Source of the DNA: Octopus vulgaris
Taxonomy: Eukaryota
NCBI GenBank assembly: GCA_951406725.2
Contig: OX597816.1
Coordinates: 112,468,001-112,532,000 of the forward strand
Direction of reading: 5' to 3'
DNA: 64,000 bases
Shown: one piece after another, positions 1 to 64,000 of the stretch
Layout: the number at the start of each line of letters is the position of its first letter
Numbering within the stretch: position 1 is the first letter of the stretch
Program-made: the position numbers and the translations under genes
The notes under the pieces: generated by a model
The model's database searches: none
What the model was told of the DNA's origin: nothing
What the model saw: the letters and a program-made list of their open reading frames with translations, nothing else

Positions 1-199
1 TTCCTCTGTACACTTCCCCCTGTACACTCTCCCTCCTGCACGCTCTCTCTTTCTCCTGCATGCTCTCTCTCTCCTGCATGCTCTCTCTCTCTCATGCACA
101 CACTCTCTCTCTCTCATGCACACACTCTCTCTCTCATGCATACTCTCTCTTTCTCCTGCATGCTCTATCTTTCTCCTGCACACTCTCTCTTTCTCTCTC
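1..199. repeat. (CT)n-derived compound microsatellite with recurring CTCCTGCA/CTCATGCA interruptions
   Basis: Repeated ~20-24 bp units such as tctctctctttctcctgcacac. Confidence 0.9.
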
Positions 200-204
200 A
201 AAAT

Positions 205-379
205 ATAGGACAGGCTTCTATGCAGTTTCTGTCTAATCCTTTCACTCACATGTCATTGGTCAGTTCTAAGGCAAGAGTAGAAGACACTTCCCCAACTTGT
301 TGCATAGCAGAACTGAAACCAAAGTACACAAAAGGCTGGTTGCAAATCTGAACTTCTTAACCACAGAACCATGCCTGCA
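205..379 (-). mobile_element. tRNA-derived SINE family A, head fragment
   Basis: Reverse complement matches the GCAGGCATGG..TGGTTAAGAAG..GGTTCAG..TGGGCAAGTGTCTTCTACT head seen at 61926 and 19067. Confidence 0.75.
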
Positions 380-1646
380 TTTATTTCTTTTAATTTTTAA
401 TATGATCAAGATATTCGAGGTTGTGCAAAACCGCTGTAACTTTATAAATTTTAGATTAAGCTTGTTTTAAGAAATGTTATGTGATCATTATACTATGAGA
501 TTTTTGATTGAGAATTTCATTTAAATATGAATACTTCAGTACGGATAATCTCTTAAGGACAGGCATTATAGAAAGGTTAAGTTGAAAACTTTACAATGAC
601 TTGACTTGTTCTGTCATTCAAATTGAAAATATGAGCTCCCAAACCTCATTTATGCAAGCCATCCAAATAAGGTATTTGTCTTGTAATTATTTTGAAGGCT
701 ACTATTATTATTATGACATGGAAAACATATGTTAGGGTTACAGTGCTTTTTCTCGCTCATTAGTGGGGTGTTTTTTTGTCTTGAAATAAAGAGTATTATC
801 CCTTAAATCATAATAATTTGATATTGTCATGTGCAATTGCATGCTACTTTTGTACTGCTTTAAGATATTTTAATTACCTAAAATTTAATCATTAATATAT
901 TATTCCAGCATTATCATTGACATTTGCATATTATTTGTGTGTATTCATTTGCCTGACTGGTTTATCTTTTCACCTCTCTTCATTTAACTGTGGATTAATT
1001 ACCAAGGTATGATTTTTTTTCTTTGTAGAGGTATTTTGTCTTTTATAGTGGTGAGCAAGTTTATAAAAAACATATGCTAATGTGATATGAGCAGTGATTT
1101 CAGTATTGTGTATCCATGTATGTGATTACATGCACAGGGGAGCATATATATGTATGATGGGAATTAGTAATTTGTTCTCAGTCATCTGTAATTAATCATT
1201 TCTTACAGAGGCACAAAACCCAGAAACTTTTAGCCATAACTTTGTGTGTGTGTGTGTGTGCATGATCATCATTTTGGTTTTAACATTGTTAGAACAAATT
1301 TAGTGAGACAGATTTTCCATGGCCATTTACCCTTTCCTGTGGCATAAATGCATGTGTGTGTGTGTTGTATGTAAATATGCATGTATATGAAGGGTGGAGT
1401 CCACAGTAATCCATAGGTAGGAGAGGTGCAGCTGGAGGGTAAAATGTCCAAAAGAGAATTCGTAAAGGGTAGAAAGGTAGAAAGTCCAGTGGAGAAGTCC
1501 GTGTGTGATAAGAAGTGACAGGGTCAACTGGTGCGACCACGTGAGCGTGATATATGGGGAGAATTCATGAATAAAATAAAAAATGAAGACAGATGGTGTA
1601 GAAAACAAACAGATGTATTAGTATAACGCTCAGGAATTGAAAAAGT

Positions 1647-1682
1647 CTTTTACATTTTGAGCCTATGCTCTTCTACAGAAAG
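1647..1682 (-). ncRNA. Decayed minimal type-I hammerhead ribozyme at a putative Penelope-like terminus
   Basis: Minus strand: cttt CTGTAGA a gagc-atag-gctc AAAA tg TA aaag. Stems I and II pair; GAAACG has become AAAATG, consistent with CpG decay. Confidence 0.5.
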
Positions 1683-1697
1683 GAACACAGAAAGAAG

Positions 1698-1985
1698 GGT
1701 GCATAGCCTAATGGTAAGGGTGTTATACCCATGATCATGAAATTGTGGTTTTGACTCTTACACTGGGTGATGCCCTATGTTCCTGACCTCACCTCATGTT
1801 CATTTATGATCCCTTCAACATCTGATGTCTGGCACACCATTGCACCTATACAAGCAATATATATTTGACCGAAGGAGTGAGCTAATGCACAGCACATACA
1901 TTTCATCACTATAAACAAATCATCTGTGCAAGTTGTTCAGTTAGAAATTTCAGAACCTTCATCTGTCATTTACAACAGGAGAGCC
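1698..1985 (+). mobile_element. Degenerate tRNA-derived SINE
   Basis: A-box-like GCATAGCCTAATGG and a decayed B-box GTTTTGACTC. Confidence 0.45.
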
Positions 1986-3675
1986 CGTGAGATGTATATG
2001 AGTGTGTTTGTGAAATCTTTGTATCTCTACCATAAGGCTTCATTTCCACACACGCCAGCTGAATTCAATTCGTCCCCAGTCAAAAGACACCTGTTGTTGT
2101 GTTCTATTTATATTATATTTATATTTGTGCAACATTGTCTGTTTTTCCGTCCTTGTTTTTGTATACATTCGATGCTTTCTTCTAAGGAATCTAATGCTCT
2201 TAGCTTAGTTTTTCCCTGGGGCTGGCCAGATTGGAGCAATCTCAAAATTAATCTGCCGAAATTGCAAGGATAATCTGGTTCTTGACTGAGGATAGAAAGC
2301 TTTGAATGACCTGTCCTTGTTTTTTTGTATCGTCTATCTGGATGTTTTGTTGTCCCTTTTTTGGGTCACCTAGTTGTCTGGATGTTTTGCGATCTTGTCC
2401 CATATTTGTATATATATATATATATATACATATATAGTGAATGGTAGCTTTATGCTGGTATGGGATGTAGCTTAGCAAAAATGTACCAAATAATATTAGG
2501 TTGATTGAACAATATTATTTATTGAAAGCTGAACCAGTGAATTCTTCCTTAGATTTCTTGTTTTCGCTTCTCGGGTGCTAGGCATTCTAACTTTTGGAGC
2601 TTACCTTTTAACCAATCCATCTGATGATGCTGATCAGCTTGCTGTGAAAAATTCTTTGTTATACACATTGGAAGTGATCATAAATGGGGAAATGAAAGAG
2701 AACTGTGAAAAGAAAAATAGAAAGAAAAAAAAAAGTAAATATAAAATTTGAGTGTGTGCGCGAGGAGAAAATAAATGTGAAAAGAAAAAGATTAGGAAGA
2801 AGGAAGAAAAGAAAAAAGACAGACCCACTAAGAGTACAAAAGAAAATAAAGGATAACTAGAAGAGGAAGAATAAGAATATTAAGAAGAGATGAGAAAGAA
2901 GAATGAGAAGCATATGCAGCAGGAAAATGAGAAGGTAAAAAAATGGTAAAGTGGGAAAGATAAAGGAAACAAAGGCTGCAAATTTGAATGGAAAGGTTGT
3001 TAGAATCGTTTGAGAATTTCAGAAAATTTCAATTAATTGACATTTATGGGTTCAGCAAATTTATGTGGCTGGATACATTTGACCAACTTGACCAATGGCT
3101 GAAGAAAGGAAGAATATAATTTAGGATGAGATGGTCAAAGTAGCATCCGTTTTAGGCTATCTGTTTTGATTAATGGATTCATATAATAGGTTTATATGTC
3201 AGAAGACAAGTAAGAAAGGGAAAAAGTAGTATATGTTGTATGTTATCAGATGAAAGCCATTATAGTATATGATAGAAAACTTGCCAAATAGCTGGACTTG
3301 GTGGAACAGTGTAGAAGCTGAAGCTAGCTGGATGCTAGTGGATTCGATGTAAGTTGGTTTAAGTGGGCTAGCAGAATCACAGTCTGCAAAGATCTGTCTG
3401 GTTTTGGAAACACTGGTACAGCAAAGAGTTCAAGGAGGTAGCTATATTCCTTACAATTACAATTACAGAGAAAGCTATCAAGGTTTGTCTGGTTGAGGAG
3501 GGTAGACCTGAGACTTGATACTAGTGGGATGTAAATAAAAACTTGATTAAGCCTAGCTGGGTTAATGTGAAAGATCAAAACTGCCCTACAACATTCAGAA
3601 ATATCACAGACGGTGAGTCCCCAATGATTTGTCTGGTGTATCGTGATATCTAACAAATCTCAATCTCTCTCTCTC

Positions 3676-3719
<44 letters not shown>

Positions 3720-3723
<4 letters not shown>

Positions 3724-3850
3724 TAATCCAAACATGAAAACACAGCAACACAAGGACGTGGAACAAGTATAGTGTTATTGGACACTCAGGAAAGGAAAGA
3801 AAAAAGGAGAATTTAATGTTTCAATTGGAGCTCTTTGTGAGAAACATAGG
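3720..3850 (-). mobile_element. Penelope-like terminal remnant with a decayed hammerhead (3811-3846), ending at (TA)n
   Basis: Minus strand: gttt CTCACAA a gagc-tcc-aatt GAAA ca TT aaat, then a ~90-nt tail sharing TCCTGAG(C/T)G..AATA with the tail after the 1647 motif. Confidence 0.4.
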
Positions 3851-4184
3851 CAAAGGGAAGATCCAAAGAAGGGAAGACGGAGGAAAAAAATCGCCATCGA
3901 TACACATGTGGTCACATATTGAATGACCAGAGGGGGATGGATGAAGAAAAAGTTCTTTCAAAGACAGGAGAGTGAAAGAGAAGGAGGTATGTGTGGGTAT
4001 GTACATGCATGCAGGTCTGTGTGTGTGTGTGTGGTTGTGGCTGTTAATCTATGTGTGTGGTTGGGCTTAGTATCGTTTAAGGTCATAGGAAGAATGATAG
4101 TAGAAATGACTCCTGTTGTGTCTCTACCTACCCATGTGCCCCTCCTCTCTGTTAGGAGGCACAGGCACTCATACACATACATAA

Positions 4185-4325
4185 TGGAAACTTCCACCTA
4201 CCAAATTCAATCGCAAGGCTTCAGTCAGCCCAAGGCTAGAGTAGAAGACACTTGCCCAAGATACTACACAGTGGAACTGAACCCAGAACCATGTGGCTGG
4301 GAAGCAAGCTTCCTAACCACACAAC
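4185..4325 (-). mobile_element. SINE family A head fragment
   Basis: agtagaagacacttgcccaag...gaactgaacccagaaccatgtgg...aagcttcctaaccacac. Confidence 0.75.
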
Positions 4326-4541
4326 TGAGGGTGAGAGAGAAATTTTGGTGAACACAAGTTTAACAAGTTTGTATCATTTGTTCACTATGTACATTTCACT
4401 ATTGTAGTTGTTTAGAGCAACAATGTTCTATATTCCTTGTGCAATTGAATGCGTAACCATTAGAGATCATCAGAATAATACTTTATTGTATTATCGTCTT
4501 GTTACAGAGGTCAACTATCTATATTTATAAACATATGCGTT

Positions 4542-4572
<31 letters not shown>

Positions 4573-7084
4573 TGCACTTGTAAAAGTGCATGTAAAATAG
4601 AAAGAAATAGCTTGGCAGACCATGATACAGATTATCATTTGGAATATTTTCATTTCTCTCACTCTTTCTGCTTTGCTGATAAATATTCTAATTATAGGGG
4701 ATCTATTTATCAACTCCCCTTCACGCCAATGTCTCCTTCATACATGAAATTTTCTCCCAAACATGTTATGAAGTTTTCCTTTGAATGAAATGTGATCTAA
4801 GCTCCTCTTATCCAACCTCTGCATGTGAAGTATGTACTCTATATGCTTGTTGCATCTGTTTTCAATCAGAAACACTCTTCTTGAAGATGCATTGTCACTG
4901 TAAGACATTCATTTAGCTTGCTCCAACTTGAACCTTCAAATACTGAAATTCCTCTTTTGTACAAACTTGTTAAGAAATATGCATGTATATACAATTATTC
5001 TAGTAAGTTTCATATATTCACAAATATGATTTTTATGTGTATAAATTTAAAATTATGTTTATTTATTTCCTTTTATATTTCAATTATTAGTCAATACATA
5101 TCTTGCTTTTAATATAATTTCAAGATATTGATAACTTTTGTAGTTTATTTCATTTTAAATTTGTAATTTGTTGAAAATGAATGCCAAACATGTTAAACTG
5201 TAGGAAAATAAATTGATTTCATGTTCCAACATTGCTTCAAGTAAAACTGCCGGTTGGATTCTGCAAAATTGAATCTCTTGCCTTGTACATGACTAAATAA
5301 AGAATGCATTTATATAGAAGTTTGACTTAATCTTAATTACAGTGAATAGATTAGAAACATAATTATAAAAGTTTATTTGATTTGTAACTGAGACTTTCAA
5401 ATTTAATGAAAGTAACTTATTTGATTATGATAAAATGTATTTAAAAAAATAGAGTAAGTTAGTATATGTTGTCAATCAAAACTATTCTGATTTAAAAGTA
5501 ATTCAAAGTGAAATATCTGTAAGATCTTTTGTAAATGAGGAGTGATCTTTAGTGTTGTGATCTTGGTGAACGACTATGAACATTGTCTTTATAATTATAT
5601 CAAATATTTTTAGTTAGATATTAAAAATCTTTATTTGTGACTATAATACTTTTGTAAGAATTTCAGTCTCTCAGGCCCAGAGCTTAGTAATTTTGTTCAG
5701 ACATTAAATAATTGAGGCACAATCTGCATGAAAAATCTTAGTGCTACCGTATTTAATGTATGGAGTACCATCATCATCAGCTAAAAAGCTAATTGTATCG
5801 AGTTAAACTTTTCATACACCTTGCATTAAATATGCATTGAAAGAATTAGCTTCTGTCTTCAGTGTCTATCTGAATGCTTAATCTATATTCAAGTTGACAT
5901 CTACACCCTAAAAGCAACATTGCTTCTCTGTTTCTTCTGAAAGAGAGCAAATCAAATCTAACATTTTTATTTTCTTATTTAGGATTTATTGTCTGAACAT
6001 ACTAATGTTTCCTATTAGTACTTACTCTGAAGATATTCCATCGAAATGACTTTCTCTTCATGTCTGTGTGTGTGTGTGTGTGTTTGAAAGACATAGATTG
6101 TTAAAATTACATTTGGAACTGAGAAACATTTCAGTGTCAGTTTTTATAAACCATAATATATTTTGTTGGAAATTATTCAATTTTGTCAATGGCTGGTTCA
6201 ATTGAATTCTTCCTTGAAGTGATACAAGTCTGTCTCTAAGAACTTCTCTTATAATTTGTAACATAATGTTGCTTTTACCTAAAGAAAGGAAATGATTACT
6301 TTCGAAGAGACACCACACTAGTTATATCTGCAGTAGAATTACTTATGTGACTTCTTTTCTAAGTTAGGCACCAAGTAATAGTGTTATCTTAAAGAAAATC
6401 TGCCAACATTACTTTAAATTAACTGGCATCAATTGCTGCAAGACTATGTGTTTTAAAGTTAAATTAAATCTAAAATTTTTACATTCAACAAAATTTATTA
6501 AACCAAGTCACTTTCATAAAATTAGTAAAATAATATTTTTGGTTTAAAGCACCAAAAGACTTGAATGAAAAAGTTTTTAGGTTTGACAGTCTTAGAATTA
6601 GAAGGAAATCTCTTGTTTATCACACTTTTCTCAGTAAATTTATAGTTGATGTCAGTTCGTTTGCCACTTTTAGGAGGGCATTTTGGTTTTGATAATGAAT
6701 TAATTGGTTTATTCTTCAGAATAGTTCTTTTGGTATAGTTATTTTTGTGTGTTTAAAATGAATGAAGTTAATACTGATATTCTGAATATGTTTTCATGAA
6801 TAGAATCTTCCATTCAGATAGAACCTAACTTCTCAGCAAAAATACAAGACTATGCCTCTAGTTTGGTTTTGATTATTGAAAATGAATTTTAGTTACTGAA
6901 AATATTCTGTGAAACAGCATCTTAAATTCGGGTTTATTTCTGTAGTTATTTTTCTATCCAGAGGGATTTTTAACCCAATTTTTATACACTATTATCTATA
7001 GCTTTATCTGCTTCAAACTTTCACTCTTCCAAAACAACAATTTTCACCTTATTGAAGTTTATAAGTTTGTATGATGTCAACATC

Positions 7085-7116
<32 letters not shown>

Positions 7117-7180
7117 ATGTGTGTAAGTATATATAGGTATAAGAATGTGTATTTATGTGTGTGTATGTGTATATATATAT

Positions 7181-7540
7181 CATCATCATCGTTTAACGTC
7201 CGTTTTCCATGCTAGCATGGGTTGGATAGTTTGACCGGGATCTGGGAAGCCAGGAGGCTGCACCAGGCTCCAGTCTGATCTGGCAATGTTTCTACCGCTG
7301 GATGCCCTTCCTAATGCCAACCACTCCGTGAGTGTAGTGGGTGCCTTTTACATGCCACCAGCACAGGTATCACATCTACAATTTCCATTTGATATTTATT
7401 TTGATGTTGATATACTTGACTCAATAGGTCTCCTCAAGCACAGCAGGTCACCCTACGAACCAAGGTAAACACAGCAGGTCGTTCTGCAATCAAAGGTACT
7501 TTGGAGGGGCTGGGGCTATGCGAAACTGGTGCAGGAAGCA

Positions 7541-7545
<5 letters not shown>
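7181..7545 (-). mobile_element. RTE 3'-tail fragment or non-autonomous derivative
   Basis: (CAT)n-CGTTTAACGTCCG..GCTAGCATGGGTTGG..GGATGCCCTTCCTAA is the reverse complement of the RTE 3' end at 21390-21576; flanked by (TA)n. Confidence 0.85.
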
Positions 7546-7603
<58 letters not shown>

Positions 7604-7650
7604 AGTGTATGTGTGTTTAAATGTGTGTATGTGTATATATATATATATAT

Positions 7651-7840
7651 TCTTTTATTTGTTACTCATTTAACTGCGGCTATGCTGGAATACCACCTTT
7701 AGTCAAGCAAATCAACCCCAGGACTTATTTTTTGTAAGTCTGGTTCTTATTTGGTCTCTTTTGCTGAACTGCTAAGTTATAGGGATGTCAACACTAGTTG
7801 TCAAGTGATGGTGTGGGTACAAACACAAACACACACACAT
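7651..7840 (-). mobile_element. SINE family A, 3' module
   Basis: Matches 17452-17650 (cttttacttgtttcagtcatttgactg..ccccaggacttattctttgtaag..gctaagttac). Confidence 0.8.
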
Positions 7841-7930
7841 ATATATATAAATGGAGTTAAATGCAGGTGTTATTCAAATATATGTTTACAATGGCTAAAC
7901 AGGTATCTCCAACTAGCAGGCCATGTTACA

Positions 7931-7971
7931 CCAGACTGATGACGAGCAAAGACTCAGAAACCAGTCTCTGG
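7931..7971 (+). ncRNA. Minimal type-I hammerhead ribozyme with intact core
   Basis: ccaga CTGATGA cgag-caaaga-ctca GAAA c-ca-GTC tctgg; stem I CCAGA/TCTGG; GUC cleavage triplet at 7964-7966. Confidence 0.75.
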
Positions 7972-8281
7972 GTGCAGGCTTAGCTGGGTGGAGGTGCTTA
8001 TTTCTCCCTTGTAAACATAAGGACACAGGAGATGTGCCAAGGCCAACAGGAAGCGTTGATGCTTCGTAGGGCTAAATAACAGAGGTGTGATTCTCTTCAT
8101 GGGACTGTTACATTAAGTTGATAGTATACAACTACTTTATCGTATCACTACTGCTTATATCTGTCTGAGATATTTAGAAATGTAATATTTCTATTTTTGT
8201 AATCAGTGGATTTATTTCACTAGAATTCTTATATGTTTACAATGGCTAGCCAGGCATCTCCAACTAGCAGGCCATGCTACT

Positions 8282-8322
8282 CCAGATTGATGATGAGCAA
8301 AGACTCAGAAACTAGTGTCTGG
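8282..8322 (+). ncRNA. Minimal type-I hammerhead ribozyme, mutated copy
   Basis: ccaga TTGATGA tgag-caaaga-ctca GAAA ctaGTG tctgg; C3>U and a GUG triplet predict inactivity. Confidence 0.65.
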
Positions 8323-8485
8323 GTGCAGGCTTAGCTGGGTGGAGGTGCTTGTCACCCCCTTGTAAACATAAGGACACAGGAGATGTTTCAAGGCTGACAG
8401 GAAGTGTTGATGCTTCCTAGGGCTAAATAGCAGTGGTGTGATTCCCTTCATGAGACTGTCACATTAAGTTGACAGTATACAACTA

Positions 8486-8521
<36 letters not shown>

Positions 8522-8544
8522 ATCTATATATATATATATATATA

Positions 8545-10415
8545 TCATCATCATCATCATCATTTAACGTCCGCTTTCCATGCTAGCATGGGTTGGGCGG
8601 TTCAACTGGGGTCTGGGGAGCCCGAAAGCTGCACCAGTCCAGTCAGATCTGGCAGTGTTTCTACAGCTGGATGCCCTTCCTAACGCCAACCACTCCGAGA
8701 GTGTAGTGGGTGATTTTATGTGCCACCGACACAGGTGCCAGACGAGGCTGGCAAACGGCCACGATCGGATGGTGTTTGTCATGTGCCCACTGCACTGACT
8801 ACAGCACTGATGGATTTCTTGTGTGCCACAGGCACTGGTACCACAAGATACAAATTCCATTGATGTTCATCTATTTTGTCTATTTGATTTGATTTGATTT
8901 GATTTTCACTTGCCTCAACCGGTCTTCACAAGTGTCACAAGAAGGAAGGTATGCACAGGTGGACTGACTAGTCTTGCCGGGTCTTCGGAAGGTTTGTTAC
9001 GTGCCCACAGCACGGAGGCCAGTCGATGCGGAACTGGCTACGGCCATGTTCGGATGGTTCTCTTGTGTGCCACCGGCACTAATTTCCACAAAGATACAGA
9101 TTCCATTGATGTTCATCTATTTTGATTTGTTTTGATTTTGATTTTCACTTGCCTCAACAGGTCTTCACAAGTGTCACAAGAAGGAAGGTATGCACAGGTG
9201 GACTGACTACGTCCCAGGTAGGGGCCATGGGTTATGGCCTGACTAGTCTTGCCGGGTCTTCGGATGGTGTTTTTATGTGCCACCGACACAGGTGCTAGAT
9301 GAGGCTGGCGAACGGCCACGATCGGATGGTGTTTGTCATGTGCCCACAGCACGGAGGCCAGTCGATGCGGTACTGGCTACGGCCACTTTCGGATGGTTTT
9401 CTCTTGTGTGCCACCGGCACTGGTACCACAAAGATACAAATTCCATTGATGTTCATCTATTTTGATTTGTTTTGTTTTGATTTGATTTTGATTTTGATTT
9501 TCACTTGCCTCAACAGGCCTTCACAAGTATCACAAGGAGGAAGGTATGCACAGGTGGACTGACTACGTCCCAGGTAGGGGCCATGGTTTATGGCCTGACT
9601 AGTCTTGCCGGGTCTTCGGATGGTGTTTTTATGTGCCACCGACACAGGTGCTAGATGAGGCTGGCGAACGGCCACGACCGGATGGTGTTTGTTATGTGCC
9701 CACAGCACGATGGCCAGTGATGCGGTACTGACTACGGCCATGTTCGGATGGATTCTTGTGTGCCACCGGCACTGGTACCACAAGCAGTACTGACTACTTT
9801 TTATGTGCCACCGACACAGGTGCTAGACGAGGCTGGCGAACGGCCACGACCGGATGGTGTTTGTTATGTGCCCACAGCACGATGGCCAGTGATGCGGTAC
9901 TGACTACGGCCACGTTCGGATGGATTCTTGTGTGCCACCGGCACTGGTACCACAAGCGGTACTGACTACGGCCACGTTCGGATGGATTCTTGTGTGCCAC
10001 CGGCACTGGTACCACAAAGATACAAATTCCATTGATGTTCATCTATTTTGATTTGTTTTGATTTTCACTTGCCTCAACAGGTCTTCACAAGTGTCGCAAG
10101 AAGGAAGGTATGTACAGGTGGACTGACTACGTCCCAGGTAGGGCCCACGGGTTATGACCTGACTAGTCTTGCCGGGTCTTCGGATGGTGTTTTTATGTGC
10201 CACCATGTTCCCACAGCACGGAGGCGAGTCGATGCGGTACTGGCTACGGCCACGTTCGGATGGTTTTCTTGTGTGCCACAGGCACTGGTACCACAAAGAT
10301 ACAAATTCCATTGATGTTCATCTATTTTGATTGATTTTCACTTGCCTCAGCAGGTCTTCACAAGTGTCACAAGAAGGAAGGTATGCACAGGTGGATCGAC
10401 TACGTCCCAGGTAGG
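8545..10415 (-). mobile_element. RTE-tail-derived non-autonomous element with nested higher-order tandem repeats
   Basis: RTE 3' tail at 8545-8740; block TTCACTTGCCTCA(A/G)C recurs near 8905, 9144, 9500, 10063 and 10337; many TGTGCCACC modules; (TA)n on both flanks. Confidence 0.85.
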
Positions 10416-10621
10416 ATCTATATATATCTATATCTATATATATATATATATAAAATTATACAAACGAGTGGACAAATAAAAGAAAAGGGTACTCAACACA
10501 TTTAGTAGGTGTTGCATGTATTATTCAAAGCAGTTTGATTTGGCTCCATATTGCTTAACGTTCCACATGCCTCTAACAGAAGCCTGTCTCTTTCAGGCTA
10601 GAGATTGCCAAATTGATATAT

Positions 10622-11020
10622 TCTTTTATTTGTTTGTCATTTGACTGCAGCCATGTTGGAGCACAGCCTTGAGGGGTTTTAGTCAGATAAACTGACTCCA
10701 AGACGTGTTTTTTAAACTTAGCCCTTATTCTTTCAGTCTTTTTTGCTGAATTGCTAAGTTATGGGGTTGTTAGCACACCAACACCCATTGTCAAGCAGTG
10801 ACGAGGAGTACAAGCAAAGATACACACACATAGATGTATACATATGTATATATATATACAATGGGCTTCTTTCAATTTCCATCTACCAAATCCACTCATG
10901 AGGCTTTGGTCAGCCCAAGGCTATAGTAGAAGACACTTGCCCAATCTGCAATGTAGTGCAACTGAACCCGGAACCATGTGGTTGGGAAGCAAGCTTCTTA
11001 ACACACAGCTATACCTGCAC
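10622..11020 (-). mobile_element. SINE family A, composite full copy (head, microsatellite, 3' module)
   Basis: Collinear with 17452-17850 and 61926-62330. Confidence 0.85.
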
Positions 11021-11041
11021 CTATATATATATATATGTGTT

Positions 11042-11084
<43 letters not shown>

Positions 11085-11504
11085 ATATATATATATATAT
11101 AAAGATATATTATAAAATAGATAACCTTTAAGCAAATAGGTTTCCTGATATTATAAAATATGCATATATAAATATGTGTGTGTATGTATATGTATATATT
11201 GTTATATTCATATGCTTATTCTGTTTCTAAACTGCATGTCAAGGTGTCTGACATATAACCAGTAATTTAAATCAGGCTCTAAATCAGAGTATATATACTG
11301 AAGTCAAGTGTGGGGCATATGTTATGAAATTAGTTATTTATAACATTTTTACATGCATCAGTGACCATTGTAAGACAGATTATGTAAGGATTTCCTCCTG
11401 TAATCCATCTTGCGATGGTTCCTGGCACATGCGTTAAGATGCCATAAATAAAAAATTCATAATATACTCTCCAGGTCTGATATTTGAATATATATGTTTA
11501 TGGA

Positions 11505-11720
11505 CACACACGTGCGTGTGTGTGTGTGTGTATATATATATATGTATGTATGTATACATTCATACATATATCTATGTGTGTGTGTATATGTATGTATGTA
11601 TACATTCATACATATATCTATGTGTGTGTGTGTATATGTATGTATGTATACATTCATACATATATCTGTGTGTGTGTGTGTGTGTGTATATGTATGTATG
11701 TATACATTCATACATATATC

Positions 11721-11751
<31 letters not shown>

Positions 11752-11832
11752 ACATTCATACATATATCTGTGTGTGTGTGTATATGTATATATATATATG
11801 CATACATGCATGTATATGTATGTGTATATGTA
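11505..11832. repeat. Compound microsatellite with a ~50-bp higher-order unit
   Basis: GTATGTATGTATACATTCATACATATATCT(G/A)TGTG occurs 5 times. Confidence 0.9.
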
Positions 11833-12080
11833 TTTCAACACTTGCATATCTCTACACATATACCCTTCCAAAAAATACTGCATGCACCATTTCTCCACTT
11901 TATGCCCATCTCAAAACTAGACACACTCCAATATGTGTACACATGCACACCTGTCCTTTCCTTTCTTCCTGACTGTCCCTCCCCTTAATTACCCTTCCAA
12001 CTGGCATTTTATCCTTTCCTGTTTTTTTTCTTTTTCTTTTTCAACCAATTTTCCTCTTTTGCATTCCTCCTCTTCTTTTA

Positions 12081-12111
12081 CTCCTTATGAAAGACTATCT
12101 CAAACATTGAG
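12081..12111 (+). ncRNA. Decayed minimal hammerhead remnant
   Basis: ctc CTTATGA a aga-cta-tct CAAA ca TT gag; stems I and II pair, core mutated. Confidence 0.4.
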
Positions 12112-12207
12112 ACTCTTTCCCTCCTTTTGATCATTAAACTAATACAATATTTATTAAAACGTGCCCCATAGGTGTTGTTTTTTTTTGTTTTTTTTTTTCA
12201 TTATAGT

Positions 12208-12351
12208 TTAATGTATGCAGTATATAATTATGATCTACTAACAGTTTCATGCATTAGGGAGTTTACTAGGCTTGTTATTAAAACTTCCCTAGAAAATACC
12301 TCCAATGTCTGAAACTATTAGCAGCTCATAACTATATACTGTGTACGTTAA
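12208..12351. mobile_element. Fold-back (palindromic) element, MITE-like
   Basis: ttaatgtatgcagtatataattatgatctactaacagtttca pairs imperfectly with tgaaactattagcagctcataactatatactgtgtacgttaa. Confidence 0.7.
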
Positions 12352-12503
12352 TCAGTATTTATCTCTTAACAGATGGAGTAATTCTGTCTTGATCTTACCT
12401 TAATTAAAAGTAAGCTATATACATATGTATATATATTTCAGAGTTTGAATGATTGTGTACAGGTAAATACATTAGTCAACAAAATTCACACATAATCCTT
12501 TAA

Positions 12504-12725
12504 TCCTTTCGCTATCTACCCGGCTGAAACTTCTTCTGGCTTTATAGTACAAGTGTCTTGTTTTCAAAAGTTCTGTATTAAAATCTTCCACCAAACCTGA
12601 GTCACAATTTATGTCCCTAACACTAACTTAATGATAGCTAAGTTATTTTACTAAATTCTTTATTATATTCAAAATTAATTGAAAGAAACACAGAGCATCT
12701 CATCAGAAATATGGTAATAAAAGGG
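12504..12725. mobile_element. piggyBac-like MITE
   Basis: TTAA|tcctttcgctatc ... ggtaataaaaggg|TTAC: imperfect CCCTTT/AAAGGG TIRs with a TTAA-like target. Confidence 0.6.
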
Positions 12726-12861
12726 TTACAGGCACTTAAAGGACAAGTTCAATCATTTCACCGCAGTTATCAACTGTGGAACACAACTTTTGGTTAATGC
12801 TGCTATTGTATAAACCTGAAGATTGCAGAAAACATGAAAGCACTTGTATTGTTATATGAGA

Positions 12862-13326
12862 ATGTAGTGAGTGCTTTTACGTGCCACCGGCATGAGGGTC
12901 AGTCAGGTGGTACTGGTAGTGACCATGCTCAAAAGGTAGTTTTTACATGCCACCTGTATGGGAGCCAGGCTGGCAGCACTGGCAACAACCATGCTCAAAT
13001 GTTTTTCACATGCCACCGGTACATGTGCCAGTAAGGTGACGCTGGCAACGATCATGCTCAAATGGTGCTCTTTACATGCAAACAGCATGGGAACCAATCA
13101 GCAACCCTGGCAATAGCCATGCTTGGATGGTGCTTTTAATGTTCCACTGGCATGAGTACCAGTCAGGTGGTACTGTCATCGACCACGTCAGCAATTTTGA
13201 TTTCACTTGCCTCAACAAGTCTTCGCAAGCAAAGTTTATTGTCCAATGAATGAAGGATACTCATAAGTGGGCTGGTTATACACTACTGGCATAGGCCACA
13301 GGTTATGGTCTCACTTGGCTTGCCAG
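12862..13326 (-). mobile_element. RTE-tail-derived modular element (older copy)
   Basis: Tandem TTTTAC(G/A)TGCCACC modules plus the TTCACTTGCCTCAAC block shared with 8545-10415. Confidence 0.75.
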
Positions 13327-16300
13327 TGTGCACACACATGTATCTCTCCATCTTTATGTCTGTCTATCTGCATACTTCTTGTGCTTATAAATATATTTCT
13401 TGTGCTTATAAGTAACAGCAAACGATATTAACATCACTTATAAAAATAAAATCCTGATGCTTTATTTGTTATATTTTATATATTTTAATATATTGTTGAT
13501 CATCAAGTTCTCCCTGTTTTTCTAACTCTAAGAAGTGCAGTGAATCAGTGAATGTTTGAAACTAGTAACCAATGACACTCTTGTTCCCCAACTGCAATAT
13601 AAAGTATATAATGTTATTATTGTTGTTGGCCCCTGGTCAGTTTTGATCCTGCAGATCTATGCTGAAAAATGTTTCCGGCCATGATCATTTTGTAATTTTT
13701 GCTTTAGGGAGACTACATTACATAATGAATTCTTTCCTAACTTAAGTCAGTAGGATCTGATTTGAGTGAGATCTGACTGCTGTTTCTTGTAGGTCTACGA
13801 CCATATAGGGACTCCATTTTTGGATTGACTATGTAGCAAAGTTAGATATATCTGGTTTTCCTACAAGCAACCTTCCGGAATATGTAATTTTAAAAATGTT
13901 TTGGAGTTTACTGACATTAATCTTGTGAGTTTGTTATTGCTAGATCATTTGAACTGCTCCTAGTAAAGAAAACTAATTTAATTTTGACCCAAGTATATAA
14001 AAAGTTCAGCAGTACCTACTTTTGCTCTATTCTTTTCACCTGAGTAGAATCTTTCAAGATTTTAATTTGTTGTTTAATACATTTAATATCTGGGTGTTTA
14101 CTAGTAAGTTTTGGTTTTGGTTTTAGTGAATATATTCAATTTTTTTCCAAATAAGAAACATTAAAATGTTCTTGACTATAAGAATGTGAGAATTTTGTTT
14201 TTCTAGCAACATTACTTTTGTAAGATATTTTTTCTTGATTTGAAATCTTGCCCTAACTTGTCTCCTTATCAGTACCTCCCAAGCTGCAATTCTTGGGGGT
14301 TGTCTGATGTGATATAGTATGCAAGTTGAACATAAGACATCTGGCATCTCCACTGATTCTGGCAACCATCTTTGATAATTTGAATAGTATACAATGCACA
14401 TATTCAGTGTCAATAGCTTCCTCAAAAAAATGCCTGAAATTCTTGCTGGGAAAAATAGGTTCCATTATCCTTTTCTGTTCAAAATGCCACTGTAGATAAT
14501 TTTTGATGGCTGATGCATTTAATTTATTTATAGTGATTTTTTTTTTCAGTTTTACTTTAACTGTGGGTCTAGTAATGTTTAATATTATATATTCTTAACT
14601 ATGAATGTATAGAACACCTCTCAATCAATGATACCAATTCTAAGGAAGTAATGGTACCTTAAATAAAAGCTTCCTGTGGACTTGACAATGAGAACAACTT
14701 AATGTCACTTGCTTCCAGTCAACTATATCTGTCTATCTTGCTAAAATTTTATGCGTTTCTTAAATGATCTTTATGTAATATGTGTAATACCGAGGCTGTT
14801 TCCTTGTGAGAAATTATCTCTAAATCAGCAATCTCTAACTAACCTCACTACTCTACAAAAGTTTATCTTGTATCTCTTGGTCTCTCTGCATGCCATCTCC
14901 TGCATATGTGGCTAGGTATCATTGTTAGTTTATGCAACTTAGAGGTTAGTTTTCAGATTGTCTTGTAATCTACTAATGTCTTATTCGAGTTTTCACTGAA
15001 CTTCTAGTACATATATAATTTTCCCATCTTGTTTTTTTACATGATAAGGAAATAATTTCAACAGTTCAGTTTCTCTTCCCTAACTTTTTTTTACTGTTAG
15101 CAACCATTATCTATCATTTCCGAAACTTTTAACCTATTTTCAAAACTAAAAATTGTCATATTGTCTGTTTCCATTATGATGCAATAGATTTAGTGCCAAC
15201 GTCACTGTTATAATGGCCCTGAAAATATAACGGTAGAACTATGCCCAAGAAACAAAGATGTGAAGCAATGCATCAGAATATATAACAATGTGCATGTATA
15301 TGATATACAAAGATCATAATTCAGTTTAAACTTGTGTCTTCATGAACAAATCTATTTTGAGTGGTTGACTGCAATCTTTTAATCCATCTTTTTTCTTTCC
15401 TGCCATGTTTAGTTATCTATAACACCATTTCATAGAAATTCTGTGTGTCCCAACCATGAGATTTCTGCAAGTTTATGATCTCTTAAAAGTTCAAGTGTTA
15501 CATTCTGTTATTTTGTGTGATATTTCATACTTGAAAAGAATTTAGGTGAGTCAGAATAGTTCAGTTGAATGGTATTTCGAAGTGGAATGGAAGAAGTGGC
15601 ATTAATATCTGTCTGTTGTAGAGATTTCACTTTACATATCTGTCAACTGTTAATTTGATAAATAGATTTAAAGCACTTAAAAGTTGTTTTCTAATTTTAA
15701 CTGTAAAGATGACAGTGAGTAGGTGGCGGGGAAAGGAATAGTTGTGTGTGTGTGTGTGTGTGTGTGTATCTCTGCATTTTATTTTTTTGCTTACTATCTA
15801 CAGAAATATGAAAGGGAAATTAAATTTTCACTTTTATTGAGATTTAAAAAATATATTCATCAAATGCATGTATGGTAATGCCATATTTATATCACAGTTG
15901 TTTTGAGAGCATATCAGGCATTGCAAAAAAGAAATCCTCATCAAATGAGATGATAAAGCTATGTGATATTCTTTACAGGATGTTCTCTAAATACAAGAAA
16001 TGGAAGCAGTTGCGATAATATGAATTGTGTCTGACAAAAGACGGTAGGGAGGAGCAGACAGAAGACTCATAAAATTTGGTTTAATCTCTACATTACTGAA
16101 AGGTGGAAGCTAGTGGTCTCAGAGTCAGGGGTTTCAAAATCTAGTGTTTGCTGGTCTGCTGTGTCCATTACAAACCACAGAAAAAGATAAGCTGTTATGT
16201 ATGTTTCTTCTACTTATAATCCTTACTTAGTACTACTTTCAGGTCCAGCACTAAATACTTTTTCCCCCCAGTTCTTTTTACCACATCTACATAATGGAAC

Positions 16301-17039
16301 AGCTTTCCTGTTCATTTTTACCTTACAAGCTTGAATTTTCTAGGAGTTGAATACCAATCATATTAATTTTTTCCAATTCTGGGAAGCCTTGCACGGTTCC
16401 CCTTCATGAAATATTCTTTGCTATCTACTATAATAATACTCTTGTGTTTTTCTCCGTCACAACATATGATTGAGAAAGGAAGGGGTGATAGATGAATAAG
16501 GAAGGAAGGGATGACGACAAATTGGTAGTGGGAGTGTTTCAACTCTGTGAGTGTACGTGTGTGTATGTAAAAGGGAGGTATGTGGATGTTTGTGTGCATG
16601 CATGCAATGGAAGTAGGATGGTGAACGTTCAATGCTGGAAAGAAGACTCAAACAGCATTTCAACTTTGTGTGAGTATATGTGTGTGCATGTACAAGGGAA
16701 GTATGTGAAAGTTTGTATGTGTGAACTAGCGATCTTTTAGTAACAAATGATGATCGATGCCACATCTCAAAAGACAACCACAAGATAACATTGACAAGTG
16801 TATTAATTTGATTTACCATCTATATATATATATATATATAAAAATACAACAATTAGCCATCATTTTTCATTGGCACAGGGCCAGCTAGTACATGTAATAA
16901 AAATGACTTCACATAGAATATGATTTCAGTTCTACTGATATTTTATTCATTTAGATTAACGAGTCAATTATTCACCCATCCGTCTTCTCGGTTCACTATT
17001 CTTGGGAAGGTCATTGGAGTATATAATTCTCAGGCACCT

Positions 17040-17300
17040 CCTCTATAAAATTCTACAGGAAGCAACTGTCAATATCATGGCTGGATTACCAAATGACAAA
17101 GATACCATCCAGTCATCTTGTTCCTGATTTACCCCTGGGTCGCCTGCTGGCTTGAAGAATCAATCTTGTAATTCTTTACTGTGATATTCTAATCATATGT
17201 CCATAACACTGGAGCTGTGACCTCCTAGTACGGAGAAATAGTGACTCAAACTAGAGAGACTCCCTGATCTCCTGATCTCTGTGCTATGCGCCTTATCAAG
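17040..17300 (-). pseudogene. Degenerate RTE-type ORF2 C-terminal remnant
   Basis: Minus strand reads RRSQLQCYGHMIRI..RITRLILQASRRPRGKSGTR*LDGI, similar to RRLRWYGHVLRM..RGRPRKTW in the intact RTE. Confidence 0.55.
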
Positions 17301-17451
17301 TAATGTTACTCCAGAGAAACTTTTTAGTCTTTACATAACATTCATGACCATAAGTAAGGATAACCACTAAAATTTAATTGAAGGTAGTGAGTTTGGCTTT
17401 TTTTTTTTGTTTTTTTTTACCAGCCATTCCTCTTTTGAGGCGTCACTTATA

Positions 17452-17658
17452 CTCTTTTACTTGTTTCAGTCATTTGACTGTGGCCATGCTGGAGCACCGC
17501 CTTTAGTCGAGCAAATTGACCCCAGGACTTATTCTTTGTAAGCCTAGTACTTTTTCTATCGATCTCTTTTGCCGAACCGCTAAGTTACGGGGACCTAAAC
17601 ACTCCAGCATCGGTTGTCAAGCGATGTTGGGGGGACAAACACAGACACACAAACATAT

Positions 17659-17708
<50 letters not shown>

Positions 17709-17850
17709 GTACACATATATACGACGGGCTTCTTTCAGTTTCCGTCTACTAAATCCACTCACAAGGCTTTGGTCGGCCCAAGGTGCCACACAGTGGGACT
17801 GAACCTGGAACCGTGTTGTTCGTAAGCAAGCTACTTACCATACAGCCACC
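17452..17850 (-). mobile_element. SINE family A, composite copy
   Basis: tRNA-like head (17720-17850), TA/CA microsatellite, conserved 3' module. Confidence 0.85.
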
Positions 17851-17909
17851 AAACAAAATTTCATATCTAATTCTCATGGGAATTATTATTAAAAATATGA
17901 AGAAGGCAA

Positions 17910-18110
17910 CAAGCTGGCAGAATTATTACTGAGCCAGGCAAAATTCTTAGTGCCATTTCATTTGTCCTTATGTTTTGAGTTCAAATGCCTTTCATTCCTT
18001 CAGGATTGATAAATTTAGTACCAATCATTTACTGGAGTCAATGGGATCAAGTTACCCCCCCTCCCTCCAGAAATTTCAGGCTTTGTGCCTATAGTAGAAA
18101 GGATTATTAG
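17910..18110 (+). mobile_element. SINE family B (Nin-domain-like)
   Basis: aagctggcagaa..gagttcaaat..gcctttcattcctt caggattgataaatttagtacc. Confidence 0.7.
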
Positions 18111-18721
18111 AAGTATGAAGATTGTAAGATTAAGGATCATATGATGACTGATTACATAGCCACAAGTTCTAATGGTGTTTCAGTCGGTTTTGTGCAAGGC
18201 ATGTAACCCTGCTTGTTTCAATTCACCTAAAATAATTAAAAATAACTTTAATGTGAGCCAATGAAGTTATTATTTATTTTTTTTTTTTTGAGACTGTTCA
18301 ACCTAATATAAGCAGTCATCTTAAAAATGGGAGGACACATTGTAGAATGCTGAAGGCTTCAATGCTTTTTGGTCATATGTCTACTGAACTGGAACTGTTC
18401 TGAGGCTAAAGAACTTAAACAACTGCTTAGAATTTTTTTTCATGGTTGAATAGCTGAAAGCTGAAAGATCATTCAGCTATAAAAGCAACTTTCAACAAAG
18501 CATTATCTCACTTATTGAGTATTGAAACTGAAGTAGTAAAATAAAACTGTACGTTTCTTTTTTTCTTTTTTTTTAATTTTCGTTTGATTTATATAAATAC
18601 TGTTAGGTAGCTCAAGCCAATATAGTCACTCAACCTACTAGACATAACCAAAATACCCCCCACAAATCACATCCTACCATTGTAAGAAAAAAAAACAAAA
18701 CATATTTGAGAATATATATAT

Positions 18722-18882
18722 TGCAGATATGGATGAATGGTAAAAAAGCTTGCTTCCTAACCATATGGTCATGGGTTCAGTCCCCTTGCACAGCACCTTG
18801 AACAGGTTTCCTATTATCGGCTCTGGCTGACCAAAGTCTTGTAAGTGGATTTTGTAGTTGGAAATTGAAAGAAGTCCATCAC
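18722..18882 (+). mobile_element. SINE family A head
   Basis: tggtaaaaagcttgcttcctaacc..gggttcagtccc..gcaccttgaacagg. Confidence 0.7.
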
Positions 18883-19245
18883 TTGTGAACAGTTCCCTTA
18901 TTGTCAATGTTGCACTCGTGACAATGTCACAGTACAATTGTTTCAAATGTTAGCACCTAAAATATTAAATACCTAAGTACTACTTAATTTTTCAGACAAT
19001 ACAAAAACTTATCGAAATGGTTGTTTTGGTGCTTCTCTGGAATTGTTTTCAGTTAATTCTGTGCGAGGCACAGGCATGACTGTGTGGCTAGAAGTTTGCT
19101 TCCTTGTCCACATGGTTCTAGATTTTGTCCCACTGTGTGGAACCTTGGGCAAGTTTCTTCTACTATAGTCCCAAGCTAACTCATACCTTGAGTGTATTTG
19201 GTAGACAGAAACTGAAAGAAAACCATTGTGCGTGTATGTATATAG

Positions 19246-19276
<31 letters not shown>

Positions 19277-19281
<5 letters not shown>

Positions 19282-21576
19282 GCCTGGAAAGCCTGGAAGG
19301 ATGGGGGCAGCAGGGAACTGTACCAGATAGCCAAAAGGGAGGCTGGGCGGCAGGTATACATAGCCAAAGACGTAGCAGAAAAGAAGAAGTTTGCCAATGT
19401 CCAGCGATGCGAGGATCAAAGAGCTGAAGTATTTCGGATTGCCAGACAGTGTGTCAGAGAAAATAGTGATGTTATAGGAGAGAAATGTGTCCGCATGGAT
19501 GATGGGGCACTTGCTTTTACTGCTAGTGAAAAGAAAGAGGCTTGGAGAAGCCATTATGAAAGACTGCTGAATGAGGAGAATGAATGGGAGGAGGAGAGCC
19601 TGCCAAATGTTGACCCAGTAGAGGGACCAGCTACCCGAATAGACAGCTCCCTTGTAGATAAGGCAATTAAGGATATGAAACCAGGCAAAGCCCCTGGCCT
19701 ATCAGGAATCACTGCTGAGATGCTTAAAACAGCTGGCTATGTGGGCCATGCCATAGTCACCCGCATTGTAAACCAGGTAGTTCACAATGGAGTCATACCC
19801 AATGACTGGTGCAGCAGCACCATAGTCAACTGCTACAAGGGTAAGGGTGATGCTCTAGATAGAAATAACTACAGAGGTATCAAACTGTTGGACCAGGTGA
19901 TGAAGGTCTCAGAGAAGGTCATAACCCATCTCATTAGGGAGAGAATTTGTTTAGATGAAATGCAGTTCGGTTTTGTACCAGGTAGAAGCACCACTGATGC
20001 TATATTCCTGGTCCGACAACTGCAGGAGAAGTACCTAGCTAAAGATAAACCCCTCTACATAGCTTTTGTAGACTTGGAGAAAGCCTTTGACAGGGTTCCC
20101 CGTTCCCTCATCTGGTGGTCGATGTGGAAAATGGAGATTGAAGAATGGCTAATAAGGGCTGTACAGGCTCTATACAGAGAGGCTGTCAGCAAGGTTAGGA
20201 TTGGCAACGAATATAGTGAAGAATTCCGGGCAGAAGTAGGTGTGCACCAGGGCTCAGCCCTCAGTCCCCTTTTATTCATCATAGTCCTTCAGGCAATAAC
20301 AGAGGAATTCAAAACGGGATGCCCCTGGGAGCTCCTCTATGCCGATGACCTAGCTCTCATAGCAGAATCACTACCGGAACTAGAAGAGAAATTTCGGGTG
20401 TGGAAGCAAGGGTTGGAATCAAAGGGCCTTAGAATAAATGTAGCAAAGACCAAAGTATTAGTAAGCAGCAAGAGGTACTCAGCACACACCCCCTCGGGTA
20501 GGTGGCCCTGCTCAATCTGTAGGAAAGGTACAGGTAGAAACTCCATAAGATGCACCCAATGTAAGTTATGGACACATAAGAGGTGCAGCAACATTAAAGG
20601 GAAATTAACAGATAAGATAGCTTTCATGTGCGGCAGATGCACAGGGACAATAGACACAACAGACACTCAGAAAACAGATTCCATCACACTCCAGGGAGAG
20701 AAACTAGAAGTAGTTGAGAGTATCACCTCTAGAATACGAATAGCCTGGGCAAAGTTCAGAAAGCTCCTACCCCTACTGGCAACAAAAGGTCTCTCCCTCA
20801 GAGCGAAAGGTAGATTGTATGATGCATGTGTGCGAACTGCCATGCTTCACGGTAATGAAACATGGGCAGTGACTGCAGGGGACATGCGTAGACTTGAAAG
20901 AAATGAAGCTAGCATGATCCGCTGGATGTGTAGTGTCAGTGTGCACGCAAGACAGAGTGTAAGCATCCTAAGAGAAATGCTGGATATAAGAAGCATCAGA
21001 TGTGGTGTGCAAGAGCGACGCTTGCGATGGTATGGTCATGTGCTGCGGATGGATGAAGAGAGATGTGTGAAGAAGTGCCACTCCCAAACAGTTGAAGGTA
21101 TCAGGGGGAGAGGTAGACCCAGGAAGACATGGGATGAGGTAGTCAAGCATGACCTCAGAGCATTGGGCCTCACTGAGGCAATGGCGAAAGACCGAGATCT
21201 CTGGAGATATGCTGTGACTGCAAAGACCCGGGCTGCTTTCTGCAGCAATTCCACATACCCCCTACCCATTCAAAGTACCCCGGATCCCCAAAGTACCCCG
21301 GACCCAGTTGCCCCCGTGCCGCTGGCACGTTAAAAGCTCGAACCGATCGCGACCAATGCCGGACCCCCCAGCCCCTGTGCAGGTGGCACATAAAAAGCAC
21401 CCAATCCACTCATGGAGTGGTTGGCGTTAGGAAGGGCATCCAGCCGTAGAAACTCTGCCAAATCAGACTGGAGCCTGGAGCGGCCCCTGGCTTCCCAGAC
21501 CCCGGTCGAACCGTCCAACCCGTGCTAGCGCGGAAAACGGACGTTAAACGATGATGATGATGATGATGATGATGAT
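19277..21576 (+). mobile_element. 5'-truncated RTE-clade non-LTR retrotransposon
   Basis: RT ORF, structured 3' UTR and (GAT)n tail; endonuclease domain missing. Confidence 0.92.
19279..21333 (+). CDS. RTE reverse transcriptase ORF (partial) with an embedded PHD finger
   Basis: NYRGIKLL, QFGFVPGRST, FVDLEKAFDRV, GVHQGSALSPLLF, LYADD; C4HC3 motif at 20509-20640; RRLRWYGHV and RGRPRKTW at the C-terminus. Confidence 0.9.
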
Positions 21577-23056
21577 ACATGTGTGTGTTTGTTTCTTTGT
21601 TTATTCTCCACCACCTCTCAACAACTGGTATTGGTTTGCTTACATCCCACTAACTTAGCGGTTCAGCAAAAGAGACCAATAGAATAAGTACCAGGCTTAA
21701 CAAAAAAATAGCATTGGGGTCTATCTATTGGGCTAAAATTCATCAAGGTGGTGCTCCAGCATGGCTGCAGATTAATGACTGGAACATGCAAAAGACAAAA
21801 GATAGAGGTAAATATGTACATATAATTACTTCATGTTGTTCAACATCTACAATATTATGGAAAATGGAATAAACTACCTAACTTTATAATAGTGTTTTGA
21901 GGAACTGGAGTACTCGATAGCTTTCAGTTAAATTCATAGCAGGCATTTCATTATATATCTGAACAGTAAGTCTCAATGCTGTCAAGAATAGTTACATGCG
22001 ATATACTATCATCCTACCCAAATGAAAATTTGTATTAAATCTGCTAAAACCATGAAACCTGAGTTGGACAGGAGATTTTAAGAGAATCTTAGGGCTACTG
22101 AAGACATTTCTTAATTATAATAATTATGAGAAGTAATAGATATCAAGTTTCAAACTCTCTCCTTTGTAACAGATTGTAAGAGATCTTAATATTTGTTAAT
22201 TTACACGGTAAAATGCAGTCGTTTACAAATTATAGTTTCTTGTTATTAGATAGATGCTGTTGAATATCTTAAAGTAAATTAGCAACTTATTCTAGTAAAA
22301 TATCTTGGAATAGACTGCCTTTGTAATAGTTTTGTTACAATTATAAACTAGACAAACAATTACTTTAAGCATGTATACCCAATGATTTTTCTTACATCTT
22401 GTTCTTGAAGATTAAAGTAACAACTCATTGTATGGACATATAGGCAATGCCCATGATTATATGAAGGTCTCTGAGACAGGGGAGTGAAAAAGTAGTAATT
22501 ATAATTCACAAGTTATAGTTAGATTGGAGATGTGGTCTGAATGTTCACAACAGTTGATTTCTCCAAAGGTTGCCTAGGGTTAAATACTTGTGTTAAACCA
22601 AGCACTGGATTAAGTGAACAACCCAAATAATAAAGTTAAAATAACAAATAGGAAATGGTTGTTGGTATTGTTTAGTTTCAGTCCCAGGTATATCCTGATC
22701 AAGTAGACCCAAGGCTGTCTGGCTGTAACCATTCCATATTTTGTTTTTCAGATATAGTGTTAGCCATTTTTTCTTTTAAGATGGTAAGGAGTGCAACTTG
22801 AAAATTTAGCTGCTATTTCTAGCAGATTAAGTGGCCATATTGAGGCTCTCAGATTGGTTCAGTGGGAAAAGATTTTCTTTTGTAAACAACAAATCTTGAA
22901 AATCCTATAATTAAACTTGACATATATGGTTTATATTTAGATACTGTGATACAAGGAATATTTGACGTGAAACATCAGTTTTCCTCTTCAATAATTTCAT
23001 CAAAATAACGAATTTCTTCAGCCTTTTCTACTTACATGAAAATACAAGAATATGTT

Positions 23057-23106
<50 letters not shown>

Positions 23107-23178
23107 CACAAAGTTGAAGTTTATTTGTTGTAAGTTGGAAGTGGGATTTTCTGAGACCCTTCTTTTACCTTTTATCAA

Positions 23179-23382
23179 TTAAAGTGGCCATATCCAGTCA
23201 AAATATTCTGTTTTATGTTGAAACCTGTCAGATCTGGCCTCTCACACCTACCCTACAATGTCATTCTAAAAATAACACATCAGCAAAATCTTAAGGCTAT
23301 GAGATAATGCATGATTAATTCAAAACAACATGAATAAACAAACATTATATTTGACAGAATAATCTAAATTCTAAAGGTTTAA
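23179..23382. mobile_element. MITE copy (piggyBac-like end), same family as 62500-62720
   Basis: Shared agatctgg..gtcattctaaaaat..gctatgagataatgcatgattaattcaa..ctaaagg(g/t)ttaa. Confidence 0.65.
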
Positions 23383-23471
23383 AGAAGTAAGGACATTTCT
23401 GTCAATGCAAAATTATATTTTTTATTTTTACAAAGAAGGGTCCTACCCAAAGCATCAAATCTCTTCTCTTT

Positions 23472-23586
23472 GGTGATGCATGACTCAGTGGTTAGAGCAC
23501 TAGGCTCAGAATCACACGGTAGTGAGGTTGATTCCCAGACCTGGCTGTGTTGTGTTCTTGAGCAAGACACGTTATTTCACATTGCT
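23472..23586 (+). mobile_element. tRNA-derived SINE family C head (Meta/CORE-like core)
   Basis: A-box TGACTCAGTGG, B-box GGTTGATTCCC, then TGTGTTCTTGAGCAAGACAC. Confidence 0.7.
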
Positions 23587-24052
23587 TTCCATGCTGGCAT
23601 GGGTTGAACGGTTTGACTGAGGACTGGCAAGCCAGGAGGCTGCGCTAGGCTCCAATCTGTTCTGGCAGGGTTTCTACAGTTGGATTCCCTTCCTAATGCC
23701 AACTACTCCGAGAGTGTAATGGGTGCTTTTTACGTGCCACCAGCATGGGGGCCAGGCAGCACTGGCAGCGACCACACTCAAATGGTGCTTTTTATGTGCC
23801 ACCCGCATGGGAGCCAGTCAAGCAGCATTGGCATCAACCATGCTCGTATGGTACTTTTAATGTGCCACTGGCATGGGAGCTGGTCAGGTGGAATTGGCAT
23901 CAACCACACTCGGATGGTGCTTTTTATGTGCCACCAGCATAGAAGCCAGTCAGGCAGCACTAGCATCAATCATGTTCGAATGGTACATTTTATGTGCCAC
24001 CGGCATAGGAGCCAGTCAGCTAGCACTGGCACCGACCATGCTCGAATGGTGC
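23586..24052 (-). mobile_element. RTE-tail derivative with five modules of ~66 bp
   Basis: GTGCC anchors at 23734, 23796, 23862, 23928 and 23994. Confidence 0.85.
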
Positions 24053-24274
24053 ATCAGCTTGAAAATATTTATTTTCCTAATATTTTGTTTTTAACTCTTT
24101 AAAATTTTGAAGACCGAAATGTCTCTTTAATCAGTCAATAGATAATATAATGAAATTGGACATAGGCATAATCATATGTTTAATAAATTTGTTTACATGA
24201 CTTTGTGTTCAATCCCATGTATAGTGGGCAAATGGCTTCTTTGTTGCTGTAAAAGTAAAACTTCTTAAATTGGT

Positions 24275-24480
24275 AATGGTTGTATGTTTAAGAAGCTTGC
24301 TTTGCAACCAAGTGGTTTCAGGTTCAATCCCATTGTGCAACATCTTCAGCAAGTTTCTTCTATTATATCCCTAGGCCAACCAGTGCTTTGTGAATGAATT
24401 TAGTTGACAGAAACTGTGTGGGAGCACATTATGTATATACATGTGCATGTGTTTCTCTGTGAGTTTGTGTTTGTCCCCCA
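24275..24480 (+). mobile_element. SINE family A head, interrupted by a family B SINE
   Basis: aagaagcttgctttgcaacc..ggttcaatccc; the A module resumes near 24690 (gtaacttagtgg). Confidence 0.7.
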
Positions 24481-24688
24481 TGCCGGGCGAAATGCGTAGC
24501 CATATTTCGTCTGCCATTACGTTCTGAGTTCAAATTCCGCTGAGGTCGACTTTGCCTTTCATCCTTTCGGGGTCGATAAATTAAGTACCAGTTACGCACT
24601 GGGGTTGATGTAATCGACTTAATCCGTTTGTCTGTCCTTGTTTGTCCTCTCTGTTTAGCCCCTTGTGGGCAGTAAAGAAATAGGTATT
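24481..24688 (+). mobile_element. SINE family B (Nin-domain-like), young copy
   Basis: GAGGTCGACTTTGCCTTTCATCCTTTCGGGGTCGATAAATTAAGTACCAG, near-identical to 63589-63817. Confidence 0.85.
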
Positions 24689-24711
24689 AATTTATATCCT
24701 AGTAACTTAGT

Positions 24712-25512
24712 GGTACTTTATTCTACCAACCTCAAAATTATTAAAAGTTAAGCTGACTTTGAATTTGAACTCAGAATGTAGGGAACTGAATAAATACTGC
24801 AAGGCATTTTGTCCAATGCTCTAATGATGCTGCCAATCAACCACACTGAAAGTTAACTTTGGTAGGATTTTAACTCAACATGTAAAGATTCAGTAAAAAA
24901 AAAAAAAAATGCTACAACCTTTTCAATGACTATTGAAAAGGTTGCAAAGCGCACCAAAGATTTTAGGAAAATAAAAATAAGAAATAAGTGTAAATTTTAC
25001 TGGTGAATGTGTTAAATCATAAGGCACAAAAAGAAAATGACTCTCCCCAGATACAACAGAATATGCTTCAACACACGAACTCACATAAAGAATCTTGCAA
25101 ACCAAATCCAAAAACAAAATACTGCAAGTTATTCATCTAGTCTGACCACTTTGAAGATTCAGCTAATCCACTCCCCTGATGGTTGATTTCAGCAGGATTT
25201 GAACTCAGAATGTAAAGTGTTTGAAAAAAAATACCACAAGGTATAATTCTGCTAATCTACCACCATTTGCAACTAGAAATACTGATAATAAAAATAATCC
25301 TTTCTACTGGATGTACAACGCCTCAAATTTGGTGGGAGGAGACTAGTCAATTACATCAACCTCAGTGTTTCACTGGTACTTAGTTTATCAACCCTGAAAT
25401 GATGAAAGGCAAAGTTGACCTCGGTGGAATTTGAAATCAGAATGTAGCAACAGGCAAAACACCACTAAGCATTTTGTCCAGCATGCTAACAGTTCTGCCA
25501 GCTCACTACCTT
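24712..25512 (-). mobile_element. Cluster of decayed family B SINE fragments
   Basis: Repeated (T)TTGAACTCAGAATGTA..AAATAC.(G/A)CAAG..CTGC(C/T)AAT segments; fuller copy at 25300-25512. Confidence 0.65.
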
Positions 25513-25545
25513 AATAATAACAATAATAATAATAATAATAATAAT

Positions 25546-26004
25546 GGTATAAAAGATGGGCTACAGCAAATATTCTGCTCAATACCACAGATTTGCTTGT
25601 CAGTTGTTTGACCATAACCAGTTGAGCATGTCCCTTAGTGGCTGACAATATGTGCATCTCTGATCACAAACAGAAGTAGTGGGGGAGCATCATAGCCATG
25701 TGCTGAGAGGGATTCTTTGGGGTTTGAATAATTCACCTCTGGAAACATGGGTGGTTCATTCAACATCCTTATTCAGGGACCTTTTGAGCAGGATGGGTTA
25801 CTCGACCAGAAGAAAATTCTAACTGGGCCCCACCTGCAAGGTCATGTGCTGTTTATCTTGATACTAGATCACCATGTCGCACACATATGGTTGTGATGCA
25901 TGTGCCTAGTGTACCCTTATCAGATGGATAATCATGATGGGTATACTGGACTTCGTATATTTTACCCCAGTGTCACTTTGATGGCATGCACTGTTCTCTC
26001 ACTC
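25546..26004 (+). mobile_element. Unclassified interspersed repeat flanked by (AAT)n
   Basis: (AAT)n on both sides; its 3' end recurs at ~37120-37190, again followed by (AAT)n. Confidence 0.55.
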
Positions 26005-26368
26005 AAAAATAATAGTAATACAGAAACATGTTCATAATTGTCTCCCATATTTACTGAAATAAAAAATAATATAATCATTGACAAATATTGTATTTTGGGT
26101 ATTTTTGAGAATTTTTTATCACTACATAATTATTTCTAATTAGCATTTTAATGTTCCCTGTATTAAATAAATTAACACTATCTTAACTATTGACTTTTAG
26201 TTTAATTAAAATAATAAAATATTCATCTATAAAAACATCTTGAAAAAATATTTAGTGTTTTTTCCAATATGTCAAAATTATTCCTAAATTCACACACTAC
26301 TCTTTAATAATGAGTAGGAGAACTGTAGAAGAGTTGTATAAATTTTATTTGATGTGAAGAGTGAAGGA

Positions 26369-26402
26369 TCAAATGATTCAGGCTCTTGACCTTCATCTGA
26401 GA
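26369..26402 (-). ncRNA. Decayed minimal hammerhead remnant
   Basis: Minus strand: tct CAGATGA agg-tcaagag-cct GAAT ca TT tga. Confidence 0.35.
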
Positions 26403-26894
26403 GTGAGGAAGAGAAGACAGTGTTGTCACTGCTTTGGTCACATGCAAATGAGTGAGGAATGAAATGAAGTGAATGAGTAGTATGGGGAGGAGGGAATGAA
26501 GTGGTGCTGAAGTGGGGGAAGTAAAGAAAGAGAGAAGGGAAGTAGAGTAGGCTGTTTGAAATAGTAGTAATAGCTGGGTCAAGAAAAGATGAAAGATAGT
26601 GGTGGACACAATACATACACTGATGAGCTAATATACAAATATATACACACTACAGTGTCATTGATGCACACGCAGTGGAAAACAGAAGAGACACACATGC
26701 AAGCAAAGATGTAATATAGGAGGAGAGGAAAGTGATGGTAGATGAAGTTTTTTTTATTTAGAATCAAGGAAAGCCAGTTTGGCTGACCTGAAAATGTGCA
26801 GTAAAATCTGTGTGATATGTGGGGAAGGTAAAGTAGGTTGGAAGGAAGTGTGTGTGTATGTATATATATGTCTGTGTGTGTATAAAATCTTGCT

Positions 26895-27185
26895 TCAGCC
26901 ATGCAGGAGAACCACCTTGAAGGGTTTAGCCGAATAAATCAACTCCTGTACTTCCTTTTTTTTTTGTTAAGCGTAATACTTTTCTATTTTCTTTTTCCCA
27001 AACTGCTAATTATGGGAATATAAATAAACCAACACCTGTTGTCACACCAAAAAACACATGTGATGGGCTTTAGTTGGCCTAGTGCTATAATGGAAGACAC
27101 TTGCTCAAGTGTCACACAGTGGGACTGAAGCTAAGATCACATGGTTGGGAAGTGAACTTCTCAACCACACAGCCATGCTTCACAC
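26895..27185 (-). mobile_element. SINE family A, degenerate composite copy
   Basis: 3' module remnant plus head (gaagacacttgctcaag..gggactgaa..ggttgggaag..accacacagccatgc). Confidence 0.7.
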
Positions 27186-28256
27186 CTAAAATGCAAAAAA
27201 ATATTAGTAGTTTGAAAACTACATGTTTGAAAGCTACATGTTTTACAGTTCTGTAATCCAAGATGATTTTATTACAAGTATAGCATTTTCAAAGTTGAAA
27301 CTGATACTTATTTTTTTGCACATGTTCTTTTTTATATAAATTTTTATATATTTTATAACGACTTTAATATTACAATTTGTTATAAAGAAGAATAACCATC
27401 TTTGTGAAATAAGAGGTAATAGTAATTATAAGATGAAACAATAACTTGATCAAATTAGTAGCAGTAAAAAAAACAAAAAAAAACTATAAGTCTAACAGTT
27501 TTAGATGAAAAAAATGTCTAACTCAGATAAAAATATAAAAGAATTGTACAGCAAAGATATATTTTTAAAACAACTATCAAAATGACAAAGCAAATAATTC
27601 AAAAAGGAAGGAATTTAATAATCAAAATGTTTGGCACTAATTTGCTATTCTTCCTTTTTTCAAAAACTAACATTGTTTATGGATGATGCCAACAGTGAAA
27701 AAAAACTATTTCAAAAAGTTATTATGCAACTTGTATTGTCAGGCATTTAAAAATAAAATGGCTGGAGGAACAAAAGGTACAATTAACAAAAAACTTTTTG
27801 AAAACAGTATTGGAAATCAAAGGCCTTAAGAACATAAGACATTTCCATTGCCTAACTTTGGTACCTGTCTGTAAATTTTAACTCTAGCAGAAAAAGAGAG
27901 AAATAGAGACAATGATGTATCTATTGATTCTCAATACATTCTGTTAGATTCAAAAATGATTATCTAATTGTAATTTGTTTTTCATCATTGGAAAGCCTCT
28001 CTCTTTAGATAATGTGTGTTCATAACATGTGATTTACCAATGTAAAGGGGTTTTAAAACTTTGGTGTTTTGAGCTACTCTAGGTCTAACAAGAGTACAGG
28101 TTCTTGCTTATAGAAATCAGCAAATAATTTGCTGATGTCTCTCAAACAAATCATAATTTATGAGGTGCTTACAGAACTGAGAACCCAAACAATTGCATTT
28201 TTATAATGTATTTATTCATTCTCAATATGTTTTAACAAATTCAAATGTGAATAGCT

Positions 28257-28415
28257 GCAGGCATGAGTATATAAGTTTGCTTCCCAACTGGGTTCAGTCT
28301 AACTGTATGGCACCTTGGGCAAGTCTTTTCTGCTATAGACTCTGGTCAATCAAAAGCTTGTGAGTAGACAAGTTTTTGGGACACAAAAACTGAAAGAAGC
28401 CTGTCGTGTGTGTAT
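28257..28415 (+). mobile_element. SINE family A head
   Basis: gcaggcatg..gcttcccaac..gggttcagtc..gcaccttgggcaagt..aactgaaagaagcctgtcg. Confidence 0.7.
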
Positions 28416-30646
28416 GTGTTATTGACTCCTTGCCTAAACAACGCATGATAAACATAAATGAATGTCTCAGTCATGCAAGTAGTATCCTTCATTCTCAATC
28501 TTTTGTGAAACTTATTTGGTCATGAGAGTAGTTATTACCTTACTTAGAAACAAGGGAGGATTTATGACATGAAGGGGCATTGTCAGAAAATGTCCGCCTG
28601 GTGTAAAGCATTGAAAGTGGACTTTAAAAATGATGGTGATGAATGATTGGTGACTGCTGTTGTTTTTTGTTTTTTTTTGCTATCAGAGAACATCACATTT
28701 TCTACAGTGCCATCGGAGAGCATCTCCACACTTTCCACAATACAATTAACCATAAAAAAAAGGACATTGAAACACTGGTATTTCAAACTTTGTGTTTATG
28801 TTGTTATTAAATTGATTAAATTATGGTGAGTTTATTTAGCATTTAACTCGGATACTTCACTGAGTTAAAAAAAAAAAAAATTATGAGAAAGTAATTCTAG
28901 AAAACTGTATATCAATGTTAAAATGACATGTCTGAAATACAAAGGAAATAAATATCTGGCAAAATTACCAAAACAAGTTATGACACTGTGTATGTGTTTA
29001 GATATGTATGAGTGAGTGTATGTATAAAAATGTATGTATGTGTATGTATAAACCTACATATGTATAATTATATACATACATCCACGCTATATATATTCAT
29101 AAATATTTGCATATGCAAATATGTACATGTATGTATGTGTATTCATATGCATATACATGTTTGCATATGAATATATGTGTATATATTCATATACAAGTGT
29201 ATGTGTCTGTGTGTGAATGCAAAATATATATACTGTTAAACTTAGATATATTGGTTTTTTGTACTCATGTTGATTGAGTTTGCCTTTGTATAGATTTTTT
29301 TTCTTTTGTGAGATGCAGCATTTTATAAACTGAAGTAGTCGCAAATTTGTCTTTTAGGCAATATATAACAATATTCCTTAGAGTTTTTGCAGCCTGGCTG
29401 AAATATTTGAAATTTTAGTTGTACTTGTTCAGCAAATGGCTTGGCGTGAGACTAATTTGGAAACTGAAGTAATATTACTATGCTAGTTATTGAATGTAGT
29501 ACTACCTGAGTAACTACATAGATGACTAGCAGTTACTCTACACTAGTGGATGTTTTCAACCTTTCAAAAACTATCCCTGATCATCCAACTACTTTCCTTG
29601 CTTTCTTAGCCCTAATTACGTTTTCAAATATATTTCTGCCATCTTTAATAACTGGTCTCTCTGTTGGGTCTTCATAGAGTAGTCCTCTATTCTCTCATAC
29701 TGCTTCCTCACTCGGCAACCTCTCATTTGCAACATTTCCAAACCTCTTCTCAATATCAGTGACACTAAGTGCACTGCTGTCACTCCATACACCCTTTTAC
29801 CTCAACAATCTCTTGATTCATACTGACACACATTTTTGCAATATGGAATAGCTCGTGCTCTGAACCTTTCATTAGCAAACCCTTACTTTATTTCTCTAAC
29901 CCTTACTCTGTCATCTAGCTTCTCGTTTAGATATCTGCTATTGTTTCCCATTCCTCTTTTTCTTTCAATCTTTCCAAGCCTGACTCTTGGCTTTTATGGT
30001 TCTATCAGCTATGCTATTTTGCAAAATAACTGCCTTGCTGCAAATATTTCAATATGTGTAGTGAAAGGTCTATTTTAATATGCTAAACAGATTTAAGTTT
30101 AGATATTTAAAATATCAATTCTCTGATAAAGGCAATATTTTTTTGCTTTCATCATTGGATATTTTTTTTTAATAAATACTTTACACATAGAATATTTCTT
30201 GCTGTTCTGAGAAGTTTCATTTCAGCATTGATGTTATCATGTTTGTCATGTGAGTTGATTTTGAATTATATTCATGTTAATTGTTCTGAGTTCTTCCTGT
30301 AGAGTTTTTTTTTTTAACAATCTAAAATTTGATTGAATACAGAAGTTATTTGTTTCTTCTGTTAACTTTACAGCTTCGTTTCATATATAGTTAAATATTT
30401 TGAATTATATTCAGTCTGGTTGCCAGTGTGTGGACACCTTCTAGAAATGGAGTTGCATAATTTAGCTCAAATGTATGCTGCTATTGGAAATGCATGTGTT
30501 AAGATAAATTTAACTGCCTGGCTGAAAGCACTTTGATAGTATAATAAATTATCTATTTTAATGTGCTACTTAGATATAAACTTGGATGTGTAAAATATCA
30601 ATACACTGGCAGAGGCAAACTGACTTCTTTGTAAATCATGAAATAA

Positions 30647-30742
30647 CACACACAAACACACACATGTATGTATGCATGCATGTATGTATGTATGTATGTG
30701 TATATATATATATAATATGTATATATATGTATATCTATAATG

Positions 30743-30806
<64 letters not shown>

Positions 30807-30831
30807 ATATGTATATATATGTATATCTATA

Positions 30832-30862
<31 letters not shown>

Positions 30863-31203
30863 ATGTATATATATGTATATATATAATGTATATATATGTA
30901 TATATATAATGTATATATATGTATATATATGTATATATATAATGTATATATATGTATATATATGTATATATATAATGTATATATATGTATATATATGTGT
31001 ATATATAATGTATATATATGTGTATATATAATGTATATATATGTGTATATATAATGTATATATATGTGTATATATAATGTATATATATGTGTATATATAA
31101 TGTATATATATGTGTATATATAATGTATATATATGTATATGTATATATATGTATATGTATATATGTATATATGTATGTATATATGTATATATATATGTAT
31201 ATA

Positions 31204-31238
<35 letters not shown>

Positions 31239-31603
31239 ATGTATGTATATGTATGTATGTATATGTATGTATGTATGTATGTGTATGTATGTATGTATGT
31301 ATGTATATATATATATGTATGTATATATATGTGTATGTGTATATATATATGTATGTATATATATGTGTATGTGTATATATATGTGTATGTATATGTATAT
31401 ATTTATGTATGTATATAGATGTATGTATATGTATATATTTATGTATGTATATAGATGTATGTATATGTATATATTTATGTATGTATATATATATGTACAT
31501 ATATTTATATGTGTAAATAGAGATATGCATGTATGTATATATGTATATATATATGTACATATATTTATATGTGTAAATAGAGATATGCATGTATGTATAT
31601 ATA
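30647..31603. repeat. ~950-bp compound (TA)/(TATG) satellite with 23-, 36- and 60-bp higher-order units
   Basis: TATATATAATGTATATATATGTG repeats; 31490-31603 is a 60-bp duplication. Confidence 0.95.
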
Positions 31604-31840
31604 TCATCATCATCGTTTAACGTCCGTTTTCCGCGCTAGCACGGGTTGGACGGTTTCGACCGGGGTCTGGGGAACTAGGGACTGCCCCAGGCTCCAGTCT
31701 AGTCTGGCAGAGTTTCTACAGCTGGATGCCCTTCCTAACGCCAACCACTCCGCGAGTGTAGTGGGTGTTTTTTACATGCCACCTGCACAGGTGCCAGAGG
31801 GGTCTGGCATCGGCCACATTCGGATGGTGCTTTTTATGTG
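31604..31840 (-). mobile_element. RTE 3'-tail fragment (young)
   Basis: catcatcgtttaacgtccgttttccgcgctagcacgggttggacgg is nearly identical to the reverse complement of 21505-21560. Confidence 0.9.
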
Positions 31841-32089
31841 GGGGGGGGGTGCAGAAATATAGGGGAGCACCAGTGGGGAGGGGTGGTTCAGAGAAATGAT
31901 GACAGGTTCTAGGCAAGTAGAACGTAGGATATCAAGAGAGGGGTAATGCATGGTGAAATAGCGTATTGAAGAGGGGGTTCGAAGAGTAGACACCTATTAT
32001 TGTGGTGGGAGAAGCGACATCCGGTATGGATGGAGCAAAAATATAGAGATATCCGGTATTGGTGGTGGGGGTGGGCAGGGCGGGTGCAC

Positions 32090-32393
32090 CGCGAATACAC
32101 GATGGTTGATGAATACACGAGAGGTGAGATGGATAATGGATAAATTAGTTAAAATAATTAGATAGATATAGAAATTAGTTAAAAATAGTTAGATAGATAA
32201 GAAAGCATGTATGATTGATGGAGAAGTGAAAATAAATAAGCATTCAACTTATCTGCTAGATGAATGAATGAATGAATGAATGAAAGAGCAAAAGTTTGGG
32301 GCTGCGTTTTTTTAAGTAAAGCTTGTCCGGAAGAAGAAGGCGCGAATACACGATGGTTGATGAATACACGAGAGGCGAGATGGATAATGGATA
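32090..32393. repeat. 53-bp direct repeat, period 251 bp
   Basis: cgcgaatacacgatggttgatgaatacacgagagg(t/c)gagatggataatggata at 32090-32142 and 32341-32393. Confidence 0.85.
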
Positions 32394-32430
32394 TATATAT
32401 ATATGTGTGTGTGTATATATATATATATAT

Positions 32431-34400
32431 AAACTCCAAAACAACATGATGTTATCATCAATAGTCAGCAAAGAGCTGAAGAGGCCTGGGCCATTGAGAA
32501 GATCAAACTCAATCCCAAAGTGTTCTTTTCATTTGCAAAAAAACACAGTCAATGGTTCTACTGTTGGCCCTCTGATTGATGCAAATGGTACTCTTCAAGA
32601 CAATGCCAAAACCATGGAAGAGATATTGCAGAAACAATATTGCTCTGTTTTCAGCATTCCTGACATGATTGATCTGGGCTGTATCAGTGATGTTACTCCC
32701 CAATACACTTTATCGGACATAACCTTTGGCGCTCCTGATGTCTTAGCAGTAATAAAGGAAATGAAGCATCATTCAGCAGTAGGTCCCGATAGGTTCCCTG
32801 CTTGTGTCCTGAAGATGTGTCAAAACCAACTTGCACCCCATCTAGCCAATCTGTGGCGGAACTCACTGGATGCTGGATATATACCAGAAGACCTTCTATC
32901 CCAGGCTGTTGTCCCAGTTTTCAAAAAGGAAACAAATCGCTTGCCGTGAATTACCGTCCAATCTCACTCACCTCTCATATCATTAAGGTATTTGAGAGAG
33001 TGCTGAGATCGCGTATGACTCACTTCCTTGAGAGTCATAATATGCTGAACTCCAACCAGCATGGATTCCGTAATGGGAGGGATTGCCTGATGCAGCTGCT
33101 GCACCATTTTGATGACATTTTGAGAGCCTTGGGAGAGGGTTCCAACACTGATGTCATCTACCTTGATTTCAGCATGGCCTTTGACAGGGTTGATCATAAG
33201 ATCCTTCTGAGAAAGCTGTCCAATATTGGTGTCACTGGAAAGCTGCTGCAGTGAATCAAGTGCTTCCTGTCTAACAGAACCCAACATGTTGTAGTCGAAG
33301 GAGTCAAATCCAGCCCAGCCAAAGTCAGCAGTGGTGTCCCACAAGGCACTGTGTTGGGCCCACTCCTCTTCATCATCTACATAAATGATATTACTGACAC
33401 CATCAAACACAGTAACATCAGAACCTTCGCTGATGATTCCTAGCTCCAGAAGGTCATCAATGGCGTGGATGACCGAATAAGCCTTCAGTTAGACCTACTG
33501 GCTGTTGTCCAATGGGCAGAAAAGAATAACATGCTGCTAAACGAAGACAAATTCAAACTAATCCACTTTGGAAGGGAGGATGCTCTGAAACTCCCATACT
33601 CCATTCCTTCTGGAGAAATTCTCATGGCGTCCAACAACATCAGAGACTTGAGAGTAACAGTGGACAACAACATAAGCTGGGCTACACATATAAGCAGCAA
33701 AGTTGACATGGCCCGCAGAATGTGTTCCTGGATTCTCAGAACCTTCCAGTCGAGAGATTCCCACACTATTATCCTTCTCTTCTCCACTTTTGCCCGACCC
33801 CACCTTGAATACTGCTGTCCACTGTGGTCTCCCTACACAAAACAAAATATTATGAGAATTGAAGCTCCCCAAAGGTCAATCACAAAAAAGATAGATGGCA
33901 TGTCAGACCTTGACTACTGGGGTAGACTAGAGAAGCTGAAACTGTATTCACTCCAACGACGCCGTGAACGCTACATTATCTGTATGATGTGGAAAATATT
34001 CCATCAGCACTGTCCGAATGATGTTGGCATCACCTTCAAAATACATCCAAGGCTTGGACCACGTGCCATCCGTCCACAACAAAAATCTAAATCGCATCAC
34101 ATAACGACAATACGGCACAACTATTTCACCTCAATTGGACCCGCTCTCTTCAACATTACACCAGGACACATCAAAAAAGAAACTGACCACACAAAATTCA
34201 AGAAGTCTTTGGACAAATTCCTTCAAACAGTCCCAGACAAACCACCCACACCCGGATATGTCTCCGCAAACAATAACTCTCTGCTCGAATGGGCCTTGGT
34301 GCCCAAATCCTGAATTGAAAGACTTCGCCAGGTGGTGCTATTAAGTTAGACATGGCCTGGGCCAATACTGGCCAAAACCTTTCTAAGTTATTCTAAGTTA
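32431..34400 (+). mobile_element. 5'-truncated CR1-like LINE with disrupted RT
   Basis: NYRPISLTS, QHGFR, YLDFSMAFDRVDH, GVPQGTVLGP, FADD, RPHLEYC; frameshift near 32935 and stops at 33252 and 33441; tail (TTCTAAGTTA)2; (TA)n on both sides. Confidence 0.9.
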
Positions 34401-36804
34401 TATATATATATATATATATATACATATGTAGTCAGAGAGAACGTTTTTAGAAGCAAATTTTAATATTTGTGTTTTCAAAAGTGTCAGACTAGTTATTATT
34501 GTTTTATATAAAAATAAACATTGAATAAAGAATGATTTTTATGCAAAATGTATAATCAAATATTTATTATAAAAAAATTCAACAGTTACTTGGAAGTTTC
34601 ATCAGAAGTTGGTCAATTAAACTATAGTCATATTGAAAAACCTACATTTGTTGAAACATCAAAGCATCAACCCTTTTTTAATTTGCATTTAAAGATTTTG
34701 AATTATGCTTTGTGAATATGATATAATAGTTTTGTGTTCTTTCTGTAAAATTTCTGTATGGTCTTCTTCCTTAGATATCTTATCAAAATCTTTGAGGAAG
34801 ACAAATTGCTAATAGATTTATAATGGACCCTAACTGTTAATAATTTTTTGGTCTGCTTGTGGTTCTGAAAATATTTAAAACTTTTCATTACCAATCAACT
34901 TATTGCATTTTAAGTGGATAAATCTCTCACAATCGTAGGGGAGTTTTTTAAATATAATTTTAAAATGAAACCTATTCTATATTTAATATTCTCTTCAAAA
35001 GATTATTAAAATGACTCATGATATCTTCCTACTAAATAACTTGAAATGCCAAATATTTTAAAATTTAGAAGTTATTTTCAGTTAATTTTGTTTCATTTAT
35101 GCCTTTTTGTTCACTTTAGATTTCTCTAAATTTATCGAATATTACCTGCTCATGTAATATTTATTATTTGAAATTTTCATCTTGTTCTGAAAATAAAACC
35201 TGAATGAAATTCACATCAAACCATTTGTTCTAAAATTGAGAACTGTCTATTCACTCTGAAATCATTAAAACACTAAAATCTGTTCCATTTTCTTTTATAT
35301 GCTTATTTCTGCAGCATGTTTTAGTAATTATATTTGTATATACTTTCCATAAAGCTAGTGTGAAATGTAAAATGAAGAAGAAATTTACTTAGAATTTGCT
35401 GTTGTTACTTCTGTGTAGACATAAATAAAATCTATCTTTCGGCTACCGTGTTGGAAGATAAGGAACACTGAAATTTTATTGTGTGTGTATTTGATTATGA
35501 ATATACTCATGTGCTTGCATAGAAAAAATGTGGATAGGTAGATTTATAAACATTAAAAGCTTTTATCTCTCTAGATTAAAAATGAGATACTATCTTCTTG
35601 TGCAAGCTGAACAGGTTTTGGGAAAAAATAAGTTTCTCTTTTCTTCTATGGCCTTGACAGTGTAGTCTAGAGTAACACATTTCAAATAATTTAGTAACAT
35701 TATGTATTATAACAATTTCAAATTACAGACTTTCATTTAAGTTATTACCAATTCTTGTGTTGTCTGTGTAATGATGAAATACTGATAAATATATTCTGAA
35801 GTAAGTTTTATAGCATACATCTGGTTTAGAAAAGCTGATATTATTAATATTCTGTTCTTTGCACTTATTACCTTGACAATATAAAAAATATCTTCAATAT
35901 TTTAATAATTTTGCCTCTGGGCAAAGTTCAATATTCTGTTTGCCTCAATTCACTTAACTGACAGTTATTACTACTTCTCTTTGACTGAACAATTTAATTT
36001 TAGGAAGTGTGTAAAATGATTCTGAATATGAAAATAGCTAATATTAAAAAGGAAAAAACAACTCATTACTGCCAGCAAATATATAGATGGTGGAAAACAG
36101 CAAAAATAATCATAAATTAAGAAGTAAATAATGAATTACTTCAATCTTGAATCAAAATTTGCACAATTTCTTCATCAGTCTCGGTATTTAAATGATTGTA
36201 CTGATGATATTCATTATCCATGAAGAAATTTTCAAATCCTAAACAATTTATTCAGTAGTGAATTAACCCAAAAATATTTGAATGAATTATTTTATTTCAA
36301 AGATTAATTTTCTCTTTTTAAATATTGACCAAGCAAGCAAACCCCCACCCCAGAAAAATCTGTTATTCTTTGTGTCTTTCACTTTTAAATTAATATTTAT
36401 CATTATTTATTTATAATATTCACTTGACACTCATAGTCCTGGCAGTGATATTACATAAGGCAAATTTGAGTGGTTAACTGCCAATATTGTATGATTGCAC
36501 AGGCAGCTTGCCATAAAGTGTCGATAAAGCAAAGGTTCTTGGTATTGCTTTATTCCAGATATTTAATATAACTTGTTGTGATAAGAGATTCGATCTTCTT
36601 GATTGAGACTTGAATGTTTTCTAGAAGAAATAAATTAACAGATTTGTACAACATTTGGTACGAGAGAATTACATAGTTTCACCAGTTCTCTTCATAGAAT
36701 TTCTCATGCATTTGTGTTAATCTTTTGCAACTAATCCATCAAAGACTTCCATGGTTTCTATGATACAAAAGCAATTTGTTATAAAATATTGATTTAAAAT
36801 TTTG

Positions 36805-36960
36805 ACTCAAGACAAGCAATTTTGGGGGAGAAGTAAGCTGATTACATTGACCTCAGTGTTCAACTGGTACTTATTTTATCGACCCCAAAAGGATGAAAGG
36901 AAAAGTCGCTCTCGGTGAATTTGAACTTAGAATGTGAAAACAGATGAAATGCTACCATGC
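36805..36960 (-). mobile_element. SINE family B fragment
   Basis: ctggtacttattttatcgaccccaaaaggatgaaagg..gaatttgaact. Confidence 0.75.
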
Positions 36961-37809
36961 TAGCATGAAGTGCAGTCTTAATTTGAATTATGTTCATCAA
37001 CATCATTTTACGTCTGCTTTCTATGCTGGCATGAGTTGGATGTTTGACAGAGTCCAATGGGTTGGAAAACTTTGTCTTGCTCCAATGCTTCTGAATTTAT
37101 TGTTGGAAATATAGCATATTGGGCTTCGTACATTTCTACCCCAGAGTCATTTTGATGGCATGTGCTGCTATCTCACACAATAATAATAATATTACTTTCA
37201 AATAACAATAATTAAAATAGTGTTATTTTACTTATTTGTGCACTGATGATGAACAGATACCAGAACTGTAAACAATCTTCTGAACTAGACAACTCCATTA
37301 GAAACAACACAGTAATTAAGATGTGTAAAATAACAATAATTAAATCCAATGTGGTAGAAAGAAAAATATTAGTATTTTCTCACAAAATAAGCATACTCCA
37401 AGTTTCCTCAAGTTATATTTTTAATAATAACACAGAAAAAAAAAAAAAGGTAAGTACATATGAATCCAGACTCAGCAAATTACCTGGATAGATAAAATTA
37501 ACCCCAGTGTGAAAATCTGAGGAATCTGTTATGAATTTGCTGAGTATTTGAAATCTCTAGTGTAAACATATTCAGGACATTCCCAGAAGTATATAAGATA
37601 AATATATCTATTTAGAACTAAAATGAATTAGGAAAATGATATTGTATGTTAGCAAACAAGAGTACTAAATGCCATAGTTGTACAGCAGTTGAAGATCTAT
37701 AACATATGCATGATCTGATCTATGTTAAACTGCCTGGACAATGCAATACTCACACAGTACTGCATTTATCCCATGAACTGAAATCTCAGAGCATCATTTA
37801 ATGCAGATA

Positions 37810-38007
37810 AGCTGGGAAAATTGTTAGCATGCTGGGTAAAATGCTTAATGGTGTTTCACTTATCTGCATGTTCTGAATTCAAATTCTGCCAAGGTCAACT
37901 TTTCCTCTCATCCTTTTGGGGTCAATAAACTGAGTGCCAGTGAAACACTGTGGTTGATGTAATCGACTAGTCCCCTCCCCCAAATTTCAGGACTTGTGCC
38001 TGAAAGG
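37810..38007 (+). mobile_element. SINE family B
   Basis: agctgggaaaattgttagc..gaattcaaattctgccaaggtcaacttttcctctcatcctttt. Confidence 0.75.
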
Positions 38008-40883
38008 ATTATTATTATTCATATACACACAGCATAGACTGTTTGAAAAGAAAAAATCCTAATGTCAGATTACAACAAGTAACCTTAGGTGCCAAGAACC
38101 TTCCTAAGTGTCCTAGCTATCCCTAATAACATTGTTTTCTGGAGCTGTACTAAACTGGGTTTTATGCCTATTTCTTCTATCAATCTGTTCAAATCTTTAG
38201 AGATAGTCCCCAATGCACCTATAACTACTGGGATACATTTTACCTACACTTACCATAGTCTCTGTAATTCAATGGCTAGGTCCTGGTACTTTGCTATTTT
38301 TTCTATACCTTTCATATTGATTTTTCATCATTTGGGACTGTAAAGTCAATTATCTGGCACTTTTTATTCCGTTTATCTATGACTACTACTAAATCATGCC
38401 TTCTAGCTTCTATTACTCTCTCTGTCTGAATTTTAAAGTCTCAAAACATCTTATATTCCTTACTTTCTAATGCTTTACTAGGATCATATTCAAAACCACT
38501 TTATCATTTTGTTCAAATCCTAGCTTTCTACATAACTCCCAGTGGATTACTCTCCCTAGATTGTCATGTATTTTCTTGTAGTCTTTCTGAGCTAGCATGC
38601 TACATTCACTTACTATATGAGTAAAGCTTTCCTCTTTTGATTTACATAGCCTACATTGGGAATCTACTTGGCTTTTATCCACTTAGTCCTTAATGTTTAA
38701 TCTTGTGCTGCTATTAAATTTTCTCTCTCCATTTTCAACCTTCCTTTCTACAACCATAACCATGTCTCACTACTACCATTTGCTGCAACTATCTTTGGGA
38801 ATCTACCATGCAAAGCCTTCTCCTACCAGTCAGATAACTTCTGTCCTTTTTTCCAGATTTTAACTTCATTTGGGTTTTTGGTTTCCCTATGTCTTGCTGT
38901 GACTCTAGGAGCTTTTAATAAACTTTCTCTGCTATTACTATATAGGAATCTATATCTACTTTAGCTAACTCTATGTAGTCTTCTACTGATATTAACCCTC
39001 TTCCACTTATCTTTTTTAGTAATTATAATCCTGCTACTTCTGCCTTTGGGTAGAATCCTCCATTCATATTGAATTCCTTCCTAGTTCTTCTGTCTAGTTT
39101 TGCTAATTTAGTTTTTGTCCAATCTACAAAAGCTGCTGAGTATCTCAGTAATGATTCTGCCCCGGTATTTACAGCCTTGACTAGATTTGGACCACATAGC
39201 TTTGACTTCATTAGCTTCCTTACTGTTCTGATCTACTCCTTCTCAATTTTCACTTTCATTTCTGTAGTTAGTACTCTGTCAGATTCTAATACTCCTAGAT
39301 ACTTATAACTCTCTCTTTTCAATGATTTTAATGTCTGGCCATCTGGTAATTGGATGCCTTCACTGTCGACTACCTGTTCTCTTCTAACTAATATTGCACA
39401 CTTATTTATGCTGAATCCTATACATATATCTTTGTTGAAGAATTTTACAGTCTGTATTAAGGAATCTCTCTCTTTTTCACTCTTACTAAAAAGCTTCAGA
39501 TCATCCATGTAGAGCATGTTAATTTTTCTTTACTATTTCCCTGCCTTTGCCTTCCTTAATACTAAACTGAAGGGATCAAACATAAGACATATTAAAGGAG
39601 ATAATGATTCTTCTTGGAAAATTCCTCTCTTGATATTAACTTTCCCTAAGACTGTCACCTGAGTAGAGATCTACTTCCCATTTCTTAATGCTAAAGCTAA
39701 TTAATTTGCTTATGTTGTCTGCTATACTGAATATACTCAAACATTCACTTATCCATGAGTGTTTTATCATGTCATAGGCTTTCTTATAATCTATCCATCA
39801 TATTGTTAGTTTTATCATTCTAAGTTTTACTTCATTTAGAACTTCTTTATCTATGTATAATAGATCATGTGTTCCTGTAGCCTTCTTCCTGCAACCTTTC
39901 TGTTCTTCTGGCAATAAATTCTGGTTGTCAAGGTGCACATAAATGCTTTCTGAAAGCATTCCTATTAACAGCTTCCATAGTAGTGGTAAGCATGTGATTG
40001 GTCAATAATTGCTAGCTGTATTATGCTTGCTTTTGTCTTTCATAAGGTGTATTGTCCTTCCTCCAGTCATCCAATCTAGTATATTCCTCCATTAATGCAA
40101 GCCTGGAATGTTCCCTCAGCCTCCCATATAAACTACTAAATTTCTTTAGCCAGTACCCTTAAACTAAATCTGATTCTGGGTCCTTCCAGTTCAGCATTTT
40201 TCGTAACACTTTACTCATTAATGCACCAGTTAGTCTTAGATGTGGTTGCTTCTCGCTCACTACTTCTTCCATCACTATTTTTAACCACACTGCATTATGA
40301 TTAACTGGCTTATCCTAAATATTACTCCAGAACTTTCTTGCTTCTTCTGCATTAGGTATCTCATCTTCAGTACTTCATTCTCCACTATTTATTTGGTTAT
40401 AAAATCTCTGGTCTGTCTTAAATAACCTGTTCTGTTGATACTAATCTATTTCAAATCTTTTATGACTGTCCCAAATCCTTTCTCTTTGACTAAGTATCTT
40501 TTCTCAAGAGAAAATTTGCATCTTGTGTTTCTGAAATTATTCAGTTTCTAGGCTTCTATTCTACTCAAATCTTGTCTGTCATTTGTTTGTAATTTCCTTA
40601 TCCACATCTGCTCTTTTTTAATCTTTCCTTGTGGAATATCTAATCTAATGACTACTGCCCCTCCTGCATAGATCAATAAATTAGTGTCTCCTATATTTTT
40701 AGTATCTATCCTACTGATAACAGAATCTACTTTCCTAGTCATATCTAGCAGCTTCCTTCTGTTGGTACCTTTTAATGCTAGCAATCTTTTTCTTACTTTT
40801 TTACTCATTACTTCCTGCAACTCCTCTAAAATCTTCTGATCTTCCTCACTTAAATCATTAAAGTCACTGGTGCTAGTTGTCAT
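38008..40883 (-). mobile_element. Degenerate R4/Dong-clade non-LTR retrotransposon (RT, CCHC knuckle, restriction-like endonuclease)
   Basis: EQKGCRK, IDYKKAYD, KRGIFQ, LYMDDLKLF, YKYLGVLE, CRLC..E...HIVSEC, RHDLVV..IIDF..KYQDLA, PVVIGALGT; 3' end in (TAA)n; many stops and frameshifts. Confidence 0.85.
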
Positions 40884-41005
40884 CAGGGTTAGGTACTACA
40901 TCAGGGCCTGATACTGCATCAGGACCTGGTAGTGCTTCAGGGCCTGGTACTGCTTCAGGGCCTGGCACAGCATCATGCCTGGTACATCACTAAGGCCTGG
41001 TACTG
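40881..41005. repeat. 18-bp minisatellite (CATCAGGGCCTGGTACTG), about 7 copies
   Basis: Directly visible tandem units at the 5' side of the R4-like element. Confidence 0.85.
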
Positions 41006-41034
41006 ATGCATCTTGGTACCAACAACTGAATGAA

Positions 41035-41148
41035 CAGGAGCAATATGAAATAAAGTGTCTTGCTCAAGAATGCAACATGGTCCAGGAATGAAACTCACAA
41101 CCACATGATTGTAAGCCCAATGCTCTAACCAGTGTGACATGTGCCCTT
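41035..41148 (-). mobile_element. SINE family C head fragment
   Basis: gaaataaagtgtcttgctcaagaa is the reverse complement of the core at 23555-23580. Confidence 0.6.
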
Positions 41149-41339
41149 ACAACAATGACATAATCACTATATATATTTATCTATTATGAAGCATCACCTT
41201 TCTTACTCATTGTGCCTTGACTAAGGTTCCCTATGAGTCCTAAACCTCACAATCTCTAATGATCTTCTATAGCAATATTACATATGTAATATTAACAAAC
41301 TTAGATGTCTTTTTTAGGACCAAAAATGCTTCAGAATTA

Positions 41340-41700
41340 ATCAGTTACCGACTTTCTACAAAGTTTGAGAGCAATTATTCATTAGAGCACTGCTCGCATA
41401 TCTGGGAACAATCCAGATGTTACAAACACACATTCTTGACTGCATAAAGGATAAAGGCTATCCATTCGATGTGTGACACTTTACTTACCAACACATTACA
41501 ACCACTAACTCACAGATTCAATATTTCAACCATCTTCCTCATCTACAGCCTCTACAATAATCTCTGCTTTTCTGAAGTAAAAAGCTGCCTACCACTAAAT
41601 ACACTTACCTTTCTTCTTTGCATTTTCTCTACTTCATCTCACCCTACCTAGATCCTGTACTAAGCACTTCAACCATTCCTTCTGCTTCAGTGCCACAACT
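41340..41700 (+). pseudogene. Highly degenerate LINE (L2/Jockey/CR1 group) ORF2 C-terminal remnant
   Basis: LEHCSHIW..; LTNTLQPLTHR..STIFLIY..YNNLCFSEV resembles LEYCSHIW..LQPLSHRR..LFYRYY...CSSEL. Confidence 0.5.
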
Positions 41701-41799
41701 TTTCAAAATTTTCTTCTCCTCCCACATTTTTCCTGTTGATGCCAATTGAATATTAACCTTGTTGGTTTTACCAGCCATCTCTTCTGACTAGCAATTCTA

Positions 41800-42080
41800 T
41801 CTATCTGTATATATGTGTGTGTGTGTATGTATATATGTACATATATAAATATATGTGTGTGTGTATATATATATATATATATGTGTGTATGTATATATAT
41901 ATATATATATATATGTGTGTATATGTATATATATATATAAGTAAATATATATGTGTGTGTGTGTCCATGTATAGATATGTGTGTTTGTGTCCGTGTGTAT
42001 ATGTAGGTATATGTGTGTGCATGTATGTATGTGTATGTATATATATATAGCTGAGTGTGTGTGTATATATATATATATTT
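41800..42080. repeat. (TA)/(TG) compound microsatellite
   Basis: Direct observation. Confidence 0.9.
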
Positions 42081-43374
42081 ATGGTTAGCTAGTACTTGTA
42101 TGAAAAATTCTTATGGTGTACTGAAGTGAAAAAAAAAAAAAAAAAAGATAAAATTACTAAATATGAAGTTGCAAAATGACTTTCAGAACATGATGCTTAT
42201 ATTTTTCAATAAAATTCCAATGATCATGATAATATTCTACAACTTCCTAAATTTCTATCAATGAGTGGGAGTGTCACCTTTTTTAATATTTTTATTTTCA
42301 ACATACGGACTTGTTCATTGAATAGCCAGCATGGAATTATGCTTTCTCTTCTTCTATAACTGGTGATATTCAGAATGAACTGTTTCATACGCATACGCTA
42401 GTTCATACACGCACACACACACACACACACATGGGTGAGTCTGTGTGTGTATTTGTGTATCTACATTGATTAATATCATTCACTGTTGAAGCACTTATTA
42501 ATTTTATTGAATTCTAATAATTAAGAAAAATAACAATTTCTTTTCATTTGTTTTTATATATATGTATTTATTCAATATAGTACATTTCATATAAATCTGT
42601 TAGAAAAATTTTCATTTTTTTTTTCTTTATTTTTATGGTTTCTTTTTTTTTTTTAGTATTTCCTTCTCTAAATTATATATTTTTCTTTCTGCTAAAGAAT
42701 AATGTATATTTATTTCCATATGATTTGTTACTTTAATGAATTAGAATAATGAACTATTGCTTTGATATTTGTCTCATGAGCAACATTTGAATAATTCTTG
42801 CTTTGGCTTTAGTTCATTACAACAGATATCCAGGCTTTTCTGGCCTTAAGAATAAGGGGAAAATATTGTATTTATTATGATCAGTGTTTCTCTGATCATA
42901 TCTAATGTTTGTTTATTCAACTAGAAATCTTTGTAATAATTGTTAATTGCTATTCTCAAACGTCATGAGTTTGAAAAGTAGTTAAATAAGCTAAAAATCA
43001 ATGCAAACATTTCAAAAGGCTCTTCTCAATGCTGTCAATTATGTTGCCTTCGAAGTAGATAAGGAATTATGATTGAAATATGTGTTATTGTTACTATTAA
43101 AGGAAATTACTTTAATCTAAGAGATTTGAAGCAGCAGTCATCAAAAAGTTACATTGCAGTGATTTACTTTGTCTCAATCTCTTTTGTACAGGAAAAATAT
43201 GTTAATGATAAACTACATGTTAATGTGAAGGAAAATCTTTTGTCAGATTTCAGGAAATATTCACAATTATTGAGAGTTTGATTTATTATTATGGTTTTAG
43301 AAGGGAATACCACATTGAAAAAATATATATATAATTGAAAGAGGTGTGGTATAGTAGCAGTAGATTAGTTGTAT

Positions 43375-44333
43375 TTGTGTGTGTGTGTGAGTGCGTATAT
43401 ATATATGTATGTATATATGTATATATATATGTATATATGTATGTATGTATATGTATGTATATATATGTATGTATGTATATATGTATGTATATATATATGT
43501 ATATATGTATGTATGTATGTGTATGTATATATGTATGTATATATATATATATGTATATATGTATGTATGTATGTGTATGTATGTATGTATGTGTATATAT
43601 GTATGTATGTATGTGTATATATGTATGTATGTATGTGTATATATGTATGTATGTATGTGTATATATGTATGTATGTATGTGTATATATGTATGTATATAT
43701 ATGTGTATGTATGTATATATATATATGTATGTATGTATATATATATATATGTATGTATGTATATATATATATGTGTATGTATATATATATGTGTATGTAT
43801 GTATGTATATATGTGTATGTATGTATGTATATATATGTGTATGTATGTATGTATATATATGTGTATGTATGTATGTATGTATATATATATGTGTATATAT
43901 GTATGTATATATATGTGTATATATGTATATATATATGTGTATATATGTATGTATATATATGTGTATATATGTATGTATATATATGTGTATATATGTATGT
44001 ATATATATGTGTATATATGTATGTATATATATATATGTGTATATATGTATGTATATATATATATGTGTATATATGTATGTATATATATATATGTGTATAT
44101 ATGTATGTATATATGTATGTATATATATATATATATGTGTATATATGTATGTATATATGTATGTATGTGTATGTATATATGTGTATGTATATATATGTAT
44201 GTATATGTATGTATATATGTGTATGTATATATATGTATGTATATGTATGTATGTGTATGTATATATATGTATGTATATGTATGTATGTGTATGTATATAT
44301 ATGTATGTATATGTATGTGTATATATGCATATA

Positions 44334-44374
<41 letters not shown>

Positions 44375-44376
44375 AT
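43375..44376. repeat. ~1-kb (TATG)/(TA) compound satellite
   Basis: Direct observation; source of the YIH/MYV pseudo-ORFs. Confidence 0.95.
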
Positions 44377-45639
44377 GAATTTAAACATGCCAGATATTGA
44401 AGCAGTTTGTGATAGAGAATTTAATAGATTAAAAAAATTTTTATTTTGGTATTTTATTTTTTGGGATGTGACTTGATAATTTTGTGACCATTCTAAGATC
44501 CTTGGTATAGAAGGAAGTTTGTATGGTGTACAAGCAACAACCTACACTGGAAATAATACTGTATGGATCTATAACTGATAATGTGCTAGTTCACACATAT
44601 ATATCTCTGCATATATATAAATAGAGAGAAGTGTGTATTTGTGTATCTACATTGATTATTATAAATCACTTATTAATTTTATTGAATTCTAATAATTAAG
44701 GAAAACAAAACAAAACAAAAAAAACAATATCTTGTATTTTTTAATGTATTTATTCAATTTTCTGTTTCATATAAATCTGTTTCAGAAATTCTCATTCTTT
44801 TAATATTGCCTTCTCTAAATTATAGTTAACTATAGTGTACTTTCAGTTCTCCTTAGTTCTGACAATGCATCCTAATTATTATTATTATTTTTTTTACATA
44901 GTTGTAGCTGTGTTGATGTGATCTTTAAAGACAGTACCACCTAACATATTTAGCAAGAATAGTAATTATATTTTTAATTGTTAACTGTTCATAAACAAAG
45001 GAATGGAATTGCTGGTCTGTTTCAAAGAAAACAGAATAATGTTTGAAACTTGGCATTGTTAAATGTTGTGAGAATATTCAGTGTTCATTAAATTGTTGTG
45101 TTGAAGTAGATATGTAGAAAAATTGAGAGCCATTGATATTTGCATGATATATCACTTGAAATGATAGATTAACAGTCATGGTGATATGAATATTGTCTTG
45201 TAGGTAGAAAATGATTGAAATGACTCCTTTGTATTTAGCATAACTATAGTTTGATAAATTCACATGGAGAAACAAAAGCCATTGGAAAAGAAGATAATCA
45301 TAATCATCCAAATACAACAGGAATTTATTAATCCTTACACTTGATAATTATCAAAAGCTGAATACAGAGGAAATGGATGTCTAAGTGACAAATACTTTGG
45401 TGCTGCACACGAGAGTTTTATTGACTCTGAAGTTGATCGTATAAGCAAAATAGTTGGGAATTCTTGGATGAGATAAAATAAATTAAAAATGAGAAAAACA
45501 CAGAACATGGGAAGTTATATTTATGCTATAATTGCTTCAAGGTATTTTTTTTATATATTAAAATCTGTGATTAATCTGATGTAAACTTTTGCAAATGCAT
45601 TTTTATGCATCACTTTTGTTGCTAAATATTTTTTATACA

Positions 45640-46020
45640 CCTGGTGTAGTTCAGTGGTCAGAAGTTTGCTTCTCAATCACATGGTTCTGGGTTCAATTCC
45701 ACTGTGTGGGCACCTGGGGTGTTTCTTTTTAATGTAACTTTGGACTGACCAAAGCTTTGTGAATGGATTTGGTAGACTGAAATTGAAGGAAGCTCACTAT
45801 GTGTGTGTGTGTGTGTGTATGTACATGCACGTGACCTCATCACTTGACAACCAGTGTTAGTTTGCTTATTTCCTTGTAACTTAGCATTTTGATATCAGAG
45901 ATTGATAGAATAAGTATCAAGCTCTTAAAAATATATGTACTAGTCTTGAACACTTAACTAAAACTCTTCGAGTTGATACCCCAGCATGGCCGTAGTCCAA
46001 TGACTGAAATAAGTGAAAGG
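45640..46020 (+). mobile_element. SINE family A, composite copy
   Basis: Head, (TG)n, then 3' module (cttgacaacc..gtaacttagc..gatagaataagta..ccagcatggccgtagtc..tgactgaaa). Confidence 0.8.
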
Positions 46021-47794
46021 TGATTATCAGTTAATAAAAATATATTAAAAATGATAAGAGCAACTAACTTGATGATTCAGACCCTGGAGATGATTCAATA
46101 TTCAATAACAACTCATAAATGAAGCATCAACATTTAGGGATTAATATATCATTCTTTTAAGGAACATTTATAAAAATTCTCCATCATATCGTGACACATC
46201 TTTGGCTTTATAACATAAACTTAATGGGGTTAACTTTCACTGAAAGATGTCTTGATGCAAACATATTTGTATGACATGATTGTAAACTACAAAATAGATT
46301 TGAAACAGAATAAAGGAGAAGGAGAATATGAATGATTTATGATTCACTCATAGATCAAATTCCATTGAGGAGTGACATAAATTAGTCTCACTCATGGAAA
46401 TATGTTTTCAAAGAATTCATACAATTCTGGAACTGGACATCATAGAGGTGGAAGTCAACTCATGATGATGAAAGACTACTTCATAAACTCAGTAAATTCA
46501 TAGAAACATTTCAAGAGTCCGAAAAGTTCCTGTGCGTGCATTTGTTTTGAGTGGATAAAGTGTTGCATAGCACTGAACTCACTTTTCAATGCAATCAGCT
46601 ATAAAACGAGTGGAAGAACTGAGATGAAGATGATCAGAAACCAACTGCACTTTAGGATTTTTTATATGAATTTACCTTTTCCTTGAAAGGAGTTCTACTT
46701 AGAACTAGAACTAACATTCTAGTTAGGGTCCCATAGCTGGGACCTTAACAGGTGCTACTACTCCAAGTCAGAGTAGACCTAGGGAACAATTGTGGCTAAA
46801 CCCTGGAACTCAAGTTTTACCCTGGACATGGACATCATAGTGGGGTGTGTTTATTTGCCACTAAAAACTGGATTACATATACTCCTATCAAATTACGAAC
46901 AGGGTAAAATGCTTTATACTAGGCGATCTTAAGATAGATACTAAAACAAGAAATTGTTGCTCAAAAGCATGTACGGTGTGGTAACATGTAGCATGCTGTC
47001 ACTAATTATTTTGCTACCTATGTTAATCACAGGCAAATGAAGATACCCTCTCACACCTGTCATCTTACAGAACATTTAGTATGCAATAGTAAGAGTAAGA
47101 TGAAATGCCTCGCTCAAGGACATAGTGTAGCATGTCACCTGGTCTGAGCCCAACATCTTAACTGCTCAGCTACATTTTAATGGCTAAATTGACTGTTTTT
47201 TAAACTTATGATAAAGGTTTCAAACTTTGGCACAAAGCCAGCAATTTGTACTGAATGATACAGTTTACTGAATTAATTCTAGTACATGGCTGAATAATTT
47301 TTTTTTATTCGAAAGGTGATGTCAATCCTGGTAAGTCTGGAACTCAGAATGTAGGAACTAAAGCAGTAAAAGACAATTAGTCCAGTATTGTACTATTTTG
47401 GGAGTCTACTACCTTCTTCACTTTATATTATATCATTGAAAAATTTTGTTGCAAACACTGCAAAACACACAGTTAGCTTCTGGGAGATTAGAACTGTTAA
47501 TATGGTTTCAATCTACCTATACTGATTATTAGTTAAGGAAAGACATGGATGCTACAATACCTTATATCCTCACCCTTAGCAATTGTCCTTAACAGAAAGA
47601 TCTCTGTATTGAAAAATTATAAATATGTTGTGTATGGGAAACTCTTGGATAAATCTTGTTACCACTGCCTCAGTTTTACACTTTTTAGCTAATTAAAAAG
47701 TTAAGAATATAAGACACATTCATTCATAATAAGGAAAAGCATGCATACATTATTTACATTTGACAGATACTTGTCCTCGTCTTGTTTGTTGTTC

Positions 47795-47838
47795 ACACAA
47801 CATTTTGGCTGATATACCCTCCAGCCTTCATTGGGTGT
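47795..47838 (-). ncRNA. Minimal hammerhead, decayed (left arm)
   Basis: acac CCAATGA a ggctg-gagggtatat-cagcc AAAA tg TT gtgt. Confidence 0.55.
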
Positions 47839-47926
47839 CTTGGGGAAATTTTGAACCTAGGTTCTCATTCCTAAGGTATTTTTCAATGTTATTATTATTA
47901 TTATTATTAATTATTATTATTCAGGT

Positions 47927-47995
47927 CACTGCTTGGAATCGAACATGGAATCTTAGGGGTTAGTAGTCCATGCTCTTAACCACTATGCCATATGC
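47927..47995 (-). promoter_or_regulatory. tRNA-derived Pol III internal promoter (A and B boxes)
   Basis: Minus strand: TGGCATAGTGGTTAAGAGC (A-box) ... GTTCGATTCC (B-box). Confidence 0.75.
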
Positions 47996-48078
47996 ACTAA
48001 CCTGAATATTAATAAACAGCAATAATAGTATCAAAAAATACCTTAGGAATGAGAACCCAGGTTTGAAATTTCCCCAAG

Positions 48079-48122
48079 ATACCTAATGAAGGCTGGTGGG
48101 TATATCAGCCGAAACGTTATGT
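48079..48122 (+). ncRNA. Minimal hammerhead (right arm), G5>A variant
   Basis: atac CTAATGA a ggctg-gtgggtatat-cagcc GAAA cg TT atgt; palindromic stem III AACGTT. Confidence 0.65.
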
Positions 48123-50031
48123 TAACAACAAACAAGATGAGGACAAATATCTGTCAAATGTAAATAATGTATAAAATTCCTCATCTCTTAAATATAGATC
48201 TGTATTAAAGGCATGCATGTCACAAATATTTCATACCCCTTCTCTTAAAGTGGTAAGTTTTTACTGTTAGTCAAAAGTCACTGATACTGAAAAATTACTT
48301 TTGATTTATAGACATCTAATCATGTATGAGAATCACTTAACTAAAACTTGTTATTACTGCATCTCTTGTAAAGTTTCTAGTTAAAATCAAATTAAAGACA
48401 TGATGAGTTATAGTTAGTTGCAGAAATACATGAATCATTAATATGCTATGTAATCAATATACACGAATATATTCGTAGTCTTTTGTATTTGTTTTAAGGT
48501 TAATTTAATTTCTATAATTTTGTGCTCTTTCATTATCTTAGCTTTTTATCTTTAGTTTTAAAAAACGATTTCAGTAAGTAATTATTATTATCCAATCTTG
48601 GCAATGATTTTCTGTGTGATATTTGGAATATTAAAAAATAAGAATTAATTAATTTTATCCTAAATATATGTAGTTTTCTTTTGTTGTCATTTTCCTGAAA
48701 AAGAAAACAAAAGTAAAATTAATTGAATGTATTCTTTAATATTTTTTGTGTTGTATGTTGTAGGCAAGTTCGTGTATTTAAGTATAAATAAAGATTTCAC
48801 TTTCTCTTTTTGTTAAAATTTCTTTCTATCACTGTTTAAAATTATTTTGTGTGAAAGTTTTACAATTTTTATTCTAGAAATATAAACTAGACTATTAGAT
48901 AGTCTCCTTTTACACTTAAAGAAAAAAAATCTAAATTTCATTTCCTGAATATTTCTTCATTGTTTTTAGTTTTTAATTCTCTTTTATATTAATGTCCAAC
49001 TGCTAGAGGAGTCATGAATTTCCAGTATACTTCATGAATAATTCTTAATATTACAGAAAAAATATCACACTAGTTTTTTTTGTTTCATTGTTTGACTATT
49101 GATATTAGTTCTAATAGCATGATTATTTTCATATCGGTTTGCTGTATTTTCTGTAAGTTTCTACTTATACCCCCTCTTCCCTCTAGAAAAAAAAAGCTTG
49201 AAGCAAATGTGTTCACAGATTGTAAGATCTTTTACTGACTGATGATAGATGAAGGCAGATATTGTTAGCATCAATTTATATGTAAACTGAAGGAAGAATG
49301 AAATATGTATGTTATCATTTTTTATTGGCTTACATAATGTAAAGCCACCTGGTAGATTTTTATCTTCTGGTTTCAAGCAGTTACAGATTGTGAAGTTGGT
49401 TGTCAGCCAGATTTTTATGTCTAGCAAACACACCATAGTATAAACATAGCTTACATGAAACATAAAATGTATCTGTAGTTTGTAATGAACACTAAATCCA
49501 ACTGGTGTTTGTGCTGGTGTAAAAGCAAAGCGTCGAGAAATACATTTAAAAGTAGATCATGGACGATGAATCTTGTCTGTCATTTAAAATTGTTATGCAG
49601 TATTAATAAAATTGATCACTATCATTTATTGAGGAATTTGAATGAGTTTAGCTAAACTGAGTTTGAAACACCCGTACTGCAAAGAAAACTAAGACCACAA
49701 TTTAAAAAGAAAAAACTTTCCAGACTTGCAGTACAGATGTGCATACAAATGTCTACATTCCATGGTAAATGTAGCAAATACAATAAGAAAGAAGGCTTCA
49801 AAAATATGTAACATTTTTTAACAGTTCAATTTGAGGTTAAATAAACTTCATTAAGGGATAAAAATATCCAATGAATTTACTTGTTTCTTACCTGCTATTT
49901 ATTTTGAATATTAGTTTTAATAGTTAAAAATAGGTAATTAAATACACTGAGGTTTATATTTATTTAAGAAAAATAAGAAAATAGAGATAATTCAGTTAAT
50001 AATTATATTCATTACAAGAATAGACATAATC

Positions 50032-50109
50032 CCTGACAGCTGTTTCGATTCAGACTATAAAAATTAATTAAAATAATTAAATCATTATAAAGTTGAATCT
50101 CATTGGAGG
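50032..50109 (-). ncRNA. Minimal hammerhead with a long AT-rich stem II
   Basis: Minus strand: cct CCAATGA gattca...tgaatc GAAAC agct GTC agg; palindromic stem III ACAGCTGT. Confidence 0.6.
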
Positions 50110-50317
50110 TAGAAAAAAGATATACCATTACATTTTTATGTTTATGTGTTGAGTGTATGGAGTATTTTGGTTAACTGAGTATTGTTTTATAGAAAAATTT
50201 GGTATAGACCTTATAAAGCAGGGAAATGTATTATATTTAGAGAAGTAAATATAGAAAATAATAGAATATGCTTTTGGTAAGCATTAAAAGTATAAAGAAA
50301 AGTAATATATAGTAATT

Positions 50318-50625
50318 GGGGGCGCAATGGCTCAGTGATTAGGGCAGCAGACTCGCGGTCGGAGGATTGCGGTTTTAATTCCCAGACTGGGCGTTGTGTG
50401 TGTTTATTGAGCGTAAACATCTAAAAGCCCCATGAGGCTCCGGCAGGGGCTGGTGGTGACCCCTATTGTACTCTTTCGCCACAACTTTCTCTCACTCTCT
50501 CTTCCTGTTTCTTGAGTAATGCTGCAATGGACTTACGTCCCATCCAGCTGGGGGAACACATACGCCACAGAAACCAGGAAACCAGGCCCATGAGCCTGGC
50601 TAGGCTTGAAAAGGGCGATGAATAT
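50318..50625 (+). mobile_element. tRNA-derived SINE, near full length
   Basis: GGCGCAATGGCTCAGTGATTAGGGCAGC (A-box), GGTTTTAATTCCC (B-box-like); GC-rich body. Confidence 0.75.
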
Positions 50626-51414
50626 AAAGTAATTAACCATATATTTAAGTATCAAATTAATATAAGGGAAAAATATGTTTATAAAAATTTGAGCAATATA
50701 ATATATTCTGGGTAATTATATTAATCATTTTAATTATGTATTTTGGGTAATCATTTTTAATAGACACTATGCAAGATTCATAGATGTCTTTGTTTATTTC
50801 AAACAACTTTTAAAGAATTGAGTAAAGCAGTTTAGACTTACTATAGATTTATTTTTGTGCAGCCATCTTTAGTTACTGTCTATTCAATATTGTATAATTT
50901 CTTTGTCCAACTTATATTGTAGAGAAGAATGAATGAGCTGACCTGCTATGATTATATCATCTTACATAATGTTTCATTCTTCTTTCTTTTCTTTTCTTTT
51001 TAAGAAATGAATTGGTTTGAATAGATTTGGTGGCGGATTTTTCTAGTAGATTGAACAACCACATTGAAGCTTTCTTGTCATGTTAATTTATGTATGTGTA
51101 TCCTGAAAGTGTGCAAAGTAAACAGTTTTCCGTAATAAAATGGTAGGATAATTTTAGAATGTCAAAATTAAAGACTCTAAAATAACTCTTGTAAATTAGC
51201 TGATGCATATGTTCTATTATAGTTTTGTTGTTGTAGAAGAAACGGAGAATTGTAATCAGATATCCTTATATTTAAGTTTACTTTCCTTATAAGTCAGTTT
51301 TGAAATGTATGTTAATGGTGAAGTTTTAAAATTACAAATGATAAGTCAGTTGCTTCCTCAGATAATTATACTTCCACAAACATTGTCTAAATACACTTTT
51401 GTAGCAGTATGTTT

Positions 51415-51600
51415 TTTTATCTTTTACACTGCAGCCATGTTGGGGAACTGCCTTAAAGAATTTTAGTCGAACTTATCAAACCTTGATACTGATCATACTT
51501 TTGTGAAGTCTCGTACTTATTTCATTGGTCTTTTTTGTCAAATTGCTAAGTTACGAGGACATAGACAAACTGCCACCAGTTGTGAAGCAGTGGGGCAAAA
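51415..51600 (-). mobile_element. SINE family A, 3' module
   Basis: ctgcagccatgttgg..tttagtcgaa..tgctaagttacg. Confidence 0.65.
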
Positions 51601-51624
51601 CAGTATGCATATTCATAAATATGC

Positions 51625-51872
51625 GCTGGTGCCATGTAAAAAGCATCCAATCCACACAGTGAAATGGTTGGCATTTGGAAGGGCATCCAGCTGTAAAATC
51701 CATGCCAAAACTGAGCTTGTCTGTGCTAGAGCCATGTAAGAAGCACTCGGTCCACTCTATGAGGTGGTTGGTGTTAAGAAGGGCATCCAGCCATAAAAAC
51801 CATGCCAAAACAGAGACAGTAGCCTGGTACAGTTTTCTGCCTTGCTGACTCCTGTCAAATTTTTCAACTCAT
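51625..51872 (+). mobile_element. Two tandem RTE 3'-tail fragments
   Basis: catgtaa.aagca..ggttgg..gaagggcatccagc..catgccaaaac occurs twice. Confidence 0.7.
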
Positions 51873-51874
51873 GA

Positions 51875-51905
<31 letters not shown>

Positions 51906-52884
51906 GTATTATATATATATGTATACACTTGATGGTTCCACACAGTATTGATTAACTAAATTCACTCACATTTGGCCCCTAGACCCAAGGGGTCCATTAC
52001 AACTTCCCAGCGTGCCAGTGCTTTAAGACAGAACTGACTTTAAGTACTGAATCTAAGAGGATAAATTTTGAAAAGGTTTATTTTTTTAGCAGAACTGTCC
52101 TTGAATTAAAGACTAATTGCGCATCAAAAGTTATTGGAAAGATATTTTTAAAAAGCTTCAGAAATTGTTAACTCAGAATGATATTTGTTATGAAAAATAA
52201 TATTAGAATCTGAGGAGACAAAGTGTTGCTCCAGTATGCATAAAGTGAGCAGTTTGGTTGTAAGGAACATTTAGTTGTAACATTTTGTCCTGAGACTTAC
52301 GCAAGAGAAGAATATGCAAGAAGGTTACAAAAGTGACAGCTTTTTGACCTTATCTCTTTCCCCTTCATTTCAAGTTCCTTTTTTGTGTAAATCTTTAAAA
52401 CTTTCTACTTAAAGACTATATATATATATGATTTTTCTATGCACAGACTTAGCTGAAACATTAGAATTTCTTTAGCATTGTAAACCAACAAGCTTCATTT
52501 TATATCCTTTCTTTGTTATGGGGTTTTATTTCATTTTCTCTGATAGAATAAATAAGTTTGTAAATGAATAAATAAATAAATAAAGTGCTGCCACCTTATT
52601 TTTCAGTTTGGCTTGTGCCAAATTTCAAAAATGTTAAGAAGACAATGAAAATGAAAGGGAATTGAAATTGCATTGAAAACAACTTTCTGGCAGTATGCCA
52701 ATATTCTAAACCACAAATACTCTTTCTAATTGAAGGTACATATATTAGAAAACAGAAACTTTGGTTAGAAATTTTGATTAGGAATGGCTATCCTTTTAAC
52801 TTTAGAAATTAATACTACATTATTCTAAGCTTTTTAATGCTCTTTACATAATTAGTGATGCTAGCAGCATATAATAATAATAAT

Positions 52885-53110
52885 CACTTTTAGCAGAGGT
52901 ACAAGGCTAAAAACTTGTAGGGAGGGTTTAGGTGATTATAATCTCCACCTTCACCTAATACTTGACTAGTATTTTATTTTATTGACTCTGAAAAGATAAA
53001 AAGCAAAGTTGACCTTGCCAGGATTTAAACTCTAAATGTAAAGAACCAGAACAAATATCACAAGCCATTTTCTTTGGTATTGAAATGATTCTGCCAATTC
53101 ATTACCTTAA
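52885..53110 (-). mobile_element. SINE family B, degenerate
   Basis: gcaaagttgacctt..ggatttaaactc..ttctgccaattc. Confidence 0.6.
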
Positions 53111-53817
53111 TAACTGCATAAAATGCTGCTTTACATGCGAAATGCTTTACTCTTTATTAATAAGGTGTATTGTGCAGCATTATTGACGTTAAATCTTAGT
53201 GGAAAAAAATCATTGTTTTGTGTAAAGTTCTGTTATTGACATAGCCTAAATCAATGTTTTGCATGAATTTAATCTTAACTCTGTGTCTGGAATCTATTAT
53301 TTGAATATGTTCAGAGGGAGCATCTGCCTATGTTAAATACTGAAGAATTTCAATGGTAATTACATACATCCATACAACATTTAAACCCTTTAGGGCTTTC
53401 AGAACTTCCTATACAAGCAAGTAAAACTATTCATGCTAACAGGATCAAATAACAGGTCGATGGAAACAAAGTATCATTAAAGCTATATAAAATTTTTTTT
53501 TTTTTAAACCCCAAAAAACACCTTATTAAGTCTTCATCTCACAAACATACCACTATACTTTCTTAACATACTTGAAAGATTCATGTTTGATGTTAAAGGC
53601 TTCCACATCCCTCTTTTTCTCCAACAAAGCTTTCAAACATTTCCCTTAATAACTGCAAAGCTTTGTCATTTTTATTGAACAGTTTCAGCAATCCATCATG
53701 ACTTTAACACTGAAACAGACAAGACACAAGATTGTGGAGATCCTTTTTGATAAAAAAATCTAAAATTGTAAACATCACTTGCAGCTCTTTGTTATGATAG
53801 ACATAAATATATAATTA

Positions 53818-55590
53818 TCTTTTCTACTCTAGGCACAAGGCTCCAAAAGGAGGGAGCTAGTCGATTAGATCGACCCCAATACGCAACTGGTACTTAGTTA
53901 GTTAGTTAGTTAATTTGGCTCAAAAGCAAATAGCAAGGCCATGTAGGGGGACATGGAGTTAAGTACAGGGTGGTGTTCATGTAAAGAGTTCAGGCCACTT
54001 GAGGTCCAGGGAGGCTTTGAACAAAGTGGTCGTCGGCATCTTCACCATCTCGTCTGGCAGCTTGTTCCACGGATCCGCAACCCGGACGGAGAAAGCTCCT
54101 CTCCTTCGATTGAGATGAAATCGTCGCAGGTAGAGCTTTTCGGAATGACCCCGCAGCTGACGCTTTGGAGCAGGAGTGAAGAACAGCTCTTTCGAGAGGT
54201 TACACTTTCCGCTTATGATGTTGTGGGCGAGAATGAGATCACCACGGCGGCGGCGTTTTTCAAGAGAATAAAGGTCGAGCGTCCTCAGCCTTTCTTCGTA
54301 GGACAAATTTTTGAGACCATGAACCATGCGGGTAGCCAGCTTCTGGACTCTTTCGAGATGCTGTATGTCTTTGAGGAGATAAGGAGAAGAGGCTTGAATC
54401 CCATACTCCAATATGGGTCTCACCAGCGTGACATAGAGTGGTAGGAATATGGCTGCTGTGAGCATTCCGAATGACCGTCGAATCAAGAACAGAATTCCGC
54501 GTGCTTTGTTGGCAGCATGGATGCACTGGGCCGAAGGCAAAAAGGAGGAATCCACCAAGATACCCAGGTCCTTTACCTGATCGGTCCTCTCCAGCAGCAG
54601 ACGACCCGGCTCGAAATCAAGTTGAGTTGCAGGAGTAGAGCCGACAGGCAGATGACAGCACTTTGACACGTTCAGACACAGGTCCCAATCGTTAGACCAC
54701 TTCCAAATTTGGTGGAGGCATCGACGAAGATCCTCTATATTACCGCGAGGAGCGACCAGTTTGATATCGTCGGCAAATAGAAGGGTGTGTTGCATGAGGT
54801 CGTCAGGCAAGTCATTTATGAAGACTAAGAACAACAAGGGCCCAAGCACTGAACCTTGAGGCACGCCACTGCTCGCACTGGAGACGTCGGACCGCGAACC
54901 ATTAACTTGGACTTGGAAGGAGCGATCTGAGAGGAAGGCACCAACCCATCATATAATATCCGGATGGAAACTATATGCTTGAAGCTTGACAAGTAATAGG
55001 CGGTGGTTTACCGAGTCAAAAGCTTTGGCAAAGTCCAATAAAACGATGTCAACAGCATCACTATCATCGAGGATGCGCGTCACCAATTCTTCCATTACTA
55101 GTAAGTTGGTCAAGCATGATCTCTTCGGCACGAAGCCGTGTTGGGAATCAGAGATAGAGGCTGTGTTTAGGAGGTGGAGCATCATACTTTTCTTAAGGAT
55201 GGTTTCGAACATCTTGCTGATTATTGATGTAAGGGAAACCGGTCGGTAGTTAAGTGGGTCTTCGTGGCTCCCTTTCTTGAAAATTGGGCAGATTATCGCT
55301 GTTCTCCAGTCTGCAGGTATAACACCCGTCGCCAATGACATATTGAATAGTTGTGTTAAGGGCTCGCAGATGACCGGAGCCAACGCTTTGATAACCCGCG
55401 GGTGTATGCCGTCAGGGCCGTGACCCTTGTTGACATCGAGGCCTTGAATAACACGTTTGACTTCGTCCCGCGTGATGACCAAACTTAAAGGATAAAAAGT
55501 AAAGTCAACCTCAGTGGAATTTGAACTCATAACATAAACACAGACGAAATACAGCTAAGTATTTCGCCCAGTGTGCTAGCGTTTCTGCCT
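53818..55590 (-). mobile_element. SINE family B copy split by the CR1 insertion
   Basis: gtcgattagatcgacccc..ctggtactta | CR1 | aaaggataaaaagtaaagtcaacctcagtggaatttgaactc. Confidence 0.8.
53895..55486 (-). mobile_element. 5'-truncated CR1-like LINE, young, RT interrupted by a single stop
   Basis: GPDGIHP, NYRPVSLTS, QHGF, LDFAKAFDSV, PQGSVLGPLLF, FADD, KDLG, RPILEY, RRRGDLI; two ORFs in the same frame separated by TGA at 54949-54951; (AACT)n tail. Confidence 0.92.
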
Positions 55591-57453
55591 TTAAATATAT
55601 AATAATGGGAAAGATAGCAACAGCACATTTAAATTTCATGCGTGCACTCACATGTACAGTATTTAGCCAATAGGAAACTTTAACATTGTGGTTTCACCTA
55701 CATGAAATGACAGTCAAATCTTCCTCATATTACATCATGCTATCTTATAAAAAAATGTCATATTAGATAATATATTCTTACACTATGTAGAAAAAGAAAA
55801 AGCCTCTGTGATAGTCATGGCTGGATTGTATTTGAGCCAACAACAACATTTAACCAAAGTAAAGAATTCATGACATAATATTACAATATCACAGTAGTGT
55901 ATTGTGTTCATATTTAAAATTTCACTATTTCTGCTACAAGTTACAAACCATTCATATTGATATTAGCATTAAACCAAGGATTAGAATAACACTACATTTG
56001 CTGCCTACACTGAGTGAACTGTGCCTTTCTGTTGTACTTATTTACAGTTAGAATCATTGACATTTATGTGCCTTTGTTTTGAACATGGTAATGAACTATT
56101 GGCTATCACTCCACATTTCAAGCTACTGGTACACTTTTAGTTGGCTTGGCATTATACAGCACTCTTGCTGCCTATATTAATGAACCATGCCTCTCTATAG
56201 TACCTGTTAAGAGTTAGGATCATTGATTATCATGTGACTTAGCTTTGAACAGAGTTCAGAGCCAATAATTGCATAACTAACAACATTGATTAATAATAAA
56301 TAGGATGAAATGATTTGTTTTAGACTGAAATGTTTTATTATTTATTAATCTTGATCTCTTTTTATTTCTGATTTGAATTTTGAATTGTGATGTGACATCA
56401 GAGCAAATGTGATAGAAGTTGCCAGCTGCTATTTCCTCCAACCCCTTGCTGTTTTTTTTTCTTTCTTTTTTAGTAGTCTGGCTTGAGTTTCAAAATTTGC
56501 TGAAACAGCTTATTTAACATGTCGTTCTTTCTCTGAATGTTTCTTTTTATATAATATTTATGAATGGTTTGCTATTAATACTGCTTTGAATATTTTGTTT
56601 GTATTTACATAGTTGGCTTGGCATTATGAGAAGTGGTTGTAAAGTTTTTAGCTGAGCATTCATAGATTATATTTGAAAGAAAATGGATTATGCTTGGCCA
56701 CACTTGCAGGAAAATACTGTTACATATTAGTAGCTTACATTAAAGCAACCAATTCAACAGTAACGTATTTAGACTCTGATAAAATTTTATTAGCATACTT
56801 GTATGTTGGCAGGCATATTCACATGCATTTACTTGTGTTAGTGAGCTCATATTGTTTTCTTACCATATCTGTATTTAAATTTTCAATAATTGATATTGTT
56901 ATCTGTATACATTTAATAATGGACTACCATGAATCACACAAGTTCCTCCATATCTATATGTATAAATTGTATTTCTATATGTATGTTTATTTATACATAA
57001 ATAAGAAACCTGCAGTAACTTGCATTATTATGCATGAGTTCAAATATATACCGAAAATCTCATCTGTGATATTATATGCACTGGCAGTTTCTTATCACTC
57101 TCTATAGAGACAATCATATAATTATTCATGTGCACACTTAAGTACATTATATGCATAAGTCCAGGATTCATGGTGATTATGATTTCAAATGCCAGACTAC
57201 TGGTCGTTGCTATGGCCAGGTTATTGTGAATATCTAGGTAGGACAGTGTTCTGTTTAGTTTAGTCTGCCTGAATTCAGAACTTCACACTTGAGTGTTTAG
57301 CTATTTAAAGGGCACCTAACTATGAAACTTTTTATTTGACTGTATGAAAATATCCGCGTTTTTAATACCGTTGCATCTATGGACACACATATTGCAGCAC
57401 ATGTCTGTTGAAAACAGATCACTATGTAGTAACATCCTCCTCCTCATCATCAT

Positions 57454-57484
<31 letters not shown>

Positions 57485-57708
57485 CATTCATTTTGCATGC
57501 TGAGATACTTTAGATGAAACATTACTGAGGCAAATTTTTTTGATAGCCAGATGTCCTTTCAGTTACATGTCTTGGAACCTACTGGATCTTGTCAAACCAT
57601 CCAAGCTGTGATGGAATTGAACAAGGACATAAAATGATATTTACATATATAAATGATATACACATGTGCATATGCCTACACACACACACACACATGCACA
57701 TACACATG

Positions 57709-57755
<47 letters not shown>

Positions 57756-59710
57756 GAATAAAACAGTTACATCTCTCAGGACACTGCTTATGTTTTACAA
57801 GCACTCGACATTTTCTGTCTGCTATAAAACATGTCATATTGTTATGTGCATACGTTTAGTGAAATTGTTTCTAGTCTTTCATTTCTAATATGATTAAAGA
57901 GTAACCACATATTTATCATTATTGAATCTGATAATTATATTAATGTAGCAATATGTTTTAGACATAGTTATTAATTCTCATTGCTTGGGTCTTTGCCGTT
58001 CTTTGTTCTGTTGTTTCGTGATTATCAATTTATTTTATTACTGCAAATATTTTTCCTGATTCAACATATATCTAACTTCATTTTCCTGTAAGCACTTTTA
58101 ATTAAAAAGGGAATATTTGGAAGAAGTACTAAAAGTGATCAATTATAGTTTTGATTTGTGTAATTTTTCATGTGTAAAAGGTAGTTCAATGAATTAATAG
58201 TATTGCCATCTAAATTTTGACAATAGTAAATCTGGTTTTCATGTTATTGATTTAGTAATATAGGAAGGGAGGAGGTGATATCTTTTTATCATTATTAATT
58301 AACCCTGTTAATAGCTAGATGAGAAAATAATAATAATGATGATGATGATACCAAGCTGTCTATATGATATAAAACCTCCCATTTTAATGTACTCATATTC
58401 AAACCATAACTTCATCAGAATTTTATTTAAGAAAACATTGTTTCAAACGCTACTTTAATAATGGTAAAATTTAATTTATTGTTATTAAACAAGTCTTAAA
58501 GTCTTCAGAGTTCTTGATTATTCAGCAAATGTATTACATTGGAAATACATTTAAGGGTTAACACAAAAATGTTGAATCATGACTAGTTTTTAGTTATAAT
58601 TTTTGAATTTTCATATGATATCTTATTGCAATAAATATTTTCACTGATCTAACAAACAATAACAACTTCAGGTTCAGTCTGTAATTCACATTGAAAATAT
58701 TCGGTTAAAGAGATGGAAGTAACCAGCTTACTGTGCACTTAAGACGTGCTCTAGGGTCTTTATCACTGCTACAATTAATCTTGTGATATTTATTCTATTG
58801 ACTTTATAGTGATACATTGCTAATTCAGTCTTGGGAAGGTTTCTAAATCTGAAATGGAAACCTCAGAGACACTTATCGTTTATCTAATCCCGTCTGCATT
58901 AGAAACAGGAAACTTCAAAAGATAAAAACTGAGAGATCAGGTGAAAAGTAAGTGAGAAGGCAAATTTTAAGATAGTGTTTGTTTGCATTTATATTTTGTT
59001 CATTGGTTTTTAGAAAAAGGTGTTGTGCTTTATTTGAAGCTAGTTTCAGTTTGCAGTTTATTTCAGTAATACGTCTTCTCTGACTGGAATACTACTGTTA
59101 TTGAGTTTGTCAATGAGAGGATGTGAACCTACCTTTGAAAGCCTAATAAAACACTTGTAAGTTATGCAGTGGTTTGACTACTTACAGCAATAAAATTTAC
59201 TTCCTTCAGGTACCTCGTTGTAACTAGGTGGACTGCTCAGTTGAAACTTACATTTTTTTTTTTTTTGTCAAATTCTCAGGTCAGCTAAGCTGAAAGGGTT
59301 AACCTGGTTTGGTTCATGCACCAGATACACTTTGTCAACAGCAGTGTTTGTACATTACAATTAAGATATGATAGATGGTGTTTAAAACTCTAGAAGAAAT
59401 GCTATTTTAAAAAAATAAAACTGTTGTAGGAAAGTACATAGCAAAATATAATCCACTGCATTTTGCATTTTGCTTCATATTGTAAAATGTATGTAATATA
59501 ACTACGTGTTTATAGTCTGGTAGGCAGAGAAATAGATAAATTTCCTATGAAGTTAATGTTGGTGAAGAATTAATTTTCAAGTCAGAATACTGAACTCAAA
59601 ACTAAGCTTGATCCTTCCTTTATATGTAAATCCTTTTTTGGAATTTGTAATGTCTTATTCCAAGGTGTTTCTATTTCTTGGTTCTCTTTCAATGAAATGA
59701 GTTCCTGTAA

Positions 59711-60119
59711 TCATCATCATTATCATTGTTTAACGTCCGCTTTCCATGCTAGCATGGGTTGGATGATTTGACTGGGGGCTGGCGAACCAGATGGCTGCAC
59801 CAGGCTCCAATCTTAATCTGGCAGAGTTTCTACAGCTGGATGCCCTTCCTAACGCCAACCACTCTGAGAGTGTAGTGGGTGCTTTTATGTGCCACCGGCA
59901 CAGACGCCAGTTAGCTGCTCTGGCAACGATCATGCTCGGATGGTGCTCTTAGCACCCTACTAGCATGGGGCACAAGTGCCTGTAAGGCGATGCTGGTAAC
60001 TATCACAATCAAATGGTGCCCTTTTATGTGCCATTGGCACGGAAGCTGGTTAGCTGCTCTGTCAATGATCACACTCGTATAGTGCTCTTTGCACCCCGCT
60101 AGCACGGATGCCAGTCATC
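59711..60119 (-). mobile_element. RTE-tail derivative with modular repeats
   Basis: (CAT)n, TTTAACGTCCGC, then TGTGCCA modules. Confidence 0.85.
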
Positions 60120-61925
60120 CAAATGATTAAAACTGAACATGAGTTAAATCAAGGTTTTAGTACTTGGTTGGAATTTTTTTTTTTTTTTTGTAGTCCAACA
60201 GGTACAGGAAGTGGCCATGTTGAATATAAAAGAAACAGATTCAATATTAATTAAATGGCTGTTTTTTTTTTATCTTTTAGTCAGGATGGAATGAAATTCT
60301 CATTGCCATTCACAGGGCCTCCCAAATTTATAGGAACGAGGAAAGAGAGTGTCTTCAAGCCAGAAACTTGGTTTGAAAACTTGCAACATAGAAGACTCTG
60401 CTAAAGTCAACCAAGATGCCAAGAGATGGTGTGAAACTAAGTGATGGATTTAGTCTACCACCCAACTAGATCATGGCACAATTTGAACTCAGAACACAAA
60501 GGGCCAATGCAAACACCACAAGGCATCTAGTCCAACATTCCTACAATACTACTAATCCCCCACTCAGGAATGGTACCATTTTATCAATCCTTGGAAGGAT
60601 AGAAGGCTAAATTGACCATAGCAAGATTTTTAACTCAGTGCAGTACAGTATGAGGCTATAGAGGAACTAATAATTAGTTGAATTTTATTTTGAAATAAAG
60701 ACTCAGATAATATTCAATTTTGTATTGGAATGAACGTTGTGGTTATACATAAAATCAACCAAATTCACATTGATTATGACTAACAACTGGCTTCCAATGA
60801 CCAGACTATTCATTGATAACCTGTGAAAAAGTAATTATCTAGGTGTTATAATCAGACCTAAGTTATGCAGCAGACAGTGCTTGGTGGCTGATAAATGGTT
60901 GGTAACTTAACTCTTAGGATGACAAAAAATTCTCTGTAGACCTAAAGTTTAATAGGGCAGTTCAATATTTCTTGCCATTCTAGATGAATGAGTTAAGTTT
61001 GATTACTTAGGTACATTACATTAAATTTGAAATGTATAGACTGAGAAATTGATGAGCCAAGAAAGGAGGGGATATATATGAGAAGTAACAGAGAAAGCGT
61101 TGAGAGGCAGGCAATTAATGTTGACTGAATCTCATGAAAATTTCAGCTGTAAACTGCTGATAAAATTTATCTTGCTAGTATTGCTAGGATGTGTTGTGTC
61201 TGTACCATCCTGAGTAAATTTACTCTTATAAACTTATTCTCCTATATCAATTTTGTTAGTAGTTCTAACATTACAAATCATTATATGATTTGCATAACAT
61301 TTACTGCCAGTTTGTATAATGTCATTTTAATTCAGCTTGTTATTTTATTCACAAAATGGAGATATGTGTGTGTGTGTGTGGGGGGTTTATGTTGTCACAC
61401 TATCTGCTAGAAATAGCAGCCAAATCTTCAAACCATCTGACTACCACTTTGATATAAATACATACGATGACAGGATAGTACAGCTAAAATTCTTTTGGTC
61501 ATAAGTCTGCTGTATCAGTGTTAAATAACAACAACAATTTTTATTTTATTTTCTAAATATATTGCTTGCTATAATGTATAGTTAATTTTTATGTGTCCTT
61601 TCTAAATTAAGATACTAGGTTGTTAGAGATATGTTTTTTTTTCTTTTTGTTTTCTTTATCAATGTCACCAAAAATCTTTACTTACAGCAGACATAGTGTT
61701 ATTTATCAAGGTCTGATATGCTGTAGTGTGACATTTCGTTTATTCGACTGCTTCTAAAGCATATAGCATTTTCTTTTTGTCATTTGCAGTATTATACATG
61801 CTTGTTGGAAACCCCAGAATCTAGCTAATTAAATTACCTTTCAACTTTATTAAATATCAGATACTTTTGAGGAAATTTTTTAAAATTTACATTTTATGTA
61901 TGTCTGTCAGTTTGTTTGTATCGGT

Positions 61926-62330
61926 GCAGGCATGGCTGTGTAGTAAAAAGCTTGCTTCCCAACCACATGGTTCCAGGTTCAGTCCCGCTGATATGACACC
62001 TTGGGCAAGTGTCTTCTACTATAGTCTCAAGCCGACCAAAGCCTTATGAGTAGATTTGGTAGACGGAGACTGAAAGAAGCCTGTCGTATATACGACAGGC
62101 TATGTATGTATTTATGTGTGTGTGTCCATGTTTGCGTTTGTCCCCACCCCCACCATTGCTTGTTAACTGATGCTCATGTGTTTATGTCCCTGTAATTTAG
62201 TGGTTCAGCAAAGGAGGCCAATAGAATAAGTGCTAGGCTTACAAAGAATAAGTCCTGACTAAAATCCTTTAATGCGGTGCTCCAGAATGGCCACAGTGAA
62301 ATGACTGAAACAAGTAAAAGAATGAAAGAG
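61926..62330 (+). mobile_element. SINE family A, composite full copy
   Basis: gcaggcatggctgtgtagtaaaaagcttgcttcccaacc..microsatellite..aatgactgaaacaagtaaaagaa. Confidence 0.88.
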
Positions 62331-62499
62331 TAAGAATGTACAGATGTTGACATGGCTATGTGATTCAGAATTTTGCTTCCCAAGTACATATTTTGTGACT
62401 CAGATCCACTGCATTGGGCAAGTGTTTTCTACTATAGCATTTCAAGTGTTTTTCTATAGTTGTTGTAATTTTTGCCCCTATTTATAAGTGAAGTACAAC

Positions 62500-62720
62500 C
62501 ATTTAAACCAGCCTTTTCAGGTCCATATATTCTATCTATTTTATTTTGAAACCAGCCAGATCTGGACTCTAATGCCTACATTACAGTGTCATTCTAAAAA
62601 TATACAATCACATCATCAAAATTTCATTCAAAGCTATGAGATAATGCATGATTAATTCAAGACATTCTGAATAAATAAGCATTACATTTGACAGAGTAAT
62701 CTGAATGCTAAAGGGTTAAA
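62500..62720. mobile_element. MITE with piggyBac-like AAAGGG|TTAA end
   Basis: Homologous to 23179-23382; ends gctaaaggg|ttaa. Confidence 0.65.
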
Positions 62721-62734
62721 TATGACAGAGGAGG

Positions 62735-62890
62735 AGCTGTTGGTTAAGAAGCTTGCTTTCCAAGCACATGATTTTGGGTTCAGGCCCCACTGTGTAGTAC
62801 CCTGGGTAAGTGTCTCCTACAGTCTGAGGTTGATCAAAGCCTTGTGATTGGATTTGGGAGATGGAAACTGAAAGAAGCCTGTCAGATGTA
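62735..62890 (+). mobile_element. SINE family A head
   Basis: ggttaagaagcttgctttcc..gggttcagg..tgggtaagtgtctcctac..ggaaactgaaagaagcc. Confidence 0.75.
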
Positions 62891-62929
62891 TGTGTGTATG
62901 TTTGTGCATATATGTATGTGTATTATGCA

Positions 62930-63575
62930 CGCACCAGTCCACTTATGTGTGCCTTTCCTTCATTGGACACTAAACTCTGCTTGCGAAGACCTGTTGAAGC
63001 AAGTGAAATTAAAATTGAAATCAAATTCGATGACTGGCATCCATGCTAGTGAAGTACTAAGAGTACCATACGAGTGAGATCGTTGCCAGAGCAACAAGCT
63101 GGCCTCCATGCTAGTGGAACGCTAAGAGTACCATACTAGTGAGATTGTTGTCAGAGCAACAAGCTGGCTTCCATGCAGATGGCACATTAAAAACACCATT
63201 TGAGCGTGATCATTACCTGCGTCGCCTTACTAGCACTTGTGCTGGTGACATGTGAAAAAAAATTTGAGCGAGGTCGTTGCCAGTTCCACTGGACTGGCTC
63301 CTGTGCAGGTGACACATAAAAAGCACCATTTGAGCAAGGCTTTTGCCTGTACCACCAGACTGGCCCTCATGCCAGTGGCACGTAAAAGCACCCACTACAC
63401 TCTCGGAGTGGTTGGCGTTAGGAAAGGCATCCAGCTGTAGAAACTCTGCCAGATCAGATTGGAGTCTGGTGCAGCCATCTGGTGCAGCCATCTGGTTCGC
63501 TAGACCTCAGTCAAATCGTCCAACCCTTGCTAGCATGGAAAGTGGATGTTAAATGATGATGATGATGATGATGAT
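62930..63575 (+). mobile_element. RTE-tail derivative with modular repeats and (GAT)n tail
   Basis: gaagacctgttgaagcaagtgaa block, ~63-bp tandem modules, RTE 3' end. Confidence 0.85.
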
Positions 63576-63588
63576 AATGTGTTTCTGT

Positions 63589-63817
63589 GGTGAGCTGGCA
63601 GAAACGTTTGCATGCCGGGCGAAATGCGTAGCTGTATTTCGTCTGCCGTTACGTTCTGAGTTCAAATTCCGCCGAGGTCGACTTTGCCTTTCATCCTTTC
63701 GGGGTCGATAAATTAAGTACCAGTTATGCACTGGGGTTGATGTAATCAACTTAATCCCTTTGTCTCTCCTTGTTCGTCCCCTCTATGTTTAGCCCCTTGT
63801 GGGTAATAAAGAAACAG
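63589..63817 (+). mobile_element. SINE family B (Nin-domain-like), young copy
   Basis: GGTGAGCTGGCAGAA A-box-like, GAGTTCAAATTCC B-box-like, GTCGACTTTGCCTTTCATCCTTTCGGGGTCGATAAA core. Confidence 0.88.
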
Positions 63818-64000
63818 ATAATGTGTTTGTGTCTCCTTGTTTTAACATTGTTTGATAGTTATACAAGCAGTGTCATTCATTTCCAATGTTCTATGAAAAC
63901 ATGTCTGACCTTAAGAAAATATTTTGCTTGGAAACAGAAAGTTGGCAACATGAAGGGTGTCTAGTTGTGGAAGACCTGACTCAACACAGACCTATGCAAC

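Follow-up and report, generated by a model that had tools for sequence, protein, structure and literature searches.

The inverted structure at positions 47746-48207 of the window (the whole 64,000-nucleotide stretch of Octopus vulgaris DNA that was analysed) is a dead, back-to-back (5'-inverted) end repeat of a Penelope-like element (PLE), and not a separate SINE. We consider it probable (about 0.7) that it is a short insertion of the PLE pseudo-LTR, which carries a tRNA-derived promoter, and that it arose from a Pol III RNA begun just upstream. Judged from its sequence, the family is a Penelope/Poseidon-type retroelement, and the window copy, one of its thousands of short insertions, is dead as an individual and ordinary for its family.

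Organisation of the copy in the window

The main inverted arms (47745-47896 and 48021-48172) are 152 nt long and 89% complementary, and a second inverted pair (47889-47932 and 47994-48037) prolongs their pairing. The inverted arms given in the preliminary description are real. The whole structure was found again genome-wide with 83-86% identity, and is therefore far beyond chance. The element spans 47746-48207, with a longer right side on which the family's tail reaches 48207, and has target site duplications (TSDs) on both sides, 12 bp long with one mismatch (plus strand, 47735-47746 and 48207-48218), the last base of the left copy being common with the element end. The motif GCATGCAT, earlier taken for a possible 8-bp duplication, is indeed part of this TSD.

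The main unit lies on the minus strand (47746-47995) and is a short pseudo-LTR copy running from the tRNA-like head to a tail-less 3' end, with 92.4% identity to family consensus positions 2540-2787. Its head (47922-47995) begins at tRNA position 3 and has lost the cloverleaf. The minus-strand A box (47980-47990) and B box (47935-47944) noted previously are present and are colinear with the D-arm and T-loop of host tRNAs, respectively. An (AAT)n spacer (47890-47921), found by sequence and palindrome alignment to be of variable length, separates the head from the start codon, and the first 41 codons of an RT + GIY-YIG frame follow (47746-47868, ATG at 47868, minus strand), interrupted here by a stop; the same peptide region lies at the N-terminus of the full-length homologue P0003. 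The inverted 5' copy (47996-48207, plus strand; 91.6% identity to the consensus over 48005-48207) comprises the last bases of the head, a degenerate (AAT)n, the arm and the tail. Comparison with the consensus places in it, on the plus strand, the first 53 codons of the frame (48049-48207), with two stops, and the Penelope "tail" of ~35 nt (48173-48207), which is found on the right arm only.

Both arms contain a broken minimal type-I hammerhead. The left one (47795-47839, minus strand) carries U4C, G5A, G12A and C15.2U, with AAAATGTT where GAAACGTT is expected, so that G12 and C15.2 are lost besides U4 and G5. The right one (48078-48122, plus strand) carries G5A and stem I mismatches, its stem I being ATAC/ATGT, not ACAC/GTGT. 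The cores read CCAATGA and CTAATGA, in agreement with the earlier view that this copy is inactive; two broken folds are present, but the details of the fold given before were a composite of both arms, which differ in stem I and core. Neither arm folded convincingly better than shuffled sequences (z -0.25 and -1.45), and Rfam detected neither a hammerhead nor a tRNA in the window or at six other loci.

The family is an autonomous Penelope-like element

Exact matches to a 33-nt hammerhead core number 2,166 in the genome, versus 0 for the reversed control. In the repeat unit, the ORF and its stop are followed by ~30 nt (29-30), the tRNA-like head, (AAT)n and the next unit's ATG; the hammerhead falls within the first 25 codons of the ORF. 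The arms correspond to the first 41-53 codons of an 835-aa RT + GIY-YIG frame, hammerhead included. Among 30 copies selected by the ORF protein alone, the head lay ~30 nt past the stop in 26, and its first 12-22 bases were retained in two more; the head therefore belongs to the pseudo-LTR of the autonomous element. Conversely, of 30 copies picked by 5' ORF DNA, 15 showed the arm or tail continuing straight into the reading frame. The majority consensus of 21 segments has a single 835-aa frame beginning in the arm, and one copy has an open frame of 569 aa. Both the fixed association of tRNA head and hammerhead and the autonomous RT + GIY-YIG element sharing the arm, which the preliminary description had proposed to look for, were found.

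The RT matched Pfam RVT_1 (E 2.7e-6, below the cut-off), and the element protein shares 40% identity with P0069 across 575 aa, colinear through the GIY-YIG domain of the latter, which is above the cut-off; the endonuclease piece alone gave no Pfam match and a PDB search returned no relative. The nearest relatives, P0001, P0002, P0003 and P0005, are 55-68% identical. No sister family nearer to P0001 was found in this genome (best 70-71%). The RT-EN linker lacks the zinc-finger-like motif that sets Neptune/Nematis apart from Penelope/Poseidon, as read by eye in the translation against the description in excerpts of PMC8557442. The family combines the features of EN+ PLEs of the Penelope/Poseidon clade: one ORF encoding an RT and, C-terminally, a GIY-YIG endonuclease, a linker without this motif, a partial-tandem pseudo-LTR whose minimal hammerhead covers the start of the ORF, and an inverted, 5'-truncated copy with a tail at one end only.

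Insertion ends and the hammerhead

Insertion structure was scored at 89 loci, all from contig C1 and chosen by the exact hammerhead motif. An inverted part was present at 59 and absent from 30, and the inversion junction varied copy by copy in 28 aligned palindromes. The tail was on a single arm in 47 of 50 copies and on both arms in none. TSDs, variable in length (8-16 bp), were recognised at 45 of the 80 palindromic copies, whereas random pairs of flanks gave them in 0.7%. A variable junction, an inverted part, a one-arm tail and a TSD are described PLE traits (PMC8557442, PMC11167929 and PMC4209133, in excerpt), and ends, inversions and frame together bear out the Penelope-type mobilisation and inverted terminal copies proposed before. 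Most of the 89 loci were single or head-to-head, and the head-to-tail short units that would indicate hammerhead tandem units of the non-LTR retrozyme kind were rare (L049, L192). Non-CpG variants common to both arms of one insertion (24/511, 4.7%, versus 1.5% between insertions) neither prove a single template nor show homogenisation of the arms.

The short unit is 250-290 bp long, and insertion 3' ends lie 117-135 or 145-165 bases into the ORF. The CTGATGA core was intact in 44 of the 56 arms of a first set, so the family core is intact, as had been expected. However, the hammerhead cut does not set the insertion 3' ends, contrary to the earlier suggestion that self-cleavage defines the RNA end: the predicted cut is 50-95 bases inside these ends, none of the 89 anchor arms ended at it, and no pile-up of 5' or 3' ends was seen there by eye.

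The tRNA-derived head and the start site

ARAGORN found no tRNA in the window and nothing above noise in the family consensus, relaxed thresholds giving noise only. Nevertheless, the tRNA-like segment of the preliminary description could be aligned over its entire length to host tRNA genes, tRNA-Arg(TCG) scoring best (z 9.1, above all 300 shuffles), within a comparison set of 25 distinct host sequences labelled Arg, Ala, Thr, Cys, Lys and Glu only. A guessed origin from tRNA-Ile(AAT) had no genome match and was dropped. The resemblance of the head to a tRNA is confined to sequence: the cloverleaf has gone, while both boxes persist with their spacing.

Among the 52 copies that extend as far as the head, 38 stop within 28 bases, a rate ~30-fold that of the background (0.001 per base). 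The 5' edge is sharp and precedes the A box by ~13 bases, the starts of most copies falling 0-15 bases ahead of this box; true 5' ends fall at consensus 2530-2545 (A-box T = 2545), whereas BLAST starts at 2519-2526 were mostly fold-back artefacts, for which 5' ends were read by eye. Genome-wide counts of exact 20-mers rise from 865 immediately upstream of the head to 5,148 within it and 9,103 in the arm. The 5' ends accumulate beyond the head, on its far side, and not where RT stalling at a head structure would fall, and a TATA-like TTTATAA, contributed by the upstream neighbour of the pseudo-LTR, lies 30 bases before the start. The pile-up marks a start site, not which polymerase uses it. Since the repeat opens with a tRNA-derived promoter where most copies start, the element is likely read by Pol III, and the Pol III drive proposed earlier is probable.

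The sense strand of the 2.8-kb unit contains no run of four T residues (P ~0.03 when codons are preserved and 0.01 from composition), and real copies contain 0.39-0.41 per kb. The median in 76 relatives was 3.8 per kb, and another PLE family of the same genome has 10-13 such runs per ORF. The repeats of the relatives are T-rich, whereas this unit is T4-free throughout; only L256 among the 76 has a T4-free coding stretch, and it has no A/B boxes. G4 runs are likewise absent from the unit (expected 1.0-3.1), and the T4 result, from a single test family, is modest. The start position and the absence of T4 both fit Pol III transcription.

The RNA reads came from unstranded runs of a same-label relative and matched many copies, equally on both strands, most continuing into unrelated sequence. 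No GT..AG joint in the head region was present among the RNA joints listed, and in ~6% of two runs there was no depth over the unique flanks of the window copy.

Short copies, mechanism and alternatives

Short and ORF-linked copies are equally diverged (4.2-4.9% outside CpG), with no fixed diagnostic base and both alleles in both classes. One head allele is enriched in short copies (65/94 versus 13/32, p 0.003, uncorrected), which allows some independent amplification. By the definitions in PMC3531059, the 250-290-bp unit resembles a SINE in being shorter than 700 bp and non-coding, with internal Pol III boxes. However, it is part of an autonomous element and not a nonautonomous family distinct from its partner, and this partner is a PLE, with PLE-type ends and inversions, instead of a LINE.

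In the mechanism that we propose, TFIIIC would bind the A/B boxes in the pseudo-LTR, with the upstream neighbour supplying the TATA-like motif, and the RT-endonuclease of the element would nick AT-rich DNA. Reverse transcription would start internally, ~120 and ~155 bases into the ORF; an internal start has been shown for the anole Poseidon element (PMC11167929). The RNA of a tandem copy would carry this start site twice: from the 5'-near site, run-off after ~250-290 bases would yield abundant SINE-like copies, and from the far site, 5'-truncated copies that include the ORF. Two head-to-head arms, one tailed and one tail-less, would result if both target strands are primed, and the hammerhead would have to be uncleaved in the templates copied. 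Reading of the whole ORF by Pol III is the least certain step, and we put it somewhat below even odds. At similar odds, the element might be an autonomous coding retrotransposon that captured a tRNA gene as promoter, is transcribed end to end by Pol III, had terminators purged from its 2.5-kb frame, gives rise to SINE-like offspring of its own through internal priming, and uses the hammerhead for translation or processing of uncapped RNA and not for the insertion end. Pol III RNAs are uncapped, which leaves the synthesis of the element's protein unexplained and counts against the Pol III reading.

The short copies could instead be a self-propagating Pol III SINE using the Penelope enzyme, the head being secondary in the element or the short copies being their own masters. 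We regard this as unlikely, even though the head is six times as frequent as the upstream spacer, one head position shows the allele skew, and tailed short copies hold both promoter and RT start site, with no terminator. Pol III promoters with hammerheads have been described in SINE-like repeats of Schistosoma (PMC6765202, in excerpt), and nonautonomous PLE derivatives are known (PMC8557442; bioRxiv 10.64898/2026.07.22.740005; excerpts of both). Yet the head is fixed in the autonomous element, the "body" is the 5' end of its own ORF, the upstream TATA-like flank is lost in short copies, and these copies match ORF-linked ones in divergence and alleles. The SINE with a borrowed Penelope terminus of the preliminary description is thus not supported: the head is the element's own.

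An ordinary Pol II promoter, with the tRNA piece a captured relic at the start site and the short copies products of run-off, is quite unlikely. Protein-coding RNA needs a cap, the TATA-like motif 30 bases upstream would serve Pol II too, and the T4 evidence reaches P 0.01-0.03 only. The PLE promoters that have been examined are located in the pseudo-LTR and accompanied by an intron or an H3K4me3 mark; in D. virilis Penelope, promoter and intron both occupy this place (PMC8557442, in excerpt). Against this stand the start exactly at the position of a type-2 Pol III promoter, the boxes and spacing kept despite loss of the cloverleaf, the T4-free repeat compared with the T-rich repeats of relatives, and the lack of a head-region GT..AG joint among those listed. 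That the structure is a MITE or other DNA transposon, with TIRs surrounding a tRNA-like piece by chance, is scarcely credible. Long inverted arms and a target duplication would suit it, but each copy has its own junction and arm lengths, so that neither TIRs nor interior are fixed, 30 of the 89 loci have no inverted part, the outer ends are asymmetric with the tail on one side, the arms encode the start of the RT frame, and TSD length varies. The variable junction and the RT linkage refute this possibility, which the preliminary description had itself raised.

Relationship to known elements

The family stands nearest to Penelope/Poseidon EN+ PLEs such as D. virilis Penelope and Anolis Poseidon PAc, which share the single RT + C-terminal GIY-YIG frame (PMC11167929 and PMC8557442, in excerpt), partial-tandem pseudo-LTRs, an inverted 5' copy and a 30-40-bp tail at one end (PMC8557442, in excerpt), and a hammerhead that overlaps the ORF start and whose cut is not used as the insertion end. 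The 3' ends ~120 bases into the ORF recall those of PAc at 111-118 (PMC11167929). Unlike these PLEs, the family bears, at the start site of a T4-free unit, an A/B-box module of tRNA origin, and most copies are of run-off length, beginning at the module. The Penelope promoter overlaps a spliceosomal intron (PMC8557442, in excerpt), whereas none was seen here, without a rigorous test.

The hammerheads resemble the minimal type-I motifs of PLEs (Cervera and De la Pena 2014, PMC4209133) in their short palindromic stem III and unpaired base before stem II, which in intact family copies is an extra A, the triplet being GUU; excerpts of that report already interpret opposite-strand motif pairs 100-700 bp apart as truncated PLEs, and contain no mention of a tRNA-derived promoter. 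The short Schistosoma Sm-alpha/Sj-alpha repeats also combine a Pol III promoter with a hammerhead behind it, but excerpts of PMC6765202 present them as nonautonomous tandem or dispersed repeats cleaved to monomers, whereas the unit here belongs to a coding element as its terminal repeat, with PLE scars and ends that are not cut. Helenus/Cassandra TRIMs (PMC10886601) likewise bear a small-RNA-derived Pol III module in a retroelement terminal repeat; they are nonautonomous LTR elements, and ours is an autonomous PLE. No description of a tRNA-derived promoter in a PLE repeat was found in the literature, sequences in Repbase and SINEBase lying outside the search.

Octopus tRNA-derived SINEs (OK, OR1 and OR2) were reportedly described by Ohshima and Okada in 1994. 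They too have a tRNA-derived head, Arg-related in OR1/OR2, are of comparable length, and probably belong to one host group with this family. OR2 has been classed as a CORE SINE (PMC4758252 and PMC5804259, in excerpt) and the body here is the start of a PLE ORF, a distinction drawn from descriptions; the family may yet be identical to OR1 or to an unnamed library entry.

Autonomous retroelements are taken to be Pol II transcripts, and Pol III promoters to be a mark of short parasites (SINEBase definitions, PMC3531059). A PLE with a tRNA-derived promoter would blur this line and would offer a simple route to SINE-like families without SINE-LINE recombination, and part of the annotated "SINE" content in such genomes may be PLE terminal repeat. 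One short construct would make two questions on PLEs testable: which polymerase reads the pseudo-LTR, and what purpose the hammerhead serves if it is not the insertion end.

Autonomous element and unit order

The preliminary description interpreted the feature at 47739-48218 as a candidate SINE borrowing a Penelope-type terminus. We found an autonomous element sharing its arm sequence: several copies selected by hammerhead motif extended upstream of the tRNA-like head into a reading frame, and the arm is the start of this reverse transcriptase (RT) frame, which yielded 4,980 candidates when searched against the genome holding the window (2.8 Gb). The head lies 29 bases past the stop codon in 26 of the 30 best ORF loci, chosen by protein only (BLAST); of the other four, two keep the first 12-22 head bases, one stops in the spacer and one lacks both spacer and head. 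At 15 of 30 loci picked by 5' ORF DNA, the arm or the tail leads directly into the frame. The order of the unit is therefore ORF, stop, tRNA-like head, (AAT)n and next ORF start.

The majority consensus (21 segments) contains a single frame of 835 aa, whose ATG is in the arm and precedes the hammerhead core by 34 bases; in one genomic copy, 569 codons are still open. The match to Pfam RVT_1 was just below the cut-off (E 2.7e-6), and 2,914 relatives were obtained at E 1e-20 among 7,990 scored. The frame is 40% identical over 575 residues to the relative P0069, reaching through its GIY-YIG domain, and the same peptide, overlapping the hammerhead, recurs close to the N-terminus of P0003, a full-length relative. 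Domain order and linker assign the element to the Penelope-like elements (PLEs) with endonuclease (EN+), of the Penelope/Poseidon type. We consider a PLE origin of the feature nearly certain (probability about 0.98): the linkage to an RT and GIY-YIG frame, the inverted copies and the one-sided tail bear out Penelope-type mobilisation, and head and hammerhead form a fixed unit, the latter lying inside the ORF start. The short element is thus a pseudo-LTR of an autonomous PLE, and not a SINE with a borrowed end.

Structure of the insertions

The whole-feature query yielded 6,523 candidates; 40 of these were scored, and 28 palindromes were aligned (L017, a duplicate place, was left out, and L023 gave no head match at its centre). 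A second set was picked by hammerhead motif only, from the first 92 of 2,166 matches, all on one contig (C1), and comprised 89 loci after one duplicate was dropped and two pairs were merged; the inverted part was present in 59 of them. Inverted arms could also be the terminal inverted repeats of a DNA transposon, the feature then being a MITE. However, the joint between arm and main unit differed from copy to copy in the 28 palindromes, and, among loci with both outer ends, the tail was found on one arm in 47/50, on neither in 3/50 and on both in none. Flanking direct repeats scoring 8 or more accompanied 45 of 80 diverging palindromes (both sets), versus 0.7% of flank pairs drawn at random (n = 1,500). 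PLEs are described as leaving inverted 5' copies and a terminal tail of 30-40 bp on one side (PMC8557442), and minimal hammerheads that occur in pairs on opposite strands, at distances of 100-700 bp, have been ascribed to truncated PLEs (PMC4209133). The variable joint and one-sided tail, together with these PLE traits, exclude a MITE; the inverted arms of this PLE are formed anew at every insertion. In several copies (L059, L146, L156, L158 and L188), the palindrome is almost perfect and its centre falls on the beginning of the head, which is self-complementary; this looks as though the end of the cDNA had folded back to prime the inverted arm.

Inspection of the window confirmed the previously described positions of both inverted arms, of the A and B boxes and of the two broken hammerhead cores. 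The right end had been placed too far inward, since the right arm reaches 48207 through a 35-base tail, and the target duplication, rightly recognised, is not 8 but 12 bp long, with one mismatch (47735-47746 and 48207-48218). In addition to the broken cores, which confirm the inactivity of this copy, the left arm lacks G12 and C15.2 and stem I of the right arm is damaged. The head can be aligned over its full length, from position 1, with tRNA genes of the genome; tRNA-Arg(TCG) scores highest (64, z 9.1, where the best of 300 shuffles reached 51) in a comparison set of 25 distinct sequences from 30 loci with six amino-acid labels only. It is a tRNA in sequence only: neither ARAGORN nor Rfam recognised it in the window or at six other loci, and ARAGORN gave nothing above noise in the consensus. 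The copy in the window is short and dead, and belongs to a PLE with a tRNA-derived promoter in its repeat. A contig of run X19 (organism B) covers the tail end and the unique right flank (48178-49852, 62 differences), suggesting that the insertion is common to organisms A and B and older than their split.

Hammerhead and 3' ends

The 33-nt hammerhead core with intact CTGATGA and GAAAC had 2,166 exact matches in the genome (reversed control, 0), and 44 of the 56 arms of the 28 palindromic copies from the whole-feature search keep CUGANGA, so the family core is intact, as anticipated. The 9,103 exact arm 20-mers, with a non-CpG divergence of about 4.5%, lead to an estimate of roughly 20,000 arm copies. 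In the consensus hammerhead, the cleavage triplet is GUU and stem II is preceded by an additional A. The core variant CUGAAGA occurs in 8/40 ORF-linked repeats and in 5/132 short ones, the second figure being biased by motif selection.

Self-cleavage had been proposed to set the RNA end. However, the predicted cut is at ORF base 70, whereas insertions end at ORF bases 117-135 and 145-165, 50-95 bases beyond it, and none of the 89 anchor arms at the motif-selected loci stops at the cut. In anole Poseidon, hammerhead mutants are reported to insert unaffected, and the RT starts internally at 111-118 bases, close to the 3' ends observed here; the tail corresponds to the sequence that separates two start sites (PMC11167929). 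The end is therefore not set by self-cleavage.

Promoter and absence of T4 runs

Of the 52 copies reaching the 5' part of the head, 38 end within 28 bases, at a rate of 0.03-0.04 per base, versus about 0.001 in the 3' part of the head and the ORF. Base-by-base inspection puts these ends at consensus positions 2530-2545; their outer limit is sharp and precedes the A-box T by 13-15 bases. Exact CpG-free 20-mers rise genome-wide from 865 just upstream of the head to 5,148 in the head and 9,103 in the arm. A start site at the head is thus very likely, and use of Pol III by the repeat is probable. A TATA-like TTTATAA overlapping the stop codon, 30 bases upstream, is compatible with either polymerase. 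Raw RNA reads from same-label runs covered the element equally on both strands and mostly continued into other sequence; the unique flanks of the window copy had zero depth in about 6% of two runs.

A run of four T is the Pol III stop signal. The 2.8-kb unit contains none along its entire sense strand. The number expected is 2.9-3.0 if amino acids and codon use are preserved (P 0.03) and 4.4 from composition (P 0.01); T3 runs show no depletion (13 observed, 15 expected). T4 density is 0.39 per kb in real copies (21 segments) and 0.41 at 14 loci outside the consensus set; a different PLE family of the genome has 10-13 T4 runs per ORF (4 copies). Metagenome relatives (76 of 80, with 900 or more coding bases) have a median of 3.8 per kb, and none of the 76, of which 22 demonstrably reach their hammerhead, has an A-box/B-box pair within 500 bases after the match. 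However, G4 runs are likewise absent (P 0.30 and 0.045), and the sole T4-free relative lacks the boxes and its repeat is rich in T, which counts against over-reading the lack of T4. Pol III transcription through the whole ORF remains rather doubtful.

A Pol III promoter plus hammerhead is reported for Schistosoma repeats (PMC6765202), small-RNA modules for the terminal repeats of Helenus and Cassandra (PMC10886601), and retrozymes are described as nonautonomous PLE derivatives (bioRxiv 10.64898/2026.07.22.740005). The literature compared, which excludes Ohshima and Okada 1994 and the octopus repeat libraries, does not describe an autonomous PLE with a tRNA-derived promoter. Resemblance of its repeats suggests that the host is probably an octopus; the passages compared from five octopus repeat papers (PMC13282606, PMC8967140, PMC4758252, PMC5804259 and PMC6962438) do not mention such a promoter.

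Other repeats

A second PLE-like family, first met in L097:707-1033, served here as a control only. Its copies L243-L246 (C3:86.38 Mb, C6:111.62 Mb, C5:72.30 Mb and C1:55.63 Mb) represent a much younger and abundant family (8,645 candidates, 94-99% protein identity, open frames of 800-850 codons), which we take from its motifs to be Neptune-like. The window also contains a 695-codon open frame (19246-21330), presumably an RTE-type LINE RT region, and two broken LINE fragments on opposite strands (32320-34310 and 53980-55554), presumably CR1-like by motifs. Another abundant short repeat, with (CAT)n/(GAT)n at its start or end, has at least seven window copies, 75-88% alike (7085-7368, 8526-8795, 21326-21561, 23584-24050, 31507-31840, 59710-59950 and 63303-63579), some running on into tandem 60-70-bp units. 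The stretches 7879-8487 and 8709-10415 hold a directly duplicated segment of 351 bp (90% identity) and a complex tandem array that is richer in GC.

Origin of the short copies

Outside CpG, divergence from the consensus is equal in short and ORF-linked repeats (4.2-4.9%), and no fixed difference was found between them. One head position is skewed (65/94 versus 13/32, p 0.003 uncorrected), with both alleles in both classes; motif selection confounds the skews seen within the hammerhead. Most economically, the short copies would stem from the same masters as the ORF-linked repeats. RNA from a tandem would contain two RT start sites, one close to the 5' end and one at the 3' end; a run-off copy of 250-290 bases would result from priming at the first. 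In SINEBase, a SINE is a nonautonomous family in its own right that depends on a LINE partner (PMC3531059), which does not hold for the present unit. The short form nevertheless works like a SINE, and part of the short copies may be amplifying independently.
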